In this document: positions 1 through 64,000 of the stretch, one piece after another
How positions within the stretch are numbered: position 1 is the stretch's first letter
Layout: each line of letters begins with the position of its first letter
Source of the DNA: Bdellovibrionales bacterium
Lineage (GTDB): Bacteria > Bdellovibrionota > Bdellovibrionia > Bdellovibrionales > CAYMLA01
Assembly: GCA_965217115.1 (NCBI GenBank)
Contig: OZ244239.1
Coordinates: 1,696,001 to 1,760,000, forward strand
DNA: 64,000 nucleotides
Direction of reading: 5' to 3'
Position numbers and translations under genes: made by a program
The notes under the pieces: model-generated
What the model was told of the DNA's origin: nothing
Database searches by the model: none
The model's input: only the letters and a program-made list of their open reading frames with translations

Positions 1-1
1 G

Positions 2-1936
2 GAGACTAACTCATCTGAGAGCTCAATATCTTTATCTTTATTTGAACAGAATAGGGGAAAAATAAGCGAAGAGATAAGAAGTCTTGATGTTGGATTTGGT
101 TTTGATTTTTTTGATATATCTAAAACTGGGTTTGGGGCTTCATTGGGTTATAAGTATGCGGTGAGGCCAACCTATGAGAAAGCGTCTTTTTCCAGGTTTG
201 ACAAATACCCAGGACAAATCCATGTCAATCCGATTCCTTGGATTTGGGATGATTCAAAACTTGGTGTAACAGTTTCTGCAAGCTCAGAGCTTCAATTTGC
301 CAGACAGTTTAAAAGTCAAAAAGAAGCTTTTACAGCAAAGCCTTATTCTCCTTCAAAAGCTCCGACAAACAGTAAAAAGGTGATAGAGAAATTGAATGAA
401 GGAGATTATTCAAGTCTGATTCATCGACTATCTATCTATATTGGAGCAGGTAGTTCTTGGGAGGATGTCATAAAAATATCGGCTTCTGTAGGCTATACGA
501 TATCCGCACAGTATGGGGTACAAGTTTTTAAACTTAAGAATAATCATATTAGATTGAAACTTTTCGCAGAACGCTCAAAGGGACCTGGTTTTCATATTGG
601 GGCGGAGGCGAAGAAAGATGATTTCGATATTTTTGGCACTGACTACATAAACGACGCTATTGAACGTCTTATTAAACTAGAGTTGCTCGATGTGAGTAGC
701 TCATCACGAAAAAGAGACGTTTACCTGGAGGATTTTGTTGTTAACCTAAATGATAAAGACTCTCGTAAGGCATTTGACAAAGTCATGAAGCGAATGATTT
801 CGATCAAAGAGTCTAAATTCAGATTGCTGAATCCTTACCTGACTAACGAGGAAATTATTAAGTATCTACGTGGGCTAACAAGAGGATTGAATGTCATTTT
901 TGAAGAAGATACAGAGCGTCAGCCTCAAGTTAAGAGAGTTGTACGACTTTTTAGTGGTAAAGACATTGTTCCCTTAGCAGTAAGCAGAGGTTTTTCCCTA
1001 GGGAATAGTCTCTTGTCTATTTTTTCAAGAAAACAAGATTTTGAAAATCAGTTAACATATAAAACTAAAGGAAATGAAGCTGAGCGCTATACTTTATCTG
1101 ATTCAGTCTCTAATAGTGGTTTTAGGGCTTTATTTAACTTTTTTGAAGAGACTAAAACTCGCTCAATTAATGTGATTCTTGAAAGAGATGAAGATGAAAA
1201 AATAAAATCTCTCGCTACTATTGGTTTCTCTTTAGAGGTAAAAGATAAAAGAATGAGAGCCAATGAGTTTAAAAGAATGAAGAGTCGAATTTGTAATGGC
1301 TTGGGAGAAGAAATTTGTAGAAAGGTGAATTGGTCTGAATATGAGGGTAAGAGTATTGAGGGCTTTAGAATGCGAGTACAATACCTCTTAGGCTCCGAAG
1401 CGTATGGGGAACTGACTTTATTAAATAAGGATGATTATCGGAGAAGTATTAGAAGAACAATTGAACAATATGGTGAATCGGAGCTTTCGAGTGTTGCACA
1501 TGGGGATTGGGATTGTGTCGTTTACGGTCAAAACGGCGAAATGTGTGAGGCTTTGGCTTTTTATTTAGATGATGTAGAAGAGATTACTGAGAAATTATAT
1601 GAGACATTTCACAGTCAGAATCCTGAGGAGGCCTATAGGGCATTTTCTGATTTACGGTGGAATTCAGTATTTTCAACCCTTGGGGGACCGATTCTGATGA
1701 ATATGCTTTCTCCAAATAGCAGAGGCCAGTTTGTGGCCACTGTTTTTGAAATGTCAGGAGCTAATAAACGGCCTGTCGAGGTCATTCTTGCGGGCGACTT
1801 GACGCCAGAAGAACTTAATAAAAAAAGAAAGCTCTACGATTACACTCGGAGTATTCAGACAACTATTTTTAATAGAGGGTTTGATTTAAGGTTTCAGAAT
1901 GTTAATGAAGAGAACTTGATTCATTTAAACCCTTGA
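2..1936 (+). CDS. Large hypothetical protein, 5'-truncated by the window edge
   Basis: Frame of ORF 143..1936 is open back to position 2; over 600 codons; no recognisable motif. Confidence 0.75.
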   Translation, partial: ETNSSESSISLSLFEQNRGKISEEIRSLDVGFGFDFFDISKTGFGASLGYKYAVRPTYEKASFSRFDKYPGQIHVNPIPWIWDDSKLGVTVSASSELQFARQFKSQKEAFTAKPYSPSKAPTNSKKVIEKLNEGDYSSLIHRLSIYIGAGSSWEDVIKISASVGYTISAQYGVQVFKLKNNHIRLKLFAERSKGPGFHIGAEAKKDDFDIFGTDYINDAIERLIKLELLDVSSSSRKRDVYLEDFVVNLNDKDSRKAFDKVMKRMISIKESKFRLLNPYLTNEEIIKYLRGLTRGLNVIFEEDTERQPQVKRVVRLFSGKDIVPLAVSRGFSLGNSLLSIFSRKQDFENQLTYKTKGNEAERYTLSDSVSNSGFRALFNFFEETKTRSINVILERDEDEKIKSLATIGFSLEVKDKRMRANEFKRMKSRICNGLGEEICRKVNWSEYEGKSIEGFRMRVQYLLGSEAYGELTLLNKDDYRRSIRRTIEQYGESELSSVAHGDWDCVVYGQNGEMCEALAFYLDDVEEITEKLYETFHSQNPEEAYRAFSDLRWNSVFSTLGGPILMNMLSPNSRGQFVATVFEMSGANKRPVEVILAGDLTPEELNKKRKLYDYTRSIQTTIFNRGFDLRFQNVNEENLIHLNP

Positions 1937-2001
1937 AATCTGGTTTCTGATATTAAAAAGAGTGGATATTGACCTGCTGGGGCTAGCCATGTCCATTTTT
2001 T

Positions 2002-2295
2002 ATGTTAAAAATGAACACACAATGGCATATTTACTCAAATAATGATATCGAGGGGAAAGATCTGAAATTTGTTGAATCAGAAGAGTTGAATCCTCCATCT
2101 CCTGATGAACGACTGCTTTTAATTGAAGATGCCTCTTTTAATAAGAAGAGATTTACAATCTTTAATGTGTTTTCGGCTATTATAAATAAACTCCCCTTTT
2201 AATTTGAAAATAGAGAAGTGCTCCTTGATTTATGCAGATGAGCAGAGGGAGTTATTTTTAATACAGACTCTATTCGAATATAATGGAGATGAGTG
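2002..2295 (+). CDS. Small hypothetical protein, possibly frameshifted at ~2200
   Basis: 66-aa ORF ends at CCC TTT TAA; the +1 frame continues LKIEKCSLIYADEQRELFLIQTLFEYNGDE. Confidence 0.35.
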
Positions 2296-2425
2296 AGCTA
2301 ACAGACTAAGGTGAATTTTATGGATAAAAGAGGTGTGGGGCTTATCTTTTTATTGGATTTGAGGTATAATAGAATCCTAGAGTCTGTTTTGATTTTAGTT
2401 TCAGAATTCCATAGGAGGGGCGGTT

Positions 2426-4711
2426 GTGACTTTGAGAATAGTTCTTTTGCTCTCTCTATTTTGTCAAACAGCTTTAGGGGTGCAGAGCACTCCTGTAAAC
2501 CTTCACTCGTCCTATAAGAAACTTGAAAATATGATTGAACAACTCAGAAGAGTCGATCAAAAGACTCGATCAAAATCTGAGAAAGGCCTACTGCAGTTGG
2601 GTATGGGAGTTCGGCATTATGAGTTAGGTAATTATGAGAAAAGTTTGGATTTTTTAGTGAAGTCATTAGATGTTGAATCAGAGTTGAAAAATTATTCTTA
2701 TTATTATCTGGGCTTAACTTATAAAGCTCAAAAAAAACCCAAAGAAGCTAAAAAATATTTTTTAAAAATCACTTATGATGAGATCAACAGACATCTGAAG
2801 TATTTTGTTTTTTTGGAATTGGCTAAAATAGAGATAGCACAGAAGAATTGGAACAAGGCCTATAGGCATTTACGATATTTGGAAAAGAGACTGCGTAGAG
2901 ATAAGAAGCACGCTAAAATACTTGAATTGCTTGCCTATGTTGATAAGAAAAAAAATAGAAGCTGGCGTTCTTGTCGCTGGGCAAGGAGCCTTTACAGGAA
3001 GTATCCAGACTCTCCTTTATCTAAAAAATGGGATAGAGGGTTAGAAAAAGCAAATATCCGTGGGGTTGATTTAAATTGCACGGCAAGATTTTCTGATCAG
3101 AAGAGTAGAATTCAGCGCCTACAACTTATTGGAAAATCGCAGAGAGCGAGACAAGAGGTTGAAAGGATAAGAGACCAGTATGGCAGGGGCTCCTACAAAG
3201 GAGACATCCTTCAGGTTGAGTATTTAAATCAAGAAGGGCACCCGAAAGAAGCATTTGAGCTACTTTTGTCTCATTATGAAGAAAAAAAAGATGACCAAAA
3301 ATATCTTAAGAAGCTTGCTAAAACCTCTTTACGCTTGGGTGATCCTGAATTAGGCATTAGCATTTATTACCAGATCTATAAAAATTTTCCGAAGAAGCGT
3401 AAAGGAAAAGAGGCTCTTTATAAATCTGCTTTTACGAGTTATCAATATGGTGACTACGATGGATCTATAAGAAAGTTTTTAGAATATACGAAACTTTATT
3501 CTCGGTCGGCTTTATTTAATAATCATGCCCGTTGGTATATAGCATGGATGAGTTATCTCAAAGGTCAAAATCAATTATCGTATAAGTTATTATCTCAAAT
3601 TTTAAAGAATAAGAAAAAAAAACCGCGTTACTGGCGAAGTTATTCAAAAGATAAAATCCGTTATTGGCTGGCAATGTCTGCTGACAAAGCGGGAAAATCT
3701 AAAATTGCTAAGGATATTTTTCGAGACCTTGCAGAAAATGGTCTTCTTAGCTATTACGCTGTATTAGCTAAAACTCGATTGGAGAGTTTAGGAGGAGATT
3801 TTAAGAGCAATCTCAAAGATGCTTCTAAAAGCAGGTCGTTGTTTAATGAACCCCCTTGGATTGACCAGCTCGCTTCAAAAGAAATGACAGAATCAAAAAA
3901 GAGGGTTTTGACAAAAGACAAAAGAAGCAGTGGCTTTTTTCGGCGAGCTAGAAGTCTAAAAAAAATAGGTTTGTATAATTGGGCAAAGTGGGAACTTTAT
4001 GAGATTGAGAGGAAAACGAAAGACAAGGCGATTTTGAAAACATTGATGACGGAGTATCATGACATAGGGGCTTTTCATCGTTCTTCTTATATTGGTCAAG
4101 TTTATTTTCAAGATCTTTTTAAGAAAGAAGTCGTCTCTCGTAAAAGTTTACTATGGGATTACACCTATCCTAAAGCATACAATTATGAGGTGGAACGAGC
4201 ATCTGGAGCCCATGGTGTTGATGAAGAGTTTGTGTGGGCAATTATGCGTGCGGAGAGTAAGTATCGTTCTCAGGCCATTTCTCCAGTGGGTGCACGGGGG
4301 TTGATGCAAGTGATGCCATACACGGGGCGGAAGATAGCTAATATATTAGATGTGCCGTTTTCCCCAGAGGATTTATTTCATCCCAAGAAAGGGGTGTATT
4401 TGGGGACAAGTTATTTGAAGAGATTAATGGGGAAGTTTAAAAAAACAGTTCCACTAGCTGCTGCGGCTTATAATGCAGGACCTCACAGAGTTGTGCGCTG
4501 GGCTCACTATTTTGGTAATGGTTTAGAATTGGACGAGTTTGTTGAACATATTCCATTTGTGGAAACACGTAATTATGTAAAGAAAGTCGTTCTTAATTAT
4601 AATATTTATTCTTTTCTAGATAAGTCTAAAAGCATGTTAAAGTTAGCAAAGAGCTTTAATTTACCGCCTGAAACCTATCTTCCTGTTAGGGAAAATTGGG
4701 ATAGGCTTTAG
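2426..4711 (+). CDS. slt: Soluble lytic murein transglycosylase (TPR repeats + SLT domain)
   Basis: Signal peptide, TPR-like helices, SLT motifs AIMRAES, GARGLMQVMP, AYNAGP, ETRNYV; AGGAGG RBS. Confidence 0.9.
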   Translation: MTLRIVLLLSLFCQTALGVQSTPVNLHSSYKKLENMIEQLRRVDQKTRSKSEKGLLQLGMGVRHYELGNYEKSLDFLVKSLDVESELKNYSYYYLGLTYKAQKKPKEAKKYFLKITYDEINRHLKYFVFLELAKIEIAQKNWNKAYRHLRYLEKRLRRDKKHAKILELLAYVDKKKNRSWRSCRWARSLYRKYPDSPLSKKWDRGLEKANIRGVDLNCTARFSDQKSRIQRLQLIGKSQRARQEVERIRDQYGRGSYKGDILQVEYLNQEGHPKEAFELLLSHYEEKKDDQKYLKKLAKTSLRLGDPELGISIYYQIYKNFPKKRKGKEALYKSAFTSYQYGDYDGSIRKFLEYTKLYSRSALFNNHARWYIAWMSYLKGQNQLSYKLLSQILKNKKKKPRYWRSYSKDKIRYWLAMSADKAGKSKIAKDIFRDLAENGLLSYYAVLAKTRLESLGGDFKSNLKDASKSRSLFNEPPWIDQLASKEMTESKKRVLTKDKRSSGFFRRARSLKKIGLYNWAKWELYEIERKTKDKAILKTLMTEYHDIGAFHRSSYIGQVYFQDLFKKEVVSRKSLLWDYTYPKAYNYEVERASGAHGVDEEFVWAIMRAESKYRSQAISPVGARGLMQVMPYTGRKIANILDVPFSPEDLFHPKKGVYLGTSYLKRLMGKFKKTVPLAAAAYNAGPHRVVRWAHYFGNGLELDEFVEHIPFVETRNYVKKVVLNYNIYSFLDKSKSMLKLAKSFNLPPETYLPVRENWDRL

Positions 4712-4732
4712 AAGCACGTTGAGTTGTTACAG

Positions 4733-5827
4733 TTAAACATTAAAACGAAAGAGAATAATATCTCCATCTTTGACAGTGTACTCTTTTCCTTCAGATCGGT
4801 AACGACCAGCCTCTCTAACTGAGGCTTCATTTTTTAATTCAAATAAATCAGAGCAATGGTATGTTTCTGCACGAATAAATCCTTTTTCAAAATCAGAATG
4901 TATGACTCCAGCAGCTTGTGGAGCTTTATCGTTAAATTTTATTGTCCATGCTCGAACTTCCTTCTCTCCTGCAGTGAAGTAGGTTTGTAGGCCCAATAGA
5001 GAGTAAGCAGTTTGAATAAGGCGATGGAGACCAGGCTCTTTAGCTCCAATAGCCTCAAGAAAATCTTTTTGCTCTTCTTCTGGTAATTGAGCAATTTCAG
5101 ATTCTAGGGAGCTGCAAATGGTAATTGTTGAATTGGATTCATTTTTAGCCCTCTCTTGCACGGCTTTGACCCAGTCGTTGTCCCCGGAAGAGAGGCCGTC
5201 TTCACTGACATTACAAGCATAGAGAACAGGCTTGAGAGTTAATAGATTAAGCCCTTTAATAAGAAGGACTTCTTCTTCGGAGAACTCAATTGAGCGCACT
5301 GGCAGGCCATTGTTCAAAGTTTGATTGGTTTTTTTGAGAACTTCAACTTCTGGGAATAATTTTTTATCTGATTTTGAGGCTTTAGAAATTTTTTGTAGCC
5401 GTTTTTCCACAGCATCGAGGTCTGCCAGAAGAAGCTCTGTATTGATAATATCTATGTCTCTCATCGGGTCGATAGAGCCTTCGACATGAATAATGTTGGA
5501 ATCATCAAAACAGCGAATGACATGAATGATCGTATTTGTTTCCCGGATATGTTGTAAAAATTGATTACCGAGTCCTTCCCCTTTGCTTGCACCTTTGACG
5601 AGACCTGCAATATCGACAAATTCAATGACGGCGGGAATGGTTTTCTGTGTTTTAACTAAAGAAGAAATTTGTTCTAATCTAGGGTCAGGAATAGTCACAA
5701 TCCCCACATTGGGGTCGATGGTACAGAAGGGGTAATTAGCTGCCTCGGCTTTGTTTTTTGTTAATGCATTAAATAGAGTGCTTTTTCCCACATTAGGAAG
5801 ACCCACAATTCCACATTTTAGAGACAT
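4733..5827 (-). CDS. ychF: Redox-regulated ribosome-binding ATPase YchF
   Basis: GIVGLPNVGKST, ANYPFCTIDPN, DIAGLVKGASKGEGLGNQFL, C-terminal FRFNV. Confidence 0.98.
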   Translation of the reverse strand: MSLKCGIVGLPNVGKSTLFNALTKNKAEAANYPFCTIDPNVGIVTIPDPRLEQISSLVKTQKTIPAVIEFVDIAGLVKGASKGEGLGNQFLQHIRETNTIIHVIRCFDDSNIIHVEGSIDPMRDIDIINTELLLADLDAVEKRLQKISKASKSDKKLFPEVEVLKKTNQTLNNGLPVRSIEFSEEEVLLIKGLNLLTLKPVLYACNVSEDGLSSGDNDWVKAVQERAKNESNSTITICSSLESEIAQLPEEEQKDFLEAIGAKEPGLHRLIQTAYSLLGLQTYFTAGEKEVRAWTIKFNDKAPQAAGVIHSDFEKGFIRAETYHCSDLFELKNEASVREAGRYRSEGKEYTVKDGDIILFRFNV

Positions 5828-5844
5828 AATGATTTAAACCTTTT

Positions 5845-6417
5845 TTAAGGAGTTTGATTAAAATTATTGGCTGCTTTATCAAAGCCAGAAACAATAAAGC
5901 TGTCAATGGCTTGTATAGCACGATCTAAAAAATCGTCTAAAGAATTCATCTCATCGTCGTTAAATTTTTGCAAAACATAATCAGCGACATCCATTTTAGG
6001 GTGGGGAGGTCTACCAACCCCCAGTTTAAGACGAGCGTACTCGTTATGTCCTAATTGTTGATGAATATGACGAATACCATTATGTCCACCATGTCCACGC
6101 TTACGCTGCAATTTAATATGTGAAAATTCTTGGTCAATATCATCGTGAATAATAAGAATATCTTCGCTAGCGATCTTGTAATAACTCATTAGAGAGACAA
6201 TGGAATCTCCTGAGAGATTCATATAGGTCATCGGCTTAACCAGAAGAATTGTCGTCTCTTTATAGGGAGTTTTACTCACAAGAGCTTTGTGTTGACTTTT
6301 TTCAAAAGAGGAACAGTGTAATTCCTCTAAGAGGTCATCAATAACTGTAAAACCAATATTGTGGCGAGTGAGGTCGTATTTTTTTCCAGGATTTCCTAGG
6401 CCAGCAATTAATTTCAT
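5845..6417 (-). CDS. pth: Peptidyl-tRNA hydrolase
   Basis: MKLIAGLGNPG, TRHNIGF, KPMTYMNLSG, GHGGHNG; start moved to ATG at 6417. Confidence 0.97.
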   Translation of the reverse strand: MKLIAGLGNPGKKYDLTRHNIGFTVIDDLLEELHCSSFEKSQHKALVSKTPYKETTILLVKPMTYMNLSGDSIVSLMSYYKIASEDILIIHDDIDQEFSHIKLQRKRGHGGHNGIRHIHQQLGHNEYARLKLGVGRPPHPKMDVADYVLQKFNDDEMNSLDDFLDRAIQAIDSFIVSGFDKAANNFNQTP

Positions 6418-6430
6418 TGTAAAAGACAAC

Positions 6431-6994
6431 CTATTCTTTATTACCACCGTCAATCGTTGCTGCAACTGTGTTCTCAGAGGTGAGAACAGTAACGCCTTCA
6501 GGGTTTTTAATATCCTTAACTCTCAGGCTATTGCCGATATCCATGTGGGAAGTGTCAACGGTGATGACTTGAGGAAGATCTCGAACCTTTGCTTCAATTT
6601 TAATAGTACGTATGATTGGACGAAACTTACCACCATCGGCAAGGGCTTTGGGTTTTCCTTGAAAACTGACAGAGACATCTCTTTTAACAACCTGGTCTTC
6701 GGTGATTGCGTGAAGGTCAACATGAACGGGCTGAGAATTAAGAGGGTGGGTATCGAAATCACCTCTTAGGCAAAGTTGACCATCAAGATATTTGTCATCA
6801 GATTTTAATTTGAAAATAAGATTTTCATTCTTGCTGTTGAAGTATTTAGTAAAATCACGATTATCGATATAGAGGTTTTTTGATTCTACTTTAGATCCGT
6901 AAACAACTCCAGGGCAAAAACCTTGGCGACGAAGAGCGCGGTTATGTTTTTTTCCAGCTTCTCTACTGGAGACGTTTAATTCAATTTTTTGCAT
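6431..6994 (-). CDS. rplY: 50S ribosomal protein L25/CTC
   Basis: LRRQGFCPGVVYG, HVDL motif; prs-rplY-pth order. Confidence 0.93.
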   Translation of the reverse strand: MQKIELNVSSREAGKKHNRALRRQGFCPGVVYGSKVESKNLYIDNRDFTKYFNSKNENLIFKLKSDDKYLDGQLCLRGDFDTHPLNSQPVHVDLHAITEDQVVKRDVSVSFQGKPKALADGGKFRPIIRTIKIEAKVRDLPQVITVDTSHMDIGNSLRVKDIKNPEGVTVLTSENTVAATIDGGNKE

Positions 6995-7065
6995 AGCTTT
7001 GGTCCTTATTTATATTTTGTTAGTTCATTCTTTTTTAAATCATACTCAGGCAGACTCCCATGACA

Positions 7066-8010
7066 TTAATCAAAGAGAGAGCTTACCGAGTCGTTATTAT
7101 AAATCCTCTTAATAGCCTCAGCAATTAAAGGGGCAAGGCTAACGGTTTTAATCTTTTCACAGGCTTGAGCCGCAGCACTGAGATGTACTGTATCAGTGAC
7201 CCATATTTTTTCAATAGGACTTTCGATCAAGCGAGAGATGGCTGGTCCAGAAAAAACAGGGTGGGTACAAACTGCAAAGATTTGTTTTGCCCCATTTTTG
7301 AGCAAGCTGTCAACTCCTTGTGTGAGAGTTCCAGCTGTATCGACCATATCATCGAGAATAATGGCGATTTTATCGGAGACATCACCAATAACATGGAGGG
7401 CTTCAGCCTTGTTGGGGCCAGATCGACGCTTGTCGATAATGGCAATAGAGCTCTTTATTCGCTTTGCAAAGGCCCTTGCACGCTCAACTCCGCCTGCGTC
7501 GGGGCTGACAGTGACGAATTGCTCACCTTGCCCATAGGCGTCCTTCCAGGCAAGGGCCATGGTGGGAATAGCAAAAAGATGATCCACGGGACAGTTGAAA
7601 AAACCTTGTATCTGAGTCGCGTGTAGATCCACTGAGAGCATGCGTGTGGCTCCTGCCGTTGTGAGAAGGTCAGCCATGCATTTTGCCGAAATAGGGGCAC
7701 GTGGGGCGACTTTGCGATCTTGTCTGGCGTAGCCATAATAGGGAATGACAGCAGTGAGTGATTTTGCAGAGGCTCGGCGTAGGGCATCGAGCATGATAAA
7801 GAGTTCCATGTAGTTATCATTTACAGGAGGACAGGTGCTCTGTATCAGGAAGATGTCCTGTCCGCGAACATTCTCCTGGATCTCTACTTGAATCTCCCCA
7901 TCGGAAAAACGAGTAATTTTGGCCTTTCCGAGAGGAACACCCGCTTTCTCGGCAATTCTTTTAGCAAAATCAGGATTTGAATTACCAGTAAAAATCTTCA
8001 TTCCTTCCAT
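7066..8010 (-). CDS. prs: Ribose-phosphate pyrophosphokinase
   Basis: FSDGE, PYYGYARQDRK, DLHATQIQGFF, VSPDAGG, DDMVDTAGT. Confidence 0.98.
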   Translation of the reverse strand: MEGMKIFTGNSNPDFAKRIAEKAGVPLGKAKITRFSDGEIQVEIQENVRGQDIFLIQSTCPPVNDNYMELFIMLDALRRASAKSLTAVIPYYGYARQDRKVAPRAPISAKCMADLLTTAGATRMLSVDLHATQIQGFFNCPVDHLFAIPTMALAWKDAYGQGEQFVTVSPDAGGVERARAFAKRIKSSIAIIDKRRSGPNKAEALHVIGDVSDKIAIILDDMVDTAGTLTQGVDSLLKNGAKQIFAVCTHPVFSGPAISRLIESPIEKIWVTDTVHLSAAAQACEKIKTVSLAPLIAEAIKRIYNNDSVSSLFD

Positions 8011-8097
8011 GGAAATTGAAGTATCTTGTCTCCTGTGGAAAGTCCAGGCAATTCATAAAATCTTGACAAGAACCTAGGGTCATGTGCACAATTTATT

Positions 8098-8493
8098 ATG
8101 GTTCAAGGTGTATGTTCTGATTGGAAAATTGTCTCATTTGATGATCGCTTTGATTCGACAAATTTTGAGAGGCTTCGGATCAGAATTGAACAGATATTAT
8201 CTTCGGAAGATAATCTCGTAGTTCTAGACTTTAGTCAGCTTAAATATTTGAGTATATCAGCTATCAGGTTTGTTACTTATACAGCTAAATACCTGAAACT
8301 GAAGAAAGGACAATTGGCCTTAGTTGGTCCGTCTGATCGCATCTGCCGCCATATTGAAGTCTATGGCACTATGGAAAATATCAGAGTTTTTAAATCTTGT
8401 CAGGAAATCCTGAAGGCTGGAACCTCAATTTCTGAACCACGCTATACTGAAGTTCTCCCCGAGAGAGTCGACTTCAGTTTAATGAGTAGATAA
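8098..8493 (+). CDS. STAS-domain protein (anti-sigma factor antagonist-like)
   Basis: VVLDFSQLKYLSISAIR matches the STAS core; 131 aa. Confidence 0.8.
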   Translation: MVQGVCSDWKIVSFDDRFDSTNFERLRIRIEQILSSEDNLVVLDFSQLKYLSISAIRFVTYTAKYLKLKKGQLALVGPSDRICRHIEVYGTMENIRVFKSCQEILKAGTSISEPRYTEVLPERVDFSLMSR

Positions 8494-8502
8494 TCTTATT
8501 AT

Positions 8503-9144
8503 TTAAATAAAATTGGTGTGTTCAGGTTTTAAGTGATCTAGAAACTTGCGTGTGGCCTTCGCTCTGTGGGAGATTTTGTTTTTGTAGGCATTCCCTAATT
8601 CAGCAAGGGTTTGGGTTTCGTTATTGGGAATGAAGATGGGGTCATATCCGAAACCTTGATGACCTGTTTGTCTTATTGCGATAGTTCCTTCTAGAACCCC
8701 TGAGAACACGCTCTCTTTACCATCAGGAGAAATAACAACAAGGGATGTTACAAACTGCGCCTTGCGGTTTAAGGGGCTACGTATCTTGAGCATTTGTAGA
8801 ATTTTGGCTGTGTTTTCAACATCTGAAGCATTTTCTCCAGCATAGCGAGCTGAGTAAATTCCCGGCATGCGCTCTAACCCTTCTACTTCGAGACCTGAGT
8901 CTTCTCCTAGAATCCAAACGTTTTCCTTAACGGCGGCGAGTGTTTGGGCTTTGACCCGAGCATTGTCTTCAAATGTGTCTCCTGTTTCGTCTTGAGGAGT
9001 GAAAAAGCTCAACTCTGCTTGGGAGTGGATATCATATTCAAGCTCTGAGAGGATGTTTTTAATTTCTTTAAGTTTACCTTGATTGCCAGTGGCAACCCAG
9101 ATTTCTTGACAGGTTCTTTTGTGAAATGTGGTTGTCATAGACAT
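8503..9144 (-). CDS. rdgB: Non-canonical purine NTP pyrophosphatase (HAM1 family)
   Basis: ATGNQGKLKE, EDSGLEV, PGIYSARYAG, GFGYDPIF, SHR; downstream of rph. Confidence 0.95.
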   Translation of the reverse strand: MSMTTTFHKRTCQEIWVATGNQGKLKEIKNILSELEYDIHSQAELSFFTPQDETGDTFEDNARVKAQTLAAVKENVWILGEDSGLEVEGLERMPGIYSARYAGENASDVENTAKILQMLKIRSPLNRKAQFVTSLVVISPDGKESVFSGVLEGTIAIRQTGHQGFGYDPIFIPNNETQTLAELGNAYKNKISHRAKATRKFLDHLKPEHTNFI

Positions 9145-9165
9145 CCCTACTTTTAGAACAAGATA

Positions 9166-9879
9166 TTAAAGGGCAAGAATTTTATTTTGTTCCTTAAAAA
9201 GTTCCTGACAACCTTTGGTGGCAAGCTCTTGCATAGCAAAAAAAGATTCCTTGGAGAAAGGGGTGTCTTCGGCTGTCCCTTGGATTTCTACAAATTGCCC
9301 ATCGGCAGTCATAACAAAATTCATATCGGTGGAGATGCTGCTATCTTCGTCGTAGTTGAGATCGAGTAAGACCTGTTGGTCTTTTTGTAGGCCGACACTG
9401 ATGCCCGCAATTTGATGCTTTATGGGATCAGAGGAAATCTCTCCTATTAACTGAAGTTTTTTAAGGGCGAGGGCGAGGGCGACAAACCCACCTGTAATAG
9501 CAGCCGTGCGTGTGCCTCCATCGGCTTGGATAACATCACAGTCTACAGTGATCTGTCGTTCACCAAGTTTTTTTAGATCAATGGATGCACGTAGGCTACG
9601 GGCAATGAGACGTGAAATTTCTTGGGTTCGTCCACTGCTGGCGGCTTTATCACGCCGCATGCGAGAGTGTGTGGAGCGAGGTAGCATGCCATATTCTGCT
9701 GAAACCCAGCCTTGCCCTTGGTTTTGCAACCATTTTGGAATATTGCCTTCTTGGCTGGCGGTGCAAATCACTTTGGTTTTGCCAAAAGAAATGAGCACGC
9801 TGCCTTCGGCATAGGCGTTTACATGGGGTTCAATGGTGATAGGTCGTAATTGATCGTTTTGTCTTTTGTCTATTCTCAT
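9166..9879 (-). CDS. rph: Ribonuclease PH
   Basis: AEYGMLPRST, GRTQEISRLI, DCDVIQADGGTRTAAITG, EIQGTAE. Confidence 0.98.
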   Translation of the reverse strand: MRIDKRQNDQLRPITIEPHVNAYAEGSVLISFGKTKVICTASQEGNIPKWLQNQGQGWVSAEYGMLPRSTHSRMRRDKAASSGRTQEISRLIARSLRASIDLKKLGERQITVDCDVIQADGGTRTAAITGGFVALALALKKLQLIGEISSDPIKHQIAGISVGLQKDQQVLLDLNYDEDSSISTDMNFVMTADGQFVEIQGTAEDTPFSKESFFAMQELATKGCQELFKEQNKILAL

Positions 9880-9899
9880 GGGTAATACATTTAAAGGAG

Positions 9900-10694
9900 C
9901 TAAGAGGATTTGTCCAATGTTTCTTTGTATTTTACGAGGCCGTTGTAGATGTTTTCAGCGGCTTTTCTATGAAATTTTTTGGTGTTTAATATCTGAAGCT
10001 CTTTGGGGTTGGAGAGAAAACCGAGTTCAATAAGAACAGATGGCATGGTGACTTCGCTGACGAGATAGAAGGGGGCTTGTCGAAGGGGGCGTGTTCTTTT
10101 GTGAATACGTGCACTCCAGTTTTTTAGGAAGTGCTGACTGATAATGTAGCTTTGTTGTGTATTGTGATTACGATCAAGATCATTGAGAATGTTTTGTAGG
10201 TCATTTTTCTTTGAGAGCCATTGTGTCTGTGTGTTTTTTTGTTCATTATTTAGAGAAGTGCCTAGATAGTGATTTTCTTTGTTAGCAAGAAACATGGCTT
10301 CTTCATCTGGCGGGAGCTGGTTTTTAAAATAGACTTCGACTCCACTGGCTCGGCTGTCTTTAGAGGCATTAACATGAATACTAATAAAGATATGTCCCTC
10401 TTTGTCTTTTGCGATTTGGGCTCGATACTCTAATGTGGTTGTCTTGTCATCTTTTCTTGTGAGGGTGACTTTGAATCGAGGATCTTTGGAGAGGATATCA
10501 GAGAGTCTTTTAGCCACTTTGAGAGATATATCAGACTCATGAATTGACGAACGAACGGCTCCCATATCTGAGCCACCATGCCCAGGGTCAACAATAACGT
10601 GGAGTGGTGTTGGGATAGATTGACTGGCGTGGCCCGTCCAAGAAATTTGAATGACAAGAATGAGGGAGAAGAAAAGTTTTAAAGAAAAACCCAT
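9900..10694 (-). CDS. N-acetylmuramoyl-L-alanine amidase (Amidase_3)
   Basis: Signal peptide, VDPGHGG, FISIHVNA, PSVLIELGFLSN. Confidence 0.93.
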   Translation of the reverse strand: MGFSLKLFFSLILVIQISWTGHASQSIPTPLHVIVDPGHGGSDMGAVRSSIHESDISLKVAKRLSDILSKDPRFKVTLTRKDDKTTTLEYRAQIAKDKEGHIFISIHVNASKDSRASGVEVYFKNQLPPDEEAMFLANKENHYLGTSLNNEQKNTQTQWLSKKNDLQNILNDLDRNHNTQQSYIISQHFLKNWSARIHKRTRPLRQAPFYLVSEVTMPSVLIELGFLSNPKELQILNTKKFHRKAAENIYNGLVKYKETLDKSS

Positions 10695-10770
10695 TTAAAC
10701 ACTCTAACATTCTAAGCCGTGATTTGGGTAGAAGCTAAGAGGGGAGAGGGAAATATCCCTGCTTAAGTCG

Positions 10771-10825
10771 AAAAAAAGCGACCTGGCTAATAGGGGGAGG
10801 GCCAGGCCGCCGAGGGGGGATTGCC
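10771..10825 (-). ncRNA. Putative ~55-nt C-rich small RNA ending in an intrinsic terminator
   Basis: Minus strand GGCAATCCCCCCTCG-GCGGCCTGGC-CCTCCCCCTATTA-GCCAGGTCGC-TTTTTTT directly after a sigma54 motif. Confidence 0.55.
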
Positions 10826-10834
10826 TAATAGTAA

Positions 10835-10851
10835 AGCAATGAAGATGCCAA
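10835..10851 (-). promoter_or_regulatory. Sigma54 (-24/-12) promoter
   Basis: TTGGCATCTTCATTGCT, GG-N10-GC with consensus flanks. Confidence 0.65.
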
Positions 10852-11029
10852 GCTCAGTGATGATTATAAAGGGGTTCATGGAGTCAGAGAGTTCTCTCCT
10901 AGACAAAAATCTGGGAAGAAGGGGGTATTCAGCCACAACGTACTGATTTTAAAGAGCAATCAGGCTCTGTAAAGGAAATGAGTGATTTTCCTCAAATTGT
11001 CTTTGAGATCTGTGTGGGAGCTTTGATTT

Positions 11030-11488
11030 AGTTCTTTGTGATAAATATTGGTGGAGCAAGTTTTTTTCTGATGAGCCGTTTTTTTTCTAGAGTATCTCCC
11101 AAAAGACTCTAGCCCTCTTCTTGCTCAAACATCCGTTTGTCACCTTCCATTGCAGAGAAATGCAATGGAAGTCGCCAAGCCAAACTCGCCGAAAAGAACT
11201 AGAGTCTTTTGGGAGATACTCTAGAAAAAAATGCCGTATTCAATCAATGAGTCAATGGATCTTTGTGTAATATCAAAGGGGGTTGTACAAAAGACTGGGA
11301 AGGCCAAAGTGTTGGTTTAGAAATAGGTCATTTATTCTGGACAAATTTGCTCGAAAGTTTAAAACGAATAATAATAAACCTGGACTGACCTCCATGTATA
11401 ACAACGCTGTTATCCATGGATAGTTTTAGAAAGAGAGGCCTCAAGATGAGTCTCTTGGGAACAGTTCCACTATTTATCACAAAGAACC
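11030..11488. mobile_element. Non-autonomous IS remnant/MITE, IS1595-like
   Basis: 17-bp perfect terminal inverted repeats GTTCTTTGTGATAAATA (11031-11047 / 11471-11487) flanked by direct repeat TTTGATTT (11022-11029 / 11489-11496). Confidence 0.7.
11080..11231. repeat. Long palindrome, copy 1 (33-bp stem + inner hairpin)
   Basis: 11080-11112 is the exact reverse complement of 11199-11231; inner CTTCCATTGCA/TGCAATGGAAG. Confidence 0.9.
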
Positions 11489-11623
11489 TTTGATTTTATT
11501 GTGTTATTTGCTTAGGAAAACCTGTAAATATCCCGAATAACTGCAATGAGACAACTAAAGTAAGAAAACGGCATCTTGAAACTGTTATAAATTTGGTGGC
11601 AGTTTCACCTTGTAGAAGGAGTT

Positions 11624-12730
11624 ATGGCTATGAAAGTGTCCAGAGTTTTATGTTTGGTATTGTATTGCACCATTCTTTGTTTCATCCCTCTTAAGGGGCC
11701 AGTATTTGCTCAACTTGACGCTGAAATTGAGGCAGAGGAGGCTGTTGCTGATTCAGAAGCAGCCAGGGTTGAAGCTCGAGAGACGCTCAAAAGGGCTAAG
11801 AGACAGGAGAAGGAGAGCAAGAAGGCGCTTTTAGATGCTCAAAAAATCATTGCCTCATCTAAAAGAGCCAAAGCCAGGTCTTTGCGAGATATCTCTAAAG
11901 CTGAGGATCGTGAGATCAAGGCGAGGAGACAGAAGAAAAAATTTATTCAGCAGAAAAAACAGGCAAAAATCCGTGAAAAGAAGGCACTGGCACGAGTCGA
12001 GGTGGCGAAGAAGAAGCGAGATCGAGCTGAAAAGAAGATGGAAATAGCCAGAGAGAATAAAAATAAGAGCGAGGCACAGGCTCGTAAAGCTCTAAGAGAG
12101 GCGCGAAGGCAGGAGGAATTGGCTAGACGCAAAGATGCTGAGGAGAAAAAAGATGCACAAGAATTACATGAAATAAAAGAAGAAAATAAAAAGGCACAAA
12201 AAAGATTGAAGTCAGTGAAGAAGAGAGTCTCACTTGAGATGAAGAATTCTAATAAAGCAATCGCTAAACACAGTAGGAATAAAATAAAGGCAGAGAAAGC
12301 CCATAAAAAATTACTATCAAAATTTGAAGAGTTAGAGATTGAAATAAGCAAACAGACAGAGAAGAAGAAAGCTGCTGAGAAGGCGTTGCGGGAGGCCCGA
12401 GAAAAAGAAAAAACGGTAAAATCACAATTGAGGAAGGCGGAAAGGCAAATAGTTAAGATAAAGATAAAGGAAAGTAAAGTTCAAAAAAGGAAAAAAAAAT
12501 CAGAGAAGAAGTATCGATCTAAAATGGTTGAATTAAAAAACCTTAAAAGTGGCAAGATGAGGAGTTTGCAAAAAAGCTGTCATCATAGGGATAGAGCGAG
12601 TCTTAAAAGTAAATCTTTAGAGAAGCACAAAAAAGGGGATAAATTCCTTGTTATTCCCCATAGTAGAACTTGGTATAAGGTGATATCCCTTGATTCGACG
12701 ACTGGCTATATGAAAAAACATTGTTTTTAA
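11624..12730 (+). CDS. Secreted Lys/Glu/Ala-rich coiled-coil protein with C-terminal SH3b-like domain
   Basis: Signal peptide, long charged helix, C-terminal KGDKFLV..TWYKV..TTGYM; AGGAG RBS. Confidence 0.7.
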   Translation: MAMKVSRVLCLVLYCTILCFIPLKGPVFAQLDAEIEAEEAVADSEAARVEARETLKRAKRQEKESKKALLDAQKIIASSKRAKARSLRDISKAEDREIKARRQKKKFIQQKKQAKIREKKALARVEVAKKKRDRAEKKMEIARENKNKSEAQARKALREARRQEELARRKDAEEKKDAQELHEIKEENKKAQKRLKSVKKRVSLEMKNSNKAIAKHSRNKIKAEKAHKKLLSKFEELEIEISKQTEKKKAAEKALREAREKEKTVKSQLRKAERQIVKIKIKESKVQKRKKKSEKKYRSKMVELKNLKSGKMRSLQKSCHHRDRASLKSKSLEKHKKGDKFLVIPHSRTWYKVISLDSTTGYMKKHCF

Positions 12731-12820
12731 CTTTTTAGACCTCGTCCTAAAGCAAATGGGTTTTTAAAAAGGAAGAAAGTTCAAAAGTTGTTTCTATTTG
12801 AGACAATCTCGACGATTGTC

Positions 12821-12847
12821 TTAAGGTTCTGTCTAGTTTGTCGATAG
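12821..12847 (+). promoter_or_regulatory. Possible sigma28 (FliA) promoter for spoVG
   Basis: TTAAGGTT-N11-GTCGATAG vs consensus TAAAGTTT-N11-GCCGATAA. Confidence 0.4.
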
Positions 12848-12914
12848 AGTATTTGTAGGACACAACTGGATTAGAGTGATTTGATCCGTGAGAGTTAGCA
12901 TCGGGAGAAGTGAG

Positions 12915-13199
12915 ATGAAAATTACGGAAGTGAAGGTTTTTCCTGTGAATGAGGAGCGTCTTAGGGCTTATGTTTCTATTACAGTGGATGATAGTTTTGT
13001 TGTTCGTGATTTGAAGGTCATTCAGGGGACGAATGGACTTTTTGTCGCCATGCCAAGTAAAAAGCGCAAGGACGGTCAATTCCGTGATATAGCCCATCCT
13101 CTTAATCAGGAAACTCGTGAAATGATTGAAAATGCGATCTTTGAAGAGTACAAACTTCAGATAGAGTCCCATGGAGATTCAATAGAAGAGCTGGCATAG
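12915..13199 (+). CDS. spoVG: SpoVG family nucleic-acid-binding protein
   Basis: MKITEVKV, GLFVAMPSKKRKDGQFRDIAHPLN. Confidence 0.96.
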   Translation: MKITEVKVFPVNEERLRAYVSITVDDSFVVRDLKVIQGTNGLFVAMPSKKRKDGQFRDIAHPLNQETREMIENAIFEEYKLQIESHGDSIEELA

Positions 13200-13393
13200 G
13201 CGTAGATGTGCTTCAGTTGCTTCGATTCAAGGGCCTTTAAATCAGCACTTCTTCTGTTGAATTATAGATCCTAGGTCTTTTTTAGTTATCTAGAAAAGGG
13301 GCCTTGCTCCGCCCTGTGTCAATGGCACAGGGCTTTTTTCTGCTTGCTTCGCCTGGGGATTCCATTTAAATTTTTGCTTCTATATTTAGTTGT

Positions 13394-13468
13394 TGGGGTG
13401 TCGTCAAGCGGTAAGACAACAGATTTTGATTCTGTCATTCGGGGGTTCAAATCCCTCCACCCCATCCA
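13394..13468 (+). tRNA. tRNA-Gln(TTG)
   Basis: Acceptor TGGGGTG/CACCCCA, anticodon arm ACAGA-TTTTGAT-TCTGT, T-loop GGTTCAAATCC, encoded CCA. Confidence 0.97.
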
Positions 13469-13743
13469 TTTTATTAGGTCTTTTTAGCTGTAAGTTTAAA
13501 ACCCAAGTAAGGTTCAAGTGTTAATAATTTTAATCTGAAGCAGAATTCTTTAGTCTTCTTTCACGAAATTTCAACCTATTTCACAATGTGGAACCTTTTG
13601 GAACCCTTGGTGGAACCCTTGCAAAGTTTTTAGTTGATGCCCTCTACGCTATTATTTTTAGAGAAAAATGAGTCCAGTAACGGCTTTCAGAGGAAATAAA
13701 TCCTTTGAAAATATTGACCGTCTTTGACGGAAAGGAAGTCACT

Positions 13744-13902
13744 ATGGGTGCATTATTTTCGATGCGGAACCTTTTAGTTGTTTGGAGTGTATTTTATTTA
13801 TTCTGTCATGCCATTGGTAGACCTGAAGTCCCTGTGACTTTAATTTGGCGACTTCATCATAAAGTGATGAGTGGTATTGATAAACCGTGGGGTTGGGTAT
13901 GA
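13744..13902 (+). CDS. Small hypothetical membrane protein (52 aa)
   Basis: AAGGA RBS, hydrophobic N-half, ATGA overlap with next ORF. Confidence 0.5.
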   Translation: MGALFSMRNLLVVWSVFYLFCHAIGRPEVPVTLIWRLHHKVMSGIDKPWGWV

Positions 13903-14309
13903 AGATTAATACCTTAACCCTCACCCACCATATTGAGAGTCGAATGGCTGAAAACTCTGATTTGTCTGTGAGGTGTTCTTATCTTTTGCAGACACTTCTT
14001 GAAAGAGTCGAAGATCAAACAGAAGTGGAAGCCTATGATCTCTTTCTAATTCTTATTTTCTTGAGTGACGGGATACCTGCAAAGTGTATTGTTGAGCTTT
14101 TGACCTTGGTCACTGATGAAAATTCTTTTGATGTTTTAGAGAGGGACACCGTTCAGAGGTCGGCTGAGTTTTTAAGGGATTACTTAAAAAATTCTTTCTC
14201 TAAACAATTAGCACAGAATCGGAAAAGGCAGTCGATGGATAATAGCCTTGAATCTCGAATCGGCCAAAGCTCCGACACAACGAAAGTAACGATGCGTTGC
14301 TTTTTTTAA
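13899..14309 (+). CDS. Hypothetical protein
   Basis: About 136-aa ORF coupled to the upstream ORF. Confidence 0.55.
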   Translation: MKINTLTLTHHIESRMAENSDLSVRCSYLLQTLLERVEDQTEVEAYDLFLILIFLSDGIPAKCIVELLTLVTDENSFDVLERDTVQRSAEFLRDYLKNSFSKQLAQNRKRQSMDNSLESRIGQSSDTTKVTMRCFF

Positions 14310-14433
14310 GGAATAAGTTCAGCGTCAATCATCTGAAAACGCTTGAGTTGCACTACGGGACCAAAGTGTGTAATTTTGACACAGGACACCTGATATAATG
14401 TTGTGTATTAATATTTTGTGTTACATTGACATT

Positions 14434-14745
14434 ATGTCGAGTTTTGATTACAAAAAGCAAAGAGTGACACCTCAGCAGGCCAGAAAATTGGTGTCCGAAG
14501 TAATGAGACTTGGTGGTGATATTGAAGTATCAAAGCACGCAAAACAAAGAATGGACTCTAGGAACATAAGTATTACTGACATTTATAATGTCTTGAAAAG
14601 CACTTCTTCTCGAATATATGAAGAGGGAGAACTTGAAAAAGGAAGTTACAGATATCGAATGGAGACAAATTATTTTACAGCAGTAGTAGCTTTTTCAAAA
14701 TCTGGTAAAAATTTATACTTGATAACTGCATGGGACAAAAGGTAG
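14434..14745 (+). CDS. DUF4258-like (RelE/BrnT-fold) putative toxin
   Basis: SKHAKQRMDSRNISITDI, C-terminal LITAW; upstream of antitoxin-like gene. Confidence 0.75.
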   Translation: MSSFDYKKQRVTPQQARKLVSEVMRLGGDIEVSKHAKQRMDSRNISITDIYNVLKSTSSRIYEEGELEKGSYRYRMETNYFTAVVAFSKSGKNLYLITAWDKR

Positions 14746-14754
14746 GAGGATCAA

Positions 14755-15246
14755 ATGGAATGTTTTGAATGTGAAAGTAAAGACATAAAAAAAGAGTCGA
14801 TAACACATAAATACACAGAGTCAGGGCTTGATAATATCACTCTCTACGGTGTCATTCGGACAAAATGTAATTCTTGCGGAGAGGAATATTACAATTTTGG
14901 AGATATCGGTCAACTCCATGATATTATATCTGAATCAATAATAAAGAAAAAAGGACGTATTACAGGAAAAGAAATTCGTTTTCTTAGGAAGTATTTAGGA
15001 TATACTAATTCTATTTTTGCTAAAATAGTTGGTAAAAACAGTTCTGTTTTATCTAGAATAGAAAATGGACAACAAGCAGTAGCAGAGCCGTTTGATAAAC
15101 TCGTGCGACTTTTGGTTGATAATAAAATGGAATGTAGAAATTACGACTTCCACGATTTATTTCTCAACGGATACGGAGTCGAAACTGACAATTTGAAGCT
15201 CAAAAATGAAAATAAACATTGGGAAATATACAAACAAACAGCTTAA
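14755..15246 (+). CDS. MqsA-like antitoxin (Zn-finger + XRE HTH)
   Basis: CFEC...CNSCGEEY then EIRFLRKYLG..FAKIVG..LSRIENG; AGGAGG RBS. Confidence 0.85.
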   Translation: MECFECESKDIKKESITHKYTESGLDNITLYGVIRTKCNSCGEEYYNFGDIGQLHDIISESIIKKKGRITGKEIRFLRKYLGYTNSIFAKIVGKNSSVLSRIENGQQAVAEPFDKLVRLLVDNKMECRNYDFHDLFLNGYGVETDNLKLKNENKHWEIYKQTA

Positions 15247-15765
15247 TAAGTTCAAATACTGGGTGCTTAGTATCTCTTCTCGTGAGATGCACGAAGCTGT
15301 CAGAGATGCCTATGCCGTATTTGATGCCTACATCCCTATGTTATACCGCAATTGCGGTCGAAGGTTGCAAATACTTAAAATCACTAACTATATAAAGGGA
15401 AGTAGGTGTATCTTTCATGGAGCAAAAGACTTTGCTTTCAACTGGTGATTTAGTAAATAAAAACCTCTGGAGAGAACACACTTGAAGGACTAAGTCTTCA
15501 ACTTCAAAGTCACTTGGATATTGAGGTCTCTGTGTAGACTCTGCTAAAAAAGTCTACAGAAAAGACAAGGTGAAGCTAGATAGTGCGTATAAGCAGCGTG
15601 GATTGGTGATCATTTGAAGGGGATGGTTAAGGTTAAGTGGAGTTGCGCAAATGTATGACTTACCCAGAAATTAAAAACCCACATCAAAAAATGTGGGTAA
15701 TAGTAGGACTATCCCATCGCCTTTTTCTTTTGTGCAAAACGTCTTTTGGCCCTATAAGAATACAT

Positions 15766-16596
15766 TTAATTTACTCCTACACTTCCAGGAGAACTCTTTA
15801 GTTTTGGTTGCCTCCAAAGAGTGTGGTCATTTAAGACTCTTCTTGTAGAACCCCTCATATTACAGAATGCCAAAGCTGAAGTACTAGAGAAGTAAATATC
15901 GTCAACGGGAGGAGCGTCGGAATGTCCTCCACCAATAAGCGGGGTGATGGTAGGAGCTCTTTTGAGGATTTTCCGCAATTGTTTGCTATGTTTGGCCATG
16001 TCGTTGTTACATCTGATAATGGCTTGGCTATTTTTAGCAAAAAAATCTTTTAAGTCTTTACACACTTGAAGATCAAAGACCTTCGCTTTATTTCGAACAG
16101 TGTTCTCGACTCCTTGATCCTTCATTGAACTCTTGAAATCATTATATTCTTCAGAGGCGACACAGTTTCCATTTTTGTTTTCAAAAGTGATTTTACGATT
16201 ACTGTGAGACTTTGTTCCTTCAGCAGTGAAACGATCTTTAATAAGGACCCTTTTCCAGCCAGTTGAGTTTTTATATAGCACGAATTCGGAATTGGCCGTA
16301 GAGTCTTTCCCCCATGTGCCCTTTAACTCAGGAAATGTAACTGTATCTTTGTAAGCTGAGAGATTGTAACTCTTCAGAAATCTATCTTTAACCATTTTTT
16401 GTAATGAATTCTTAGATAACTCACCTTTATTATTAAACGGTAAAATCGCTAATTGAGGGAATTCTTTGAGATAATCGACACAATGATTTCCTGTGGAGGG
16501 GTGATTTGCAAAAACAGCACCTGCAAAAGCATCACTTCCCCATGATAGAGAAGTATTTAAAACTATTACACCCACACTCAAAACCTTAGCCCACAT
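15766..16596 (-). CDS. Secreted hypothetical protein
   Basis: GGAGG RBS before MWAKV, signal peptide; hairpin ACCCACAT/ATGTGGGT downstream at 15677-15698. Confidence 0.7.
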   Translation of the reverse strand: MWAKVLSVGVIVLNTSLSWGSDAFAGAVFANHPSTGNHCVDYLKEFPQLAILPFNNKGELSKNSLQKMVKDRFLKSYNLSAYKDTVTFPELKGTWGKDSTANSEFVLYKNSTGWKRVLIKDRFTAEGTKSHSNRKITFENKNGNCVASEEYNDFKSSMKDQGVENTVRNKAKVFDLQVCKDLKDFFAKNSQAIIRCNNDMAKHSKQLRKILKRAPTITPLIGGGHSDAPPVDDIYFSSTSALAFCNMRGSTRRVLNDHTLWRQPKLKSSPGSVGVN

Positions 16597-17023
16597 TTTT
16601 TCCTCCCAGGAAACTGTGCTTAATTTTATTATCATTCTAGTTGATACTAGTTTAACTAGAATCAACGAGCGTAAAAGAAGAAAGAGGGGGCTGGGGGGGG
16701 GATTTAGTCTTTTGTCTAGGAAAAAAAATAAGTTATAAAGTCAATGGAGCTGTTGATAAAGCCCCAGGGTCTGTTGTCGATTGTTCTTTTGTTCAAAAAA
16801 TCAGGGCAGAGCATTGCTCCAGGTTTTTAGATTATAGCCACAGGAAAATGAGCCACTCAAAATCACTTAATTTTCGAGATAAGAAAAAACTGACTCAAAT
16901 GTGAATCAACAACAAGGTCATAAAAAACACAACAAAATAAAAACCACATATTTCAAGTTTCCTCGGTTTTTTTTTTTTTTGGGGGGAATCGCCATGGTTT
17001 AAACAAAAGGTTTGATAGTTAGT

Positions 17024-17572
17024 TTAGGCTTTTCTTAATTTTTCTTTTGTTATATCAATCGCCTTTTGAGTTGATTGAATTTGATCCAATGGAGATTTTT
17101 CCCTTTCTCGGATAGATTTAGCTTCTATGAAAAAAATAAGAGCTTCTTGATATTTTTTTTGATCGAATAGATTTTTTCCTGCGTGCTGAAGAGCAAAGTC
17201 TAAATAGCATTTCACATCATCATTAGAACGGCAAACACTAATAATATCTTCAAGCATTTTATTACTTTGTGAAAAGTTTCGTTTCCACTGTAGGACATGA
17301 GCCAACCGAATTTTTTGTTGAATTTCCCACTTGAGGTTTAATTGATTTGCCCTAATTATGTTTAGTGCTTTGGTGAGTGTTTCTTCGGCTTTATCAAGCT
17401 CTTCGAGTCTTCTCTGGAATACTCCAATTCTTCCTAAAATACTAACATCTTGCTCAATATCACTAGTAGGGAGTAAACTTTTGAGTTCGCCTATATGGGC
17501 TCTTAATCCTTCTGGATCGCAAGAAATATCTCTTAAATTTCCATCTGTAAAAGTATTGAGTCTTTTATCCAT
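17024..17572 (-). CDS. Tetratricopeptide repeat protein
   Basis: TPR-like helices (RLAHVLQW, ALQHAGKNLFDQKKYQEAL). Confidence 0.75.
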   Translation of the reverse strand: MDKRLNTFTDGNLRDISCDPEGLRAHIGELKSLLPTSDIEQDVSILGRIGVFQRRLEELDKAEETLTKALNIIRANQLNLKWEIQQKIRLAHVLQWKRNFSQSNKMLEDIISVCRSNDDVKCYLDFALQHAGKNLFDQKKYQEALIFFIEAKSIREREKSPLDQIQSTQKAIDITKEKLRKA

Positions 17573-17592
17573 AAAAATTCTCGATCATGTTT

Positions 17593-18288
17593 CTACAACG
17601 TTTCTATAATGTTCCATAGAATAGGGATGTCTTCGTCAGATACACCGTGCCCCGAATTTGGCAGCTCAATAAGTTCAAAATTCTCTAATGAATCCTGGTA
17701 GTCTTTTATATCTAGTTCTTCAATATGACTTCCATCCAAACTTCCTTTTAGAAGTTTAACGGGGGCCTTAATTTCATTAAGACGAGGATATAGGTTAACA
17801 AAATGAGATTCATTTTTAATTCCCTCTACGGCTTTTGAGGAGATTGGATATTTTTTATCAGCGATCGCTTTTTCGTACCAATTTTCATCCACAGGAATAT
17901 TGATAGCAGCGTGGTCTATTAAAACTAATCCTCTTATCTTGTTTAAATTCTCTAAAGCATAGCCCAAGCTCCAAGCAACCCCTGCAGAATTAGCAACGAG
18001 AATTAAATCAGTCATTTCAAAATGATTAGCAACAGTAGCAATGTCTGAAGTATGGTCATCAAAGGAGTATCCTTTCTCAGGAGAATCACTGCTTCCTCTC
18101 CCTCTTAAACTCATGGAGATAGTTTTTCTTTTATTAAAATGCTTTAGAGCTTTTTCCCATGTATAGGCATTATCTCCCATACCATGTACAAATAAAATGA
18201 AAGGGGCTGTTCCTTCTTGATTTTTTACTTGATTCTTTAAAACTTGAATTTTTACACCATCATTATTAACAAATAACTCTTCAATCAT
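17593..18288 (-). CDS. Alpha/beta hydrolase
   Basis: LFVHGMG, LRGRGSSD, nucleophile elbow ANSAG, C-terminal SGH. Confidence 0.85.
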   Translation of the reverse strand: MIEELFVNNDGVKIQVLKNQVKNQEGTAPFILFVHGMGDNAYTWEKALKHFNKRKTISMSLRGRGSSDSPEKGYSFDDHTSDIATVANHFEMTDLILVANSAGVAWSLGYALENLNKIRGLVLIDHAAINIPVDENWYEKAIADKKYPISSKAVEGIKNESHFVNLYPRLNEIKAPVKLLKGSLDGSHIEELDIKDYQDSLENFELIELPNSGHGVSDEDIPILWNIIETL

Positions 18289-18509
18289 AATTTACCCCAA
18301 AGGCAATATACTCTAATTTTCAATAACAAGAAGACCTTTCGTTCAAGTAACTACATTACAAATATTATGTCAAAGAATAACTCAACATTCTCATCTGTTG
18401 ATTTCGTGTTTACCAAATCTCCAGTGGCAAAGAAGAGGACAGTCATTATTTTATTAGGTAGCGACAGTTTCCCATCTGTTATTCGTTACTAGCAACAAGA
18501 AATGGGCAA

Positions 18510-20339
18510 TCATTTAGATTGGCCATTAGTCCCATTACTAATATAATATTCAATTTGCTTTCTATAAGCTTCTTTTTGGACTGAATTAAACTGATCAGAC
18601 TCTCCCATTATACTGTCAAACGAAGCTCTAAATGTTTTGACCAGATCAACATGAGACCCCTGAAATAAACCCACTTCATTTTTGACCCCTGTGAAGGTAC
18701 GGCTAGGAAGGGTTAAAAAGTGTTTAGACGAAAGTGTACGATCAGAATAATCCAAAATGTACTTGCCTGCATCATCCTTAAATTTAAGGACTACATTTAT
18801 CTCATCACCTTCTTTGACAGGAAAATCAGCTATTCTTACAAAGTCAATTTCTCCGACCTTTTCTATAACAAATTTATAAGAAGAACCATTAACATTTACA
18901 TCTGTAATACTCTGAACTAAGTTATTATAGCTGTAACCACTCAGACCAATAGTTAAAAGAAGTTCACTTCTTGATTTTTGAATACTATAATCCCAAGAAA
19001 AACCCTTACTCTTTTCCAAATAAACACCTTGCTTCTTCGCGTAGTCAAAATAAACAATTGGAGAGTCTTTTTTTAATAAATGTGCCCATTTGGCTTTCTT
19101 TGGGTCATCAAATAACGTTAAATTTGGAGCCAAAGATTTATCATCCTCAAAGAATGTATTTCCTCCCCATGTCTTATGCTTATGAGAAGCATGGGAAACG
19201 ACTCCATGATCTTCACAACGACGACTTCCCAGATCATCACTTCTCAGATCATTACTTCCCAGATTATTACTTCTTAGACCATCACTAAAGGAGTTATACT
19301 CATCTGCTAACATTCCAATAGAGTGGGCCAACTCATGTTTAATCAAGTAATGTGCTTCTTTATGAACACTAAATGTAGCAATATCATGACCTATCCCTCC
19401 ATATGTTTCACTGTTTACTAGAACCAGAATCTGATCAAAAGGAGTTTCTGAAGCCATTTTTAAAGCTCGTTTTTGGTCTCTAACCACAAGAGCTCTTTCG
19501 AAACAATTAATTCCAAAGGCGGCACTATATACAGTCCGCTTGTTAATATTACGAATTAAATTTGAAACCCCAGAGTCAACCGAGGGGGTTGCAACGACCC
19601 ATATGTTTATATTTTCTTTCAAAGAAGAAAAAGGCTCCGTTTCCAACAACGGCAGTATATATTCTTTGGCATATTTTCCAAATTTTGACTCCATAAGAGC
19701 TTTTTGAGATGACAAGGCGATTTCCTCTTTAGAGAAACCTTCTGTTAGCACAACTAAGTCAAAAGCTTGCTCTGCTGGCTTATCTCCATAAATTTTAAAG
19801 ACCGCTTTTTCGCCGCTCCAACCATCAACAGTTTTATTTTCTTTAAAAGGTTTTTTTATATCTTCAATATTAATTGAAGATATAATTTTATCATCTTTCA
19901 GATCAATGATATCTAAAGAACGTGCTGTACTGAGATCTATTTTTGTAGAAATATCAAAAAAGAGTCCTCCTCGAGAGAAACTTACCCAATAATCAGGTCT
20001 TTCTTTTGATGTTTCGTAATAGTAGCTCTTTTTAAAAAAGTCCTTATGCAAAGAGAGTTTATTTTTATCTCTAATGACAACACCATAATATTCTCCATGC
20101 CTTTCTTTAGGCAAAGACCTCTGGTTGATGCTTTCAAATGAGGTGATAGTTTCAACTCCACTAAACTCCCAACCTTTTGGGCTAAAAGACAAGTGTAGAC
20201 GAAGATGCTGGGATTTAGTTTCAGATTTTTGTTGAATTTTACCATCATTTTTCAGTGAAACTCGATAATGCTCATTTTTATGACCGCAAGAGACTAAAAA
20301 GAATATAACCCAGACAAAAAAAACATAAATTAGTTTCAT
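18510..20339 (-). CDS. M64-family (IgA peptidase-like) zinc metallopeptidase, lipoprotein
   Basis: Lipobox LVSC, DLVVLTEGFS, EPFSS..INIW, YGG, HELAHSIGMLADEY. Confidence 0.85.
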   Translation of the reverse strand: MKLIYVFFVWVIFFLVSCGHKNEHYRVSLKNDGKIQQKSETKSQHLRLHLSFSPKGWEFSGVETITSFESINQRSLPKERHGEYYGVVIRDKNKLSLHKDFFKKSYYYETSKERPDYWVSFSRGGLFFDISTKIDLSTARSLDIIDLKDDKIISSINIEDIKKPFKENKTVDGWSGEKAVFKIYGDKPAEQAFDLVVLTEGFSKEEIALSSQKALMESKFGKYAKEYILPLLETEPFSSLKENINIWVVATPSVDSGVSNLIRNINKRTVYSAAFGINCFERALVVRDQKRALKMASETPFDQILVLVNSETYGGIGHDIATFSVHKEAHYLIKHELAHSIGMLADEYNSFSDGLRSNNLGSNDLRSDDLGSRRCEDHGVVSHASHKHKTWGGNTFFEDDKSLAPNLTLFDDPKKAKWAHLLKKDSPIVYFDYAKKQGVYLEKSKGFSWDYSIQKSRSELLLTIGLSGYSYNNLVQSITDVNVNGSSYKFVIEKVGEIDFVRIADFPVKEGDEINVVLKFKDDAGKYILDYSDRTLSSKHFLTLPSRTFTGVKNEVGLFQGSHVDLVKTFRASFDSIMGESDQFNSVQKEAYRKQIEYYISNGTNGQSK

Positions 20340-20540
20340 AATTGAGATTCCTCCGCTTTCATTCTGATACCGTTAATTTCTAAGGTTCTAGAGTACATAT
20401 TCTATGCCATGGAGAAAACAGCTCAGATAGCAATCTATCGGTCACTGAGCTTTTTTGAGGTGTCTAACCCCTAGCGTAGATTGTCAGTTTGGAGCTTTAA
20501 AAAGAGGCTTTTAAAAGCGATGTTTTTTGAACTCAATCAA

Positions 20541-20582
20541 AAAAAAAGGCCACTTTACAGTGACCTCGTCGCAATCTCCTGG
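20541..20582 (-). repeat. Dispersed intergenic repeat/terminator-like element, copy 1
   Basis: Invariant 26-mer ACAGTGACCTCGTCGCAATCTCCTGG; minus-strand hairpin + U-tract. Confidence 0.85.
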
Positions 20583-20619
20583 GCCTATCGGCTGAGGATG
20601 AATCATTCATCTGGGGTCT

Positions 20620-21027
20620 TTATTTCAAGTCAGAGCAAACTCTTTCAAATGGGTTCAAGCCTTTCCAAAGGCCAGTATTATCTCTATAAGTGAATTTTGA
20701 AAAACCAGATAAAGAATCATTTTCGATGATAGGGATCAGGTGGACTTGCACCCCCTGGTATTCATCATGTTCACCCAGTATACCGTAAAATACAGGAGTG
20801 TTAGCTGGAATGTTAAACTCCTGTAAATAGCCACTGCCCTTTTCTGACAGAGACAGTTCACCTGTGTTTTTACTATATGATGTTTTCACAATTAACGTCT
20901 GACCGTTCCCTTCAATTTTAATTGAACAGTCTTCTCCTCTCTCGTCCACCCCAGAGTAAACGACTGCAGCTCTCGCAAATGATGAAATTGAGGTCAAAAT
21001 AACAACAGCTAATAACATTTTTTTCAT
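20620..21027 (-). CDS. Small secreted hypothetical protein
   Basis: AAGGAG RBS, signal peptide ending ARA. Confidence 0.75.
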   Translation of the reverse strand: MKKMLLAVVILTSISSFARAAVVYSGVDERGEDCSIKIEGNGQTLIVKTSYSKNTGELSLSEKGSGYLQEFNIPANTPVFYGILGEHDEYQGVQVHLIPIIENDSLSGFSKFTYRDNTGLWKGLNPFERVCSDLK

Positions 21028-21189
21028 TCTATTCTCCTTGGTTTTAATTGTTTATTTTGATGCACACTAGCATGTAAGACGCAATGCAAACAGAGTCATT
21101 GAAAAGGTTTCATGATGACTAGCTAATAAAGTGAAGTCTACAGAGACTTTCACATGACCATTTCACTGAAATGCGAGTAATCTAATTAG

Positions 21190-22020
21190 ATGAAAAATTC
21201 AATCAATATTTATGACTTTATAGATTATAGAGAATTTTTAAGTTCCTACATTGAACAAATGCAGGAGGTAAAAAGCTCTTGGAGCTTAAATGCATTTGCA
21301 AACTTGCTTGGAGCCAAAAATGGTTCAACAATTTTCAAAATCTTAAATGAAGAAAGAAATTTAGGAAATGAGTTAACAAAAAAAATCTGTAATTACTTTA
21401 ATTTCCTTCCCGAACAAGAAGAGTATTTTAGAGATTTAATAAAATTAGATCAATTTAGTAAAAGTTCAACAATTTATAAACTTGTCAAGCGTGGACTTAA
21501 ATCGAAACTAGAAGACACCAAAGTTCGAAACGTCGAGATGAACAGAGATAGTTCTAACAGTTCTATTTGGTATTATATTCTACGAGTCTTGATCGAGAAT
21601 AAAATACTTGATCCTGAGACTTATAAGCTTAAAGAGGAGCTTTACGTATGTCCTCCCTCAAATATTCAACAAATTGTAGCTGATCTTAAAAGGGAAAAAC
21701 TATTAATCAAAAAAGATGGGAAGTTGATATTATCAGATGAACACCTTGAAACATTAACATCGACAATCCCAGGTAGCCTTTGTAGGACCCATATCAATAT
21801 GCTCGAATTTACAATTGAGACGTTTAAAAACATCGATTTCAATAAGGAGAATCTTTATTCATCAAACTATACTGTTTCCCTGACAGAAGAAGATTACAAA
21901 GAGTTAAGAAATGAATTAGCTGAAACGATCAGAGTGTTTGTAAATGAGTGTAGTGGGAAAATTAAAAGTCAAAAAAAGGTCTATCAATTACAGTTCCAAT
22001 TATACCCGCTTATAAGGTAA
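21190..22020 (+). CDS. TIGR02147/DUF4423-type HTH protein
   Basis: IYDFIDYREFL..WSLNAFANLLG..RNL; C-terminal KVYQLQFQLYPL. Confidence 0.85.
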   Translation: MKNSINIYDFIDYREFLSSYIEQMQEVKSSWSLNAFANLLGAKNGSTIFKILNEERNLGNELTKKICNYFNFLPEQEEYFRDLIKLDQFSKSSTIYKLVKRGLKSKLEDTKVRNVEMNRDSSNSSIWYYILRVLIENKILDPETYKLKEELYVCPPSNIQQIVADLKREKLLIKKDGKLILSDEHLETLTSTIPGSLCRTHINMLEFTIETFKNIDFNKENLYSSNYTVSLTEEDYKELRNELAETIRVFVNECSGKIKSQKKVYQLQFQLYPLIR

Positions 22021-22160
22021 ATGAGTTGTTTTCTTTATTCGTTTTGAACCCATGGGCGACTATAGACGATTTCAAAAATGACTAGCAGAAATTTAGCCCG
22101 CTATGTAATTTCTCCCGATTTTCAGAGGTTGATTTTAAAAACGATGTTTTTCGAGTTCAC

Positions 22161-22202
22161 AAAAAAAAGCCACTCAACAGTGACCTCGTCGCAATCTCCT
22201 GG
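22161..22202 (-). repeat. Dispersed intergenic repeat, copy 2
   Basis: Same 26-mer and hairpin as copy 1. Confidence 0.85.
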
Positions 22203-22245
22203 TTCAGATGAACAAGTTAGCTTTTAGAACTAGTGAAAAAAATAA

Positions 22246-22599
22246 CTAGAAAACTGGAAGTCTCTTTTTAAAACGATTACCAATATCAAATTTATCTCCA
22301 GCTTTTTGCCCTAATTCTTCATAAGTAAATTTAACGAATGTTCCATAGGGAGTATAGGCTATACAGTCATCTGGCTCGTCGTCTAGCCTTACTCTGCCAA
22401 GGACAATTTGTACTGGGGAGGTTTTTAATTGAAGAATGACAAAATAAGATTTATCCGTACAGCCATCACTCTCAACTTGAAAAGTTACTCCTGTAGAATC
22501 ATATACTAAGCCTAAAATTACCTCTGGCTCTGGCAGTTGGTACTCTGCAAATACTGAGAACGATGCCAGTAAACTAAATATAATAATAATCTGTTTCAT
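22246..22599 (-). CDS. Small secreted protein, paralog A
   Basis: Signal peptide; EVILGLVYDSTGVTFQVESDGCT shared with 24103..24471. Confidence 0.8.
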   Translation of the reverse strand: MKQIIIIFSLLASFSVFAEYQLPEPEVILGLVYDSTGVTFQVESDGCTDKSYFVILQLKTSPVQIVLGRVRLDDEPDDCIAYTPYGTFVKFTYEELGQKAGDKFDIGNRFKKRLPVF

Positions 22600-22779
22600 T
22601 GTTACTCCTAAAATTAATGGTTTTATTATAAGTCTTGTCCATAACTTAAGTGAAGATTTGCCATCACCCCTACAAAATAAGCAAGAAATAACTTATTTTA
22701 ACGCAATGACGGAGTAATTTTTACAAGTTTAAAAAAGTAATCTTCTAAATTTTCTTTTTTAAATCGTGGATTTCTAAAT

Positions 22780-22820
22780 AAAAAAAGCCACTCAACAGTG
22801 ACCTCGTCGCAATCTCCTGG
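22780..22820 (-). repeat. Dispersed intergenic repeat, copy 3
   Basis: Same 26-mer and hairpin; no minus-strand ORF ends directly upstream. Confidence 0.85.
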
Positions 22821-23113
22821 CCTTATCGGCTAGGGATTGATTATTTATCTAGTGTTATGACAGATAAGAGCGTAGAGGCTTAACAAAACCTAAATAATCT
22901 CCGATAGGGCAGAGGAGCTTTGCAAAAGGTCCTCAGAATATTAAAAAGGGAAGGAGAGATGGGTAATCAACTAAGGAAACGAATAAAAACTAGCAAGCTA
23001 AGAGATAACAAACCCTGTAACATGTTAATTTTATTTAAATAAATGTAGAGAAAGGTGTTTGTGCAGTTATTTGAACTAGTTATGAATAGCATTTATATGT
23101 GGGAGTTTATATC

Positions 23114-23824
23114 ATGAGAGCTAGCAAAAAAATAGAAAAAGCTCGTTCTTTTCTTCTTGCACATTGTGTAGGGTCTGCTTTTATATTCCAGCATTTATTT
23201 ATACCTGATTTTGCATATTATTCTACATTCTCAGAGCAATTTTTCAGTTTGAAGGGTTTGTTACTTAAACTTAAAGTATTTTCTCTAGGCTTTCTTACAT
23301 CCATCGTTATTGTTAGTGTGTTGCCTGCGATCTTCATCTACATAAATAAAGCTTACCTTCTTCCTCGAAAAATCAGAAGAAAGAAAATACTTGAGAAAAA
23401 AAAGCAGGAACATTCAAGAAAACTTACAAATCAGGGTAGGGAAATTGCTCATAAAATAATTACAGATGAAAGAAAGAAAAAAGATCTTTTATCTATTAGG
23501 AACCAGCGATTTGATATTTTATACAATTTACTAGTGAAATATGAAAAAATTGATGAATATCTAGAAAAGTATCCTTGGTCTTGGGTTGCGACTGCTACGG
23601 ACGATATTTGTCTTATTAGAGAAGATAACACATGGGATAGTATTATTTATGAAGGATTATGTACTAATAAAGATTTGAAAGAGTTAGAAAAAAAATATTG
23701 CGATATTGTTGGTAAAATTTCAGATGAAATCAAGAGACAAGTAATTAGAGATGAAATCAATAAGTACATAAAACCAAAGGAATTATCTGATCTAAGGAAC
23801 AAATTAGAAAATAAGGTTGCATAA
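23114..23824 (+). CDS. Hypothetical membrane protein (low GC)
   Basis: Two N-terminal hydrophobic segments and a charged C-terminus. Confidence 0.65.
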   Translation: MRASKKIEKARSFLLAHCVGSAFIFQHLFIPDFAYYSTFSEQFFSLKGLLLKLKVFSLGFLTSIVIVSVLPAIFIYINKAYLLPRKIRRKKILEKKKQEHSRKLTNQGREIAHKIITDERKKKDLLSIRNQRFDILYNLLVKYEKIDEYLEKYPWSWVATATDDICLIREDNTWDSIIYEGLCTNKDLKELEKKYCDIVGKISDEIKRQVIRDEINKYIKPKELSDLRNKLENKVA

Positions 23825-24102
23825 GTCAATAAACTTACTATATCAGAAACAATCTAATTAACGTAATGACTAAGTAATTGTTACAAAATTAAAATATTAA
23901 TTTTCTTAACTTGCCCTTAAAGGCAGGGGCTTATGAATAAGAAAAGGTTGCCAGCTTGGCAATTTTTTTTTCTGGCTCAAACGAACGGGGTAGTTTTTAG
24001 AACCTAGAGACAGAAAAAAAATAAATGGCCCGTTACTTGGGCCATTCGGTTTAATTGAAATTCCATTGTCTTTGTGTGTAAGGTTTAATTACAAACCTAA
24101 AT

Positions 24103-24471
24103 TCAGAAAATCGTGATTCGATCATTAATTTGATTACCAATGTCAAACTTGGTTCCAGCACTTTGACCAAGTTCTTCATAGGTAAATTTAATGTATTCCC
24201 CATAAGGAACAGATACTTCACAATTATCTGGACGGGTTCTTTCAATCATGACTTGTACTGGGTAGGTTTCTAATTGAAGAACGACAAAGTCAGATTTTTC
24301 TGTACATCCATTACTTTCAACTTGGAAAGTGACACCAGTGGAATCATAAATAAAACCCAATATCACCTCTGATCCTGGTGATTCCGACGATTCCGACGAT
24401 TCTGATGATTGACTTTCTACAAACACTAAACAAGATGCTAATAGGGAAACTATAAGGATATATTTTTTCAT
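24103..24471 (-). CDS. Small secreted protein, paralog B
   Basis: AGGAGG RBS; strong similarity to 22246..22599; 9-bp repeat encoding SSE. Confidence 0.8.
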   Translation of the reverse strand: MKKYILIVSLLASCLVFVESQSSESSESSESPGSEVILGFIYDSTGVTFQVESNGCTEKSDFVVLQLETYPVQVMIERTRPDNCEVSVPYGEYIKFTYEELGQSAGTKFDIGNQINDRITIF

Positions 24472-24913
24472 CTTTACCTCCTACGGTTCTTTCATTATGG
24501 ATTTCTTTGAGATTATAGACTTTCTTGGGGAGGGCAAGGTTTCTGTAAATAAATAGTTCTTTAGTCCTTTAGTCCTTTAGTCCTGACGTTTGTAAAAACA
24601 CCCTAACATAGGAGGTTTTTTAATAGAGCTATGGGGGATAAAGTTTAAAGTGGCGAGGGTGTTTTTTATTTACTCTTTGAGGTTTGTTAACTTCAGTTCC
24701 AGGTTTTACGACAATCAAGGCATCGTAGGTCCAAATTAAATTAAAATTTAGATGTGTAGAGATGCCTGTGAGGGCTTTAAGCCTTTAGTCTAGCTGAGTG
24801 TTATATTTTCAACCGATATTGTCCATATTATTTGCTTATTTCTAGTAATCCCCGAGACTGAAACTGTAAATGTAAAATTTTAAATGAGTGTTATGAGGCG
24901 TAGGAGTTTAAAG

Positions 24914-26485
24914 ATGTTAAAAAAACCATGTTTTGGGGTGTTTTTTGTAGGGATGTTTTTTTTATTTGGCTGTGCCACATTGAATAATAAAAAGTCGTCT
25001 CATAACAATGATCCCATTCAAGCAGACCGTGGACTGGCAGGAGAAAAAGATGCCAGCGTGGTTGAGTCCCATGGTGATGTGACTCTTCTCTACATAGGCG
25101 TTAGTAGGATATTTATTAAACAGTGTGTGAAAGAAACTATTTTAAAAGAGAATCTTTATAAAAAGAGAGATTGTCATCAAAAGGCGGGGACAGAGATTAG
25201 AGAGATCTCCGTGGATGAGTTTAAAGAAGATTTGAAAAGAATCCTACGCATGCCCGAGACTCTCTCGAAGACTGATTTTGACGGAAACACAAAGAAGAAG
25301 GTTGCATTATATAGGAGAGGAGAGCAGAGCAGAGTTGTCAATTTAAGACGTGAAAAATTGAGAATAGAAAATACTATTGCGAGAACGAATGCGTTTAAGG
25401 CTTATTATAGTGCTAAAAACAATTCGAAAAAGAAAAAAAAACAAAAAGAGCAAAAAGAACGTGAAGCTCGGGTGAAGAAAATTGAATCCATCTTAAAAGA
25501 GAGTCAGAGCCTTCTAGCCGTTAGAGTCGAGGTGAATAATTTAATAGACGCTATTGTCAATGATGTGCTTTCCCATGGTCAGTTGAAGCAATTTGTTTTT
25601 TTTAAAAACCAGACAAGGTTTGAATTTAATCTTCTAAAAAGTTATTTGCGAGGGTCAGGAGATTTACAAGCCTACTTTGTTCCAATCAAGGCGGGGATAT
25701 TTATGATGGGAACCCCAGAAGGGGAATATGGTCGTAGTGATGATGAAACTTTACACGAAGTGAAGACTCTCACGAAGGATTTTGAAATACAGGCAACTGA
25801 GGTGACACAGCGGCAGTGGTTCCGTGTTATGGGCGATAACCCGTCAAAGTTTAAGCCGTCCAAGGGCACTGATTCTACGGAGTTCACTGATTCTACAGAG
25901 CTCACTGATTCTACAGCTGAGCGCGACTACTGTCCAGAGACTGCTATTATTGAGGAGAGTTACACGATGTGCCCAGATCACCCTGTGGAGATGGTTTCTT
26001 GGAATGATGTGCAGAGCTTTATTCGAAAACTAAACAGGTCCAGTGAGACTTATAGTTACAGATTACCCACAGAAGAGGAGTGGGAGTACGTCGCTCGTGC
26101 TGGGGAATCAACTCCTTTTAATTTAGGAGAGAAGATCTCTACAGATAGGGTGAATTACAATGGGTACTTTCCCTATACGAATGGAGCTATAGAGAAGTAT
26201 AGGGGGCAAACAGTCGCTGTAGGTAGTCTCGACAATGCTAACCATTGGGGACTGTTTGATACCCATGGAAATGTTTCGGAGTGGGTGCAGGACATCCATG
26301 GTGACTACCCACAGGGTTCAGTGGAAAACTCTGATGGCGCTTCTGCTGATAGCAATAGCCGTGTTTTGCGTGGTGGTAGCTGGTACAGCGGGGCTCAATA
26401 CGTGCGATCGGGGGCTCGTGACAGCCTTGATTCTAAACATTCTGGCAGTCATATTGGTTTCCGCCTTGTAAGAACTGCTAAATAG
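24914..26485 (+). CDS. Lipoprotein with C-terminal FGE-sulfatase (C-type-lectin fold) domain
   Basis: Lipobox LFGC; FMMG, TEVTQ, HPVEMVSWND, YRLPTEEEWEY, GNVSEW, RVLRGGSW, IGFRLV. Confidence 0.9.
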   Translation: MLKKPCFGVFFVGMFFLFGCATLNNKKSSHNNDPIQADRGLAGEKDASVVESHGDVTLLYIGVSRIFIKQCVKETILKENLYKKRDCHQKAGTEIREISVDEFKEDLKRILRMPETLSKTDFDGNTKKKVALYRRGEQSRVVNLRREKLRIENTIARTNAFKAYYSAKNNSKKKKKQKEQKEREARVKKIESILKESQSLLAVRVEVNNLIDAIVNDVLSHGQLKQFVFFKNQTRFEFNLLKSYLRGSGDLQAYFVPIKAGIFMMGTPEGEYGRSDDETLHEVKTLTKDFEIQATEVTQRQWFRVMGDNPSKFKPSKGTDSTEFTDSTELTDSTAERDYCPETAIIEESYTMCPDHPVEMVSWNDVQSFIRKLNRSSETYSYRLPTEEEWEYVARAGESTPFNLGEKISTDRVNYNGYFPYTNGAIEKYRGQTVAVGSLDNANHWGLFDTHGNVSEWVQDIHGDYPQGSVENSDGASADSNSRVLRGGSWYSGAQYVRSGARDSLDSKHSGSHIGFRLVRTAK

Positions 26486-26561
26486 GGTTGTCACTGTGTT
26501 TTTTACCCTTGCCCCTTAGAAGGGGGCATCTACTTTGAATGCGTCAGTTTTATTTTTAGAA

Positions 26562-27305
26562 TCAAAAATCTTGGGTGAGGGCCGAGGTGATTTTTTGATC
26601 TAAGTCAGAACAAATAAGCTCCATGTACAATTGGTTTAAGTCTCTGGTCTCATCTTTGAATTCCATATTACAATAAACAGACTTTGTCCCATGGAGAATG
26701 AGCAATGCATCACATAGTTCAGACATTACGGCTGGTTCATGGGATGAGATAATAAATGTTTGTCCTTGTTTAGACGCAGATAAAATCATCTTCTTTAAGG
26801 TGATAACTGATGGGACATCTAAACCTATTGTTGGTTCATCGAGTATCATTAAGTCAGGCTTTACAAGAAATCCTAGTGCTAAGATGATTTTTCTTTTCAT
26901 ACCAAAAGAATAGGTGATCATTAGATCATTTGCTTGGTCTTCTTCTATTCCAAAAAGATCTAGCACCTTAAAAATACGATCATTAGTGGGTAGGGCTCTG
27001 TTCTTTATTTGTAGGACAAAGTAAATATATTCAAGCCCTGTTAAGTAGTTGTATGAATGAGGAGAGTCGTTCACAAAGTATAAATTATTATAATTAATAA
27101 CCTTGTTTTCCCTGATAAGTCTCTGGGATAGGAGTATTTGTCCTTCGTAGTCATTTTTTTGAAGAATAGACTCAATGAGAGTTGTCTTTCCAGAGCCATT
27201 TTTACCCATAACTCCAAAAACAGAGCCTTCCTCTACTTGAAAAGAAATATTTGATAAAATTATTTTAGAGCTATATTTTTTTGTAAGATTTTTAACTGAG
27301 ATCAT
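26562..27305 (-). CDS. ABC transporter ATP-binding protein
   Basis: GKNGSGKTT, YSFGMKRK, LDEPT, SSH. Confidence 0.93.
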   Translation of the reverse strand: MISVKNLTKKYSSKIILSNISFQVEEGSVFGVMGKNGSGKTTLIESILQKNDYEGQILLSQRLIRENKVINYNNLYFVNDSPHSYNYLTGLEYIYFVLQIKNRALPTNDRIFKVLDLFGIEEDQANDLMITYSFGMKRKIILALGFLVKPDLMILDEPTIGLDVPSVITLKKMILSASKQGQTFIISSHEPAVMSELCDALLILHGTKSVYCNMEFKDETRDLNQLYMELICSDLDQKITSALTQDF

Positions 27306-28350
27306 TTTTAAAATCCTTAAAAGCGAGTATTATAATTATTGGAATTAACAGAGGAAGTCCAATTGAAATTCCAATAACCATTGCCCGTGTAAGTTTTTTA
27401 CCAATAAAATACATCTTAACTAGTAATATATAAGTAAGAAGCATTATTAAAACAGGCATAAAAGACAATGAAATCTCTAAAAGGTTGAATCCAAGTATTT
27501 TTAGAGAGAAAAACGTTATCAGCCATTGGAGGAATATTATGAAAGACCAAAAAGTAAAGTCTGCTATGAATGAATTGAATTTCGAGAAAGAGGTGTAATC
27601 CTTTAGTCGGTCATATATTTCAGAGTTAGAATTGAATGCTTGTAGAACTGGAAAGGCGAAGGGGACAGTAAACAGCCAGATATTCTCTTTTTGATTATTA
27701 ACCAAATATGCCACGATACATAAGTTGAATATAAAGACATTAAATATTAGATAATAAAGAGAGTGACCTTTTCTGAGAATATATAAAAAATTGAGGCAAA
27801 TTATGGAGTAGGTTTTTTTAAACCATGGAGGACCTATTTTTTTGATAAGCCACTCTCCCTTGAGCAGAGGTTTTCTAGCTATTTTTCTCTTACTCTTGAA
27901 TAAGAAAACCGTTGAGAACATAGAGACAGGTATCAGTGCAAAAAGAGAAACAACTAAGAGGGTTGGAGAAATCATGTTCTTAAATAAAAAAATGCTGGAA
28001 AGAATAAAACTGCTTGTTACAAGTACTGCGTAGATTTGTATAGTTCTCAGAAGAAAAAACATTTGTTTTGAAGTGATCTCTTTCACAAAGCTTTCGTCAA
28101 AATTAAGACCCTTTGCTATTGTCCCCATGAAAAGAGATGGAATAAATATGACTATAAAGATAATGATTTTTTGTGGGTCATCATATTTGTCGGTGAGGGA
28201 GAGAATTTCTTTTGATAAAATAATTGATAGGCCAATCGTGAGCAGCAAGAAAAAAGAGACACTTAAAAAATGAAAAGAAAGGAAGTTTTTTATCATTTTG
28301 AAGTAAATAACTCTAAAAGAGTTTAAAAAATTTAATCTAGATACAGGCAT
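27292..28350 (-). CDS. Putative ABC exporter permease
   Basis: Many TM segments; overlaps the ATPase gene; very AT-rich. Confidence 0.7.
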   Translation of the reverse strand: MPVSRLNFLNSFRVIYFKMIKNFLSFHFLSVSFFLLLTIGLSIILSKEILSLTDKYDDPQKIIIFIVIFIPSLFMGTIAKGLNFDESFVKEITSKQMFFLLRTIQIYAVLVTSSFILSSIFLFKNMISPTLLVVSLFALIPVSMFSTVFLFKSKRKIARKPLLKGEWLIKKIGPPWFKKTYSIICLNFLYILRKGHSLYYLIFNVFIFNLCIVAYLVNNQKENIWLFTVPFAFPVLQAFNSNSEIYDRLKDYTSFSKFNSFIADFTFWSFIIFLQWLITFFSLKILGFNLLEISLSFMPVLIMLLTYILLVKMYFIGKKLTRAMVIGISIGLPLLIPIIIILAFKDFKNDLS

Positions 28351-28480
28351 CTGTTCTTTGATTTCCCCATAGAAAATTTAATTTTCGAGAAGTTAACATT
28401 ATTTTCTTCTTCTGAGCACTTTTTTTTTGGAATTAGACAGTATCGAGGGGCAATCGGAGTGCTGCTAGCTCTTTAGAGAG

Positions 28481-30202
28481 TCACAAGCCTCTGGCCAAGC
28501 CCTCTCCTCGTGGGTCTGAGACCCCGTGGAGTTTTCCCTGTTCAACAGAGATAGCTTGGATTTTGCACCCAAGGTTTTTTCTCTGGAGGGTGTGGCCTTT
28601 GGACTTAAGTGCTCGTTTTGTCTCTTTAGAAAAGCCGGGAGAGCCTATTCGAATGTAGTCGGGACTCCATTGGTGGTGATAGCGAGTGGCGGAAACGGCA
28701 TCCCAGAGGGTGAGTTCATGCTCTAGGTAATTGAGCACAACCTGCGCGACACAGGTAAGTATTCTTGTGCCAGATGGAGTTCCAAGGGCGAGGACAACCT
28801 GCCCTTTCTTTTTAATGATAGTCGGAGACATACTACTGAGAGGTCGCTTGCCTGGAGCGACTAAATTATTTTTACTGCCAACAGCTCCAAAGAGATTGCT
28901 GTCACCAGGTTTTTTGGAGAAATCATCCATCTCATCGTTCATAATAATGCCTGTTCCAGGAACAACAACTCCTGAGCCCATCCAATAGTTAATCGTCTGG
29001 GTTGAGCTGATAATGTTTCCCTCTCTGTCCATAACAGTGAAGTGGGTCGTCTCATCGGATTCGTACTTAAAGGCATTGACGAGATCTTTTGTTTTGATTT
29101 GTAGGGCTCTAGGGGTGATTTTCTCCCTTAGAATTTTCCCATAAGATTTAGATGTAAGCCCCTTGACGGGAACTTTGACAAAATCGCTATCCCCCATGTA
29201 CTTGGCTCGATCGACAAAAGCCAACTGCATGGCTGTGGCTGTTTTATGAATGGTCTCCGGAGATTGTACCCCCTTGGATTTTAAGTCCCATGGCTCTAGA
29301 ATATTAAGTATCTGAACAATATGTGTGCCTCCCGAGCTAGGTGGTGGCATAGAGAAAACATCGTAGTTCTTGTAGGTTCCGTGTATTGGTTTTCTCCACT
29401 TCACATGGTACTTATTGAGATCATCTTGAGTGATAAGCCCACCAAGTCTTTTGAATTCTTTAACAATAGCTTGGGCGACAAACCCCTTGTAAAAGCCACT
29501 CGCCCCACGCTGTCTTATAGCTCTGAGTGTTTTTCCAAGATCTCTCTGGATAAGCAGATCCCCTTCTCTGAGGGGCGCCCTATCTTTGAAGAATATTTTC
29601 TTCGTGGCGGGATATTGTTTTAGAACATCTTTACGAAATTCAAGGGCTTTGGCGAGGTGGGGGTAGACACGGAACCCTCTTTCCGCCAATTCAATGGCAG
29701 GCGTGATGACTTGCCTTCTTGAGAGCTTGCCGTATCTCTTGTGCATTTCAAGAATGCCCTTAACAGTGCCAGGAGTTCCACTGGCTAAGATTCCATCTAT
29801 GGGCATCTTGTTGATAGGAGTTCCTCTCTTATCAAGATACATATCGCTTCTAGCAAGAAAAGGGGCTCGCTCCCTAAAATCCAGAGCCTTTGGGCTCTTA
29901 AATGAAGGACTATCAATAAGCATAAATCCACCTCCGCCAAGGCCCGTTGACTGTGGCCTTTCCACGGAGATGGCAAAGGAGATGGCGGCAGCGGCATCAA
30001 AGGCATTGCCTCCAAGTCTGATCATCTTCAAACCAGCTTCGGTGGAGTGAACTCCTTGTGTAGCGATCATGACTTTTTGGCTGAATGATTCGTGCTGCTC
30101 TCGTGTGTGCCCAGGCAGAAGAGAGGTTTTGTAGACCTGATTAACCGAACACGATAGAGCCAAAGGGGTGAGTAGAGCTATTTTAATAAGATTTTTTTCC
30201 AT
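28481..30202 (-). CDS. ggt: Gamma-glutamyltransferase
   Basis: GGNAFDAA, GLGGGGF, DFRERAP, ETTHF, PGKRPLSSMSPT, SDPR. Confidence 0.96.
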   Translation of the reverse strand: MEKNLIKIALLTPLALSCSVNQVYKTSLLPGHTREQHESFSQKVMIATQGVHSTEAGLKMIRLGGNAFDAAAAISFAISVERPQSTGLGGGGFMLIDSPSFKSPKALDFRERAPFLARSDMYLDKRGTPINKMPIDGILASGTPGTVKGILEMHKRYGKLSRRQVITPAIELAERGFRVYPHLAKALEFRKDVLKQYPATKKIFFKDRAPLREGDLLIQRDLGKTLRAIRQRGASGFYKGFVAQAIVKEFKRLGGLITQDDLNKYHVKWRKPIHGTYKNYDVFSMPPPSSGGTHIVQILNILEPWDLKSKGVQSPETIHKTATAMQLAFVDRAKYMGDSDFVKVPVKGLTSKSYGKILREKITPRALQIKTKDLVNAFKYESDETTHFTVMDREGNIISSTQTINYWMGSGVVVPGTGIIMNDEMDDFSKKPGDSNLFGAVGSKNNLVAPGKRPLSSMSPTIIKKKGQVVLALGTPSGTRILTCVAQVVLNYLEHELTLWDAVSATRYHHQWSPDYIRIGSPGFSKETKRALKSKGHTLQRKNLGCKIQAISVEQGKLHGVSDPRGEGLARGL

Positions 30203-30630
30203 GGGACCTTCTTGTTTTTTTATCGTGTGCTTATGCTCTGGTAACCTACCTGATCTCTGAGTGATTGTAACGAAATTAAATGTCCTTTTTATTATGAGTC
30301 AATACGGGCCCTCTGGAGGTTCTAGAGATTAAAACCGCTAGATTTGGAGAGAGTTCTTCCGTGGGCCTTGAGAGTTGAGAAAGCTTTACGAATTCTCCAT
30401 ATCAATGGTAACAATATATTCAGTGTTGAAATTGATGACACTAAAAAGCATCATGACTTGGTGTTATTTCCTAACAGGGCATCTTTAAAGTGCATCGTGG
30501 AAGAGATAAATTTACTGTAATGACAGAAGCAATTCTCTCTAAGTTATAAAAAACAGTTAAAACAGATTTTCTCTAGACTTTTCTTTTCTTTTTGGTATGT
30601 TTCTACCTGTTATCTTTAGTAGGAGGAAAA

Positions 30631-31641
30631 ATGAAGTCGTTTTTAATTATTGTGTTGTCATTTTCTTTTATTTCATCTTATGCGCAAGATGTTGTAGAGG
30701 GTCTGGAACAATTAAAAACTCAAACTGTAAAGAGCGGAATTTCAATTCAGTATTTATTCACGAAAAGAAATTTGAGTGAGACAGAATTTATGGAGTCCTA
30801 TCGAAAAGAGAGAATTGCTTCTGATAATGTGTATATTTCACCTAACAAAATAGACTTTGATCTCCATACTTTTGGAATTCGTTATGAACCTAATGATGTC
30901 TGTGGATATGAGCTTGCTGTGAGTTACATGACGAGTCGAGTGAATCTAACAGGGCAGCTAGTGACAGGGACCTATACGCCTGAAGGAGAGCCGGATTCGG
31001 TTAAAATTCCTATTTTTGGAAAAGTTGACAAGCCTGTTGGCTCAGAAGGAGTGGGTGATACGAGAATTGGTGCGAGGTGCAAGGTTTACAGGAGAGGAGA
31101 CCACGCTGTAATGACAAGCGTTCATTTAAATATTCCAACGGGATCAGTTAAAGAGCAGGAAGATGGTTATGTTTTTCCCTACGCGGGTCAACTTGGCTCT
31201 GGAACCTATGATCTTCTCCCTGAGCTTAAATACAATTATCGAAAAACGGGTTTTGTGGCTGGTGCGAAATTAGCCTACACCTTGAGAACTGGAAAAGGCG
31301 AAAGTGATTACAGAATGGGTGATCAGATATTCTTCGATTCTTTTGTTGGGTATGATTATAAGAGAAAGGCTGGGGTTTTTCTTAGGGGTCGTGTTCGTGA
31401 TTGGGGAGCTTCATCAGACCCTCGTTATGATGTTGAGAATCCAAAAATAGACGATCCCTATGTACAGAGAGGTCGTCGTTGGGAGATTTCTTCTACAGTG
31501 AGAACAGGTTTTCCTCTTCCTTGGAATTTAGGAGCGGTCATTATAGAGGGCGGAGTGCCTGTTTACCAAGATCAAAAGTCTGGAGAAGTTCAGCTTGAAA
31601 CAGCTTGGTATTTGACTTCAAGGGTTGTCACCCGGTTTTAA
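30631..31641 (+). CDS. Outer-membrane beta-barrel protein (MetA-pathway/transporter-like)
   Basis: AGGAGG RBS, signal peptide, GVGDTRIG, IPTG, QLGSGTYD, terminal Phe. Confidence 0.7.
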   Translation: MKSFLIIVLSFSFISSYAQDVVEGLEQLKTQTVKSGISIQYLFTKRNLSETEFMESYRKERIASDNVYISPNKIDFDLHTFGIRYEPNDVCGYELAVSYMTSRVNLTGQLVTGTYTPEGEPDSVKIPIFGKVDKPVGSEGVGDTRIGARCKVYRRGDHAVMTSVHLNIPTGSVKEQEDGYVFPYAGQLGSGTYDLLPELKYNYRKTGFVAGAKLAYTLRTGKGESDYRMGDQIFFDSFVGYDYKRKAGVFLRGRVRDWGASSDPRYDVENPKIDDPYVQRGRRWEISSTVRTGFPLPWNLGAVIIEGGVPVYQDQKSGEVQLETAWYLTSRVVTRF

Positions 31642-31848
31642 ATTTCTTAGCCCCTTGGATTCGTGGGCGTCTTCTAGATAAAAGCCTTGTTTTGAGTGGA
31701 GTGGGCTTTAGGGGTAAATCCTTATAAAGTACTGAAATTTCTGATAAAATCCAAAAACAAGATTCCATGGGCGGAGCCTTTATCTTGTTCTTAATGCGTC
31801 TGTGCATTATTCTTTTAAGACAAGATGAATGGAGGGAGAGTAGTTCTC

Positions 31849-33324
31849 ATGCGGTTAGTATTTATTCTTAGTTGTAGCTGGTTATTACTTTCTTGTGCCA
31901 ATCACGGCATTGCTAGAAAGGGTGTTATTAAAAATAGCATGACAGGGCCTAAAAATCTTCTTGAAAAGAAATTTTATTCCCAAAGAAAGGTGAGAGCATT
32001 TGAATTTCAAATCAATGAAAAAATTCCCCACACAATGAATGTTCATGTAAAAAAATGGATAAAGTACTTTCAAGGACGGGGAAAAGATTTGATGGGTCGC
32101 TACCTATCTCGTATGGGTCGCTACCAAGCTCTTATGGAAAATGTTTTGGAGGAACAGGGTGTTCCTCGTGATCTTATCTATGTTGCACTAATTGAATCGG
32201 GTTTCAGTTCACATGCAGAAAGCCATGCCTCGGCAGTTGGCTATTGGCAATTTATCAAAGGGACTGGAAAACGTTATGGTTTACGCGTGGATCATTTAGT
32301 GGATGAAAGACGTGATCCCGTATTAGCAACCGTGGCTGCTGCAAAATATTTAAAAGGCTTATATTATGTTTTTGACTCCTGGTATCTGGCAATGGCCTCC
32401 TATAACACAGGTGAAAATAGAGTTAAAAGAGTTGTTATGCAGAGCTACACCCGTGATTTTTGGGAATTAGTGAAAAGAAAGAAGCTTCCCCGTGAGACGT
32501 TAAATTATGTTCCCAAATTTTTAGCAGCTCGTGAAATTGCTAAAAATCCTAGAAAATATGGTTTTGTAAACGTCGGTAGAAAAAAGCCTATAGAGTTTTC
32601 AACGCTTAAATTGTCCTATCCAGTGAATTTACGCTCTCTTTCTCGTCATATGAGAGTTTCTTATAGAAGCCTAAAAGCGCTTAACCCTCAATTCCGTACA
32701 AAAATTGCACCGACAAGGAGAGGTAAATTATCTCTACGCATTCCGAAGGGGACAAAATCAATAGCTCAAAATGCAGCACAGAAAAGTCGTGTGTTAAGAA
32801 GTCGTCAAATAGCAGGAGAGAGGGGTGGTGAATTTTATCGTGTGCGCTCAGGAGATCATCTTACTAGAATAGCTAAAAAACTTGGCGTAAGTGTGAGGCA
32901 ATTAAGAGAATGGAATCAAATCTCTCGCGGCTCGATCATTAAAGTAGGACAGCGCCTGCGAGTGAGATCTTTGTCAAAATATAAGATAAAACGTAGAGAC
33001 AAAGAAAACACTCATCTTGTTACTCATCATCAGGTTATTGCGGGAGAAAGTCTCTATCGTATTGCTCGTAAATACGAAACGACAGTGTCTTCATTGAGAA
33101 AAATTAATGGTTTGAGTAAAACCACTCTGAGAATAGGAAAAAAACTTAGAGTTCGACCGGTAGAGAAGTCCGATATTAAGAGAAAAACATACATTATCAG
33201 GCGGGGAGACACGTTAATAGGGATCGCCAACAAATATGGAGTGTCAACAAGCTCTCTGATAAAAATGAATCGCCTTGTTAAAAGAGAGAGGATTTATCCT
33301 GGCTCTCAACTTTTAATTCCATAG
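31849..33324 (+). CDS. mltD: MltD-like lytic transglycosylase with three LysM domains
   Basis: Lipobox LLSC, ALIESGF, GYWQF, ASYNTGE, ETLNYVPK; LysM repeats. Confidence 0.9.
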   Translation: MRLVFILSCSWLLLSCANHGIARKGVIKNSMTGPKNLLEKKFYSQRKVRAFEFQINEKIPHTMNVHVKKWIKYFQGRGKDLMGRYLSRMGRYQALMENVLEEQGVPRDLIYVALIESGFSSHAESHASAVGYWQFIKGTGKRYGLRVDHLVDERRDPVLATVAAAKYLKGLYYVFDSWYLAMASYNTGENRVKRVVMQSYTRDFWELVKRKKLPRETLNYVPKFLAAREIAKNPRKYGFVNVGRKKPIEFSTLKLSYPVNLRSLSRHMRVSYRSLKALNPQFRTKIAPTRRGKLSLRIPKGTKSIAQNAAQKSRVLRSRQIAGERGGEFYRVRSGDHLTRIAKKLGVSVRQLREWNQISRGSIIKVGQRLRVRSLSKYKIKRRDKENTHLVTHHQVIAGESLYRIARKYETTVSSLRKINGLSKTTLRIGKKLRVRPVEKSDIKRKTYIIRRGDTLIGIANKYGVSTSSLIKMNRLVKRERIYPGSQLLIP

Positions 33325-33345
33325 ATTAAAATACGACTCATAGAG

Positions 33346-34770
33346 CTATTTTGCTTGTAGGAAGACAATCTGCCAAGAGTTCCCTCTGGCAACTCTTAGA
33401 AGATTAGCGCCCTTTGTTAGAGAGCGAACCACTTGCTGTGGAGTTTTTACAGTTTTGCGGTTAACTTCGACGATAATATCGCCCACTTGTAATCCAGATT
33501 CAGCGGCAGCAGAGTTGTGGAGAATACTGATAACAACAGAAGTGCCCACAAGCTTAGAATTAATATTCCAGTTTTGTGCCATTTTTTTGGTAAGATGAGC
33601 GACCTTGAACCCTAGCTGATAGGGGGCCTTTTTTCCATAATAGTCTTTGTCTCTTTTTATGTTCGTAGAAGAAAAAGAATTTGGGAGAGCATCGATTCTG
33701 ACAGCAACGCGTATTTTCTTTCCATTGCGGAAAATTTTTAAACTTATCGTTTTCCCCACGGTTATGTCGCTTATGTAACGAGAAATATCTCCAGTGTGAG
33801 CTACTACTTTTTTATTGAACCCCATGATAACATCGTAAACTTTTAACTTTGCCTTCGCTGCAGGGCTTTCAGGAACAACTTGCGTGATAACAACACCCTT
33901 TGTGCTATTCAGTCTTAAAATCTGCGCGGCGCGAGGAGTGAGATTCTTCATTTGAATACCGAGATAGCCTCTCTGTACCTTCCCGTTAGTCTCTAGTTCT
34001 TTAATGATGGTCTTGACGTTATCAATAGGAATGGCAAAACCAATACCTTGAGCTCTAGCATCAATGGCTGTATTAACGCCAATGACTTCGCCCTTAAGAT
34101 TTACAAGAGGACCACCTGAATTACCAGGATTGATGCTTGCGTCTGTTTGTAGAAACGGAAAACGATTGATTTCGTCTAAATAACGACCTTTAGCTGAAAT
34201 AATTCCCTTAGACATACTGTGACCGTGGCCATAGGGATTGCCGAAGGCAGCAACCCATTGGCCAACTTGTAAACTAGAACTACTGCCGAGAGGGATTATG
34301 GGGAGCTTCTTATTGGCATTGATTTTAATAAGAGCAATATCAGTTCTCTTGTCACGACCGATGACCTTGGCTTCGTAAAATGTTTTTTTGCTATTTAATA
34401 ATTGAACACGAATAACATCGGCATTTGCAATAACGTGATTATTAGTGATGATAAGACCGTCTTGGCGAATGATAAAACCCGTCCCCAAAGAATGGGAAGG
34501 GCGGGAGGTCCGAGGATTAATACCCCAAATCCCTTCTAGCATATCTGCTAAAGGGTCGTGAAAACGGGGGGAGTTTCGATAACGATGGTTCTTAGGTAAT
34601 CGAGACGTTGAAATATTGACGACAGCAGGGTTGGTGGACTTTGCCAATTCAACAAAAATATTTGCAGGTAAAGGAGAGCCAGGTGTTATTTTTGGAATTT
34701 GAGAAAAAGATGGGGAGGAAAGAAAAAAAAGGTGACAAGAAAATATTAAAATAAAAATCATTTTTGTCAT
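33346..34770 (-). CDS. DegP/HtrA serine protease with two PDZ domains
   Basis: TNNHV, TDIAL, DASINPGNSGGPL. Confidence 0.95.
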   Translation of the reverse strand: MTKMIFILIFSCHLFFLSSPSFSQIPKITPGSPLPANIFVELAKSTNPAVVNISTSRLPKNHRYRNSPRFHDPLADMLEGIWGINPRTSRPSHSLGTGFIIRQDGLIITNNHVIANADVIRVQLLNSKKTFYEAKVIGRDKRTDIALIKINANKKLPIIPLGSSSSLQVGQWVAAFGNPYGHGHSMSKGIISAKGRYLDEINRFPFLQTDASINPGNSGGPLVNLKGEVIGVNTAIDARAQGIGFAIPIDNVKTIIKELETNGKVQRGYLGIQMKNLTPRAAQILRLNSTKGVVITQVVPESPAAKAKLKVYDVIMGFNKKVVAHTGDISRYISDITVGKTISLKIFRNGKKIRVAVRIDALPNSFSSTNIKRDKDYYGKKAPYQLGFKVAHLTKKMAQNWNINSKLVGTSVVISILHNSAAAESGLQVGDIIVEVNRKTVKTPQQVVRSLTKGANLLRVARGNSWQIVFLQAK

Positions 34771-34790
34771 GAACGTCTCTCCATAAAGAA

Positions 34791-35045
34791 TTATTTATTT
34801 ACAAACTTCATTTGTAGATCTTTAATCAATGAATCGAGAAAAGTTCTCTCTTCTTGAGTGAGGTTCCCTTCGGTCTTGTTCTTTAAAATCATAAGTAAGT
34901 CGATATTGAACTTAGCCATTTCAGGATTTATTTCTTCTGACCCCTTTGGTATGTTGGGGGAGAGTCCCATGGCCGTGATCGCACTAGACCCTATGGACAT
35001 TAATAAAGCAGATAAAGAGGCTTCTAGATTGTGTTCTTGATTCAT
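34791..35045 (-). CDS. DUF1844-like protein
   Basis: AKFNIDLLMILKNKTEGNLTQEE...LQMKFV. Confidence 0.8.
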   Translation of the reverse strand: MNQEHNLEASLSALLMSIGSSAITAMGLSPNIPKGSEEINPEMAKFNIDLLMILKNKTEGNLTQEERTFLDSLIKDLQMKFVNK

Positions 35046-35059
35046 AGTGTTCTCCGTTC

Positions 35060-35866
35060 TTATATCGGGAAGTAACCAACAATGGCTTTTACTCTTTTTG
35101 CCAAAGTTGGATGGAGCTGAAGATAGCTACTTATGGGTATTTTCGTCAAGGGATTGACGGGAAAACCCATTAACAAATCAGGCTCTAGGCTCAGTGGCTG
35201 GGTGGCAAAATAGGCTTCGAGATGGAGTAACCCCGTTGCAAGGGCTTTGGGATCACTGACCCACTGCTTTGCGAGGTGATCACTTTTCAGGTAACTGTTT
35301 TTGCCTAGAAAAACAAAAGAAACCCACTTGGAGAACACGTAGGATGGATAGAGATATGCGATGCGTTGGTTTTTTTTAGAAAATAAAAGCTGATTCAAGC
35401 CAGTGAATAAAGAAGAGATAGAGCAGCCAATCGAGATGCCAAGGGTGTCATGTCTTTTTATTTGCGCGAGGTGAAATGCGAGTATGGCTTCTATTTTCTT
35501 GTGATCGAACTGTTCAACGAGTCCTTGAGTGATGGCGATAGAGCCATGATGCCAACTTCGCCCAAAGGCAAATGAAGAGAGAGTGGGAGAGTGAATGATG
35601 TAAAGTCTAGGGAGAGGAAGTTCGGCCTTCTTACAGAGATCTGAGAGAAGCCCTCTTAAATTCCATGGGTCTTGTCCCTCGATGAGCTCTGCCTGGAGTT
35701 TGTTAACCATCTTTTTGTCAGAATAGAGGTAGAGATAAAGATTAAAAGCGACGGAGAAAAACCCTCCCCATAAAAGGCCTGATCGTCCAGCCAAGGTATG
35801 GGCAATAAACATAGTTATAAAGGATGAGAGTAGGAGAGTTATCCACACACGATAGGAAGTGTTCAT
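35060..35866 (-). CDS. HtpX/M48-like membrane protein lacking HExxH
   Basis: HtpX-like layout (AELPLPRLYII, IAITQGL, HPTLAKRV) but Zn motif reads FHLAQ. Confidence 0.75.
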   Translation of the reverse strand: MNTSYRVWITLLLSSFITMFIAHTLAGRSGLLWGGFFSVAFNLYLYLYSDKKMVNKLQAELIEGQDPWNLRGLLSDLCKKAELPLPRLYIIHSPTLSSFAFGRSWHHGSIAITQGLVEQFDHKKIEAILAFHLAQIKRHDTLGISIGCSISSLFTGLNQLLFSKKNQRIAYLYPSYVFSKWVSFVFLGKNSYLKSDHLAKQWVSDPKALATGLLHLEAYFATQPLSLEPDLLMGFPVNPLTKIPISSYLQLHPTLAKRVKAIVGYFPI

Positions 35867-36078
35867 TGTAAATCCTCTGTAAACGACTTAATGTCTATTC
35901 TAACCTGTTTTTGAATGGGTGAAGCAAGATAAAACGACGGGTTTCTTTGCATAAGTTTATTTATACAAAAAAGACGCATGGCATTGATTGAAAATAAACC
36001 AAGTGAAAAACGTTGATGAATTTGGGATAGAATTGAGACAATTGTGAGCGATTAAAAATCAGATCAGGAGAGGTTCAA

Positions 36079-37068
36079 ATGAATGTAGATATTATGGCAC
36101 TCAATGAAACCATAAAAGTAGAAAGCCGTTTTATTAGCGATATGATGAAAGAAGTTTCAAAGGTTATCGTCGGTCAAGAGGAAATGGTTGAGGGGATTTT
36201 GATGGGATTACTCACAGGAGGACATGTTCTTTTAGAGGGAGTCCCTGGGTTAGCTAAAACATTGACGATCTCTTCAGTGTGTCAAGCGATCTCTTTGGAT
36301 TTTAATCGCGTTCAGTTCACTCCAGATTTATTGCCCACCGACCTTATTGGAACCATGATATTTAATCCAAAAACAGGGGAATTCACACCCAAGAAAGGTC
36401 CCGTATTTACTAACTTGGTTTTAGCGGATGAAATCAATCGCGCTCCAGCAAAAGTTCAGAGTGCTCTCTTAGAAGCAATGGCCGAAAAACAAGTTACCAT
36501 TGGTGACAACACACACATTCTAGAAAAGCCCTTTTTGGTGTTGGCAACACAGAATCCACTGGAGCAAGATGGGACATACCCTTTGCCAGAGGCGCAGATG
36601 GATCGTTTTATGTTTAAAATTCTCGTTGATTATCCACATAAAGAGAACGAGATGGAGATATTAAATCGCATGTCCTCTAATGAAAGTCCTCAGGTAGAAG
36701 CCATCATCAGTAGGGAGCAATTATTGAGGGCTTCAGCCCATGTGGATTCTATCTATGTTGATGACAAGGTAAAAAACTATATTGTAGAAATTGTGATGAG
36801 TACACGAGAGCCAGAGGAATACGGTTTGAGCTCTATTGCAAATTTAATCTCAGTAGGCTGTTCTCCCCGCGCAACGATTAGTTTAGTAAGATCAGCCAAG
36901 GCTCACGCTTTTTTAAGAGGTCGAGGGTATGTGACGGCAGAAGATGTAAAAGCCGTGACTTATAATGTTCTTCGTCACCGTTTAATACTAACTTACGAAG
37001 CTGAGGCAGAAGAGATGAAAAGTGATGATGTGATTAAGCAAATTCTTAATCACATTGAGGTGACTTAG
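36079..37068 (+). CDS. moxR: MoxR family AAA+ ATPase
   Basis: EGVPGLAKT, QFTPDLLP, DEINRAPAKVQSALLE, ATQNP. Confidence 0.95.
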   Translation: MNVDIMALNETIKVESRFISDMMKEVSKVIVGQEEMVEGILMGLLTGGHVLLEGVPGLAKTLTISSVCQAISLDFNRVQFTPDLLPTDLIGTMIFNPKTGEFTPKKGPVFTNLVLADEINRAPAKVQSALLEAMAEKQVTIGDNTHILEKPFLVLATQNPLEQDGTYPLPEAQMDRFMFKILVDYPHKENEMEILNRMSSNESPQVEAIISREQLLRASAHVDSIYVDDKVKNYIVEIVMSTREPEEYGLSSIANLISVGCSPRATISLVRSAKAHAFLRGRGYVTAEDVKAVTYNVLRHRLILTYEAEAEEMKSDDVIKQILNHIEVT

Positions 37069-37952
37069 TGGTTTCAACTCTTCCTCTAGAAATTCATAGG
37101 AAGATTAAACTTCTTGAATTAAACACTCGTCGCTTGGTGAATGATATCTTTTCAGGAGAATACAAATCGTCCTTTAAAGGGCAGGGGATGACTTTCTCTG
37201 AATTTCGTGAATACGTCCCTGGGGATGATGTTAGAAATATTTCTTGGACATTGACCGCCAAGGTGGGAAAGGCCCATGTAAAAATTTTTGAAGAAGAAAG
37301 AGAACAAACTCTTATGCTCGCTGTTGATATAAGTGGTTCTTCAAATTATGGAACAGGTGAGTATCTTAAAGGAGAGGTCATGGTGCATTTAGCGGCGCTC
37401 TTGGCCTTTTCTGCGATAAAAAACAATGACAAAGTAGGATTGCTTCTTTTTACCAATCAAGTGGAGCTTTTTGTGCCTCCTAAAAAAGGCAGAGGGCAAG
37501 TTCATCGTATTTTGCGCGATCTGTATTACTTTAAACCCAAAAGTAGAGGAACTTGCCTATCCATACCTTTGGATTACCTAAGTGGTGTCCTTAAGAAGAA
37601 CACCACTGTTTTTGTAATGAGTGATTTTATGGATAAGAATTGTCACCGTTCATTCCGCTTATTGGCTCGTAAACATGAAGTGATAGGAGTTGTTGTGGAG
37701 GACTCCTCTGAATATAAAATACCAGACATGGGTGTGGTGGATTTACATGATGGAGAGACAGGTGAGTTGCTCACTGTGGACACGTCATCTTCGTCATTTA
37801 GAAAGAGTTTTGAAGATCTATCAAAAAAGCGACGTTTGCAAAGAGATAGAGAGCTTAAGAAATCTCTTGTAGACTGCATTAATATTTTGGACGGCGAAGA
37901 CTTTGTTGATCCACTTATTGCTTATTTTAAGAAAAGACGAGCGAGAGGTTGA
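37068..37952 (+). CDS. DUF58 protein
   Basis: GQGMTFSEFREYVPGDDVRNISW, DISGS. Confidence 0.92.
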   Translation: MVSTLPLEIHRKIKLLELNTRRLVNDIFSGEYKSSFKGQGMTFSEFREYVPGDDVRNISWTLTAKVGKAHVKIFEEEREQTLMLAVDISGSSNYGTGEYLKGEVMVHLAALLAFSAIKNNDKVGLLLFTNQVELFVPPKKGRGQVHRILRDLYYFKPKSRGTCLSIPLDYLSGVLKKNTTVFVMSDFMDKNCHRSFRLLARKHEVIGVVVEDSSEYKIPDMGVVDLHDGETGELLTVDTSSSSFRKSFEDLSKKRRLQRDRELKKSLVDCINILDGEDFVDPLIAYFKKRRARG

Positions 37953-37960
37953 AGCTTTAA

Positions 37961-38890
37961 ATGGCAAAAAGTAAAGAGCTAGAAAAAAAACAAAAAAAAA
38001 CAACGGAGACACAGAAATCGGCTTTGATTTGGCAGTGTGATCTAGTTGCAAATTCTCAATCCACAGGTCAGATCACTGTTGGAAGCCCTATTCATATGCA
38101 CTGTGAGGGTACGAAAACTATTTTTAATTCTAATAAGCTAGAAATTTTGTTAAACAAAAAACAAAAATATGTTCTCCATCTTCTTAAGGTGGAGAACATA
38201 TCAGAAACTGAAATGGACCTGATTGTTACAAGTTATCAAGCAGGACAGCATCAGTTAAAAAACTTTCAATTATCTGATGGAAATGATTTTGTCGACAGTG
38301 GGCCTTTGCAGTTCAACGTGACTTCTGTTTTAAAAAAAGAAGCTAAGCCTTTTGGGCCTTTTGGACCCATTGGTCTAGAGAGGCCTACATGGTATTGGAC
38401 ATCAATTGGAGTGATTGTTGGATTGATCACCATTGTCGCACTATTGAAATTTCGGAAAAGTTGGCAGAGAAAAAAAATAATCAAAAGGTTAGAATCTCAC
38501 GGAACGGCGTTATCTGCCTATAATCAATTAAATAAGGAATTACGTTCTTTAGATAGAGAATTAACTCTTCAAAGGCAGAGAGTATCCGACACAGAGCAAC
38601 TAGAGAGAACCCACAGAGAGCACATAAGAGAATTGGAAAAAAGTTTTCGAATGTATTTGGTTAGAGAGCTAAAGGTTCCAGCGATGGAATGGTCAAACAA
38701 ACAAATTCTTGGGGAAATTAAAAGAACGGACAAAAAATTGTTTAAATCTCAGAATGCTTCAATTGAAAAATTATTATTGGAGTTCAAAAGATTAAATAAA
38801 ACAAATGAGGAATTCACTTTGTCTGATTGCCAACAGATGAGACGGCTTTGTCGTGATTGCTGTGATCTTCTTTATAAGGAGAGGAATTAA
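37961..38890 (+). CDS. Bat-operon single-TM hypothetical protein
   Basis: Located between DUF58 and batA; one TM helix. Confidence 0.7.
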   Translation: MAKSKELEKKQKKTTETQKSALIWQCDLVANSQSTGQITVGSPIHMHCEGTKTIFNSNKLEILLNKKQKYVLHLLKVENISETEMDLIVTSYQAGQHQLKNFQLSDGNDFVDSGPLQFNVTSVLKKEAKPFGPFGPIGLERPTWYWTSIGVIVGLITIVALLKFRKSWQRKKIIKRLESHGTALSAYNQLNKELRSLDRELTLQRQRVSDTEQLERTHREHIRELEKSFRMYLVRELKVPAMEWSNKQILGEIKRTDKKLFKSQNASIEKLLLEFKRLNKTNEEFTLSDCQQMRRLCRDCCDLLYKERN

Positions 38891-39897
38891 TGTCATTTAA
38901 AACATGGTATGCCTTTTTCCTAATAATGCCTCTATTATTTGTGGTGTTCTGGAGTTGGTGGGAAAGAAAGGCTAAACGACCTTCTATTCAATTTTCAAAA
39001 ATAGATCTTTTCAAAAAGATAGAGGCTTCTTGGCGCGTCCATTTGATGGGGTTACCGACTTTTTTAAAAATGACAGCTTTGATTTTGGCCATAGTTGCCT
39101 TGGCTCGACCGCAAAGGGCTGATGAGAGAGTGAAGAGAAATGTGGAAGGCATAGATATTGTGATTGCTTTGGATGTCTCTGACAGTATGTTGATTGAGGA
39201 TATGAAGCCATCGGCAAACCGTTTAGAATCGGCTAAGGAGACGATTCGTCAATTTATTGACAAGAGATTATCTGACCGTATTGGGTTGGTTGTTTTTTCA
39301 GGAGAGTCGTACACACGGGTTCCATTGACTCTGGATTACCAACTTTTACAGAAATCTCTAGAAGAAGTACAGATAACAAGAACGGTTAAAATGGGAACGG
39401 CCATTGGAGTGGCCTTGGCAAATGCTGTGGGGCGATTGAGGGAGTCAAAGGCTAAGAGTCGGGTGATTGTTTTTTTAACTGACGGTGAGAACAACAGCGG
39501 AACGATAGACCCTGAAACAGCACTAGAGATAGCTAAGGGATATGATATAAAAATTTACTCTATTGGTGTCGGTAGGGATGGAAACACACGTTTGCCGATA
39601 ATGACGAGAGATGTTTTTGGTAGAAAAGTAAAACGTTATCAACCTTTTTATAGTAAAGTGAATGAAGAGTTACTTGGAAAGATGGCCAAGGAGACAGGAG
39701 GAAAGTTCTACCGTGCGACATCATCTGGAGTCTTAAAGAGTGTATTTAATAATATTGATCGTTTAGAAAAGAGTAAAATAGATGAAAAACATTATGTCAA
39801 ATATGCAGAATTGTTCCCCAATTGGTTAAAGATGTCTCTATTACTTTATCTGTTAGCGTTTTTCCTAGGAAGAACATGGTTGAGGAGGATGCCTTGA
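38890..39897 (+). CDS. batA: VWA-domain protein BatA
   Basis: ALARPQ, DVSDSM MIDAS, GTAIG, LTDGENN. Confidence 0.88.
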   Translation: MSFKTWYAFFLIMPLLFVVFWSWWERKAKRPSIQFSKIDLFKKIEASWRVHLMGLPTFLKMTALILAIVALARPQRADERVKRNVEGIDIVIALDVSDSMLIEDMKPSANRLESAKETIRQFIDKRLSDRIGLVVFSGESYTRVPLTLDYQLLQKSLEEVQITRTVKMGTAIGVALANAVGRLRESKAKSRVIVFLTDGENNSGTIDPETALEIAKGYDIKIYSIGVGRDGNTRLPIMTRDVFGRKVKRYQPFYSKVNEELLGKMAKETGGKFYRATSSGVLKSVFNNIDRLEKSKIDEKHYVKYAELFPNWLKMSLLLYLLAFFLGRTWLRRMP

Positions 39898-40961
39898 TAT
39901 TTAAATTTGCAGCTCCTGGATTTTTCTATCTTTTAATATTATTGCCACCGATTATTTTATTTTCTGTGTGGTTGCAGCGGTGTGCCCGAAAGAAAATTCA
40001 TGATCACCTCGGCAAAAGGCTTGCACCTTTTTTGGTGTCATCTGTTTCTAAAAGTAAGAGACACTGGAAACTTATTTTAGAGTGCTTGGTGATACTCTTT
40101 GGCCTTTTTTCTTTGGCGCGTCCTCAATCGGGTAAGGAAACTCAAGAGATAAAAAGCGAAGGGGTGGAGTTAATTTTAATGATTGATGTTTCCACCAGTA
40201 TGTTAGCAGAGGATGTGCGCCCGAGTCGGTTAAATTTTGCAAAAAAAGAGATGGAAAAGATTTTAGGATATTTAGATGGAGATAAAGTAGGAATTGTGGC
40301 CTTTGCAGGCTCGGCGGCATTGCTATCACCGATGACGGTGGATAAGTCAGCTCTATTAATGTATTTGGACTCCTTGAGTACGTCTTCGGTGGGGTCCCAG
40401 GGAACGGAGTTTAGTAGGGCTTTGCAGGAGGCAGGTGCGGCTTTTCTCAGAGGAGGAGTTCAGAGAGACGGAAAAAATCAAGTGACAAGGGTCATTGTCA
40501 TTGCTTCTGATGGTGAAGATAATGAAAAAGGAGCGATACAGGAGGCTGAGAAATTATCTAAAGAAGGAGTGCATATTTTTTCTTTGGCTTTTGGAACGGA
40601 AAAAGGTGCGCCGATTCCTTTGAGAGATGGCAACGGTTATTTAAGAGAGTACAAAAAAGACGAGAGTGGAAAAGTGATTCTGAGTCAGACAAAGGGAACT
40701 ATTTTAAAAGAATTGTCACGAATTGGGCATGGAAGTTTTTATCATGCGACCTTTGATAGCGAGGTAGCAGAAAATATTGTAGCGGATATACAGAAATTAC
40801 AAAAAACACAATTTGCTAGCGCAAGTATCGTTAATTATAATGAGTTGTACCAAATTTTCTTATTGATAGCGATATTATTAGGGATTTTAGAAATATTTTT
40901 GGGTGAGAAAAAATCAGGAAGAAGCTTGTGGAAGGGGCGTTTTGAGGTGACAGAGAAATGA
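39894..40961 (+). CDS. batB: VWA-domain protein BatB
   Basis: DVSTSMLAEDVRPSRL, SDGED; TTG start after AGGAGG. Confidence 0.85.
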   Translation: MIFKFAAPGFFYLLILLPPIILFSVWLQRCARKKIHDHLGKRLAPFLVSSVSKSKRHWKLILECLVILFGLFSLARPQSGKETQEIKSEGVELILMIDVSTSMLAEDVRPSRLNFAKKEMEKILGYLDGDKVGIVAFAGSAALLSPMTVDKSALLMYLDSLSTSSVGSQGTEFSRALQEAGAAFLRGGVQRDGKNQVTRVIVIASDGEDNEKGAIQEAEKLSKEGVHIFSLAFGTEKGAPIPLRDGNGYLREYKKDESGKVILSQTKGTILKELSRIGHGSFYHATFDSEVAENIVADIQKLQKTQFASASIVNYNELYQIFLLIAILLGILEIFLGEKKSGRSLWKGRFEVTEK

Positions 40962-41746
40962 TTAAACACATATCTCCAATGAGAAGTTTGCCCATTGCTG
41001 TATCATTTTTACTGGTTATTTTTTCGGAGACTGCTATTTGTGCAGGAGATTATTTAAAAGAATTAAACGTGATTGAGAAGAATAATTCTGCCATAGAGGC
41101 TCTAAAGGAGAAGCAATTAGGGAGAGCATTTAATTCAGTGATCGAAGGTTTGGGAGAAGCTCCTAAGCAAATGGTATTATTATTTAATTTAGGGTTGATT
41201 TATGAGTTTCAGAAAAAACCTGATAAGGCATTGAAAGCTTATGAGCAGGTGCTTGTAGATAAGGCAGCACCTGCAGAGATTCGTTTTTTCAGTGCATTTA
41301 ATATAGCTCGTATTCATGGCGTAGGAAAAAACATTGCTAAAGCATTGAAATATTATCAGAAAGCTTTAGAATTTAAATCTGATTCTGTCGAAGTGAAAAC
41401 CAATATTGAGCTTCTGACAAAACAACAGAATGGCCAGGGAAAGGGGAACGAAGAGAAAAATAATAAGGGAAAGGATCAGGAAAAGGATCAGGAAAAGGAT
41501 CAAGGAAAGGATCAAGGAAAGGATCAGAAAAAGGATCAGGAAAAAGAGAATGATGGTCAGAAGGGTGATAAAAAGCCTGATTCAAATAAAACTAAGGACC
41601 GTAAGAAGCCATTTAAAAGCAAAGAATTGACTGAGGATGACGTGAGAAAGATTTTAGAAGAATTAAAGCAACAAGAAACAAAAATCCGCACGAAAATAAA
41701 TCAGGAGAAGGGCAAGAATGACTCCCCTAATATTAAAGACTGGTAA
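40958..41746 (+). CDS. batC: TPR protein BatC with 12-bp KDQx tandem repeat
   Basis: TPRs, low-complexity linker, C-terminal KDW. Confidence 0.82.
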   Translation: MIKHISPMRSLPIAVSFLLVIFSETAICAGDYLKELNVIEKNNSAIEALKEKQLGRAFNSVIEGLGEAPKQMVLLFNLGLIYEFQKKPDKALKAYEQVLVDKAAPAEIRFFSAFNIARIHGVGKNIAKALKYYQKALEFKSDSVEVKTNIELLTKQQNGQGKGNEEKNNKGKDQEKDQEKDQGKDQGKDQKKDQEKENDGQKGDKKPDSNKTKDRKKPFKSKELTEDDVRKILEELKQQETKIRTKINQEKGKNDSPNIKDW

Positions 41747-43652
41747 AATATTATTAAATCTTGTTTTTTTCTTTAGCTTCTCTGTCCATGCACTGGCGAC
41801 TGAGGGCAGTATTGAAGTTCATGCAAAAGTAAATCGTAATAAAATGGGTCTGAATGATAAGCTCAACCTTTCGGTGGTTGTGGTGAGCGAAGAAAGTATG
41901 ATTGTTGAAGAGCCGAGGATACCTCAGCTTGTGGGCTTTGAACTACTCAATACTTGGACAAGTCAAAGCTCTCAAACACAAATTGAACAAGGCCCACAGG
42001 GAATGGAGGTTAAGACAACTAAAATAAAACAATTTGAATATATTTTATCTCCAAAAAAGAAAGGTATCTTGGTAATAAGCTCTTTTAGGGTAAATGTTCA
42101 GGGTAAGATATATAAAACAAAACCGATAAGGATTCAAGTTGCTAAGAGGTTTTCATCACCACCAGTGACAAAAAAAAATCGTGGTAGAGGTCTTGGAAGA
42201 GGCAGAAAAATAGACCCTTTTTCATCAGAACCATTTTCTGAAGTTGAAAAAATGTTCAATCAACTTCTGCAACGCCAAAGAGGAGGAGGCTTTTCAGGCA
42301 GCAAAGGGGAATTAAAAAAAGAAATTTTAGACCCTAAGGAAGTTTTCTTTATTCAGGCCGAGGTGGATAAAAAAGAAGTTTATGTGGGAGAACAGGTGAC
42401 GGTGAGTTGGTATATTTATACCCGTGGGGCTATTGAGTCTATTGATCGTTTGAAATTCCCTGTTTTGAAAAATTTTTGGAAAGAGGATATCGATGTGTCC
42501 CCGTCGTTGCGTTTTCATCAGTACCTAGTGAACGGGTTACCCTATCGTCGTGCTCTTTTAGGCTCTTACGCGTTATTTCCAATCAAAGCTGGTCAAGCAG
42601 TGATCGATTCTTACAGTGTTAGGTGTCGAGTTCGATTGAATACTCGTTTTGGTTTAGGTCGATCACGTCTCTACACGAAAAAGAGTAGGGTGTTAAGAAT
42701 TAAAGTTAAAAGCCTTCCTAAAGTAGGAAAACCTGATAGTTTTACAGGGGCTGTGGGTCACTTTCAGGTAAAGTCAGATGTAAATGCTCACCAGTTCCCA
42801 GTTAATCAACCGTTCTCTATAAAAATTCGTTTTGAGGGAGAGGGGAATGCAAAACTCATAGATATTCCAGCTATTAGATGGCCTGAGCACCTTGAGCTTT
42901 ATGATACCAAAAAAGAATCAAAATTTTTTAAAACAGGGAAGTCCTATAAAGAGTTTGAGGTGTTACTAATACCTCGCCGCGAAGGAAAAATTAAAATCCC
43001 CTCAATGAAGTTGGGGTTGTTTAATCCAAAATCGGGAAAATATGAAGAGAAATCAACAGATGAGATAGAGTTAGAAATAACTCATGGTCGCCAAGATGGA
43101 GTGATAGCTTCTAGTCGTAAATTACCAGAGTTTAAGAAGAAGATAGAAGAGAGAGAAGATTTGCCACTGATGATTCTCTCCGCAGAGAGAGACCCTATTT
43201 TGAGTGAAATGCAGGAGAAATGGATGTGGGTAGGTATTTATTTTTTAATTCTTTTATTCTTAATTTGGTACGGCAGTGTTCAGTTAGGTTGGGGAGATAA
43301 GAAAAAAAATCTACAGGAGCAGGTGAGTCAGAGGATAAAATTGATCTTTAATAAGATAGAGAAAGGTGATCACCGTTCTATTGGCAGTGAAATGACCAAT
43401 TTGGTGTACTTCGTTCTTGGAGAGATCAGTGGACAAGGTGGGGCTAATTTAGAGTTTAGCAAACTCATGGAAAAAGCACCGCCGAGTGTTCGTAAAGAGC
43501 TGAAAAAACCTTTGGGAAAGCTAATGAATTCCTTTGAAATTATAGGATTTGCTCCAGACTCTGTTATAGGAGACTTAAAAGAGAAAGAAGAGTTGAGGCT
43601 TTTAGTGAAAAAGATGGAAATCGTCTTACTAAAGGCGATTCAAAAAAACTAA
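41718..43652 (+). CDS. batD: BatD family protein
   Basis: VDKKEVYVGEQV, FTGAVGHF, GEGN; last gene of the operon. Confidence 0.88.
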   Translation: MTPLILKTGKILLNLVFFFSFSVHALATEGSIEVHAKVNRNKMGLNDKLNLSVVVVSEESMIVEEPRIPQLVGFELLNTWTSQSSQTQIEQGPQGMEVKTTKIKQFEYILSPKKKGILVISSFRVNVQGKIYKTKPIRIQVAKRFSSPPVTKKNRGRGLGRGRKIDPFSSEPFSEVEKMFNQLLQRQRGGGFSGSKGELKKEILDPKEVFFIQAEVDKKEVYVGEQVTVSWYIYTRGAIESIDRLKFPVLKNFWKEDIDVSPSLRFHQYLVNGLPYRRALLGSYALFPIKAGQAVIDSYSVRCRVRLNTRFGLGRSRLYTKKSRVLRIKVKSLPKVGKPDSFTGAVGHFQVKSDVNAHQFPVNQPFSIKIRFEGEGNAKLIDIPAIRWPEHLELYDTKKESKFFKTGKSYKEFEVLLIPRREGKIKIPSMKLGLFNPKSGKYEEKSTDEIELEITHGRQDGVIASSRKLPEFKKKIEEREDLPLMILSAERDPILSEMQEKWMWVGIYFLILLFLIWYGSVQLGWGDKKKNLQEQVSQRIKLIFNKIEKGDHRSIGSEMTNLVYFVLGEISGQGGANLEFSKLMEKAPPSVRKELKKPLGKLMNSFEIIGFAPDSVIGDLKEKEELRLLVKKMEIVLLKAIQKN

Positions 43653-43682
43653 CCCGCACAACATCGTCTTGATACTGGCGGG
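43642..43682 (-). terminator. Probable terminator of the riboswitch-containing RNA
   Basis: CCCGC...GCGGG followed by TTAGTTTTTTT on the minus strand. Confidence 0.5.
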
Positions 43683-43757
43683 CCTTTAAGATGAAAGGTT
43701 TGAATTTTTCATTTAGATCTCCTTCCTTACGCGGCTTTTGCCAACGGTCCGTTTACA

Positions 43758-43844
43758 CCTCTGGCAGCTGGCTGGCATTATCAAAAGACTTAGCCCCTGT
43801 AGCTTTGCGTCCTGTCGTTTCCAACAGTTTGCCTTTGGCAAAGG
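43758..43844 (-). ncRNA. c-di-GMP-I (GEMM) riboswitch aptamer
   Basis: Minus strand CCTTTG-CCAAAGGCAAACTGTTGGAAACGACAGGACGCAAAGCTACAGGGGCTAA...GCCAGCCAGCTGC-CAGAGG; P1, GAAA tetraloop and GACGCAAAGC junction. Confidence 0.9.
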
Positions 43845-44112
43845 AAATTGATCGTGAAAATGTTCTAGGTCCTCCTTGATTCTATAGGTAACACAGTGCT
43901 GACTGCATTTCTGAATTATGGGGGGGATTCAGAGATTTGGCACAACACCGTTACCATCAAACATCCTCCTTTCAACTGGTCTTTAGAATACTGCAACTCT
44001 TGAAAAACATCTAGAACTGTGGAGTAAAGGGTCTAATATTGAGACACTGAGTTTGATTTGGGCAAATGAGCCACTTTTCAGATGAGTCTTTGCTATTAAG
44101 TTCAGACATAAA

Positions 44113-44904
44113 TTAAGTAAAAGTTTTTTTGATCCTTTCAGCAATAACAGAAAAAGCCTTTCCTTCCTCTCCAGTGGGGTGGCTCTCAATGATGGGAATA
44201 CCAGCTTCGCTAGAAATACTGACAGACAGATTAAAGGGAATCTCACCTAATTTGGGGAGGCCTTTTTGTTCGAGATAGGAGTCGAGTTCTCCTTTGGGGA
44301 AAAGTTGCACTTTTTCTTTTGATTCAGGGGCAATAAGATAAGACATATTTTCAATCAAGCCAATGTGAGGAATTTTTACGGTGTCGAACATATCGATGAA
44401 TTTTTTGACATCTATAAGAGCTAAGTTTTGTGGAGTGCATACGGTAATAGCTCCAGAAACAGGAACTTTTTGAGCGATGGTGAGTTGAATATCGCCTGTT
44501 CCAGGGGGCATATCGATAAGGAGGTAATCTAACTCTCCCCATTCAACATCGCGAAGAAATTGGTGTACAGCCTTAAAGAGCATGGGGCCACGCCAGACAA
44601 CAGCATGATCCTCTTCAACAATGAATCCGATGCTCATGATTTTAAGACCAAGCCTAGAAATAGGAATCATCTTTTGATCTTCAGTGAACATAGGTTTTTG
44701 GTTGATAGCTCCAAAAATTCGTGGAATGCTTGGCCCGTGAATATCAGCATCTAAAATCCCAACCTTGGCTCCTTTTTTGGCAAGAGCCAGAGCGAGGTTA
44801 GAGGTGATGGTGCTTTTTCCCACGCCTCCTTTGCCTGATCCAATAGCAATGATGTGCTTAATACCGTCAATAGGAGACTGTTGGTCAAAAGGATTTGTCG
44901 TCAT
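44113..44904 (-). CDS. mrp: Mrp/NBP35 Fe-S carrier ATPase
   Basis: SGKGGVGKST, DADIHGPS, WRGPM, DMPPGTGD, ENMS. Confidence 0.93.
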   Translation of the reverse strand: MTTNPFDQQSPIDGIKHIIAIGSGKGGVGKSTITSNLALALAKKGAKVGILDADIHGPSIPRIFGAINQKPMFTEDQKMIPISRLGLKIMSIGFIVEEDHAVVWRGPMLFKAVHQFLRDVEWGELDYLLIDMPPGTGDIQLTIAQKVPVSGAITVCTPQNLALIDVKKFIDMFDTVKIPHIGLIENMSYLIAPESKEKVQLFPKGELDSYLEQKGLPKLGEIPFNLSVSISSEAGIPIIESHPTGEEGKAFSVIAERIKKTFT

Positions 44905-45133
44905 AAGTTTTCCGTTTTTGGGTGAGGGTTCATCGTGTTTTTGCCGTAAGATTTTTACTGTAGCTTTTTTACTATGGAATCTCTTACTGTGGAGTTTCTT
45001 ACTGTGGAATCATATTTAAATCAAAATTCTTCTAAAAATTCATATTTTAATGGCTTTATGTAAAAAATTCATATAGTAAATTGCATCGAATCAAGATAGT
45101 CTTTGCGAGTGATTTTTCTGATGGGAGGACTAA

Positions 45134-46558
45134 TTGAAGACACTAGGCATGTTATTCTTTTTTTGTTTGTTGTTTTGTGGAGAGTTTCAATCATTTTCTT
45201 TCGCAGTATCGACGAAGCCATCATCGAAGTCGTCATTAAGGAGTGTTTTTTTAAAAAAATATCTACAACATTATTTAGCTGAGGATGAATCTCTACAACA
45301 GGCAAAGATAGATCACAAAATTTCTTTAGAAAAGAGTAGAGGAGAAACTGCTTTTTGGAATTCTCAATTATATTCAGGTCCACAGGTAAGAGAATTAAGA
45401 ACAGAGTTGTCTCTGATGGAGAGTTTTGGAAAAAACTCTCTATGGAAAAATAGGCTTGAACAAAGAACGCCATGGGGAGGTGCCCTGTCTATTGAATACA
45501 ATCAACTTCTTGGCGATGATACGTTAAATTCAGCGACGACTAAATCACAGACAGCTTTTTCTTTTGAGAAGTCCCTTTATCGCAATGGATGGGGGCAAGA
45601 AGATAGCTTGAAAGTAACGGCAGCTAGAAAAAGAGTGCGTCGTTCAGCCTTTAGTGAACAGTCCAGTTATCAGATAAGTTGTCTTCAAGGAATCAAAAGT
45701 TATTTGGAATCTTATACATCTCAAGAGAAATTGCAGATTTCTTTGGAAGTAGAAAAAGCGGCACAAAAGGTGTTTAATAAATTAAAAAAAGCATACAAGA
45801 AAAAATTAATACGGAAAATAGATTGGCTAGGCGCTCAAGCAGATTATTTAAAAACTCAATCTCAAAGAAGAGACAGACAGAGGCTTCATAGATTAGAAAT
45901 GGTGAAATTTTCATCTAAAGCACAGATAAGTTCTGAAACATGGTTCTTGAAGAAGCCCCAAGATATTGAATTACAGAAAGGAATTAATTGGCAAGACGGA
46001 ATAGAGCTTAAGGGGTTAAATAACCTATTGGAGCAGAGAGAAGCTGAGAAAAAGAAAGCTGAATTGGATGGGCAAGGAGATCTGGGGTTTCAGGTTCAAC
46101 TCTCAAACACTCAAGGTTACAGTCTGGCAGCAGGGGATAATTTCCAACAAGCAAATTGGGTGGTTTCGTTGAATTTTTCATGGCCCCTGTACAATGGAGT
46201 TTTGAAGTCAAATAAGAGTCAAGCAGACTTAAGAGTTCTAAGAACTTTTAAAGAGATTAAAAAACAAAGAAAAAATAGCTCGATTGAGTGGAGAAGAGCC
46301 TTGATCTCTCTAGAAAATCAAAAAGAACAGGAGGGTTTTAATCGTCGGCAACAGATTATAGAAAAGAAACGAGTTCTTGAAGCAAGAAGACTTCTTATTA
46401 CAGGGAGAATCGAATTTGAAAACTACATCAGTTACCGAGATCAGAGATTTAGTAGTCGTCTGAAGTACTTAGATCTCTTGCAAGAGAAGATATTATTAAA
46501 GGCATCATTGTTAAGGTTAAGTGGATATCTAGGGCGTTTCTGTGAGGGACTTCTATGA
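45134..46558 (+). CDS. TolC-family outer membrane protein
   Basis: Signal peptide, helix/beta repeat pattern (SLNFSWPLYNG), overlaps RND start. Confidence 0.75.
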   Translation: MKTLGMLFFFCLLFCGEFQSFSFAVSTKPSSKSSLRSVFLKKYLQHYLAEDESLQQAKIDHKISLEKSRGETAFWNSQLYSGPQVRELRTELSLMESFGKNSLWKNRLEQRTPWGGALSIEYNQLLGDDTLNSATTKSQTAFSFEKSLYRNGWGQEDSLKVTAARKRVRRSAFSEQSSYQISCLQGIKSYLESYTSQEKLQISLEVEKAAQKVFNKLKKAYKKKLIRKIDWLGAQADYLKTQSQRRDRQRLHRLEMVKFSSKAQISSETWFLKKPQDIELQKGINWQDGIELKGLNNLLEQREAEKKKAELDGQGDLGFQVQLSNTQGYSLAAGDNFQQANWVVSLNFSWPLYNGVLKSNKSQADLRVLRTFKEIKKQRKNSSIEWRRALISLENQKEQEGFNRRQQIIEKKRVLEARRLLITGRIEFENYISYRDQRFSSRLKYLDLLQEKILLKASLLRLSGYLGRFCEGLL

Positions 46559-49500
46559 GGAGGTTAATAGATTATTTTGCTGGTCGTTCTTTTATTGTAA
46601 ACTTACTTGTTATTTTTGTATGTGTTGTAGGTTATTTGGCTATGACATCTATGAATAGAAGTCTAGTGCCATCTTGGGAACAGCGTCAAACTGTTGTGAA
46701 TGTGCTTTTACCGGGAGCTTCGTCTCAAGAGATGGAACGCCTAGTGACTTATCCCATTGAGATTGCATTAAAAGATTTGCCTGGAGTGGAAAAGATAACA
46801 TCTTCAAGTGGTGCAGGCTATTCCAGAATTCGGTTGTATTTTGAAGATAGCTATGAAGATTTAGATAAAGTGACAGAGAATGCTCGCGCCCGTGTGGAAG
46901 GGCTTCGCAATCGATTGCCAGAGTCAGTTCGTTCCATTACGGTAAAAAGAATTAAAAAAGAGACTGAAATTCTCATGTATATCTCTATTGAAGGAGCTGA
47001 CGATTTTAATTTTGAACACCGCAGGCGGATAAAAAAACTCTCTAAAAAAATCGAAAATATTAAAGGAATTTCTTTCGCCGCAGATCATATGCGAGAACAA
47101 GAGATTGTTATTCATCTGGACCCAGAGAAGCTTAATTTCTATGGTCTATCGACCAGTGATGTGCGTGGTAAGATCAGTCGCTATCGTGCTTATGCACCAA
47201 TAGGACAGATTACGCAGGATGAAGATGTCTACAACATTGAAGTATCAAATTCTGTGGCCTCGATCGAAGAGCTATCTAAAATCCCTATTAGTTCTAATCG
47301 CAGTGGTTACATTGTGCGATTACAAGATTTGGGAAAGGTGAATTACGATCTATCCCAGCGATCGTTCTTGATGAGAGTGAATGGGAAAAGAGCTGTTTTG
47401 ATGAGAGTAGAGAAGGGATCTTCTGCGGACACTATTGATCTTGGCAAAGAAGTCAAAGAAGTAGTAAATCGCTTCAATAAAAAATATTCCACGTTAAAAG
47501 CAGAGATTATGTTTGATCTACCATTTTTTTTAGAGAAACAGTTAGAGAGTTTAAAAGTAAATGGATTTTTAGGCCTCCTATTTGTTTTTGCGATGATGCT
47601 GTTGTTCTTTGATTGGAGAGCGGCGCTCATGACAATTATTGGTTTGCCAGTAGTTTATTTGGGAACTTTTATTGTTCTCGCTTATCTAGGTATACCTATT
47701 AATCTTATCTTTATTGTTGGGATGTTATTGATCTTAGGTATTTTGGTGGATGATGCGATCATTGTTTCTGAAAAATACATGGCAAATTTAGAAAGTGGTC
47801 TTGAGCCTAAGGAAGCTGCAGTCAAAGCGGCACAGGCTCTGATTATGCCAGTGACAGGAACAGTGTTGACTACGGTTGTGGCTTTTTCTCCATTGTTGTT
47901 AGTGAAAAGTAGTTTTTCAAATGTTTTTTTTGCGCTTCCTGTTGTGGTAATTGTGGCTCTTAGCTTGAGTTGGATTGAAGCTTTTTTTATTCTTCCCAAT
48001 CATTTGCAGCATATTGTGAAAAAAAATAAAAATAAGAAAATTGATGTGTTCAAAAAGCTCCGTCAAAAATATGAACAGATATTAAAGGTCTTTTTTAAAT
48101 ACAGATATATCACCTTACTGGCTAGCCTTGTTTTCATAGTCATTTCAGGCTATGTGGCTCTTAATAAGGTAGAACATCAATTTAATCTACAGATTGGTTT
48201 AGAGAGAGTCGATGTAACAGTTATTTTAAAAAGCAGTGGTTCTTTTGAAGAGACGGAAAAGAAGCTTAAGCCGCTGTCTGATTATTTAAACAAAATGGGA
48301 AGTCGACAAGTAGATGCGGTGCAAACAAAAATTGGTTCTATGTGGTATCAAGGAAAACAATTAAAAGGGGATCGTTATGCTCGTTTTTCTATTTACATAG
48401 ATAAGGAGGCTAAATACCCTGGAGAGGTCAAAAAAACTCTAGAAAAAAGAATTCAAAGTGGAGTGAAAAAGTTTAAAACAGATGACTTTGAAGAACTAAA
48501 TGTTCGGGGGCTCAGGGAAGGGGACGAGAAAAGAAAGCTTCAACTGGTTTCGATCAGTGTTCGTGGGGCTGAGGATATTGATTTCACCGATATAGAGAAA
48601 GTAATCATTGCCCATGCATTGAAGACAAAAGGTGTGAAAGAAGCGGCCATGAATGAAGAGATGTACGAAGTGTCTTGGAGGTTTCACCCTAATCACCAAG
48701 CTTTACAGCAGTATGGATTGACGCCAGCCACATTGGCCCATCAAATACGGGGGTTTTTCACTAAAAACTTTCTAAGTGAGATTCGTCTTCATGGAGAACC
48801 ATTAAATCTTTATACAAAAATTATAACGGAGGAAAATATTAAATTTGAAAACCTAAAGTCATTTCATGTGGTGAGTTCCAGAGGAGTTAAAGTTCCGTTG
48901 CCTTTTTTAGGGAAGTGGGTTTCGGGTCGGTCTTTAAAGGAAATTTTTCATAAAGATGGTTTACGGAATTTAACATTGGATTTCAAACTAGATCAGAAAG
49001 AAGGCAATGCGAGCTTAGTGATAGATAGATTGAAGAAAGCGCTCATTCCTGTGCAAAAGAAGTTTCCAACCTATGAGATTGAGGTGTCGGAAGCTGACAA
49101 TCAGGCGAAGGAAGGTAAGGCTTGGGGCTTAAAAATAGCGATAATTTGTCTGGGTGGAGTGTTGTTGATTCTGTCATTGGTATTGGGGTCTTTATCCCAA
49201 CCTTTCTTGGTGGGGCTGCCAATCCCTTTTGGATTGGCAGGGATTATATGGGCGCTGTATCTCCATGGACTTCCTTTGAGTGTTATGGCAATTGTAGGAG
49301 TTGTCGGAGTGATCGGCGTTGCAGTGAACGATTCCTTAATTATGGTCGATGGTATAAATAAGCTCTGTCAGGGGAGAGGAGTGAAGATGAGTCGAAGTTT
49401 GTTGATTGATGGAGCATCTCAGAGGTTGCGAGCTATTGTGTTAACAACGATGACGACTCTTGGCGGTGTTTTGCCTATGGCTTATTCGTGGGGAGGAGAG

Positions 49501-49668
49501 TCGGGATTTACTCAACCTCTGGCATTTTCTATTGGTTGGGGATTATTATTCTCCACGTTGATGACGTTGTTTGTGTTGCCACCTCTTTTGGAAATTAGGG
49601 AGGATATTCTCTCTTTAGGAAGAGGCTTGCTATTTAGAGGGAAAAACCAGAAATCCCACCAAAATTGA
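46555..49668 (+). CDS. RND efflux transporter (AcrB-like)
   Basis: 1037 aa, PGASSQEMERLVT, GILVDDAIIV, RLRAIVLTT. Confidence 0.93.
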   Translation: MRRLIDYFAGRSFIVNLLVIFVCVVGYLAMTSMNRSLVPSWEQRQTVVNVLLPGASSQEMERLVTYPIEIALKDLPGVEKITSSSGAGYSRIRLYFEDSYEDLDKVTENARARVEGLRNRLPESVRSITVKRIKKETEILMYISIEGADDFNFEHRRRIKKLSKKIENIKGISFAADHMREQEIVIHLDPEKLNFYGLSTSDVRGKISRYRAYAPIGQITQDEDVYNIEVSNSVASIEELSKIPISSNRSGYIVRLQDLGKVNYDLSQRSFLMRVNGKRAVLMRVEKGSSADTIDLGKEVKEVVNRFNKKYSTLKAEIMFDLPFFLEKQLESLKVNGFLGLLFVFAMMLLFFDWRAALMTIIGLPVVYLGTFIVLAYLGIPINLIFIVGMLLILGILVDDAIIVSEKYMANLESGLEPKEAAVKAAQALIMPVTGTVLTTVVAFSPLLLVKSSFSNVFFALPVVVIVALSLSWIEAFFILPNHLQHIVKKNKNKKIDVFKKLRQKYEQILKVFFKYRYITLLASLVFIVISGYVALNKVEHQFNLQIGLERVDVTVILKSSGSFEETEKKLKPLSDYLNKMGSRQVDAVQTKIGSMWYQGKQLKGDRYARFSIYIDKEAKYPGEVKKTLEKRIQSGVKKFKTDDFEELNVRGLREGDEKRKLQLVSISVRGAEDIDFTDIEKVIIAHALKTKGVKEAAMNEEMYEVSWRFHPNHQALQQYGLTPATLAHQIRGFFTKNFLSEIRLHGEPLNLYTKIITEENIKFENLKSFHVVSSRGVKVPLPFLGKWVSGRSLKEIFHKDGLRNLTLDFKLDQKEGNASLVIDRLKKALIPVQKKFPTYEIEVSEADNQAKEGKAWGLKIAIICLGGVLLILSLVLGSLSQPFLVGLPIPFGLAGIIWALYLHGLPLSVMAIVGVVGVIGVAVNDSLIMVDGINKLCQGRGVKMSRSLLIDGASQRLRAIVLTTMTTLGGVLPMAYSWGGESGFTQPLAFSIGWGLLFSTLMTLFVLPPLLEIREDILSLGRGLLFRGKNQKSHQN

Positions 49669-49893
49669 ATTTACAAAACCTATGAAAGTCTTCTACATGT
49701 TTTCTTATAAGGCCTTTTATAGAATTTGATTGAATCAAATTGAAAATATTATATATTTCTAGAATAGGTAGAGAAAATATGTAATTTCAAATATTATAAT
49801 CGAGCAATTGGTTGTAATACATTTTGTTGTCAATGAGTATTAGTGTTTGGAAAATTCATTATTTTTATAAGCATACACAGGAAAGGTTGGGAA

Positions 49894-51858
49894 ATGAAAG
49901 AAATTAAGTTATTTTTGCTAACGATTTTTTTGGGAACCCCTTTTACTTGGGCAAAGATGACTTATCTGAGTCAGGTGGAAGATAATCGAGTTGTTGTGCT
50001 AGCCAATGATGATGGTTCAGAGGGAAGAGTGGTTTCTCCTCAAGATAAGCATGCCTATCATCCAGAGATAAGTTCTGATGGCCGTTATTTGGCTTACTCA
50101 GTGGGAACGATTCTTCCAAACCGTAAAATTGATGTAGCAATTCATGTGAAAGATTTGCAAACAGGGGATATCGAAGTGTGGACTCCCTCGGGGAATCAGT
50201 ACATTCATGCAGAGTTTTCAGGTGATGGAGAATACTTGGCCTTTAGTATGCCAGTTGAGAGAGAAGGAAAAAAAATTCAGAATATTGCTTTGGTGAATTT
50301 AAAAGAAGAAAGAAAAAAAAGAGCTAAAAAAGTGAAGGCTATAGATGGGGTGAAACATAGGTTTTACTCTCCTGACCTTGAAATTATTCAAAGTAAATAC
50401 CATTCTTATTTTCCAGCCATAGCTTCTGATGGTGCATTTGTTATTTACCATAGAACCAAAGATGTATCGTCTAAATCAACTCCTAAAGAAGTGGTTTTAT
50501 ACGATCGTTGGTCAAAGGAGACGACATTATTAACAGCTCCTAATGGTCATGGGATGGTGCCCTCATTATCATCAGATAATCGTCATATAGCTTATACAGG
50601 AATTCTTAATGGAGTGTGGGACATTCATTTGATTGATCGTTGGACGAAAGAGATCACCCAAATCACTCATTCACCGGACAAGGAGTTCACTCCTGTTTTT
50701 GCTCCTGATGGATCTATTAGTTACTCTCACATTACCGAAAAAGAAGACCTTTTCGAAATTGATATTTATAAAATTAGCAAAGAGGATGTTTTTGGCCATA
50801 GAGGGAAGGTGATTCCTCGACCCCTCATTAATGAGGTGGGAGTTTTTGAGTATGTACCTTCTTTTTCAGGGGATCTTTCCATTGAATTAAGACAGTATAG
50901 TGATATTCCAAATCCGGCGCGTTCCTCTTTTGCAACGGTTAAGAAAGGTCAGAAAATTTATGTGATCGGGGGGCATCAGGGGAAAGAGCATACCTATCCG
51001 CCAGAATCTTTTTTAAAGAGGTTGGATATTTATGATATTACAACGGGAACATGGTCTCAAGCGGCTTCAATGAACTTTGCCAAGCATGGATTTCAGGCTG
51101 TGGTTCATGGTAGGTATATTTATACGTTTGGTGGATTTGCTTTTTCAGCTAATCATAAACCAGGCTGGAAATCTCTGGACGTAGTTGAGAGATATGATGT
51201 TGAAAAAAATAAATGGACAGTTTTAAAGACACGTCTGCCAAGAAGAAGATCATCGAATGTCTCTATTAAGATGAGAAACAAGGTCTACCTTTTAGGTGGC
51301 TGGAACAGCACGCCTAAGCATGAAGGGGATTTTAATGGAAAGTTTCATCAAGAAATCGATGTCTTTGATCTTAATAACGAGACAGTGGAAGTTTTAAAAG
51401 AAAAATTACCACAACCCTTGAGAAGAGCTTTAACTGGAGTGACCGTTGGCGATGAAATTATTTTATTAGGTGGAATTTCAGAAGGAGGAAGTCATTTTAA
51501 ATGGTTAGACCATGTGACTGCTTTTAATGTGAAGAATAATGTGTGGAAGGAGTATCCTAAATTACCATTTAAAACATTTGCCCCAGGAGCAGGAGTTGCT
51601 AATGGAAGGTTGTTTCTTCTTGGTGGAATGAACGAACAATTTGAGTATTTGAATACGATCTATAGTTTTGACCTTCAGAAAAAGAAGGAGTGGGTAAATA
51701 CAGGAAGATACTTAAAAGAGAATAAAGGCTTCCCACAAGTGATCAATCTAGATAAAGATTCATTGGGGATTCTTGGTGGGCACACATATATTTTTGAAGA
51801 TGATGGAAACGTGGTAGATACACCCGTATCAACTTTTGAATTACTTTTGGTCGAGTAA
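49894..51858 (+). CDS. Secreted TolB/PD40-like propeller + Kelch-repeat protein
   Basis: Signal peptide; PxxSxDG repeats followed by IYVIGG / YTFGG / YLLGG Kelch repeats. Confidence 0.82.
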   Translation: MKEIKLFLLTIFLGTPFTWAKMTYLSQVEDNRVVVLANDDGSEGRVVSPQDKHAYHPEISSDGRYLAYSVGTILPNRKIDVAIHVKDLQTGDIEVWTPSGNQYIHAEFSGDGEYLAFSMPVEREGKKIQNIALVNLKEERKKRAKKVKAIDGVKHRFYSPDLEIIQSKYHSYFPAIASDGAFVIYHRTKDVSSKSTPKEVVLYDRWSKETTLLTAPNGHGMVPSLSSDNRHIAYTGILNGVWDIHLIDRWTKEITQITHSPDKEFTPVFAPDGSISYSHITEKEDLFEIDIYKISKEDVFGHRGKVIPRPLINEVGVFEYVPSFSGDLSIELRQYSDIPNPARSSFATVKKGQKIYVIGGHQGKEHTYPPESFLKRLDIYDITTGTWSQAASMNFAKHGFQAVVHGRYIYTFGGFAFSANHKPGWKSLDVVERYDVEKNKWTVLKTRLPRRRSSNVSIKMRNKVYLLGGWNSTPKHEGDFNGKFHQEIDVFDLNNETVEVLKEKLPQPLRRALTGVTVGDEIILLGGISEGGSHFKWLDHVTAFNVKNNVWKEYPKLPFKTFAPGAGVANGRLFLLGGMNEQFEYLNTIYSFDLQKKKEWVNTGRYLKENKGFPQVINLDKDSLGILGGHTYIFEDDGNVVDTPVSTFELLLVE

Positions 51859-51897
51859 TCTATCTTTTTAAGAAGAGATTCATTTGTTTGAAATTGT

Positions 51898-52461
51898 TTA
51901 TTTGTTGACACGTTCTAGGTATTCGCTAGAGCGTGTGTCTATTTTGAGGACATCACCCACTTTTATATGTAAAGGAACGTTAACAATGAGGCCTGTCTCT
52001 AATGTAGCTGGTTTAATTGCTCCAGTGACCGTGTTGCCTTTTACACCTGGATCTGTTTCTCTGACGGTGAGATTTACAGTATTAGGAATTTCTGTAGCAC
52101 AGGGTTTTTCGTCGAGGAAGAGAATTTTAACTTTCATGTTTTCGACAATAAAATTTTTGGAGGAACCAATTTCAGCATCCATTAAAATGATCTGATCGAA
52201 GGTTTCCGGGTGCATGAAATTATAACCAGAATCATCTTGATAGAGAAAGTTGTAATCTGAGTACATGACATCGGGCTGTTCAAACTTCTCTCCAGAACGG
52301 ATTGTTTTTTCTAGATTACTATTTTTAATGAGATGCCTTAGCTTGATACGGGAAAATTGGTTCCCTTTTCCTGGTTTGATATGTTCAAACTCGGTTATTT
52401 CATAGGGTTGTCCTTCAAAAATAAGTTTAAGACCTTTTTTAAAATCAGATGTGCTTATCAT
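51898..52461 (-). CDS. efp: Elongation factor P
   Basis: KPGKG, TDPGVKGNT, KPATLETG. Confidence 0.97.
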   Translation of the reverse strand: MISTSDFKKGLKLIFEGQPYEITEFEHIKPGKGNQFSRIKLRHLIKNSNLEKTIRSGEKFEQPDVMYSDYNFLYQDDSGYNFMHPETFDQIILMDAEIGSSKNFIVENMKVKILFLDEKPCATEIPNTVNLTVRETDPGVKGNTVTGAIKPATLETGLIVNVPLHIKVGDVLKIDTRSSEYLERVNK

Positions 52462-52565
52462 AATACAGTCACCTTGGTTTGATTATCAGTAAAGGCAAGG
52501 CACGTATTGCAACAGTGATTGCGCGCCTGAGGTTTTAGACAGAATGAGTGATTAGCCTAAATTAA

Positions 52566-53345
52566 TTAAAAGAGATTGGCAACCACGGGAATGCGACGTG
52601 CTTGAATGCGATCAAGGAGAGATTGTAGGAGTTTAATTTTCTTTACCGCTAATGTCGTGGGTATTTTAGTAGGTGCAGTTTCTTCTGTGAGCTGAGAGGT
52701 TTTGTTGCTTAGCAGCTGTGAGCGGCGTTGAATTTCTGGATGATTTTTGATTTTTAAGGGACTGTTGCTAATGATTTCATGGACTTTGTCCAGGCGATTT
52801 TGAACGATATAGGCATCTATGAGAGAGAGAGTTTTCTCTAAGCCTTGTGTTGTGAGGGGGGTGTCCTTGTTTTCAGAGGATTCAATGGGGAAAATAAATT
52901 CAAAATCAAAGAGATCGGGATTGTATTCATTGGCTGTGAGGCTTTCGAGTTTTTTTACGACACGAGCAGCTTTGGGGTCAGTAGGGTTTAAGAGTAGGTT
53001 TATCTTATAGGCTTTAAGGGCTTTTTTTGGTTTTTTTAGGCGCAGAGCCAGTTCTCCCAGAAGAGCGTGTGCGAGAATATTATCGGGAGCTAAATCTGTA
53101 GCCATTTCTATGTGTTGCAGGGCTTCGTCGTAATGCCCCTGATCTATCAGTATTCGCCCTAGACAGAGATATCCCCCTGGAAATTGAGGATGCTGATGGA
53201 TGCCTTTATGGCAAAGACGCATAGCTTCATCAAAATGCTGTATTTTTCGATAGGCCTCAGCTAAAGGGGCGAAAACCTTGGATTTAGGGTCTTTTTCGTA
53301 GAGGGCTTTGTAGTTCTCGATAGACTTTCTTTTTTGGGTGTCCAT
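52566..53345 (-). CDS. TPR protein
   Basis: DPKSKVFAPLAEAYRK, APDNILAHALLGE. Confidence 0.8.
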   Translation of the reverse strand: MDTQKRKSIENYKALYEKDPKSKVFAPLAEAYRKIQHFDEAMRLCHKGIHQHPQFPGGYLCLGRILIDQGHYDEALQHIEMATDLAPDNILAHALLGELALRLKKPKKALKAYKINLLLNPTDPKAARVVKKLESLTANEYNPDLFDFEFIFPIESSENKDTPLTTQGLEKTLSLIDAYIVQNRLDKVHEIISNSPLKIKNHPEIQRRSQLLSNKTSQLTEETAPTKIPTTLAVKKIKLLQSLLDRIQARRIPVVANLF

Positions 53346-53457
53346 AGGGTTAAGTGTTCCATGACTGTATTATGAGTTCAAGCTATACTCTACTGGTGTG
53401 TGACATTGATTTATTCAAAAGGGTTTTGATGTTTGTTTTGGGGCCAATAAATAGTAT

Positions 53458-53988
53458 GTGGGGTGGAATTTGACTTCTATTTTGGGAATAGACCCTGGTT
53501 CACAAGTATTAGGTTATGGTTTAATCACTGAAAAAAATGGTGAATTCAGAAGTTTAGACCATGGAGTGATTAAGCAAACGGCGAAGAGTCCTTTCTCTGA
53601 ACGCCTATTGGTGATTGGTCAGAGATTGGGGCAAATTATGGATCAGCATTGTCCAGAGGTTTTGGCAATTGAAGATATTTTCCTTGGGAAAAATGTGCAA
53701 AGTGCTTTTAAATTAGGTCATGTTCGAGGTGTTATTCTATATGAAGCTCAGAAAAGAGGAATGGAAATTTTTGAATGGTCTCCACGTTCGGTTAAGAAAG
53801 GAATTACAGGAAAAGGAAACGCAACTAAAGAGCAGGTGGAGTTACTTGTGAAGCGATTCTTGAATTTAGAAAAAATTAACCTTACTATAAATTCGAGCGA
53901 CGCTTCTGATGCTTTGGCCGTGGCTCTTTATCAAGCCCGTCGGTTAGAGATAGATCGACGTTTAAAGAAAGTGGGAGTTCCCTTGTGA
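53458..53988 (+). CDS. ruvC: Holliday junction resolvase RuvC
   Basis: ILGIDPG, KLGHVRGV, DASDALAVA. Confidence 0.96.
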   Translation: MGWNLTSILGIDPGSQVLGYGLITEKNGEFRSLDHGVIKQTAKSPFSERLLVIGQRLGQIMDQHCPEVLAIEDIFLGKNVQSAFKLGHVRGVILYEAQKRGMEIFEWSPRSVKKGITGKGNATKEQVELLVKRFLNLEKINLTINSSDASDALAVALYQARRLEIDRRLKKVGVPL

Positions 53989-54560
53989 TAGGCTTTTTAA
54001 AAGGAAGGGTTATTGATGTTGATGTTGATTCTCTTATGCTCGATGTGAATGGAGTTGGTTATGAAATTTTTTGCTCAAAAAATGTATTGAGAAGCAAGGT
54101 TTTAGGAGGTGAAGAGAGCTTTTTTATTTACACCCATGTTCGAGAAGAGACACTATCTCTCTTTGGTTTTATGGATATTATGGAAAAGAGGTTGTTTTTA
54201 TCATTACTTAAAGTCAACGGGGTTGGCGCAAAGATGGCGATGGCTATTTTGTCAGGCACAACTCTTAAAGAACTTTCACGAATGATAGAGAGCAATGATG
54301 TGAAGGGGTTGACTCGTTTACCGAAGGTGGGAAAGAAGAAGGCGGAGCAAATTATTCTCTCACTTAAAGGAAAGCTTGTTATTGAGGGAGAAGATAACCA
54401 AGGGCAGACTCTAAATAGAGATGTGGCGTCGGCTTTGGTTAATTTGGGCTTTAAGTCTTCTGACGTTGAAGAGGCCGTAAAGAGTTTAGATTTAAACTTG
54501 TCTGTGGAAGAGAGTGTTAAACAAGGATTATCAATCTTAAAAGGGCATAGAAGCCGTTAA
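53985..54560 (+). CDS. ruvA: Holliday junction branch migration protein RuvA
   Basis: MIGFLKG, DVNGVGYE, VNGVGAKMA, ALVNLGF. Confidence 0.96.
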   Translation: MIGFLKGRVIDVDVDSLMLDVNGVGYEIFCSKNVLRSKVLGGEESFFIYTHVREETLSLFGFMDIMEKRLFLSLLKVNGVGAKMAMAILSGTTLKELSRMIESNDVKGLTRLPKVGKKKAEQIILSLKGKLVIEGEDNQGQTLNRDVASALVNLGFKSSDVEEAVKSLDLNLSVEESVKQGLSILKGHRSR

Positions 54561-54575
54561 AAGGGAATTGTATTT

Positions 54576-55562
54576 GTGGAAAGAATATCAGATAGCCATG
54601 AATTTTCAGGGGAAGGTCGGATTGAAAATATTTTGCGCCCTAAAAATTTCGATGAGTTTCCAGGTCAAACTTCGGTAAAACAAAAGTTAAAAGTCTTTGT
54701 TCAGGCGGCGAAAAAAAGAGAAGAGCCCCTTGATCACAGTTTATTTTTTGGTCCTCCAGGTTTGGGTAAAACGACTTTGGCCTGTATTATTTCTGAAGAG
54801 ATGGGAGTGGAATGTCAAACAACCTCAGGCCCTGCTTTGGATAAAAAGGGTGATTTGGCGGCTATTTTGGTGGGGCTTCAGCCAAACTCGGTGCTTTTTA
54901 TTGATGAAATTCATCGCCTTAATAGAACTGTTGAGGAATATTTATACAGTGCAATGGAAGATTACTTTATTGATATCATAACGGGTGAAGGGCTTGGAGC
55001 ACAGACGATGAAGTTCCGCTTATCACCGTTCACTTTGGTGGGAGCGACAACTCGCCCAGGATTATTAAATGCTCCTTTTCGTGATCGTTTTGGTATTCAA
55101 GAAAGATTGAATTTCTATGAGCGTGACGATTTGATAAAAATATTACTACGCTCGGCTAAACTTTTAGAAGTGAATATTGATGAGATAGGTGCTAAGGAGA
55201 TCGCAGGTCGTTCCCGTGGGACGCCTCGTATAGCGAACCGACTGTTAAAGAGGGTGAGAGACTATGCTCAGGTGGAAGGTTCAGGGGAGATTGATCAGAA
55301 GATTGCTAATTATGCTTTAGATAAATTAGGGGTGGATCGTATTGGTTTGGACGAGATGGATCGTCGTATTCTTTCGACGATTCATGAAAAATTTTCTGGT
55401 GGCCCTGTTGGTATTGAAACATTAAGTGCCTCATTAAGCGAAGAGCGTGATTCTTTAGAGGAGGTTTATGAACCTTACCTTCTTCAAGAGGGTCTTTTGC
55501 AAAAGACCCCCCGTGGTCGAATGTTGACAGATACAGCTAAAAAACATCTTGAGAATGTGTAG
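54576..55562 (+). CDS. ruvB: Holliday junction branch migration helicase RuvB
   Basis: [34 protein letters not shown]. Confidence 0.98.
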
Positions 55563-55596
55563 AGATTCTGTAGCGACCTGTCCATAAAAAGCGTGT

Positions 55597-56733
55597 TTAC
55601 CTTTTAGAGAGCAAGTGGATGTGACTTGAGCCCTCTTGTTGAATGCCTTTATTGAGTTTAATTTTCTCCCCATCTTTCTGGCCTTGGGTATAGGATTGGT
55701 TGTCAAATTGACTGGGATGGTTTGAGGTTCGATTGTGCATGCGAGGATAACGTGAGGACATGAAGTCTCTAATATTTTTTTCATCTTGTTTGATAAGGCT
55801 TTTGATTTTTGAAGAAGGGGAGTTTAAAGAGTGATCTTGAGAGGATAAGTCAGGGGCTCTGCTGAGTGTCTGCTCAAGGTTTTTTCTAAAGCCTTTAATG
55901 ACACCCATATAGTAGGATCGTCGGTTGCTGAAGTTGTCTTTGTTTTTAACCCATAACTGCGTGAGTTGTTGGTTGAGAAAGTAATAAACATATTCAGCAA
56001 TGAGAACGTTCTCCTGTCTTCCCATGAGTTCAATGGTTTTATGGATTTGATTTGTTTGCGGATCGTAAAGATCACTGAAGATGGCTTGCACGAAATAGTA
56101 TTCACTCAATAAACCGACGATTTGGCTCTGATGAAATTCGATACGTTTTTTTTTGTGATTGATAATCAAGTAAACACAATCATCGGAGGGTTCGGAATCG
56201 GAGAGTTTGTCGACGTTATATTTTAAAATAAGTTGTTGGGCTTTGGCAGCAGCACGATAGGCCTCGTGTTCATTGGTGGATTGTGCAAGAGAGAGAAGTT
56301 TTTTTATTTTTCTCAATGGAGAATTCCGATTGTCGAATTCATTCTGCCGTCTCTGCCATTGTTCTTTCCATAAAGGAATGGGTTGATCTAGATCGATGGA
56401 GGCACTGTTAAATGGAGGACAAATTCCAATGCTTTTACAAGCTTTTTGAAAAGAGGCTCTATGCCCATCGTCTGTTCGATACAGTTCACTGCAAATTTGA
56501 TGGGCCATTTCATGTTTGAAAATCTGCAGAACAACATCCCAAGGATAGTTGAGGATGAGGGTCTTTGATATTTCGATCTTTCTCTCATAGGGAGACCACC
56601 GTCCCCAGTGGCTCTTATTATCTGTGATTTCAATAACAGCAGGTCGCAGTTTGAGGCGATATTGAAAACAGATGTACTCATGTTCTCTTAACAGCTGCTG
56701 ACACCATTTTTTTATGTCCACCGTTTTCCCCAC
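55597..56733 (-). CDS. SprT-like zinc metallopeptidase + DUF2786-like domain
   Basis: WGRW..HEMAHQ..DGH; KIKKLLSLAQSTNEHEA. Confidence 0.8.
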   Translation of the reverse strand: MGKTVDIKKWCQQLLREHEYICFQYRLKLRPAVIEITDNKSHWGRWSPYERKIEISKTLILNYPWDVVLQIFKHEMAHQICSELYRTDDGHRASFQKACKSIGICPPFNSASIDLDQPIPLWKEQWQRRQNEFDNRNSPLRKIKKLLSLAQSTNEHEAYRAAAKAQQLILKYNVDKLSDSEPSDDCVYLIINHKKKRIEFHQSQIVGLLSEYYFVQAIFSDLYDPQTNQIHKTIELMGRQENVLIAEYVYYFLNQQLTQLWVKNKDNFSNRRSYYMGVIKGFRKNLEQTLSRAPDLSSQDHSLNSPSSKIKSLIKQDEKNIRDFMSSRYPRMHNRTSNHPSQFDNQSYTQGQKDGEKIKLNKGIQQEGSSHIHLLSKR

Positions 56734-56809
56734 CGCATTCTCGCCCCCAGAAAAAACATTTAACTAAACCTTATACATTTTTTTCACCTGAAAAGCTATA
56801 AAGAACAGA

Positions 56810-57115
56810 CCCCCCCCCCACAAACACCCCCTTCCCCTTCCCCTTCTCCTCTTCCTTTCCCTTTTCCTTTCCCTTTCCCTTTTCCTTCTCCTTTTCCTTT
56901 TCCTTTTCCTTTTCCTTCTCCTTCTCCTTTTCCTTTTCCTTCTCCCTTCTCCCTTCTTCTTCTCCCTTCTCCCTTCTCCCTTCTCCCTTCTTCTTCCCCT
57001 TTTTCTTCCCCTTTCCCCCTTTTTCCCCCTTTTCCCCCTTTCCTCCCTTTTTCCCCTTTCCTCCCTTTTTTCCCTTTTTTCCCTCCCTCCCGCCCCCCCC
57101 CGCTGTCCCCCCTCC
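56810..57115. repeat. ~300-bp polypyrimidine (C/T) low-complexity tract
   Basis: Almost only C and T, with CCTTTT and CCCTTCT periodicity. Confidence 0.9.
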
Positions 57116-57127
57116 CATTGCAGCTTT

Positions 57128-57257
57128 CAGTGAGCCGTGATTCCAAGGGGGTTGTCTCCAAGTGAGTTCGGCTTGGTGCGCTGCTCACTTCAGTGAGCGG
57201 CGCCGCCAAACGCATGTCTGAACATGGAGACAACCCCCTTGGAATCACGGCTCACTG
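57128..57257. repeat. Long palindrome, copy 2 (33-bp stem + inner hairpin)
   Basis: 57128-57160 is the exact reverse complement of 57225-57257; inner GCGCTGCTCACT/AGTGAGCGGCGC. Confidence 0.9.
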
Positions 57258-57379
57258 CCGGAAGCCAAATTTTTGGGAAGTAATACAAAATGAAATTTTA
57301 CAGTAGCTAACTCCCCACGAAAAGGCTACTTTGAGGGGCTTCCCAGAGAAGTGACTTAAGAACTAGAGATGGATAAGCT

Positions 57380-58291
57380 ATGTATTTACAAAGAACACTC
57401 AATCAGCGTGCCAAAGTAGAAGGGATTGGTTTGCATTCAGGGCAACCCTGCTCGTTGACCTTTTGTCCTGCGCCGACAAATACAGGGATTTATTTTGTGC
57501 GTACAGATATTGAAGGGAGGCCTCTTCTTGAGGCAAAAGTGTCAAATGTGCAGGCGACTTCTCGGGCGACCACTTTAGGTGGTAAAGATTTTTCGATTCA
57601 TACTGTGGAGCATTGTTTATCAGCTCTGGCAGCTTTTCGAATAGATAATCTTCTTATAGAGCTTGATGGTCCAGAGATCCCCATTGATGATGGGAGTTCT
57701 CAAGTTTTTTTACAGGCTATCTTAGAAGCTGGCGTTGTTGAGCAAGATCAGCCGCGTAAATATGCCTACATAACTCAACCTATTTTCTATGGTAATGAAG
57801 AAAAGCACGCCTATGTTATGCCTTATAATGGCTTGCGTTTGACTTGCACAATTGACTTTCCCCATAAGAAGGTTGGTCGGCAAAAAATTGATTTAGATAT
57901 TAATGAGAGAACTTATCAAGATGAGTTAGCTTCTGCACGAACATTTGGTTTTATGAAAGATCTAGAGCCTTTACAAGCAGCGGGTTTGGCTAAAGGAGTG
58001 AGTTTAAATAATACTATTGGTCTTACTGAAGATGGTATTATGAATGAAGATGGTTTGCGTTTTAATAATGAATTTGTTCGCCATAAGGCTTTGGATGCGT
58101 TGGGGGATATTGTGACCTTAGGATTTCCAATCATGGGTCATTTTGTTTGTTACAAGGCGGGGCATGATTTGTTAAACAGCCTTGTGAAGAAGATTCTTGT
58201 CTCACAGGACTCCTATCAACATGTGGAATTAGGTGCCTATGCTCCTGAAGATTTTTTTGACCGCAGTCAGTATCAGTGGGATTATAAATAG
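57380..58291 (+). CDS. lpxC: UDP-3-O-acyl-GlcNAc deacetylase
   Basis: GIGLHSG, TVEHCLSAL, ARTFGF, EFVRHKALDALGD, AGH. Confidence 0.97.
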   Translation: MYLQRTLNQRAKVEGIGLHSGQPCSLTFCPAPTNTGIYFVRTDIEGRPLLEAKVSNVQATSRATTLGGKDFSIHTVEHCLSALAAFRIDNLLIELDGPEIPIDDGSSQVFLQAILEAGVVEQDQPRKYAYITQPIFYGNEEKHAYVMPYNGLRLTCTIDFPHKKVGRQKIDLDINERTYQDELASARTFGFMKDLEPLQAAGLAKGVSLNNTIGLTEDGIMNEDGLRFNNEFVRHKALDALGDIVTLGFPIMGHFVCYKAGHDLLNSLVKKILVSQDSYQHVELGAYAPEDFFDRSQYQWDYK

Positions 58292-58417
58292 CTGGAATCA
58301 CTACATTTTAATGGATTTAAAAATATCGATCTGTGCAAGGTTGCATTGACCTTTAGGGTCTCGTGAGTTAAACACTGACGACAATAAAATAGCTCTAGAA
58401 GATGGGGATTTTTTGCA

Positions 58418-59533
58418 ATGATCATTGGTGTGCCTAAAGAGATTAAAATTAGTGAGAATAGGGTTGGTTTAACTGAGGCAGGAGTGCGTCAGTTGGTGCG
58501 TGAAGGACATAGTCTTTTAGTTGAAAAAGATGCTGGTGTTGGCATTGGTTTGTCCAATAATGATTATGAGAAAATGGGTGCGCAGATTATTGATTCCAAA
58601 ATGAGCGTTTATCGCAAGGCTGAAATGATCGTAAAGGTTAAAGAACCTTTGCCTGATGAGTATGATTTGATGCAAGAAAATCAAATTTTATACACGTATC
58701 TGCATTTGGCGGCGGAGCCAAAGCTCACCAAAGTGTTGTGTGAGCGCAAAGTTAAGGCTGTGGCCTATGAAACTATTGAGGCAGCAGATGGGTCGTTGCC
58801 TTTGCTTATTCCTATGAGTGAAGTGGCAGGGCGTATGGCGACACAGATAGGAGCCTTTTATCTACAAAAAGACAAGGGTGGTAAGGGTGTATTGTTGGGC
58901 GGAGTGACAGGGGTGACTCCAGCTAAGGTGACGATCATTGGTGGCGGAGTGGTTGGCACTAATGCAGCTAAAATGGCCGTTGGATTAGGTGCTGAGGTGA
59001 CTGTTTTGGATGTGAATCACGCGAGGTTACGTTATTTGGATGATGTTTTTGGAGGAAGGCTAAGAACCCTCCATTCTAATTATACAAACATTGAAACTTC
59101 AGTGAAAAATTCTGATCTCGTTATTGGAGCTGTTCTCTTGGCAGGGTGTAAGGCTCCAGTGCTTGTGACTAAAGAGATGATTAAGCAAATGGAAAGAGGT
59201 TCCGTGGTTGTTGATGTGGCAGTGGACCAAGGTGGTTGCATAGAGACTTGTCGTCCAACAAGTCACACGGAGCCGACGTATAATATTGATGATGTGATTC
59301 ATTACTGCGTGCCTAATATGCCTGGTGTCGTGGCGAGGACGTCAACATACGCATTGACCAATTGCACATTTAGATATGCTTCAATCATTGCAGAGATGGG
59401 TTTGGAAGAGGCTCTAGCTAAGGACTCTTATTTGCTAAAGGGCTTAAATACCTACGGTGGCCATGTCACCTATGGGCCTGTCGCAAAGGCCCTGGATATG
59501 AAGTACACCCCCTATTCCTGCACTGACAGCTGA
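58418..59533 (+). CDS. ald: Alanine dehydrogenase
   Basis: [35 protein letters not shown]. Confidence 0.97.
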
Positions 59534-59900
59534 CGACGGACTTAATAAAAGCCATTGTAGATCACTTTAAACACCTCTGGCCCTTGAGAGGTTATTCAGC
59601 CCTATCAATCTCAAACATCAAGTCTCAGCAGGTCAAAAAACCAACCCTGTTGAGTTGATAATGTATTTTTTCTAAAAAAAATATAGATTTTTTTAGGCCT
59701 GTATCTAACCTATTATATTAAGGTTTTTAGCTAAAACAGACAAATTATTAATCTATTAGAGAATAAAAGGAAGAAACACATAGACAGATTGCTGCGCCGC
59801 GTAGTACGTTGTGCCGAAACAGAGAAACAGTGCTGAGCCTTAGATTTTTTTAGATCAGCTTAAATTAAAAATGTTTCCCAAAAAATAGGAGAGTATTAGA

Positions 59901-60170
59901 ATGGAAAAAACAGTGAAAAGAACAGTGATGATGTTGGTGTTGGGTTTGAGCTTAAGCGCAAATGCGACGTATAATGGTGGTGGTATATGCTCTGGATCAG
60001 ATTGCAATCTGACTCCTACAGAGTCAGCGGTGATCATAGATGATGCCCAGAATTTTTTAAATGGCGGTGATGCTTCAGAAGTATTTGCCCTTAGTTTTGC
60101 TGGCGCTTTGCTGGAAGACACCTCTCTAACTGCTGAAGAGTATGCCCAACAAATTCTTGAAGGTGAGTAG
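59901..60170 (+). CDS. Small secreted DUF2388-like protein, copy 1
   Basis: AGGAG RBS, signal peptide ending ANA, DDAQNF...AQQIL. Confidence 0.8.
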   Translation: MEKTVKRTVMMLVLGLSLSANATYNGGGICSGSDCNLTPTESAVIIDDAQNFLNGGDASEVFALSFAGALLEDTSLTAEEYAQQILEGE

Positions 60171-60486
60171 TTAAGTAGGTTTTTTTTGTGACAGGCCTGC
60201 TCCAGAAGATTTTTTTTGGAGTGGGCCCTCGTTATTTGAGTTAATGATGTATTTTTTTCTAAGAGAAACCATCTGCTTTAAATTATATAACATACTGATT
60301 ATACTATCTTTTTTAGATAAAGCAGACAAGTTATTAATCTATAGAAGAGAGAAGGAAGAAATACATAGACAATTTGCTGCACCGCGTAGTACGTTGCGCT
60401 GAAAACAGAGAAACAGTGCTGAGCCTTAGATTTTTTCAGATCAGCTTAAATTAAAAATGTTTCCCAAAAAATAGGAGAGTATTAGA

Positions 60487-60762
60487 ATGGAAAAAACAGT
60501 GAAAAGAACAGTGATGATGCTGGTGTTGGGTTTGAGCTTAAGCGCAAATGCGACGTATACGTATAATGGTGGTGGTATATGCTCTGGATCAGATTGCAAT
60601 CTGACTCCTACAGAGTCAGCGGTGATCATAGATGATGCCCAGAATTTTTTAAATGGCGGTGATGCTTCAGAAGTATTTGCCCTTAGTTTTGCTGGCGCTT
60701 TGCTGGAAGACACTGCTCTAACTGCTGAAGAGTATGCCCAACAAATTCTTGAAGGTGAGTAG
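60487..60762 (+). CDS. Small secreted DUF2388-like protein, copy 2
   Basis: As copy 1 with a TY duplication after the signal peptide. Confidence 0.8.
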   Translation: MEKTVKRTVMMLVLGLSLSANATYTYNGGGICSGSDCNLTPTESAVIIDDAQNFLNGGDASEVFALSFAGALLEDTALTAEEYAQQILEGE

Positions 60763-61077
60763 TTAAGTAGTTTTTTTTGTGACAGGCCTGCTCCAGAAGA
60801 TTTTTTTGGAGTGGGCCCTCGTTATTTGAGTTAATGATGTATTTTTTTCTAAGAGAAACCATCTGCTTTAAATTATGTAACATACTGATTATACTGTCTT
60901 TTTTAGAGAGAGCAGACAAATTACTAATCTATAGAAGAGAGTAGGGGAAAATCACATAGACAATTTAACGCACTGCATGATATACTGCGCTGAAAACAGA
61001 GAAACAGTGCTGAGCCTTAGATTTTTTCAGATCAGCTTAAATTAAAAATGTTTCCTAAAAAATAGGAGAGTATTAGA

Positions 61078-61341
61078 ATGGAAAAAACAGTGAAAAGAAC
61101 AGTGATGATGTTGGTGTTGGGTTTGAGCTTAAACGCAAATGCGGAGTATGCTATGATGTGCTCTGGATCAGATTGCAATCTGACTCCTACAGAGTCAGCG
61201 GTGATCATAGGTGATGCCCAGAATTTTTTAAATGGCGGTGATGCTTCAGAAGTATTTGCCCTTAGTTTTGCTGGCGCTTTGCTGGAAGACACTGCTCTAA
61301 CTGCTGAAGAGTATGCCCAACAAATTCTTGAAGGTGAATAG
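61078..61341 (+). CDS. Small secreted DUF2388-like protein, copy 3
   Basis: As copy 1 but mature N-terminus is EYAMM. Confidence 0.8.
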   Translation: MEKTVKRTVMMLVLGLSLNANAEYAMMCSGSDCNLTPTESAVIIGDAQNFLNGGDASEVFALSFAGALLEDTALTAEEYAQQILEGE

Positions 61342-61442
61342 TAAGTAGATTTTTTTTGTGACAGACCTGCTCCAGAAGATTTTTTTGGAGTGGGTTCTGG
61401 TTACTTAATTAAGGTGAATAAATTTAACTTTATGAGGGAAGA

Positions 61443-63392
61443 ATGTTTTGTTTTCTGTGTGTTTTTTTATTCTCTTTTGTCTTTGGCGTTGAATTATATG
61501 GGGCTCCCCATATTGCTCCCAAGAGTATTTTGATAGAGAATAGTTCTCTTAATCAAATGGAAAAATCGAAATTGATTGAATCGATCGTCAAGAAACTTCC
61601 AGGAAATATAAAGTTAAAGGAAAACACAGAAATAAAGATAAGTTTTAAAAATCTTTCTCAGCAAGAAATACAGAAGAACTATTGCCAGCAGGAGAAGGGA
61701 GTTAAACTGGCTAGATTGGCTCTTTATGATGACAGTCATATAGTGGTGGATGAGCAGTTTATTCAAGTTATTCAAGATAAGGTGAGAGGAAATAACTTAG
61801 AGAGGAAAGGTGAATGTTTTTATAAAACAAAGTATGAGCTTTTAGTTGGAACATTATTGCATGAGATTGGACATGTTTTCGACTATAATAGTGAGTTGCC
61901 CTATTATTACGGCAGAGAAAGAGAGGATATATATCGAGAGGACATCTATGGAGATGATGATACAGGTGTGGATGATATGGAAGAGAGGGGATTCAAGCGG
62001 CATTCTGAAATCGATGAATTTAAAACGTGGGCTATTTATGGTCCCAGAAGTCTTTTCTTTGGCACCCAAAACTTAACTTTTATGAACAGCCCTAATCGTC
62101 ATGAGTTTAGTAATTCTAAGGAGCGATTTGCGATTCAATTTGAGTTTTTTTCTATAGATAAAAGCTATGCTTGTCGCAGACCTAATATGTATCGCTATTT
62201 CACTGAGGTATTAAAGTTATCCCCTCGATATCAGGTTAAGTGCCAAATAAATACAAAAATTAAGTCAACGTCATTTAGAAAAAAAATAAATTTGAGCAAT
62301 GTCTTTGATGTTCAGCTCTTTGTAAGTGTGCCCCATGAAGAGAGCACGCCTTGGGGACACTCGTCTATTAAGATTTTAAGATGTAAGAGAATCATTGAAG
62401 AAGACGAAGCCTGTCCAGAGAAGTTCGTTGAAGAGCTTTTTCTGGATTACAGTATGGATGGTGTTCAAGATATAGGTGAAGGCAATGTTATTAATGCTCT
62501 ATTAGGAAGATTCAATTTGAGTTCTAAAATAAGGGAGAAGAATGAATATATGCAGCAGTTCTTAAGTCAGGAGGGACGAGAGTTCTTTTTGTTGCCTCTA
62601 AAGCTAAACAAAGATCAGAGAGATGTGCTTGTTGATCAAATCCTAGAGAATCACTGGGGTTTGTGGTCGGCCTATGTCTTGCATGGTAACAATTGCACCC
62701 ATGTTATAGCGAATATGATTAAAATGGCTAAGCGTGATTACAATTGGGAAGTTGAAAAAGTATTAACTCCAATAAAATTGGTGACAGAAATAATTGCGAG
62801 AGGTTATGTCAACCGAGAGATTAAAGAATTTGATCTACAGCGAATAAAAGATCTGGGTCTTTACTTAAAGAGTGATGATGGGTATGTAGCTAAAGGGTGG
62901 AGGGTTTTAAAGAATTTTCTCAAGCTTCATAGTGAGATAACCTTGGAAGAATTTAAAGCAGAAAATTCATCTGCGGAAAGAATGGAAGCCTATAGTGAGG
63001 TCGCCCTTTTGAATGAGAACAAGAGAAAGTTGATATATGCATCAGCAATGGTGTTAGAGAAATATTTTCTAACATCTGCCAAAAAGAATTTTACAGGAGT
63101 CGTTGATTTAAAAATTGAGGGTTGGCAAGAGTTACTTGCAGAATATCAGAAAGCCCATATAAATCTTTTGCCTTGGAATATTGTGCGAAGAAAATCCTAT
63201 GGAATCCCTTTGATAGAAGATGTTTATCCTGAGGAGATCTTGCTTAAAAGAGTTGAACGGCTCTTAGAGTCATCTCAAAGTTTGTGGGGAGCCGTTGATG
63301 AAAAAAACAAACGTCCAGAGTTTGATGAAATTAGAGAAAACATTGAGAATCTTTCAATGAAGCTTCTTTATCAAAGAAAATTAATTAATTAG
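61443..63392 (+). CDS. Secreted protein with HExxH zincin-like domain + DUF4105/Lnb-like His-Cys domain
   Basis: Signal peptide; LLHEIGHVFD; SPNRHEF..ERFA..CRRP; PWGHS; GNNCT. Confidence 0.75.
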   Translation: MFCFLCVFLFSFVFGVELYGAPHIAPKSILIENSSLNQMEKSKLIESIVKKLPGNIKLKENTEIKISFKNLSQQEIQKNYCQQEKGVKLARLALYDDSHIVVDEQFIQVIQDKVRGNNLERKGECFYKTKYELLVGTLLHEIGHVFDYNSELPYYYGREREDIYREDIYGDDDTGVDDMEERGFKRHSEIDEFKTWAIYGPRSLFFGTQNLTFMNSPNRHEFSNSKERFAIQFEFFSIDKSYACRRPNMYRYFTEVLKLSPRYQVKCQINTKIKSTSFRKKINLSNVFDVQLFVSVPHEESTPWGHSSIKILRCKRIIEEDEACPEKFVEELFLDYSMDGVQDIGEGNVINALLGRFNLSSKIREKNEYMQQFLSQEGREFFLLPLKLNKDQRDVLVDQILENHWGLWSAYVLHGNNCTHVIANMIKMAKRDYNWEVEKVLTPIKLVTEIIARGYVNREIKEFDLQRIKDLGLYLKSDDGYVAKGWRVLKNFLKLHSEITLEEFKAENSSAERMEAYSEVALLNENKRKLIYASAMVLEKYFLTSAKKNFTGVVDLKIEGWQELLAEYQKAHINLLPWNIVRRKSYGIPLIEDVYPEEILLKRVERLLESSQSLWGAVDEKNKRPEFDEIRENIENLSMKLLYQRKLIN

Positions 63393-63455
63393 AAAGAACA
63401 CATTAAAAAATTAACTTTAATCCTATTTACTCTATTTGGAAGTGCTGCTTTTGCT

Positions 63456-64000
63456 TCAGAAAGTCAACTTGTAGTCAGTCGTAGTATTCATAATTTGCAC
63501 AGGAATGTGGAGATGACCCCAGTCTTGTGTTTTTAAGAGATTAATCGATCGGTTTTTTAAAAGTTTCGTTACTTTTTTGTGTGGATGCCTGTACTTTCGA
63601 TATCTCGAACTGGCAATGGATGTTTGCAATCGATTTAATTTTTTTAGTAGCTCAGATGAAGTGCTTGTATAGCTGCCGTGATGGCCAAGAAGCAGAAATT
63701 TTATGGATGAAGGGGATGGGATTTGATAGAGCCAGCGTCGTTCTTGCTCTTTTGGTGAATCGCCCGAAACCAGTATTTGATTTGCTATAATGAAGACATG
63801 ACTGAAAGTGTTTTGAGAAGGATCTTTTTTGTTAGTTTTAATTGAGAAATGGACTTTTTTTACGGGATGACTCTTTAATACCGAATGACATGAAGGGATT
63901 TTTTTTAGCCAGGCCTTCTTTTTGTAGGAAGCAAAACCTCTTGGTTGAGTGACAATACAGAGATGGTTGAAATTTTTCAAAGCTGTTCTTGTAAAATTAA
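63456..64000 (-). CDS. ComEC/Rec2-like metallo-beta-lactamase domain protein (partial)
   Basis: ILVSGD, LGHHGSYTSTS, YRHPH; frame open to the window edge. Confidence 0.8.
   Translation of the reverse strand, partial: NFTRTALKNFNHLCIVTQPRGFASYKKKAWLKKIPSCHSVLKSHPVKKVHFSIKTNKKDPSQNTFSHVFIIANQILVSGDSPKEQERRWLYQIPSPSSIKFLLLGHHGSYTSTSSELLKKLNRLQTSIASSRYRKYRHPHKKVTKLLKNRSINLLKTQDWGHLHIPVQIMNTTTDYKLTF

Follow-up and report, generated by a model that had tools for sequence, protein, structure and literature searches.

The closest described relative of the RNA studied here is the merRNA that Karunker et al. (2013, PMC3627812) reported from Bdellovibrio bacteriovorus HD100, a stand-alone c-di-GMP-I RNA of 445 nt with very high expression in attack phase, located at 1,073,741-1,074,185 between Bd1131 and Bd1134 mrp (supplement 2 of that paper gives no strand). 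In its available text the paper stated on the basis of two strains that merRNA is non-coding, described no conserved downstream ORF and no conservation past those strains, and listed no FliA promoter for it. Riboswitches of the c-di-GMP-I (GEMM-I) family RF01051, for example Vc2 of Vibrio cholerae, share with the local RNA the covariance match, the pocket bases G20/A47/C92 and a platform that sequesters a Shine-Dalgarno (SD) sequence. Unlike the Vc2 type, the predicted control in the local RNA falls on an 8-codon frame inside its own terminated transcript and not on a protein gene. Vc2 has also been reported to control the stability of upstream sRNAs (10.1101/617340, available text), a c-di-GMP-I aptamer for which, as here, the fate of its own RNA is a possible output; Vc2 forms the 3' end of those sRNAs and lies before tfoY, whereas the local aptamer is followed by platform, ORF and terminator. 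In Clostridioides difficile, class I riboswitches lie before small ORFs with a tie to a life-cycle switch, and the available text of PMC13724677 describes those proteins as multi-copy, membrane-associated and termination-repressed, as compared to one copy, 8-14 codons and a predicted translational ON control here.

The aptamer, its neighbours and its relatives

The window (the whole 64,000-nt stretch of DNA that was analysed) contains the aptamer and two flanking genes:

43758..43844, minus strand: c-di-GMP-I aptamer, RF01051 match, with G20 at 43833, A47 at 43806 and C92 at 43764
44113..44904, minus strand: mrp (NUBPL/ParA P-loop NTPase; PF10609, E 4e-95), syntenic upstream neighbour, outside the RNA
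41718..43652, plus strand: batD (PF13584), convergent neighbour, its position beside the RNA not conserved

RF01051 matched 43760-43843 on the minus strand at 71.5 bits (cut-off 35, E 4e-14) over model positions 1-87, and this was the single match in the whole 2.17-Mb one-contig genome (completeness 99.4%). P1 is formed by CCUUUG (43844-43839) paired to CAGAGG (43763-43758). The initial annotation had read a GEMM aptamer at 43844-43758 on the minus strand with a G at the position equivalent to Vc2 G20; the P1 coordinates are identical, the Rfam covariance model agreed and G20 lies at 43833. The roles of G20, A47 and C92 in the c-di-GMP pocket are described in the available text of PMC5888326. 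All three were present in 30/30 loci of the order that had been picked by the covariance model alone. The clan sibling c-di-GMP-I-GGC (RF03167) scored 61.4 bits in the whole-Rfam scan. The GGC variant is named for a G at the A47 position, and this identity was rejected as the aptamer has A where that model's consensus has G, with A also in 30/30 unbiased loci. Riboswitches for 3',3'-cGAMP (GEMM-Ib) carry A at position 20; this identity was rejected as well, the aptamer having G20. A relaxed-threshold Rfam search of 43500-45300 returned nothing further near gathering score. Judged by its bases, the aptamer has a canonical c-di-GMP pocket.

Exactly one RF01051 match was present in 33/61 genomes of the order. 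Of the 30 loci fetched from these 33 genomes, 21 had mrp no more than 1.5 kb away, as an upstream same-strand gene in 19 and as a convergent gene in 2. No aptamer, decayed ones included, was found beside mrp at 27 mrp loci from the 28 match-free genomes, the rest of which were covered by the strict RF01051 filter alone. The local aptamer is the only one between its own predicted promoter and its terminator, adjoins mrp and lies outside any gene. As mrp also adjoins HD100 merRNA and each genome has one match, the RNA is, on sequence and synteny, a merRNA orthologue and an RF01051 member. This upheld the earlier proposal of a merRNA homologue, as did the length of about 445 nt predicted for L089, a record named as B. 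bacteriovorus (334 nt here by the same single promoter rule, with start and end offsets assumed). The local copy differs from HD100 merRNA in its convergent neighbour batD, in the loss of both peptide signatures described below and in a host in which flagellin was not found. A functional link to batD was rejected, batD adjoining the RNA in 1/30 loci, that of this genome alone.

A pattern scan of genome contigs added relatives across several families, with at least 120 loci in a pattern-biased set, mostly from named Bdellovibrionota records. Left out were loci below 44 bits, 6 that lacked a 3' anchor, duplicate loci and 4 rows from Fictibacillus, and the 100 RNAs kept were sorted by their 5' tract into 85 of class A (merRNA type) and 15 of class B, an assignment that may have mis-sorted one or two RNAs. 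The nearest long downstream ORF was convergent in 47/67 class A loci. This absence of a following conventional gene and the pocket bases conserved in 30/30 unbiased loci fit a sponge or store, in which a very abundant RNA would soak up c-di-GMP and release it on refolding or decay; the available text of PMC3627812 offers this proposal together with abundance data for HD100 merRNA. We consider this reading unlikely in light of the results given below.

The host genome gave no flagellin, FliG, rod/hook or FlhA family match, and FliA, CsrA, FliW and two GGDEF proteins were present. The RNA was found in 1/8 flagellin-free genomes, this one, and in 32/53 flagellin-bearing genomes; its presence without flagellin suggests that it is independent of swimming in this lineage. 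GGDEF proteins were present in 61/61 genomes and did not explain where the RNA is present or absent. csrA was present in 55/61 and did not discriminate either (32/33 genomes with the RNA, 23/28 without), which counts against a titration of CsrA by GGA sites exposed under c-di-GMP control. The motif ANGGA occurred 4.1 times per RNA vs 2.6 expected (5 vs 1.5 in the local copy), and csrA and fliW are kept here with flagellin not found, as titration would have it. However, the ANGGA excess was largely due to the SD-like blocks and plain GGA was barely enriched (9.9 vs 8.8), and we regard CsrA titration as very improbable.

Predicted transcript ends and the upstream micro-ORF

The 5' part and the ends of the RNA carry the following features:

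43985..44013, minus strand: predicted sigma-70-type promoter (TAGATG, 17 nt, TATTCT) from a family-trained matrix, -10 ending at 43985
43965..43972, minus strand: strong Shine-Dalgarno (AAAGGAGG) of the upstream micro-ORF, -11.6 kcal/mol
43916..43957, minus strand: upstream micro-ORF MVTVLCQISESPP, positional homologue of the family ...D-x-x-P-[KE] ORF, signature degenerate
43887..43955, minus strand: long hairpin over the upstream micro-ORF with a C-rich loop (about 43926-43917), z -1.37
43870..43878, minus strand: element A (CAAGGAGGA), second of the SD-like blocks, followed by no start codon and able to pair with tract B
43642..43684, minus strand: intrinsic terminator, made up of a hairpin and a U run, which overlaps with the stop codon of batD

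The promoter site scored 10.0, the regional best, vs 9.4 for the 95th percentile of shuffled regions, with a matrix that was trained on class A relatives and is partly circular. Transcription would start near 43978, predicting an RNA of about 335 nt from promoter to terminator as compared to 445 nt for HD100 merRNA. The terminator stem (43684-43651) is followed by 7 U (43648-43642) and was highly significant (z -3.61, 0/200 shuffles as stable). It begins 74 nt 3' of P1, in agreement with the terminator-like hairpin that had been noted within about 80 nt of the aptamer at the end of convergent batD. A generic promoter and terminator scan listed neither this promoter nor the 43684-43642 terminator. 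Contigs from four DNA runs of one sample showed no indel or substitution across 43640-44000, one being near-identical and possibly the source.

An SD as strong as that at 43965-43972 was found in 1.8% of 1381 ORFs of at least 200 aa from the same genome. Among class A RNAs, an SD-led ORF with Pro within its last two residues occurred in 52/83, as compared to 0-3 across ten shuffles and a single case for the reverse strand, and the 20 upstream ORFs that end in DPPP[EK] used all four Pro codons and all three stops. These counts and this codon usage indicate that the upstream micro-ORF of the relatives is coding, as far as sequence comparison can tell. With any start allowed, the ending [DN]xxx[KE]* was present in 63/83 (leaderless f4 forms included) vs 1-5 in shuffles, for a motif defined on the same data. 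The local MVTVLCQISESPP* is among the 52 SD-led Pro-ended ORFs and outside the 63, and the family sibling G001 has no such upstream ORF, so the local frame could be chance or decaying. According to the available text of PMC3638311, PPP and APP are stall motifs whose translation depends on EF-P, and termination can be blocked by certain C-terminal sequences; PP is absent from the upstream ORF of many members, B. bacteriovorus included. Family f2 is without the upstream part.

The initial annotation had also described a long hairpin at 43955-43887. It folded as described, but taken alone it was not significant (18/200 shuffles as stable); the matching hairpin of G001, with the same C-rich loop, reached z -5.22. 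Element A was detected in 61/75 relatives vs 7-13 in shuffles, and a start codon followed it in 9/61.

Competitor helix and downstream micro-ORF

A competitor helix and two SD-led micro-ORFs, absent from the initial annotation, were found in this analysis. The elements 3' of the upstream ORF that take part in the predicted switch are:

43839..43847, minus strand: tract B and the P1 5' strand (UUUCCUUUG), the switching strand in the pairing analysis
43735..43744, minus strand: anti-J1/2 strand (UUGGCAAAAG), predicted to pair with J1/2 and the 5' strand of P1 when no ligand is bound
43719..43728, minus strand: element D (AAGGAAGGAG), the SD that serves the downstream micro-ORF, sequestered by tract B in the fold without ligand
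43686..43712, minus strand: downstream micro-ORF MKNSNLSS*, holding a remnant of element E (43698-43688)

In the local copy the P1/J1/2 strand paired with the post-aptamer region at -16.2 kcal/mol (z -3.0), and competitor pairing below z -2 was found in 46/83 class A RNAs. J1/2 and its downstream complement co-vary: each RNA's own strand ranked in the best quartile in 71/97 (class B included), with a double-centred diagonal of -1.97 kcal/mol and a permutation p of 0.0001, computed over lineages that are not independent. With the longer 5' strand, the RNA's own partner was in the top 10% for 17/83 class A. Forcing P1 in the local copy cost 2.1 kcal/mol for the aptamer alone, and adding a tail raised this cost to 6.0 if the tail was shuffled and to 14.4 if it was native; the class A medians (n=74), in the same order, were 3.4, 6.7 and 9.4 kcal/mol. 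Here ViennaRNA ignores tertiary contacts and P1 folds poorly even for the aptamer alone. The binding fold cost over 1 kcal/mol more with the native than with the shuffled tail in 61/74 class A RNAs, and the reverse was seen in 2. The local RNA, in short, has an expression platform that competes with P1.

These costs bear directly on the sponge. A native tail that destabilizes the binding fold in 61/74 RNAs is the opposite of what a store needs, and a competitor helix that hides an SD-like element would lower ligand capture. The ligand sponge that had been put forward was therefore not supported as stated, since the competitor makes the binding fold costlier. A sponge in which the competitor helix serves as the release device would still leave the coding ORF and three SD-like blocks unexplained, and also the presence of the same helix in class B RNAs, which precede a radical-SAM gene. 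Sponging may instead be a side effect of RNA abundance. The class B relatives (Bacteriovoracaceae/Oligoflexia records) share the competitor-helix design, with z below -2 in 12/14. They are unlike the local RNA in that no micro-ORFs were seen, mrp was nearby in 0/8 and a same-strand gene followed in 8/8, radical SAM in 5/6 tested.

Element D is an SD of -8.8 kcal/mol, in the top 16%. In the fold model the competitor buries D and, in the local copy, the AUG. We modelled D in the free and ligand-bound states using secondary structure without tertiary or ligand energy. In the full-length local copy D was unpaired at 0.29 free vs 0.30 bound, showing no opening, as the remnant of element E offers D another pairing partner. 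In relatives, the bound model left D more open in 37/73 and less open in 3, with little change in 33. An ATG followed D in 56/73 relatives, and the stop of the D-linked ORF fell from -12 to +6 nt of the terminator stem in 33/56 and inside or past the stem in 19. D without an ATG was counted in 17/73, including the f12 loci examined, by a rule that missed the known G001 ORF, suggesting that some of these switches have no ORF linked to them. The initial annotation had assigned no regulated gene to the aptamer. This stands in that no conventional gene follows, and does not hold in that the SD hidden by the competitor leads into a micro-ORF. Judged by its predicted frames, the local copy is not non-coding in the sense used for merRNA; both micro-ORFs also occur in L089 and L110, two records named as B. 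bacteriovorus, and this corrects merRNA's non-coding description and does not exclude the local copy.

The motif F[HY][SC]P was found in 42/82 class A RNAs, nearly always as TTT CAT TCC CCT, with the stop next in 35/42. It was in frame with the D-linked ATG in 33/43 and out of frame in 10/43, and no alternative synonymous codons were used except CCT/CCC. This absence of synonymous variation suggests that the motif is constrained as RNA, with the frame favoured and the letters fixed. MKNSNLSS* is the homologue of the relatives' ...F[HY]SP*; the peptide motif is lost while SD, ATG and in-frame stop are kept at the homologous place, the stop at the terminator foot. The contigs show no indel, so a sequencing error was rejected as the reason for the loss of the FHSP frame.

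These data weigh on the possibility that the micro-peptides are themselves effectors, with upstream ...D-x-x-P-[KE] and ligand-induced ...F[HY]SP C-termini binding partners and setting attack-phase behaviour. The upstream C-terminal signature (63/83 vs 1-5 in shuffles, motif defined on the same data) points that way, and the small proteins of C. difficile under c-di-GMP riboswitch control provide a precedent (PMC13724677, available text). Yet both signatures have gone from the local copy, where the wiring of the RNA is preserved, the downstream motif shows no synonymous variation and falls outside the frame in 10/43, and family f2 lacks the upstream part. We think effector peptides quite unlikely.

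Element E, nucleotide-invariant in 42/82 class A RNAs, is the complement of an SD plus AUG-AAA start region. C-rich seeds are known in RsaE/RoxS and RNAIII, and a ligand-gated base-pairing sRNA could use the C-rich E and C-rich loops to repress many mRNAs in trans at low c-di-GMP. In the fold model E was open more in the free state in 9/37 and in the bound state in 0/37, and C-rich loops were present in the terminators of f2, f3 and f12 and in the 5' hairpin of f1. Exact complements of E outside the RNA numbered 6 in 5 genomes vs 3 for a reversed control, 4/6 of them at clear starts of long ORFs. However, complements at gene starts are expected because the pattern itself contains SD and ATG, their target genes were mutually unrelated by eye, and the search with one exact pattern in 5 genomes found no conserved trans targets. 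The local copy has also lost the C-rich UCCCC part of E, and E can pair with D in cis. We give such an sRNA a small probability.

A candidate ribosome-loading switch

We rank first, at somewhat less than even probability, a c-di-GMP-gated ribosome-loading (translational ON) switch whose output would be translation and not a peptide and whose sole cistrons would be the micro-ORFs; the rivals are not fully exclusive of it. Sequence comparison demonstrates the parts on which it builds: the aptamer, the competitor helix, the coding upstream ORF of relatives and the SD-ATG-stop-terminator layout. The sigma-70-type promoter would fire near 43978, and the strong 5' SD would bring in ribosomes for translation of the Pro-ended upstream ORF. 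When c-di-GMP is absent, strand 43847-43832 would pair with 43744-43719, blocking P1 and burying SD D and the AUG. Binding of c-di-GMP during transcription would lock P1 and release D, and a ribosome would then translate the 8-codon ORF through element E to the stop at the terminator foot. The output would be ribosome occupancy of the 3' part, changing the fold of the RNA, its lifetime or the exposure of E, and the sequence of the downstream peptide would not matter as output. Protection from RNase J by SD-bound ribosomes was rejected, no RNase J family match being found in this genome.

The local copy, without the peptide motif but with SD, ATG and stop, speaks for the ribosome-loading switch, as do the costlier binding fold, the co-variation of J1/2 with its complement, the opening of D in 37/73 relatives, the placement of ATG and stop after D, the downstream motif constrained as RNA and the coding upstream ORF of relatives. 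Several results speak against it: D does not open in the local model and changes little in 33/73 relatives, 17/73 have D without an ATG by the rule applied, the folding software leaves out tertiary contacts, class B RNAs have the competitor helix without a micro-ORF, the longer 5' strand put its own partner in the top 10% in 17/83, the local upstream ORF is without the signature and G001 is without the ORF.

A more speculative proposal, of similarly low probability to the base-pairing sRNA, is that merRNA-type RNAs serve to park ribosomes during the attack phase, when cells do not grow and an RNA of this type equals the sum of all mRNAs in abundance. Ribosomes would be stored at as many as three SD-type sites and at Pro-rich ORF ends that are slow to finish. 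The third of these sites would be opened by c-di-GMP, and when prey is entered the RNA would refold or decay, freeing ribosomes and messenger together. If true, this genome shows a device that outlived both the flagellum and the peptide sequences.

Among the papers listed from the openly available literature on merRNA and on Bdellovibrio and Bdellovibrionota riboswitches and small proteins, none reported the micro-ORFs or the switch, and no Bdellovibrio ribosome-profiling paper was found in that literature. What is new from this locus is that the wiring of the RNA has survived the loss of both peptide signatures and of the flagellum. In the model predator, few RNAs have been reported at a higher abundance than merRNA, and what it does has been a matter of guesswork since 2013; the comparison turns the guess into targets for point mutation, namely the competitor strand, SD D, the two start codons and E. 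The local RNA looks less like a passive sponge than proposed, and a riboswitch with ribosome loading on its own RNA as the output would, if true, be architecturally unusual. The genome amounts to a natural experiment, being that of a reduced relative in which flagellar structural genes were not found, the wiring is kept and the signatures are gone, and it thereby separates the job of the RNA from swimming and from the peptide sequences.

Class B RNAs and layout variants among the merRNA relatives

The competitor helix of class A (the merRNA type), in which a downstream strand pairs with the P1/J1/2 strand of the aptamer, was also present in the c-di-GMP-I RNAs of class B, which were found in Bacteriovoracaceae/Oligoflexia records.

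L032, L051, L057, L061, L080, L090, L092, L094: class B c-di-GMP-I RNAs

These RNAs were followed 3' by a terminator-like hairpin and then by a same-strand gene, which encoded a radical SAM protein in five of the six tested.

Among the merRNA relatives, family f3 (L007, L013) carried a tandem pair of Shine-Dalgarno-led micro-ORFs 5' of the aptamer, with the ends DPPPE* and FPPPI*. Family f4 (L002, L028, L029, L030) had an upstream ORF of ~28-31 codons without a strong Shine-Dalgarno sequence; in L028 and L030 its ATG coincided with the predicted start site, and judged from sequence this ORF is probably leaderless. The short form, family f2 (L003, L006, L011, L012, L020, L022), lacked the upstream ORF. 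Its predicted promoter was immediately 5' of the aptamer in 5/6, and its downstream ORF extended through the terminator, the C-rich loop of which encoded prolines.

A single aptamer copy was the rule; the exception was L131 and L132, which lie ~1.4 kb apart on one contig of a named record. Class A elements were also detected in L102 and L146, from records titled Streptomyces griseus and Bacillota, and one of these adjoined mrp. These two are probably mislabelled bins.

Other genes of the window and its genome

The moxR-to-batD operon of the window is complete and ordinary.

window 36079-43652 (+): this operon, in the order moxR-DUF58-unknown-batA-batB-TPR-batD
window 45134-51858 (+): efflux genes (outer-membrane efflux protein, RND transporter), with a Kelch-repeat protein gene after them

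Across the whole genome (G000, with the single contig C1), ARAGORN identified 37 tRNAs and listed no tmRNA, and family searches returned no match for RNase J.

Flagellar regulators and messenger synthesis

Whole-genome family matches placed FliA, CsrA and FliW in G000, and FlhF-like and FlhG-like ORFs, judged by eye, adjoined fliA.

G000:C1:981686-982360: fliA, outside the window
G000:C1:1077262-1078008: fliW and csrA, outside the window

Flagellin, FliG, rod/hook proteins and FlhA gave zero family matches genome-wide. By gene content, the flagellum appears to have been lost and its regulators retained.

A genome-wide family search recovered only two GGDEF proteins.

G000:C1:993873-994874 (-) and 906999-907931 (-): the two GGDEF protein genes, outside the window

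By eye, the selectivity site was Ser in the receiver-GGDEF protein, as in the cGAMP-making Bd0367, and Asp in the other. Because the two proteins differ at this site, the G000 cell may produce both messengers, c-di-GMP and cGAMP.

Follow-up and report, generated by a model that had tools for sequence, protein, structure and literature searches.

Tandem genes for small exported proteins with a variable predicted mature N-terminus beside a DUF7844 and Lnb_N enzyme gene in a Bdellovibrionales bacterium

The window (the whole 64,000-nt stretch of DNA that was analysed) contains three tandem, recently homogenised genes for small exported proteins, followed 101 bp downstream, on the same strand, by a gene for a soluble exported member of the widespread and uncharacterised DUF7844 + Lnb_N family (Table 1). 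Tentatively, with a probability of about 0.35, we regard the small proteins as periplasmic clients whose flexible, lysine-free N-terminus would be trimmed and/or N-acylated by the enzyme. The sole characterised Lnb_N domain performs lipoprotein N-acylation, and no published function of the DUF7844 + Lnb_N family was found in the literature searched. The locus sets an enzyme of this family beside a candidate client that is small, lysine-free and exported, with a flexible and diversified N-terminus; it presents a directly testable handle on the role of the family's soluble members.

Table 1. Positions of the array, enzyme gene and domain features within the window
Feature	Position	Strand	Details
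Cassette 1	59640..60235	+	upstream region, small gene 1 and hairpin
Small gene 1	59901..60170	+	89 aa, Sec signal peptide ending ANA
Variable patch, copy 1	59967..59987	+	TYNGGGI, predicted mature N-terminus
CSGSDCN loop, copy 1	59988..60008	+	
Hairpin after gene 1	60194..60227	+	terminator-like, 15 pairs (7 G-C)
Small gene 2	60487..60762	+	91 aa
Variable patch, copy 2	60553-60579	+	TYTYNGGGI, copy 1 patch plus 6-bp tandem insertion
Hairpin after gene 2	60785..60817	+	terminator-like, 15-pair stem
Small gene 3	61078..61341	+	87 aa
Variable patch, copy 3	61144-61158	+	EYAMM
Hairpin after gene 3	about 61364..61396	+	between small gene 3 and enzyme gene
Enzyme gene	61443..63392	+	649 aa, exported; GAGGGA 5 nt 5′ of ATG
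DUF7844 (PF25226)	61566..62234	+	residues 42-264, holds HEIGH; 59.4 bits, Pfam cut-off 27
HEIGH	61860-61874	+	residues 140-144
Lnb_N (DUF4105, PF13387)	62274..62789	+	residues 278-449; 35.1 bits, cut-off 22.2
His306	62358-62360	+	candidate catalytic residue
Cys418	62694-62696	+	candidate catalytic residue
C-terminal ~200 residues	62790..63389	+	no family match

The cassette array and its small proteins

The array (59640-61442) consists of three tandem cassettes of ~590 bp, each with one gene for an exported protein of 87-91 aa. A direct-repeat search detected repeat families with three copies and a start-to-start spacing of 579-592 bp, and mean column identity across the three-cassette alignment was 90%. 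The first ~100 nt of cassette 1 are only ~70% similar to cassettes 2 and 3; this divergence places the left edge of the array there. All three small genes have the RBS-like sequence AGGAGAG ~7 nt upstream of the ATG, and a hairpin follows each gene. In the third hairpin, one compensatory pair plus one G-U change preserve the stem; its tail is T-poor, unlike the T-rich tails of hairpins 1 and 2, and was not classed as terminator-like. An assembly artefact is made less likely by the features that tell the cassettes apart: a 6-bp insertion, an altered patch and changes in the upstream regions.

The variable patch, 5-9 codons long, is located just past the ANA signal-peptide site and is followed in each copy by CSGSDCN. 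Outside the patch, all protein differences amount to S19N and a D-to-G change in copy 3 and S versus A in DTSL/DTAL. With patch limits (27 alignment columns) set after the alignment had been inspected, copies 1 and 3 differ in 13 of 27 patch columns versus 5 of the 249 CDS columns outside it (Fisher p = 2e-11), and copies 2 and 3 in 19 of 27 versus 4 of 249. A preliminary description of this DNA had proposed three cassettes with ~90-aa proteins, near-identical signal peptides and bodies, and variation clustered between ANA and a constant CSGSDC; the repeats, the ORFs and the column counts agree with it on all these points.

The small family has two relatives, P0007 and P0009, among 1.84 billion representatives, and in both of these the tip varies in length and sequence as well, next to an invariant CSGSxCN. 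The C, S, G, S, C and N of the loop are identical in 5/5 family members (consensus CSGS[DN]CN). Tyr occupies patch position 2 in four of the five sequences; otherwise the tips share no modifiable residue. The predicted mature proteins start with T, T, E and T, and with F or another residue in P0009.

The family is very acidic and ~65 aa long in its mature form. Mature small protein 1 has 67 aa with 12 D/E, 0 K/R and 2 Cys, and the other mature copies likewise have 12 Asp/Glu, 0 Lys/Arg and 2 Cys; the lack of Lys may mean no more than that the protein is acidic. In the predicted structure, residues 18-37 have pLDDT <50 and the helical body 75-85, a model that predicts a three-helix domain behind a disordered, hypervariable tip of 5-9 residues.

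The small proteins form a family that is rare and lacks annotation. Pfam/NCBIfam models gave no match to any of the five members even at E <= 10, save a chance DUF6132 match in the signal peptide, in a sequence-versus-profile comparison whose HMMER filters discard most matches above about 0.1. Two known classes of lipoproteins were rejected. In the five members, 5-13 residues separate the invariant Cys from an AXA-type site, and I, I, M, S and Y come directly before it; the lipobox of a canonical Lgt/Lsp lipoprotein, with a small residue before a Cys that directly follows the hydrophobic core, is absent; the mature N-termini have no conserved Gly of an Aat/CexE-type glycine-acylated lipoprotein.

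The DUF7844 and Lnb_N enzyme

The only hydrophobic segment of the enzyme is the N-terminal signal (the top eight 19-residue hydropathy windows start at residues 1-8), and seven Cys residues lie past it. The HExxH-bearing DUF7844 domain is followed by Lnb_N, whose match spans positions 5-171 of the 175 in the profile and holds PWGHS (303-307) and NNCT (416-419). A PDB sequence search of the enzyme gave no match, and its structure model (pLDDT 32) was unusable. DUF7844 is a candidate peptidase domain on the basis of its HExxH motif and a sub-threshold match to DUF4344 (14.4 bits, cut-off 29.6), the sole peptidase-named match of the enzyme.

DUF4105 is described as a permuted NlpC/P60 His/Cys domain that makes up the periplasmic part of Lnb, a lipoprotein N-acyltransferase from Bacteroides (PMC11573676, PMC12994826). 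According to the Lnb study, the domain N-acylates the lipoprotein alpha-amine and requires Cys148, with a proposed triad Asn66-His49-Cys148 (PMC11573676); DUF4105 is also placed as the clade sister to the Tox-Act1 enzymes, which target lipids and require both their His and their Cys (PMC12994826). By motif order, spacing (112 residues from His306 to Cys418 versus 99 from His49 to Cys148) and position within the Pfam match, His306 and Cys418 are candidate counterparts of the Lnb pair. The preliminary description had noticed a 649-aa secreted protein ~100 bp downstream with HEIGH, PWGHS and NNCT, and had named DUF4105 and its relation to Lnb; the ORF with its motifs, the above-cut-off profile match and the two sources bear this out.

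The enzyme is very divergent from other DUF7844 + Lnb_N proteins, with a single 40%-identity relative, P0005, in word-based searches. P0005 has the same two domains (DUF7844, 61.1 bits; Lnb_N, 26.9 bits), and no substitution separates it from the enzyme at His140, Glu141 and His144 of HEIGH or in PWGHS and NNCT. Conservation is highest in Lnb_N (88 of 172 residues identical) and lowest in the C-terminal region (52 of 200). The DUF7844 + Lnb_N domain set was present in 18 of 30 Atlas matches, mostly from Pseudomonadota, where the family appears to be common; the top three Atlas clusters score 0.96.

Relation between the small proteins and the enzyme

The four genes for exported proteins form a same-strand block between housekeeping genes. 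Upstream of it is alanine dehydrogenase, and beyond that efp, ruvCAB and lpxC; on the downstream side is a ComEC-like ORF in convergent orientation. No transporter genes adjoin the block.

According to the client model, the small proteins would be produced in surplus from their separate cassettes, with the enzyme gene behind a hairpin, and would be the enzyme's periplasmic clients. The Lnb_N domain would load an acyl chain from a membrane lipid onto Cys418 and transfer it to the alpha-amine of the flexible N-terminus, the sole primary amine of the small proteins, either directly after signal-peptidase cleavage or once the HExxH domain has trimmed the variable tail back toward the invariant Cys; this would yield either a small protein with non-canonical N-acylation or a free acyl-peptide. 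The common strand, the 101-bp gap, the lack of a promoter-like site in a plus-strand scan of 61342-61442 and the third hairpin without a T-rich tail are consistent with this model, as are the restriction of variation to the mature tip, the lysine-free mature protein and the disorder of residues 18-37. Against it, the enzyme gene is set apart from the small genes by a conserved hairpin, and every small gene has the look of a separate unit. Moreover, as the enzyme family appears common and the small family is very rare, the former as a whole cannot depend on the latter; and since the enzyme has no Lnb membrane domain, the model leaves access to the lipid donor unexplained.

A more specific proposal is a lipidation route dependent on Sec and SPase I and independent of Lgt/Lsp. 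The HExxH site would trim the tail to the invariant Cys, or the enzyme would act directly on the N-terminus; the His-Cys domain would N-acylate it, and diversified acyl-proteins or released acyl-peptides would result. This we consider quite doubtful; if true, it might also account for the widespread DUF7844 + Lnb_N proteins.

Nearly as likely as the client model is that the small genes and the enzyme gene are unrelated neighbours. The small proteins would then be abundant, recently amplified acidic exports with a role of their own, for example in binding metals or cations through the acidic body and CxxxxC loop, as a stress chaperone, or at the surface or in signalling, while the enzyme would independently remodel envelope lipids or lipoproteins. 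The small genes have conserved upstream regions and terminator-like hairpins of their own, and relatives of the enzyme seem to be much more widely distributed than those of the small proteins. Two scans of genome contigs and searches of plasmids returned no match, and linkage of the two families is seen in this one genome only; published contexts of DUF4105 are lipid metabolism and Lnt displacement (PMC12994826). Against unrelated neighbours, the four genes form an isolated same-strand block amid housekeeping genes, and the scan showed no promoter-like site between the third hairpin and the enzyme gene; this reading also leaves unexplained why variation is limited to a tip beside the most conserved motif of the family.

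Should the enzyme-client link be true, it would be a second non-canonical protein lipidation route beside Aat/CexE; should it be false, the small proteins would still be a new and rare family, one whose hypervariable tip is unusually sharply delimited.

Less likely than either is that the small proteins bind the enzyme unmodified, as periplasmic inhibitors or immunity-type partners that silence a lipid- or peptide-cleaving enzyme, or as lipid-presenting activators. Antibacterial effectors of the Tox-Act1/TseH kind are neutralised by small exported immunity proteins, often tandemly duplicated, and the protease inhibitors TIMP and AprI insert their N-terminus into a metalloprotease site. The flexible tip beside a conserved Cys loop recalls inhibitors of the latter type, and the N-terminal tail or Cys loop could enter the HExxH or His-Cys site; three copies in cassettes of their own look built for excess expression, and the Lnb_N relatives Tox-Act1 and TseH are given as antibacterial effectors (PMC12994826, PMC11573676). 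Several observations speak against such partners: no secretion-system or conflict-system genes were found near the block, PADLOC matched none of the four small proteins scanned and the enzyme only at chance level (E 0.013, 13.3 bits), and the enzyme has its own Sec signal, resembling a resident periplasmic protein.

A classical RiPP, in which the 5-9-residue patch would be the core, detached from a conserved follower to give a short modified peptide, is highly improbable in spite of protease-like and transferase-like domains in one neighbouring protein, given that DUF7844 and Lnb_N, the only domains found, are outside known RiPP-tailoring families, that the 'follower' is a 55-residue domain of predicted fold kept in distant relatives rather than a short recognition peptide, that both parties are exported by Sec, unlike usual RiPP logic, and that such short cores have no common modifiable residue but the Tyr.

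Comparison with known systems

RiPP precursor arrays resemble the locus in their tandem precursor-like genes, a short hypervariable segment between near-identical flanks and a hairpin before the enzyme gene. They differ from it in that here there is Sec export, a variable mature N-terminus, a constant part predicted to fold and no known RiPP enzyme family. The preliminary description had suggested a RiPP-like pathway; the variable patch between constant flanks stands; neither enzyme domain is of a known RiPP-tailoring family, and the follower is modelled as a three-helix domain. 'RiPP-like' is an analogy from architecture only.

Like the small proteins here, DUF2388 / TIGR02448 proteins of Pseudomonas are ~100 aa long and exported, with genes in tandem triplets and a DDA..F-type helical body; the preliminary description places tandem DUF2388 genes beside DUF4105 genes in Pseudomonas. 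The one such locus traced in papers, PP_3743, adjoins the glutathione S-transferase gene PP_3742. Membership of the small proteins in DUF2388 (PF09498), as supposed earlier, found no support: 0/5 family members matched the model in sequence-versus-profile comparison. We know of no CSGSxCN loop in DUF2388. Supplementary tables that include DUF4105 loci, mostly of Bacteroides Lnb-type proteins, have 0 mentions of DUF2388 (PMC12994826), which fits unrelated neighbours. If the lipidation route is true and DUF2388 genes do adjoin DUF4105 genes, the Pseudomonas triplets might be explained likewise.

The DUF7844 + Lnb_N proteins (~652 aa), named 'DUF7844 domain-containing protein', have the same domain order and length as the enzyme. 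Lnb shares with it the Lnb_N domain, a His before Cys at similar spacing (in the enzyme, the candidate catalytic residues) and a periplasmic location. Lnb has 398 aa and five predicted TM helices (PMC11573676), whereas the enzyme is 649 aa long, is soluble beyond its signal peptide and carries two further parts, the HExxH domain and ~200 C-terminal residues that match no known family; an Lnb orthologue was rejected, as hydropathy indicates no polytopic membrane domain.

The client model would follow the logic of AatD/CexE, with an Lnb-type domain in place of an Lnt-type one, and is closer to such lipidation than to a classical cytoplasmic RiPP pathway. AatD belongs to the Lnt type. AatD is described as an N-acyltransferase; it acylates the N-terminal Gly of the small Sec-exported CexE, and this Gly is required (PMC7943197). 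The AatD/CexE (Aap) system thus has a small Sec-exported protein, a dedicated acyltransferase in the same gene system and an acylated mature N-terminus (PMC7943197); it differs in the need for an N-terminal Gly, whereas the locus has predicted Thr or Glu N-termini, an enzyme domain of the NlpC/P60 type and no adjacent transporter genes.

Cassette array and variable tip

In a direct-repeat search, three-copy repeat families recurred every 579-592 bp, measured start to start. The window holds three head-to-tail cassettes of ~590 bp each, with a mean column identity of 90% across the three in a MAFFT alignment. Every small gene (coordinates of all features are collected in the table) has AGGAGAG ~7 nt 5' of its ATG and a long hairpin 3' of its end. 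Repeat search, alignment, ORFs and hairpin scan thus bear out the preliminary description, which had reported three tandem cassettes, each with a ribosome-binding site, a small ORF and a downstream hairpin. HMMs of the small-protein and enzyme alignments, run against 562 six-frame ORFs of the window, recovered the four known genes only and no further copy.

The products of small genes 1-3 (copies 1-3) have a common signal peptide, MEKTVKRTVMMLVLGLSL[SN]ANA, and near-identical C-terminal bodies, with just two differing positions. Between ANA and CSGSDCN lies a variable tip: TYNGGGI in copy 1, TYTYNGGGI in copy 2 (a 6-bp tandem insertion is the source of the extra TY) and EYAMM in copy 3. Differing columns of copies 1 and 3 number 13 of 27 in this patch and 5 of 249 in the rest of the CDS (Fisher p = 2e-11, for patch limits set after the alignment was inspected). 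The corresponding counts are 19/27 and 4/249 for copies 2 and 3, and 6/27 and 3/249 for copies 1 and 2. The earlier observation that variation is clustered right after ANA, ahead of a constant CSGSDC, holds by these counts.

RNAalifold kept a 20-pair structure in all three hairpins, the third having one compensatory pair and one G-U change. A T-rich tail made the first two hairpins terminator-like; the third is without it. Rfam models matched region 59500-61500 only twice, both times as BTnc201 over hairpins and below threshold (23.9 and 21.9 bits versus a gathering score of 105). ORFs antisense to the small genes were rejected as genes: it is the + strand that has the ribosome-binding site, a canonical signal peptide and homologues outside the window. 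The antisense frames recur because the underlying DNA repeats, and nothing independent supports them.

The upstream untranslated region contains a second cluster of differences, where RNAalifold placed a small hairpin with one compensatory pair; the signal is weak, coming from three sequences only.

Coordinates of features in the window
Feature	Position	Strand	Size	Remarks
Small gene 1 ORF	59901-60170	+	89 aa	
Small gene 2 ORF	60487-60762	+	91 aa	
Small gene 3 ORF	61078-61341	+	87 aa	
Terminator-like hairpin after small gene 1	60194-60227		15 pairs	from scan
Terminator-like hairpin after small gene 2	60785-60817		15 pairs	from scan
ORFs antisense to small genes (rejected)	59855-60121, 60441-60713, 61032-61292	-	86-90 aa	GTG start
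Upstream difference cluster	60947-60995 (cassette 3) versus 59770-59815, 60356-60402			cassette alignment columns about 150-178
Enzyme ORF	61443-63392	+	649 aa	starts 101 bp after small gene 3; GAGGGA 5 nt before ATG
Acidic insertion in enzyme	61920-61990			residues about 160-183
ComEC/Rec2-like ORF	63456-63998	-		TIGR00361, E 3.9e-16, profile positions 544-661 of 663 (C-terminal part)
C/T polypyrimidine tract	56810-57110	+	~300 nt	
Inverted repeat after C/T tract	57128-57257		36 nt	97% complementary, arms 58 nt apart
c-di-GMP-I-GGC riboswitch aptamer	43759-43842	-		61.4 bits, Rfam gathering score 59
tRNA-Gln (anticodon TTG)	13394-13468	+		single tRNA gene of the window

A rare family of small exported proteins

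The mature small proteins (65-69 aa, computed pI 4.05) have 12 Asp/Glu, 0 Lys/Arg and two Cys. An exhaustive phmmer search with a mature small protein against 1.84 billion representatives gave six proteins at E <= 0.001. Besides the protein that supplied the query, these were P0007 (86 aa, E 1e-6) and P0009 (93 aa, E 1.7e-4), both small and genuine relatives, and three long proteins built of repeats. The latter (P0006, P0008 and P0010, with InlB B-repeat, beta-helix/NosD and Big_2 repeats) were dropped because their scores arise from repeated short matches. Of seven candidates in a word-based homology search, only the window's own three proteins proved to be matches, the ESM Atlas gave no usable match to the small protein, and PADLOC, run on four of the five small-family members, gave nothing for any of these four and nothing meaningful overall. 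The small proteins are a rare, unannotated family.

In Pseudomonas, tandem DUF2388 genes may adjoin DUF4105 genes, as the preliminary description put forward, and the description of TIGR02448 mentions 'three in tandem' in this genus. The small proteins had been likened to DUF2388 (PF09498/TIGR02448). None of the five family members (three copies, P0007 and P0009) matched a Pfam or NCBIfam profile at thresholds up to E = 10, except for a chance match of the copy 3 signal peptide to DUF6132 (E 0.087); membership in DUF2388 is therefore unsupported at the profile-sequence level. In the papers found, DUF2388 appears in gene lists only. The only locus traceable there, PP_3743, adjoins the glutathione S-transferase gene PP_3742, and the PP_3740-3743 trail led to no tandem DUF2388 locus. 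The supplementary tables of PMC12994826, including its listed DUF4105 loci, hold 0 mentions of DUF2388; this DUF4105 set is mostly Bacteroides Lnb-type proteins, and the Pfam version used predates DUF7844.

The five-sequence alignment has a uniform plan: signal peptide, tip variable in length and sequence, invariant C-S-G-S-x-C-N, and a helical body with conserved D-A-Q, G, F-A-x-A and E. The most conserved element of the family thus directly follows the most variable one. The AlphaFold2 model built from this alignment (pLDDT 66.8) has helices at residues 41-53, 60-72 and 78-86, a block with pLDDT 75-85, while residues 18-37, including the tip and the Cys loop, are unstructured (pLDDT below 50). 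The N-terminus of the small proteins is disordered, hypervariable and lysine-free. Foldseek comparison of the model with PDB produced 93 matches at E <= 10, none of them at E <= 0.001, and PDB sequence searches with small-protein and enzyme profiles found nothing relevant. Two other assignments were rejected: a canonical lipoprotein, there being no lipobox before the invariant Cys, and an EF-hand, judged by eye only.

The neighbouring two-domain enzyme and its setting

Pfam models identified two domains in the enzyme: DUF7844 at residues 42-264 (59.4 bits versus a cut-off of 27) and Lnb_N, formerly DUF4105, at residues 278-449 (35.1 versus 22.2 bits). The profile search that the preliminary description had called for thus located its DUF4105 domain. 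A match to DUF4344, a 'putative metallopeptidase', at residues 38-159 was below cut-off (14.4 versus 29.6 bits). The N-terminal signal is the sole hydrophobic stretch, so the enzyme is, as far as its sequence indicates, soluble and exported.

Word-based searches of 5.8 billion proteins returned the enzyme itself and one relative, P0005 (630 aa, 40% identity), which has both domains. Invariant between the two are His140, Glu141 and His144 (HEIGH), the entire ESTPWGHS block and GNNCTH. Lnb_N is the best-conserved region (88/172 identities), compared with 98/223 in DUF7844 and 52/200 in the C-terminal 200 residues. The mature enzyme has seven Cys, six in invariant columns; P0005 has a seventh near the non-invariant one (alignment read by eye). 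Our inference is that three disulfides form and that Cys418 of NNCT stays free, as in an exported thiol enzyme. After HEIGH, and ahead of the next stretch of conservation, there is an acidic low-complexity insertion with a direct REDIY-REDIY repeat, which is only partly present in P0005.

In the ESM Atlas, the enzyme fell among clusters auto-named 'DUF7844 domain-containing protein' (652-653 aa, scores 0.96), which are commonest in Pseudomonadota and whose members all (100%) carry PF13387 and PF25226; this domain set occurs in 18 of the 30 Atlas matches. Since these clusters have both domains, the enzyme is, judged by domain content, a divergent member of a known, uncharacterised two-domain family. 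A literature search for DUF7844 and its Pfam accession found no paper in the library covered.

Upstream of the block are efp, ruvC, ruvA, ruvB, lpxC and alanine dehydrogenase; from downstream, a ComEC-like ORF converges on the enzyme gene. Set among housekeeping genes, the four thus make up a small block encoding exported proteins, with a slightly lower G+C (0.36-0.39 versus 0.39-0.45). A promoter scan of 61342-61442 found no + strand site; this, together with the lack of a T-rich tail in the third hairpin, would allow partial read-through to reach the enzyme gene.

Several other features were observed in the window. If no start codon is required, the ComEC/Rec2-like frame continues without a stop as far as the end of the window. 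The lpxC-like gene is closely preceded by a pure C/T tract and, after the tract, an inverted repeat; the - strand ORFs rich in G/K/E at this place are probably artefacts of the tract. Downstream of the riboswitch aptamer (lower coordinates), no - strand ORF of at least 120 aa was listed; the adjacent ORF (41718-43652) runs along the + strand.

A possible enzyme-client pair and its precedents

Gene anatomy, the export signals of both partners, domain memberships and invariant motifs are directly established; any action of the enzyme on the small proteins we infer. Our leading reading, with a probability of roughly 0.35, is that the small proteins are clients N-acylated at their N-terminus by the Lnb_N domain. 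An acyl-thioester would form on Cys418, and the flexible N-terminus would receive the acyl chain on its alpha-amine, perhaps after the HExxH domain had shortened the variable tip in the direction of the invariant Cys. The client reading explains the excess-precursor layout, where the variation lies and why the adjoining Cys loop is conserved. It leaves the access of a soluble enzyme to lipid donors unexplained, and it cannot hold for the entire enzyme family because that family looks far commoner than the small one.

The central claim of the client reading rests on adjacency in a single genome, and that the small proteins and the enzyme are unrelated neighbours is nearly as likely. Pattern scans of the GTDB genome collection gave 49 and 156 pattern matches, none confirmed, and neither tblastn with each protein nor blastn with the locus matched a plasmid. 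Less probably, the small proteins are a non-covalent accessory or inhibitor of the enzyme. Complex predictions of enzyme residues 22-649 with a mature small protein, run without controls, scored 0.24, 0.39 and 0.28 (median 0.28 versus a mark of 0.32), values that speak neither for nor against a complex. The AlphaFold2 model of the enzyme, from a two-row alignment, had a mean pLDDT of 32.2, too low to be of use. The RiPP-like pathway of the preliminary description, taken in the classical sense with release of a short core, is improbable.

DUF4105 is described as a permuted NlpC/P60 domain (PMC11573676, PMC12994826) and groups as sister clade to the Tox-Act1 toxins of T6SS, which target lipids and depend on their His and Cys (PMC12994826). 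In Bacteroides Lnb, this domain lies in the periplasm and N-acylates lipoproteins, with Cys148 being essential; a triad of Asn66-His49-Cys148 has been proposed (PMC11573676). In the enzyme, His306 comes first and Cys418 112 residues later (99 in Lnb), both inside the Pfam match; this fits a putative equivalence, assigned by order and spacing. Lnb has five transmembrane helices (PMC11573676), whereas the enzyme is predicted to be soluble, with a signal only. The enzyme belongs to the Lnb_N and DUF7844 Pfam families; the membrane domain of Lnb was looked for and is absent, so the enzyme is no orthologue of Lnb. Among the literature passages retrieved on DUF4105 and DUF2388, none ties an Lnb_N protein to small exported proteins. 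The AatD/CexE system has a dedicated acyltransferase that N-acylates a small protein processed by SPase I (PMC7943197). CexE has an N-terminal Gly; the small proteins do not, so they are not CexE-like. The client reading would combine the chemistry of Lnb with the logic of the AatD/CexE precedent (PMC7943197).
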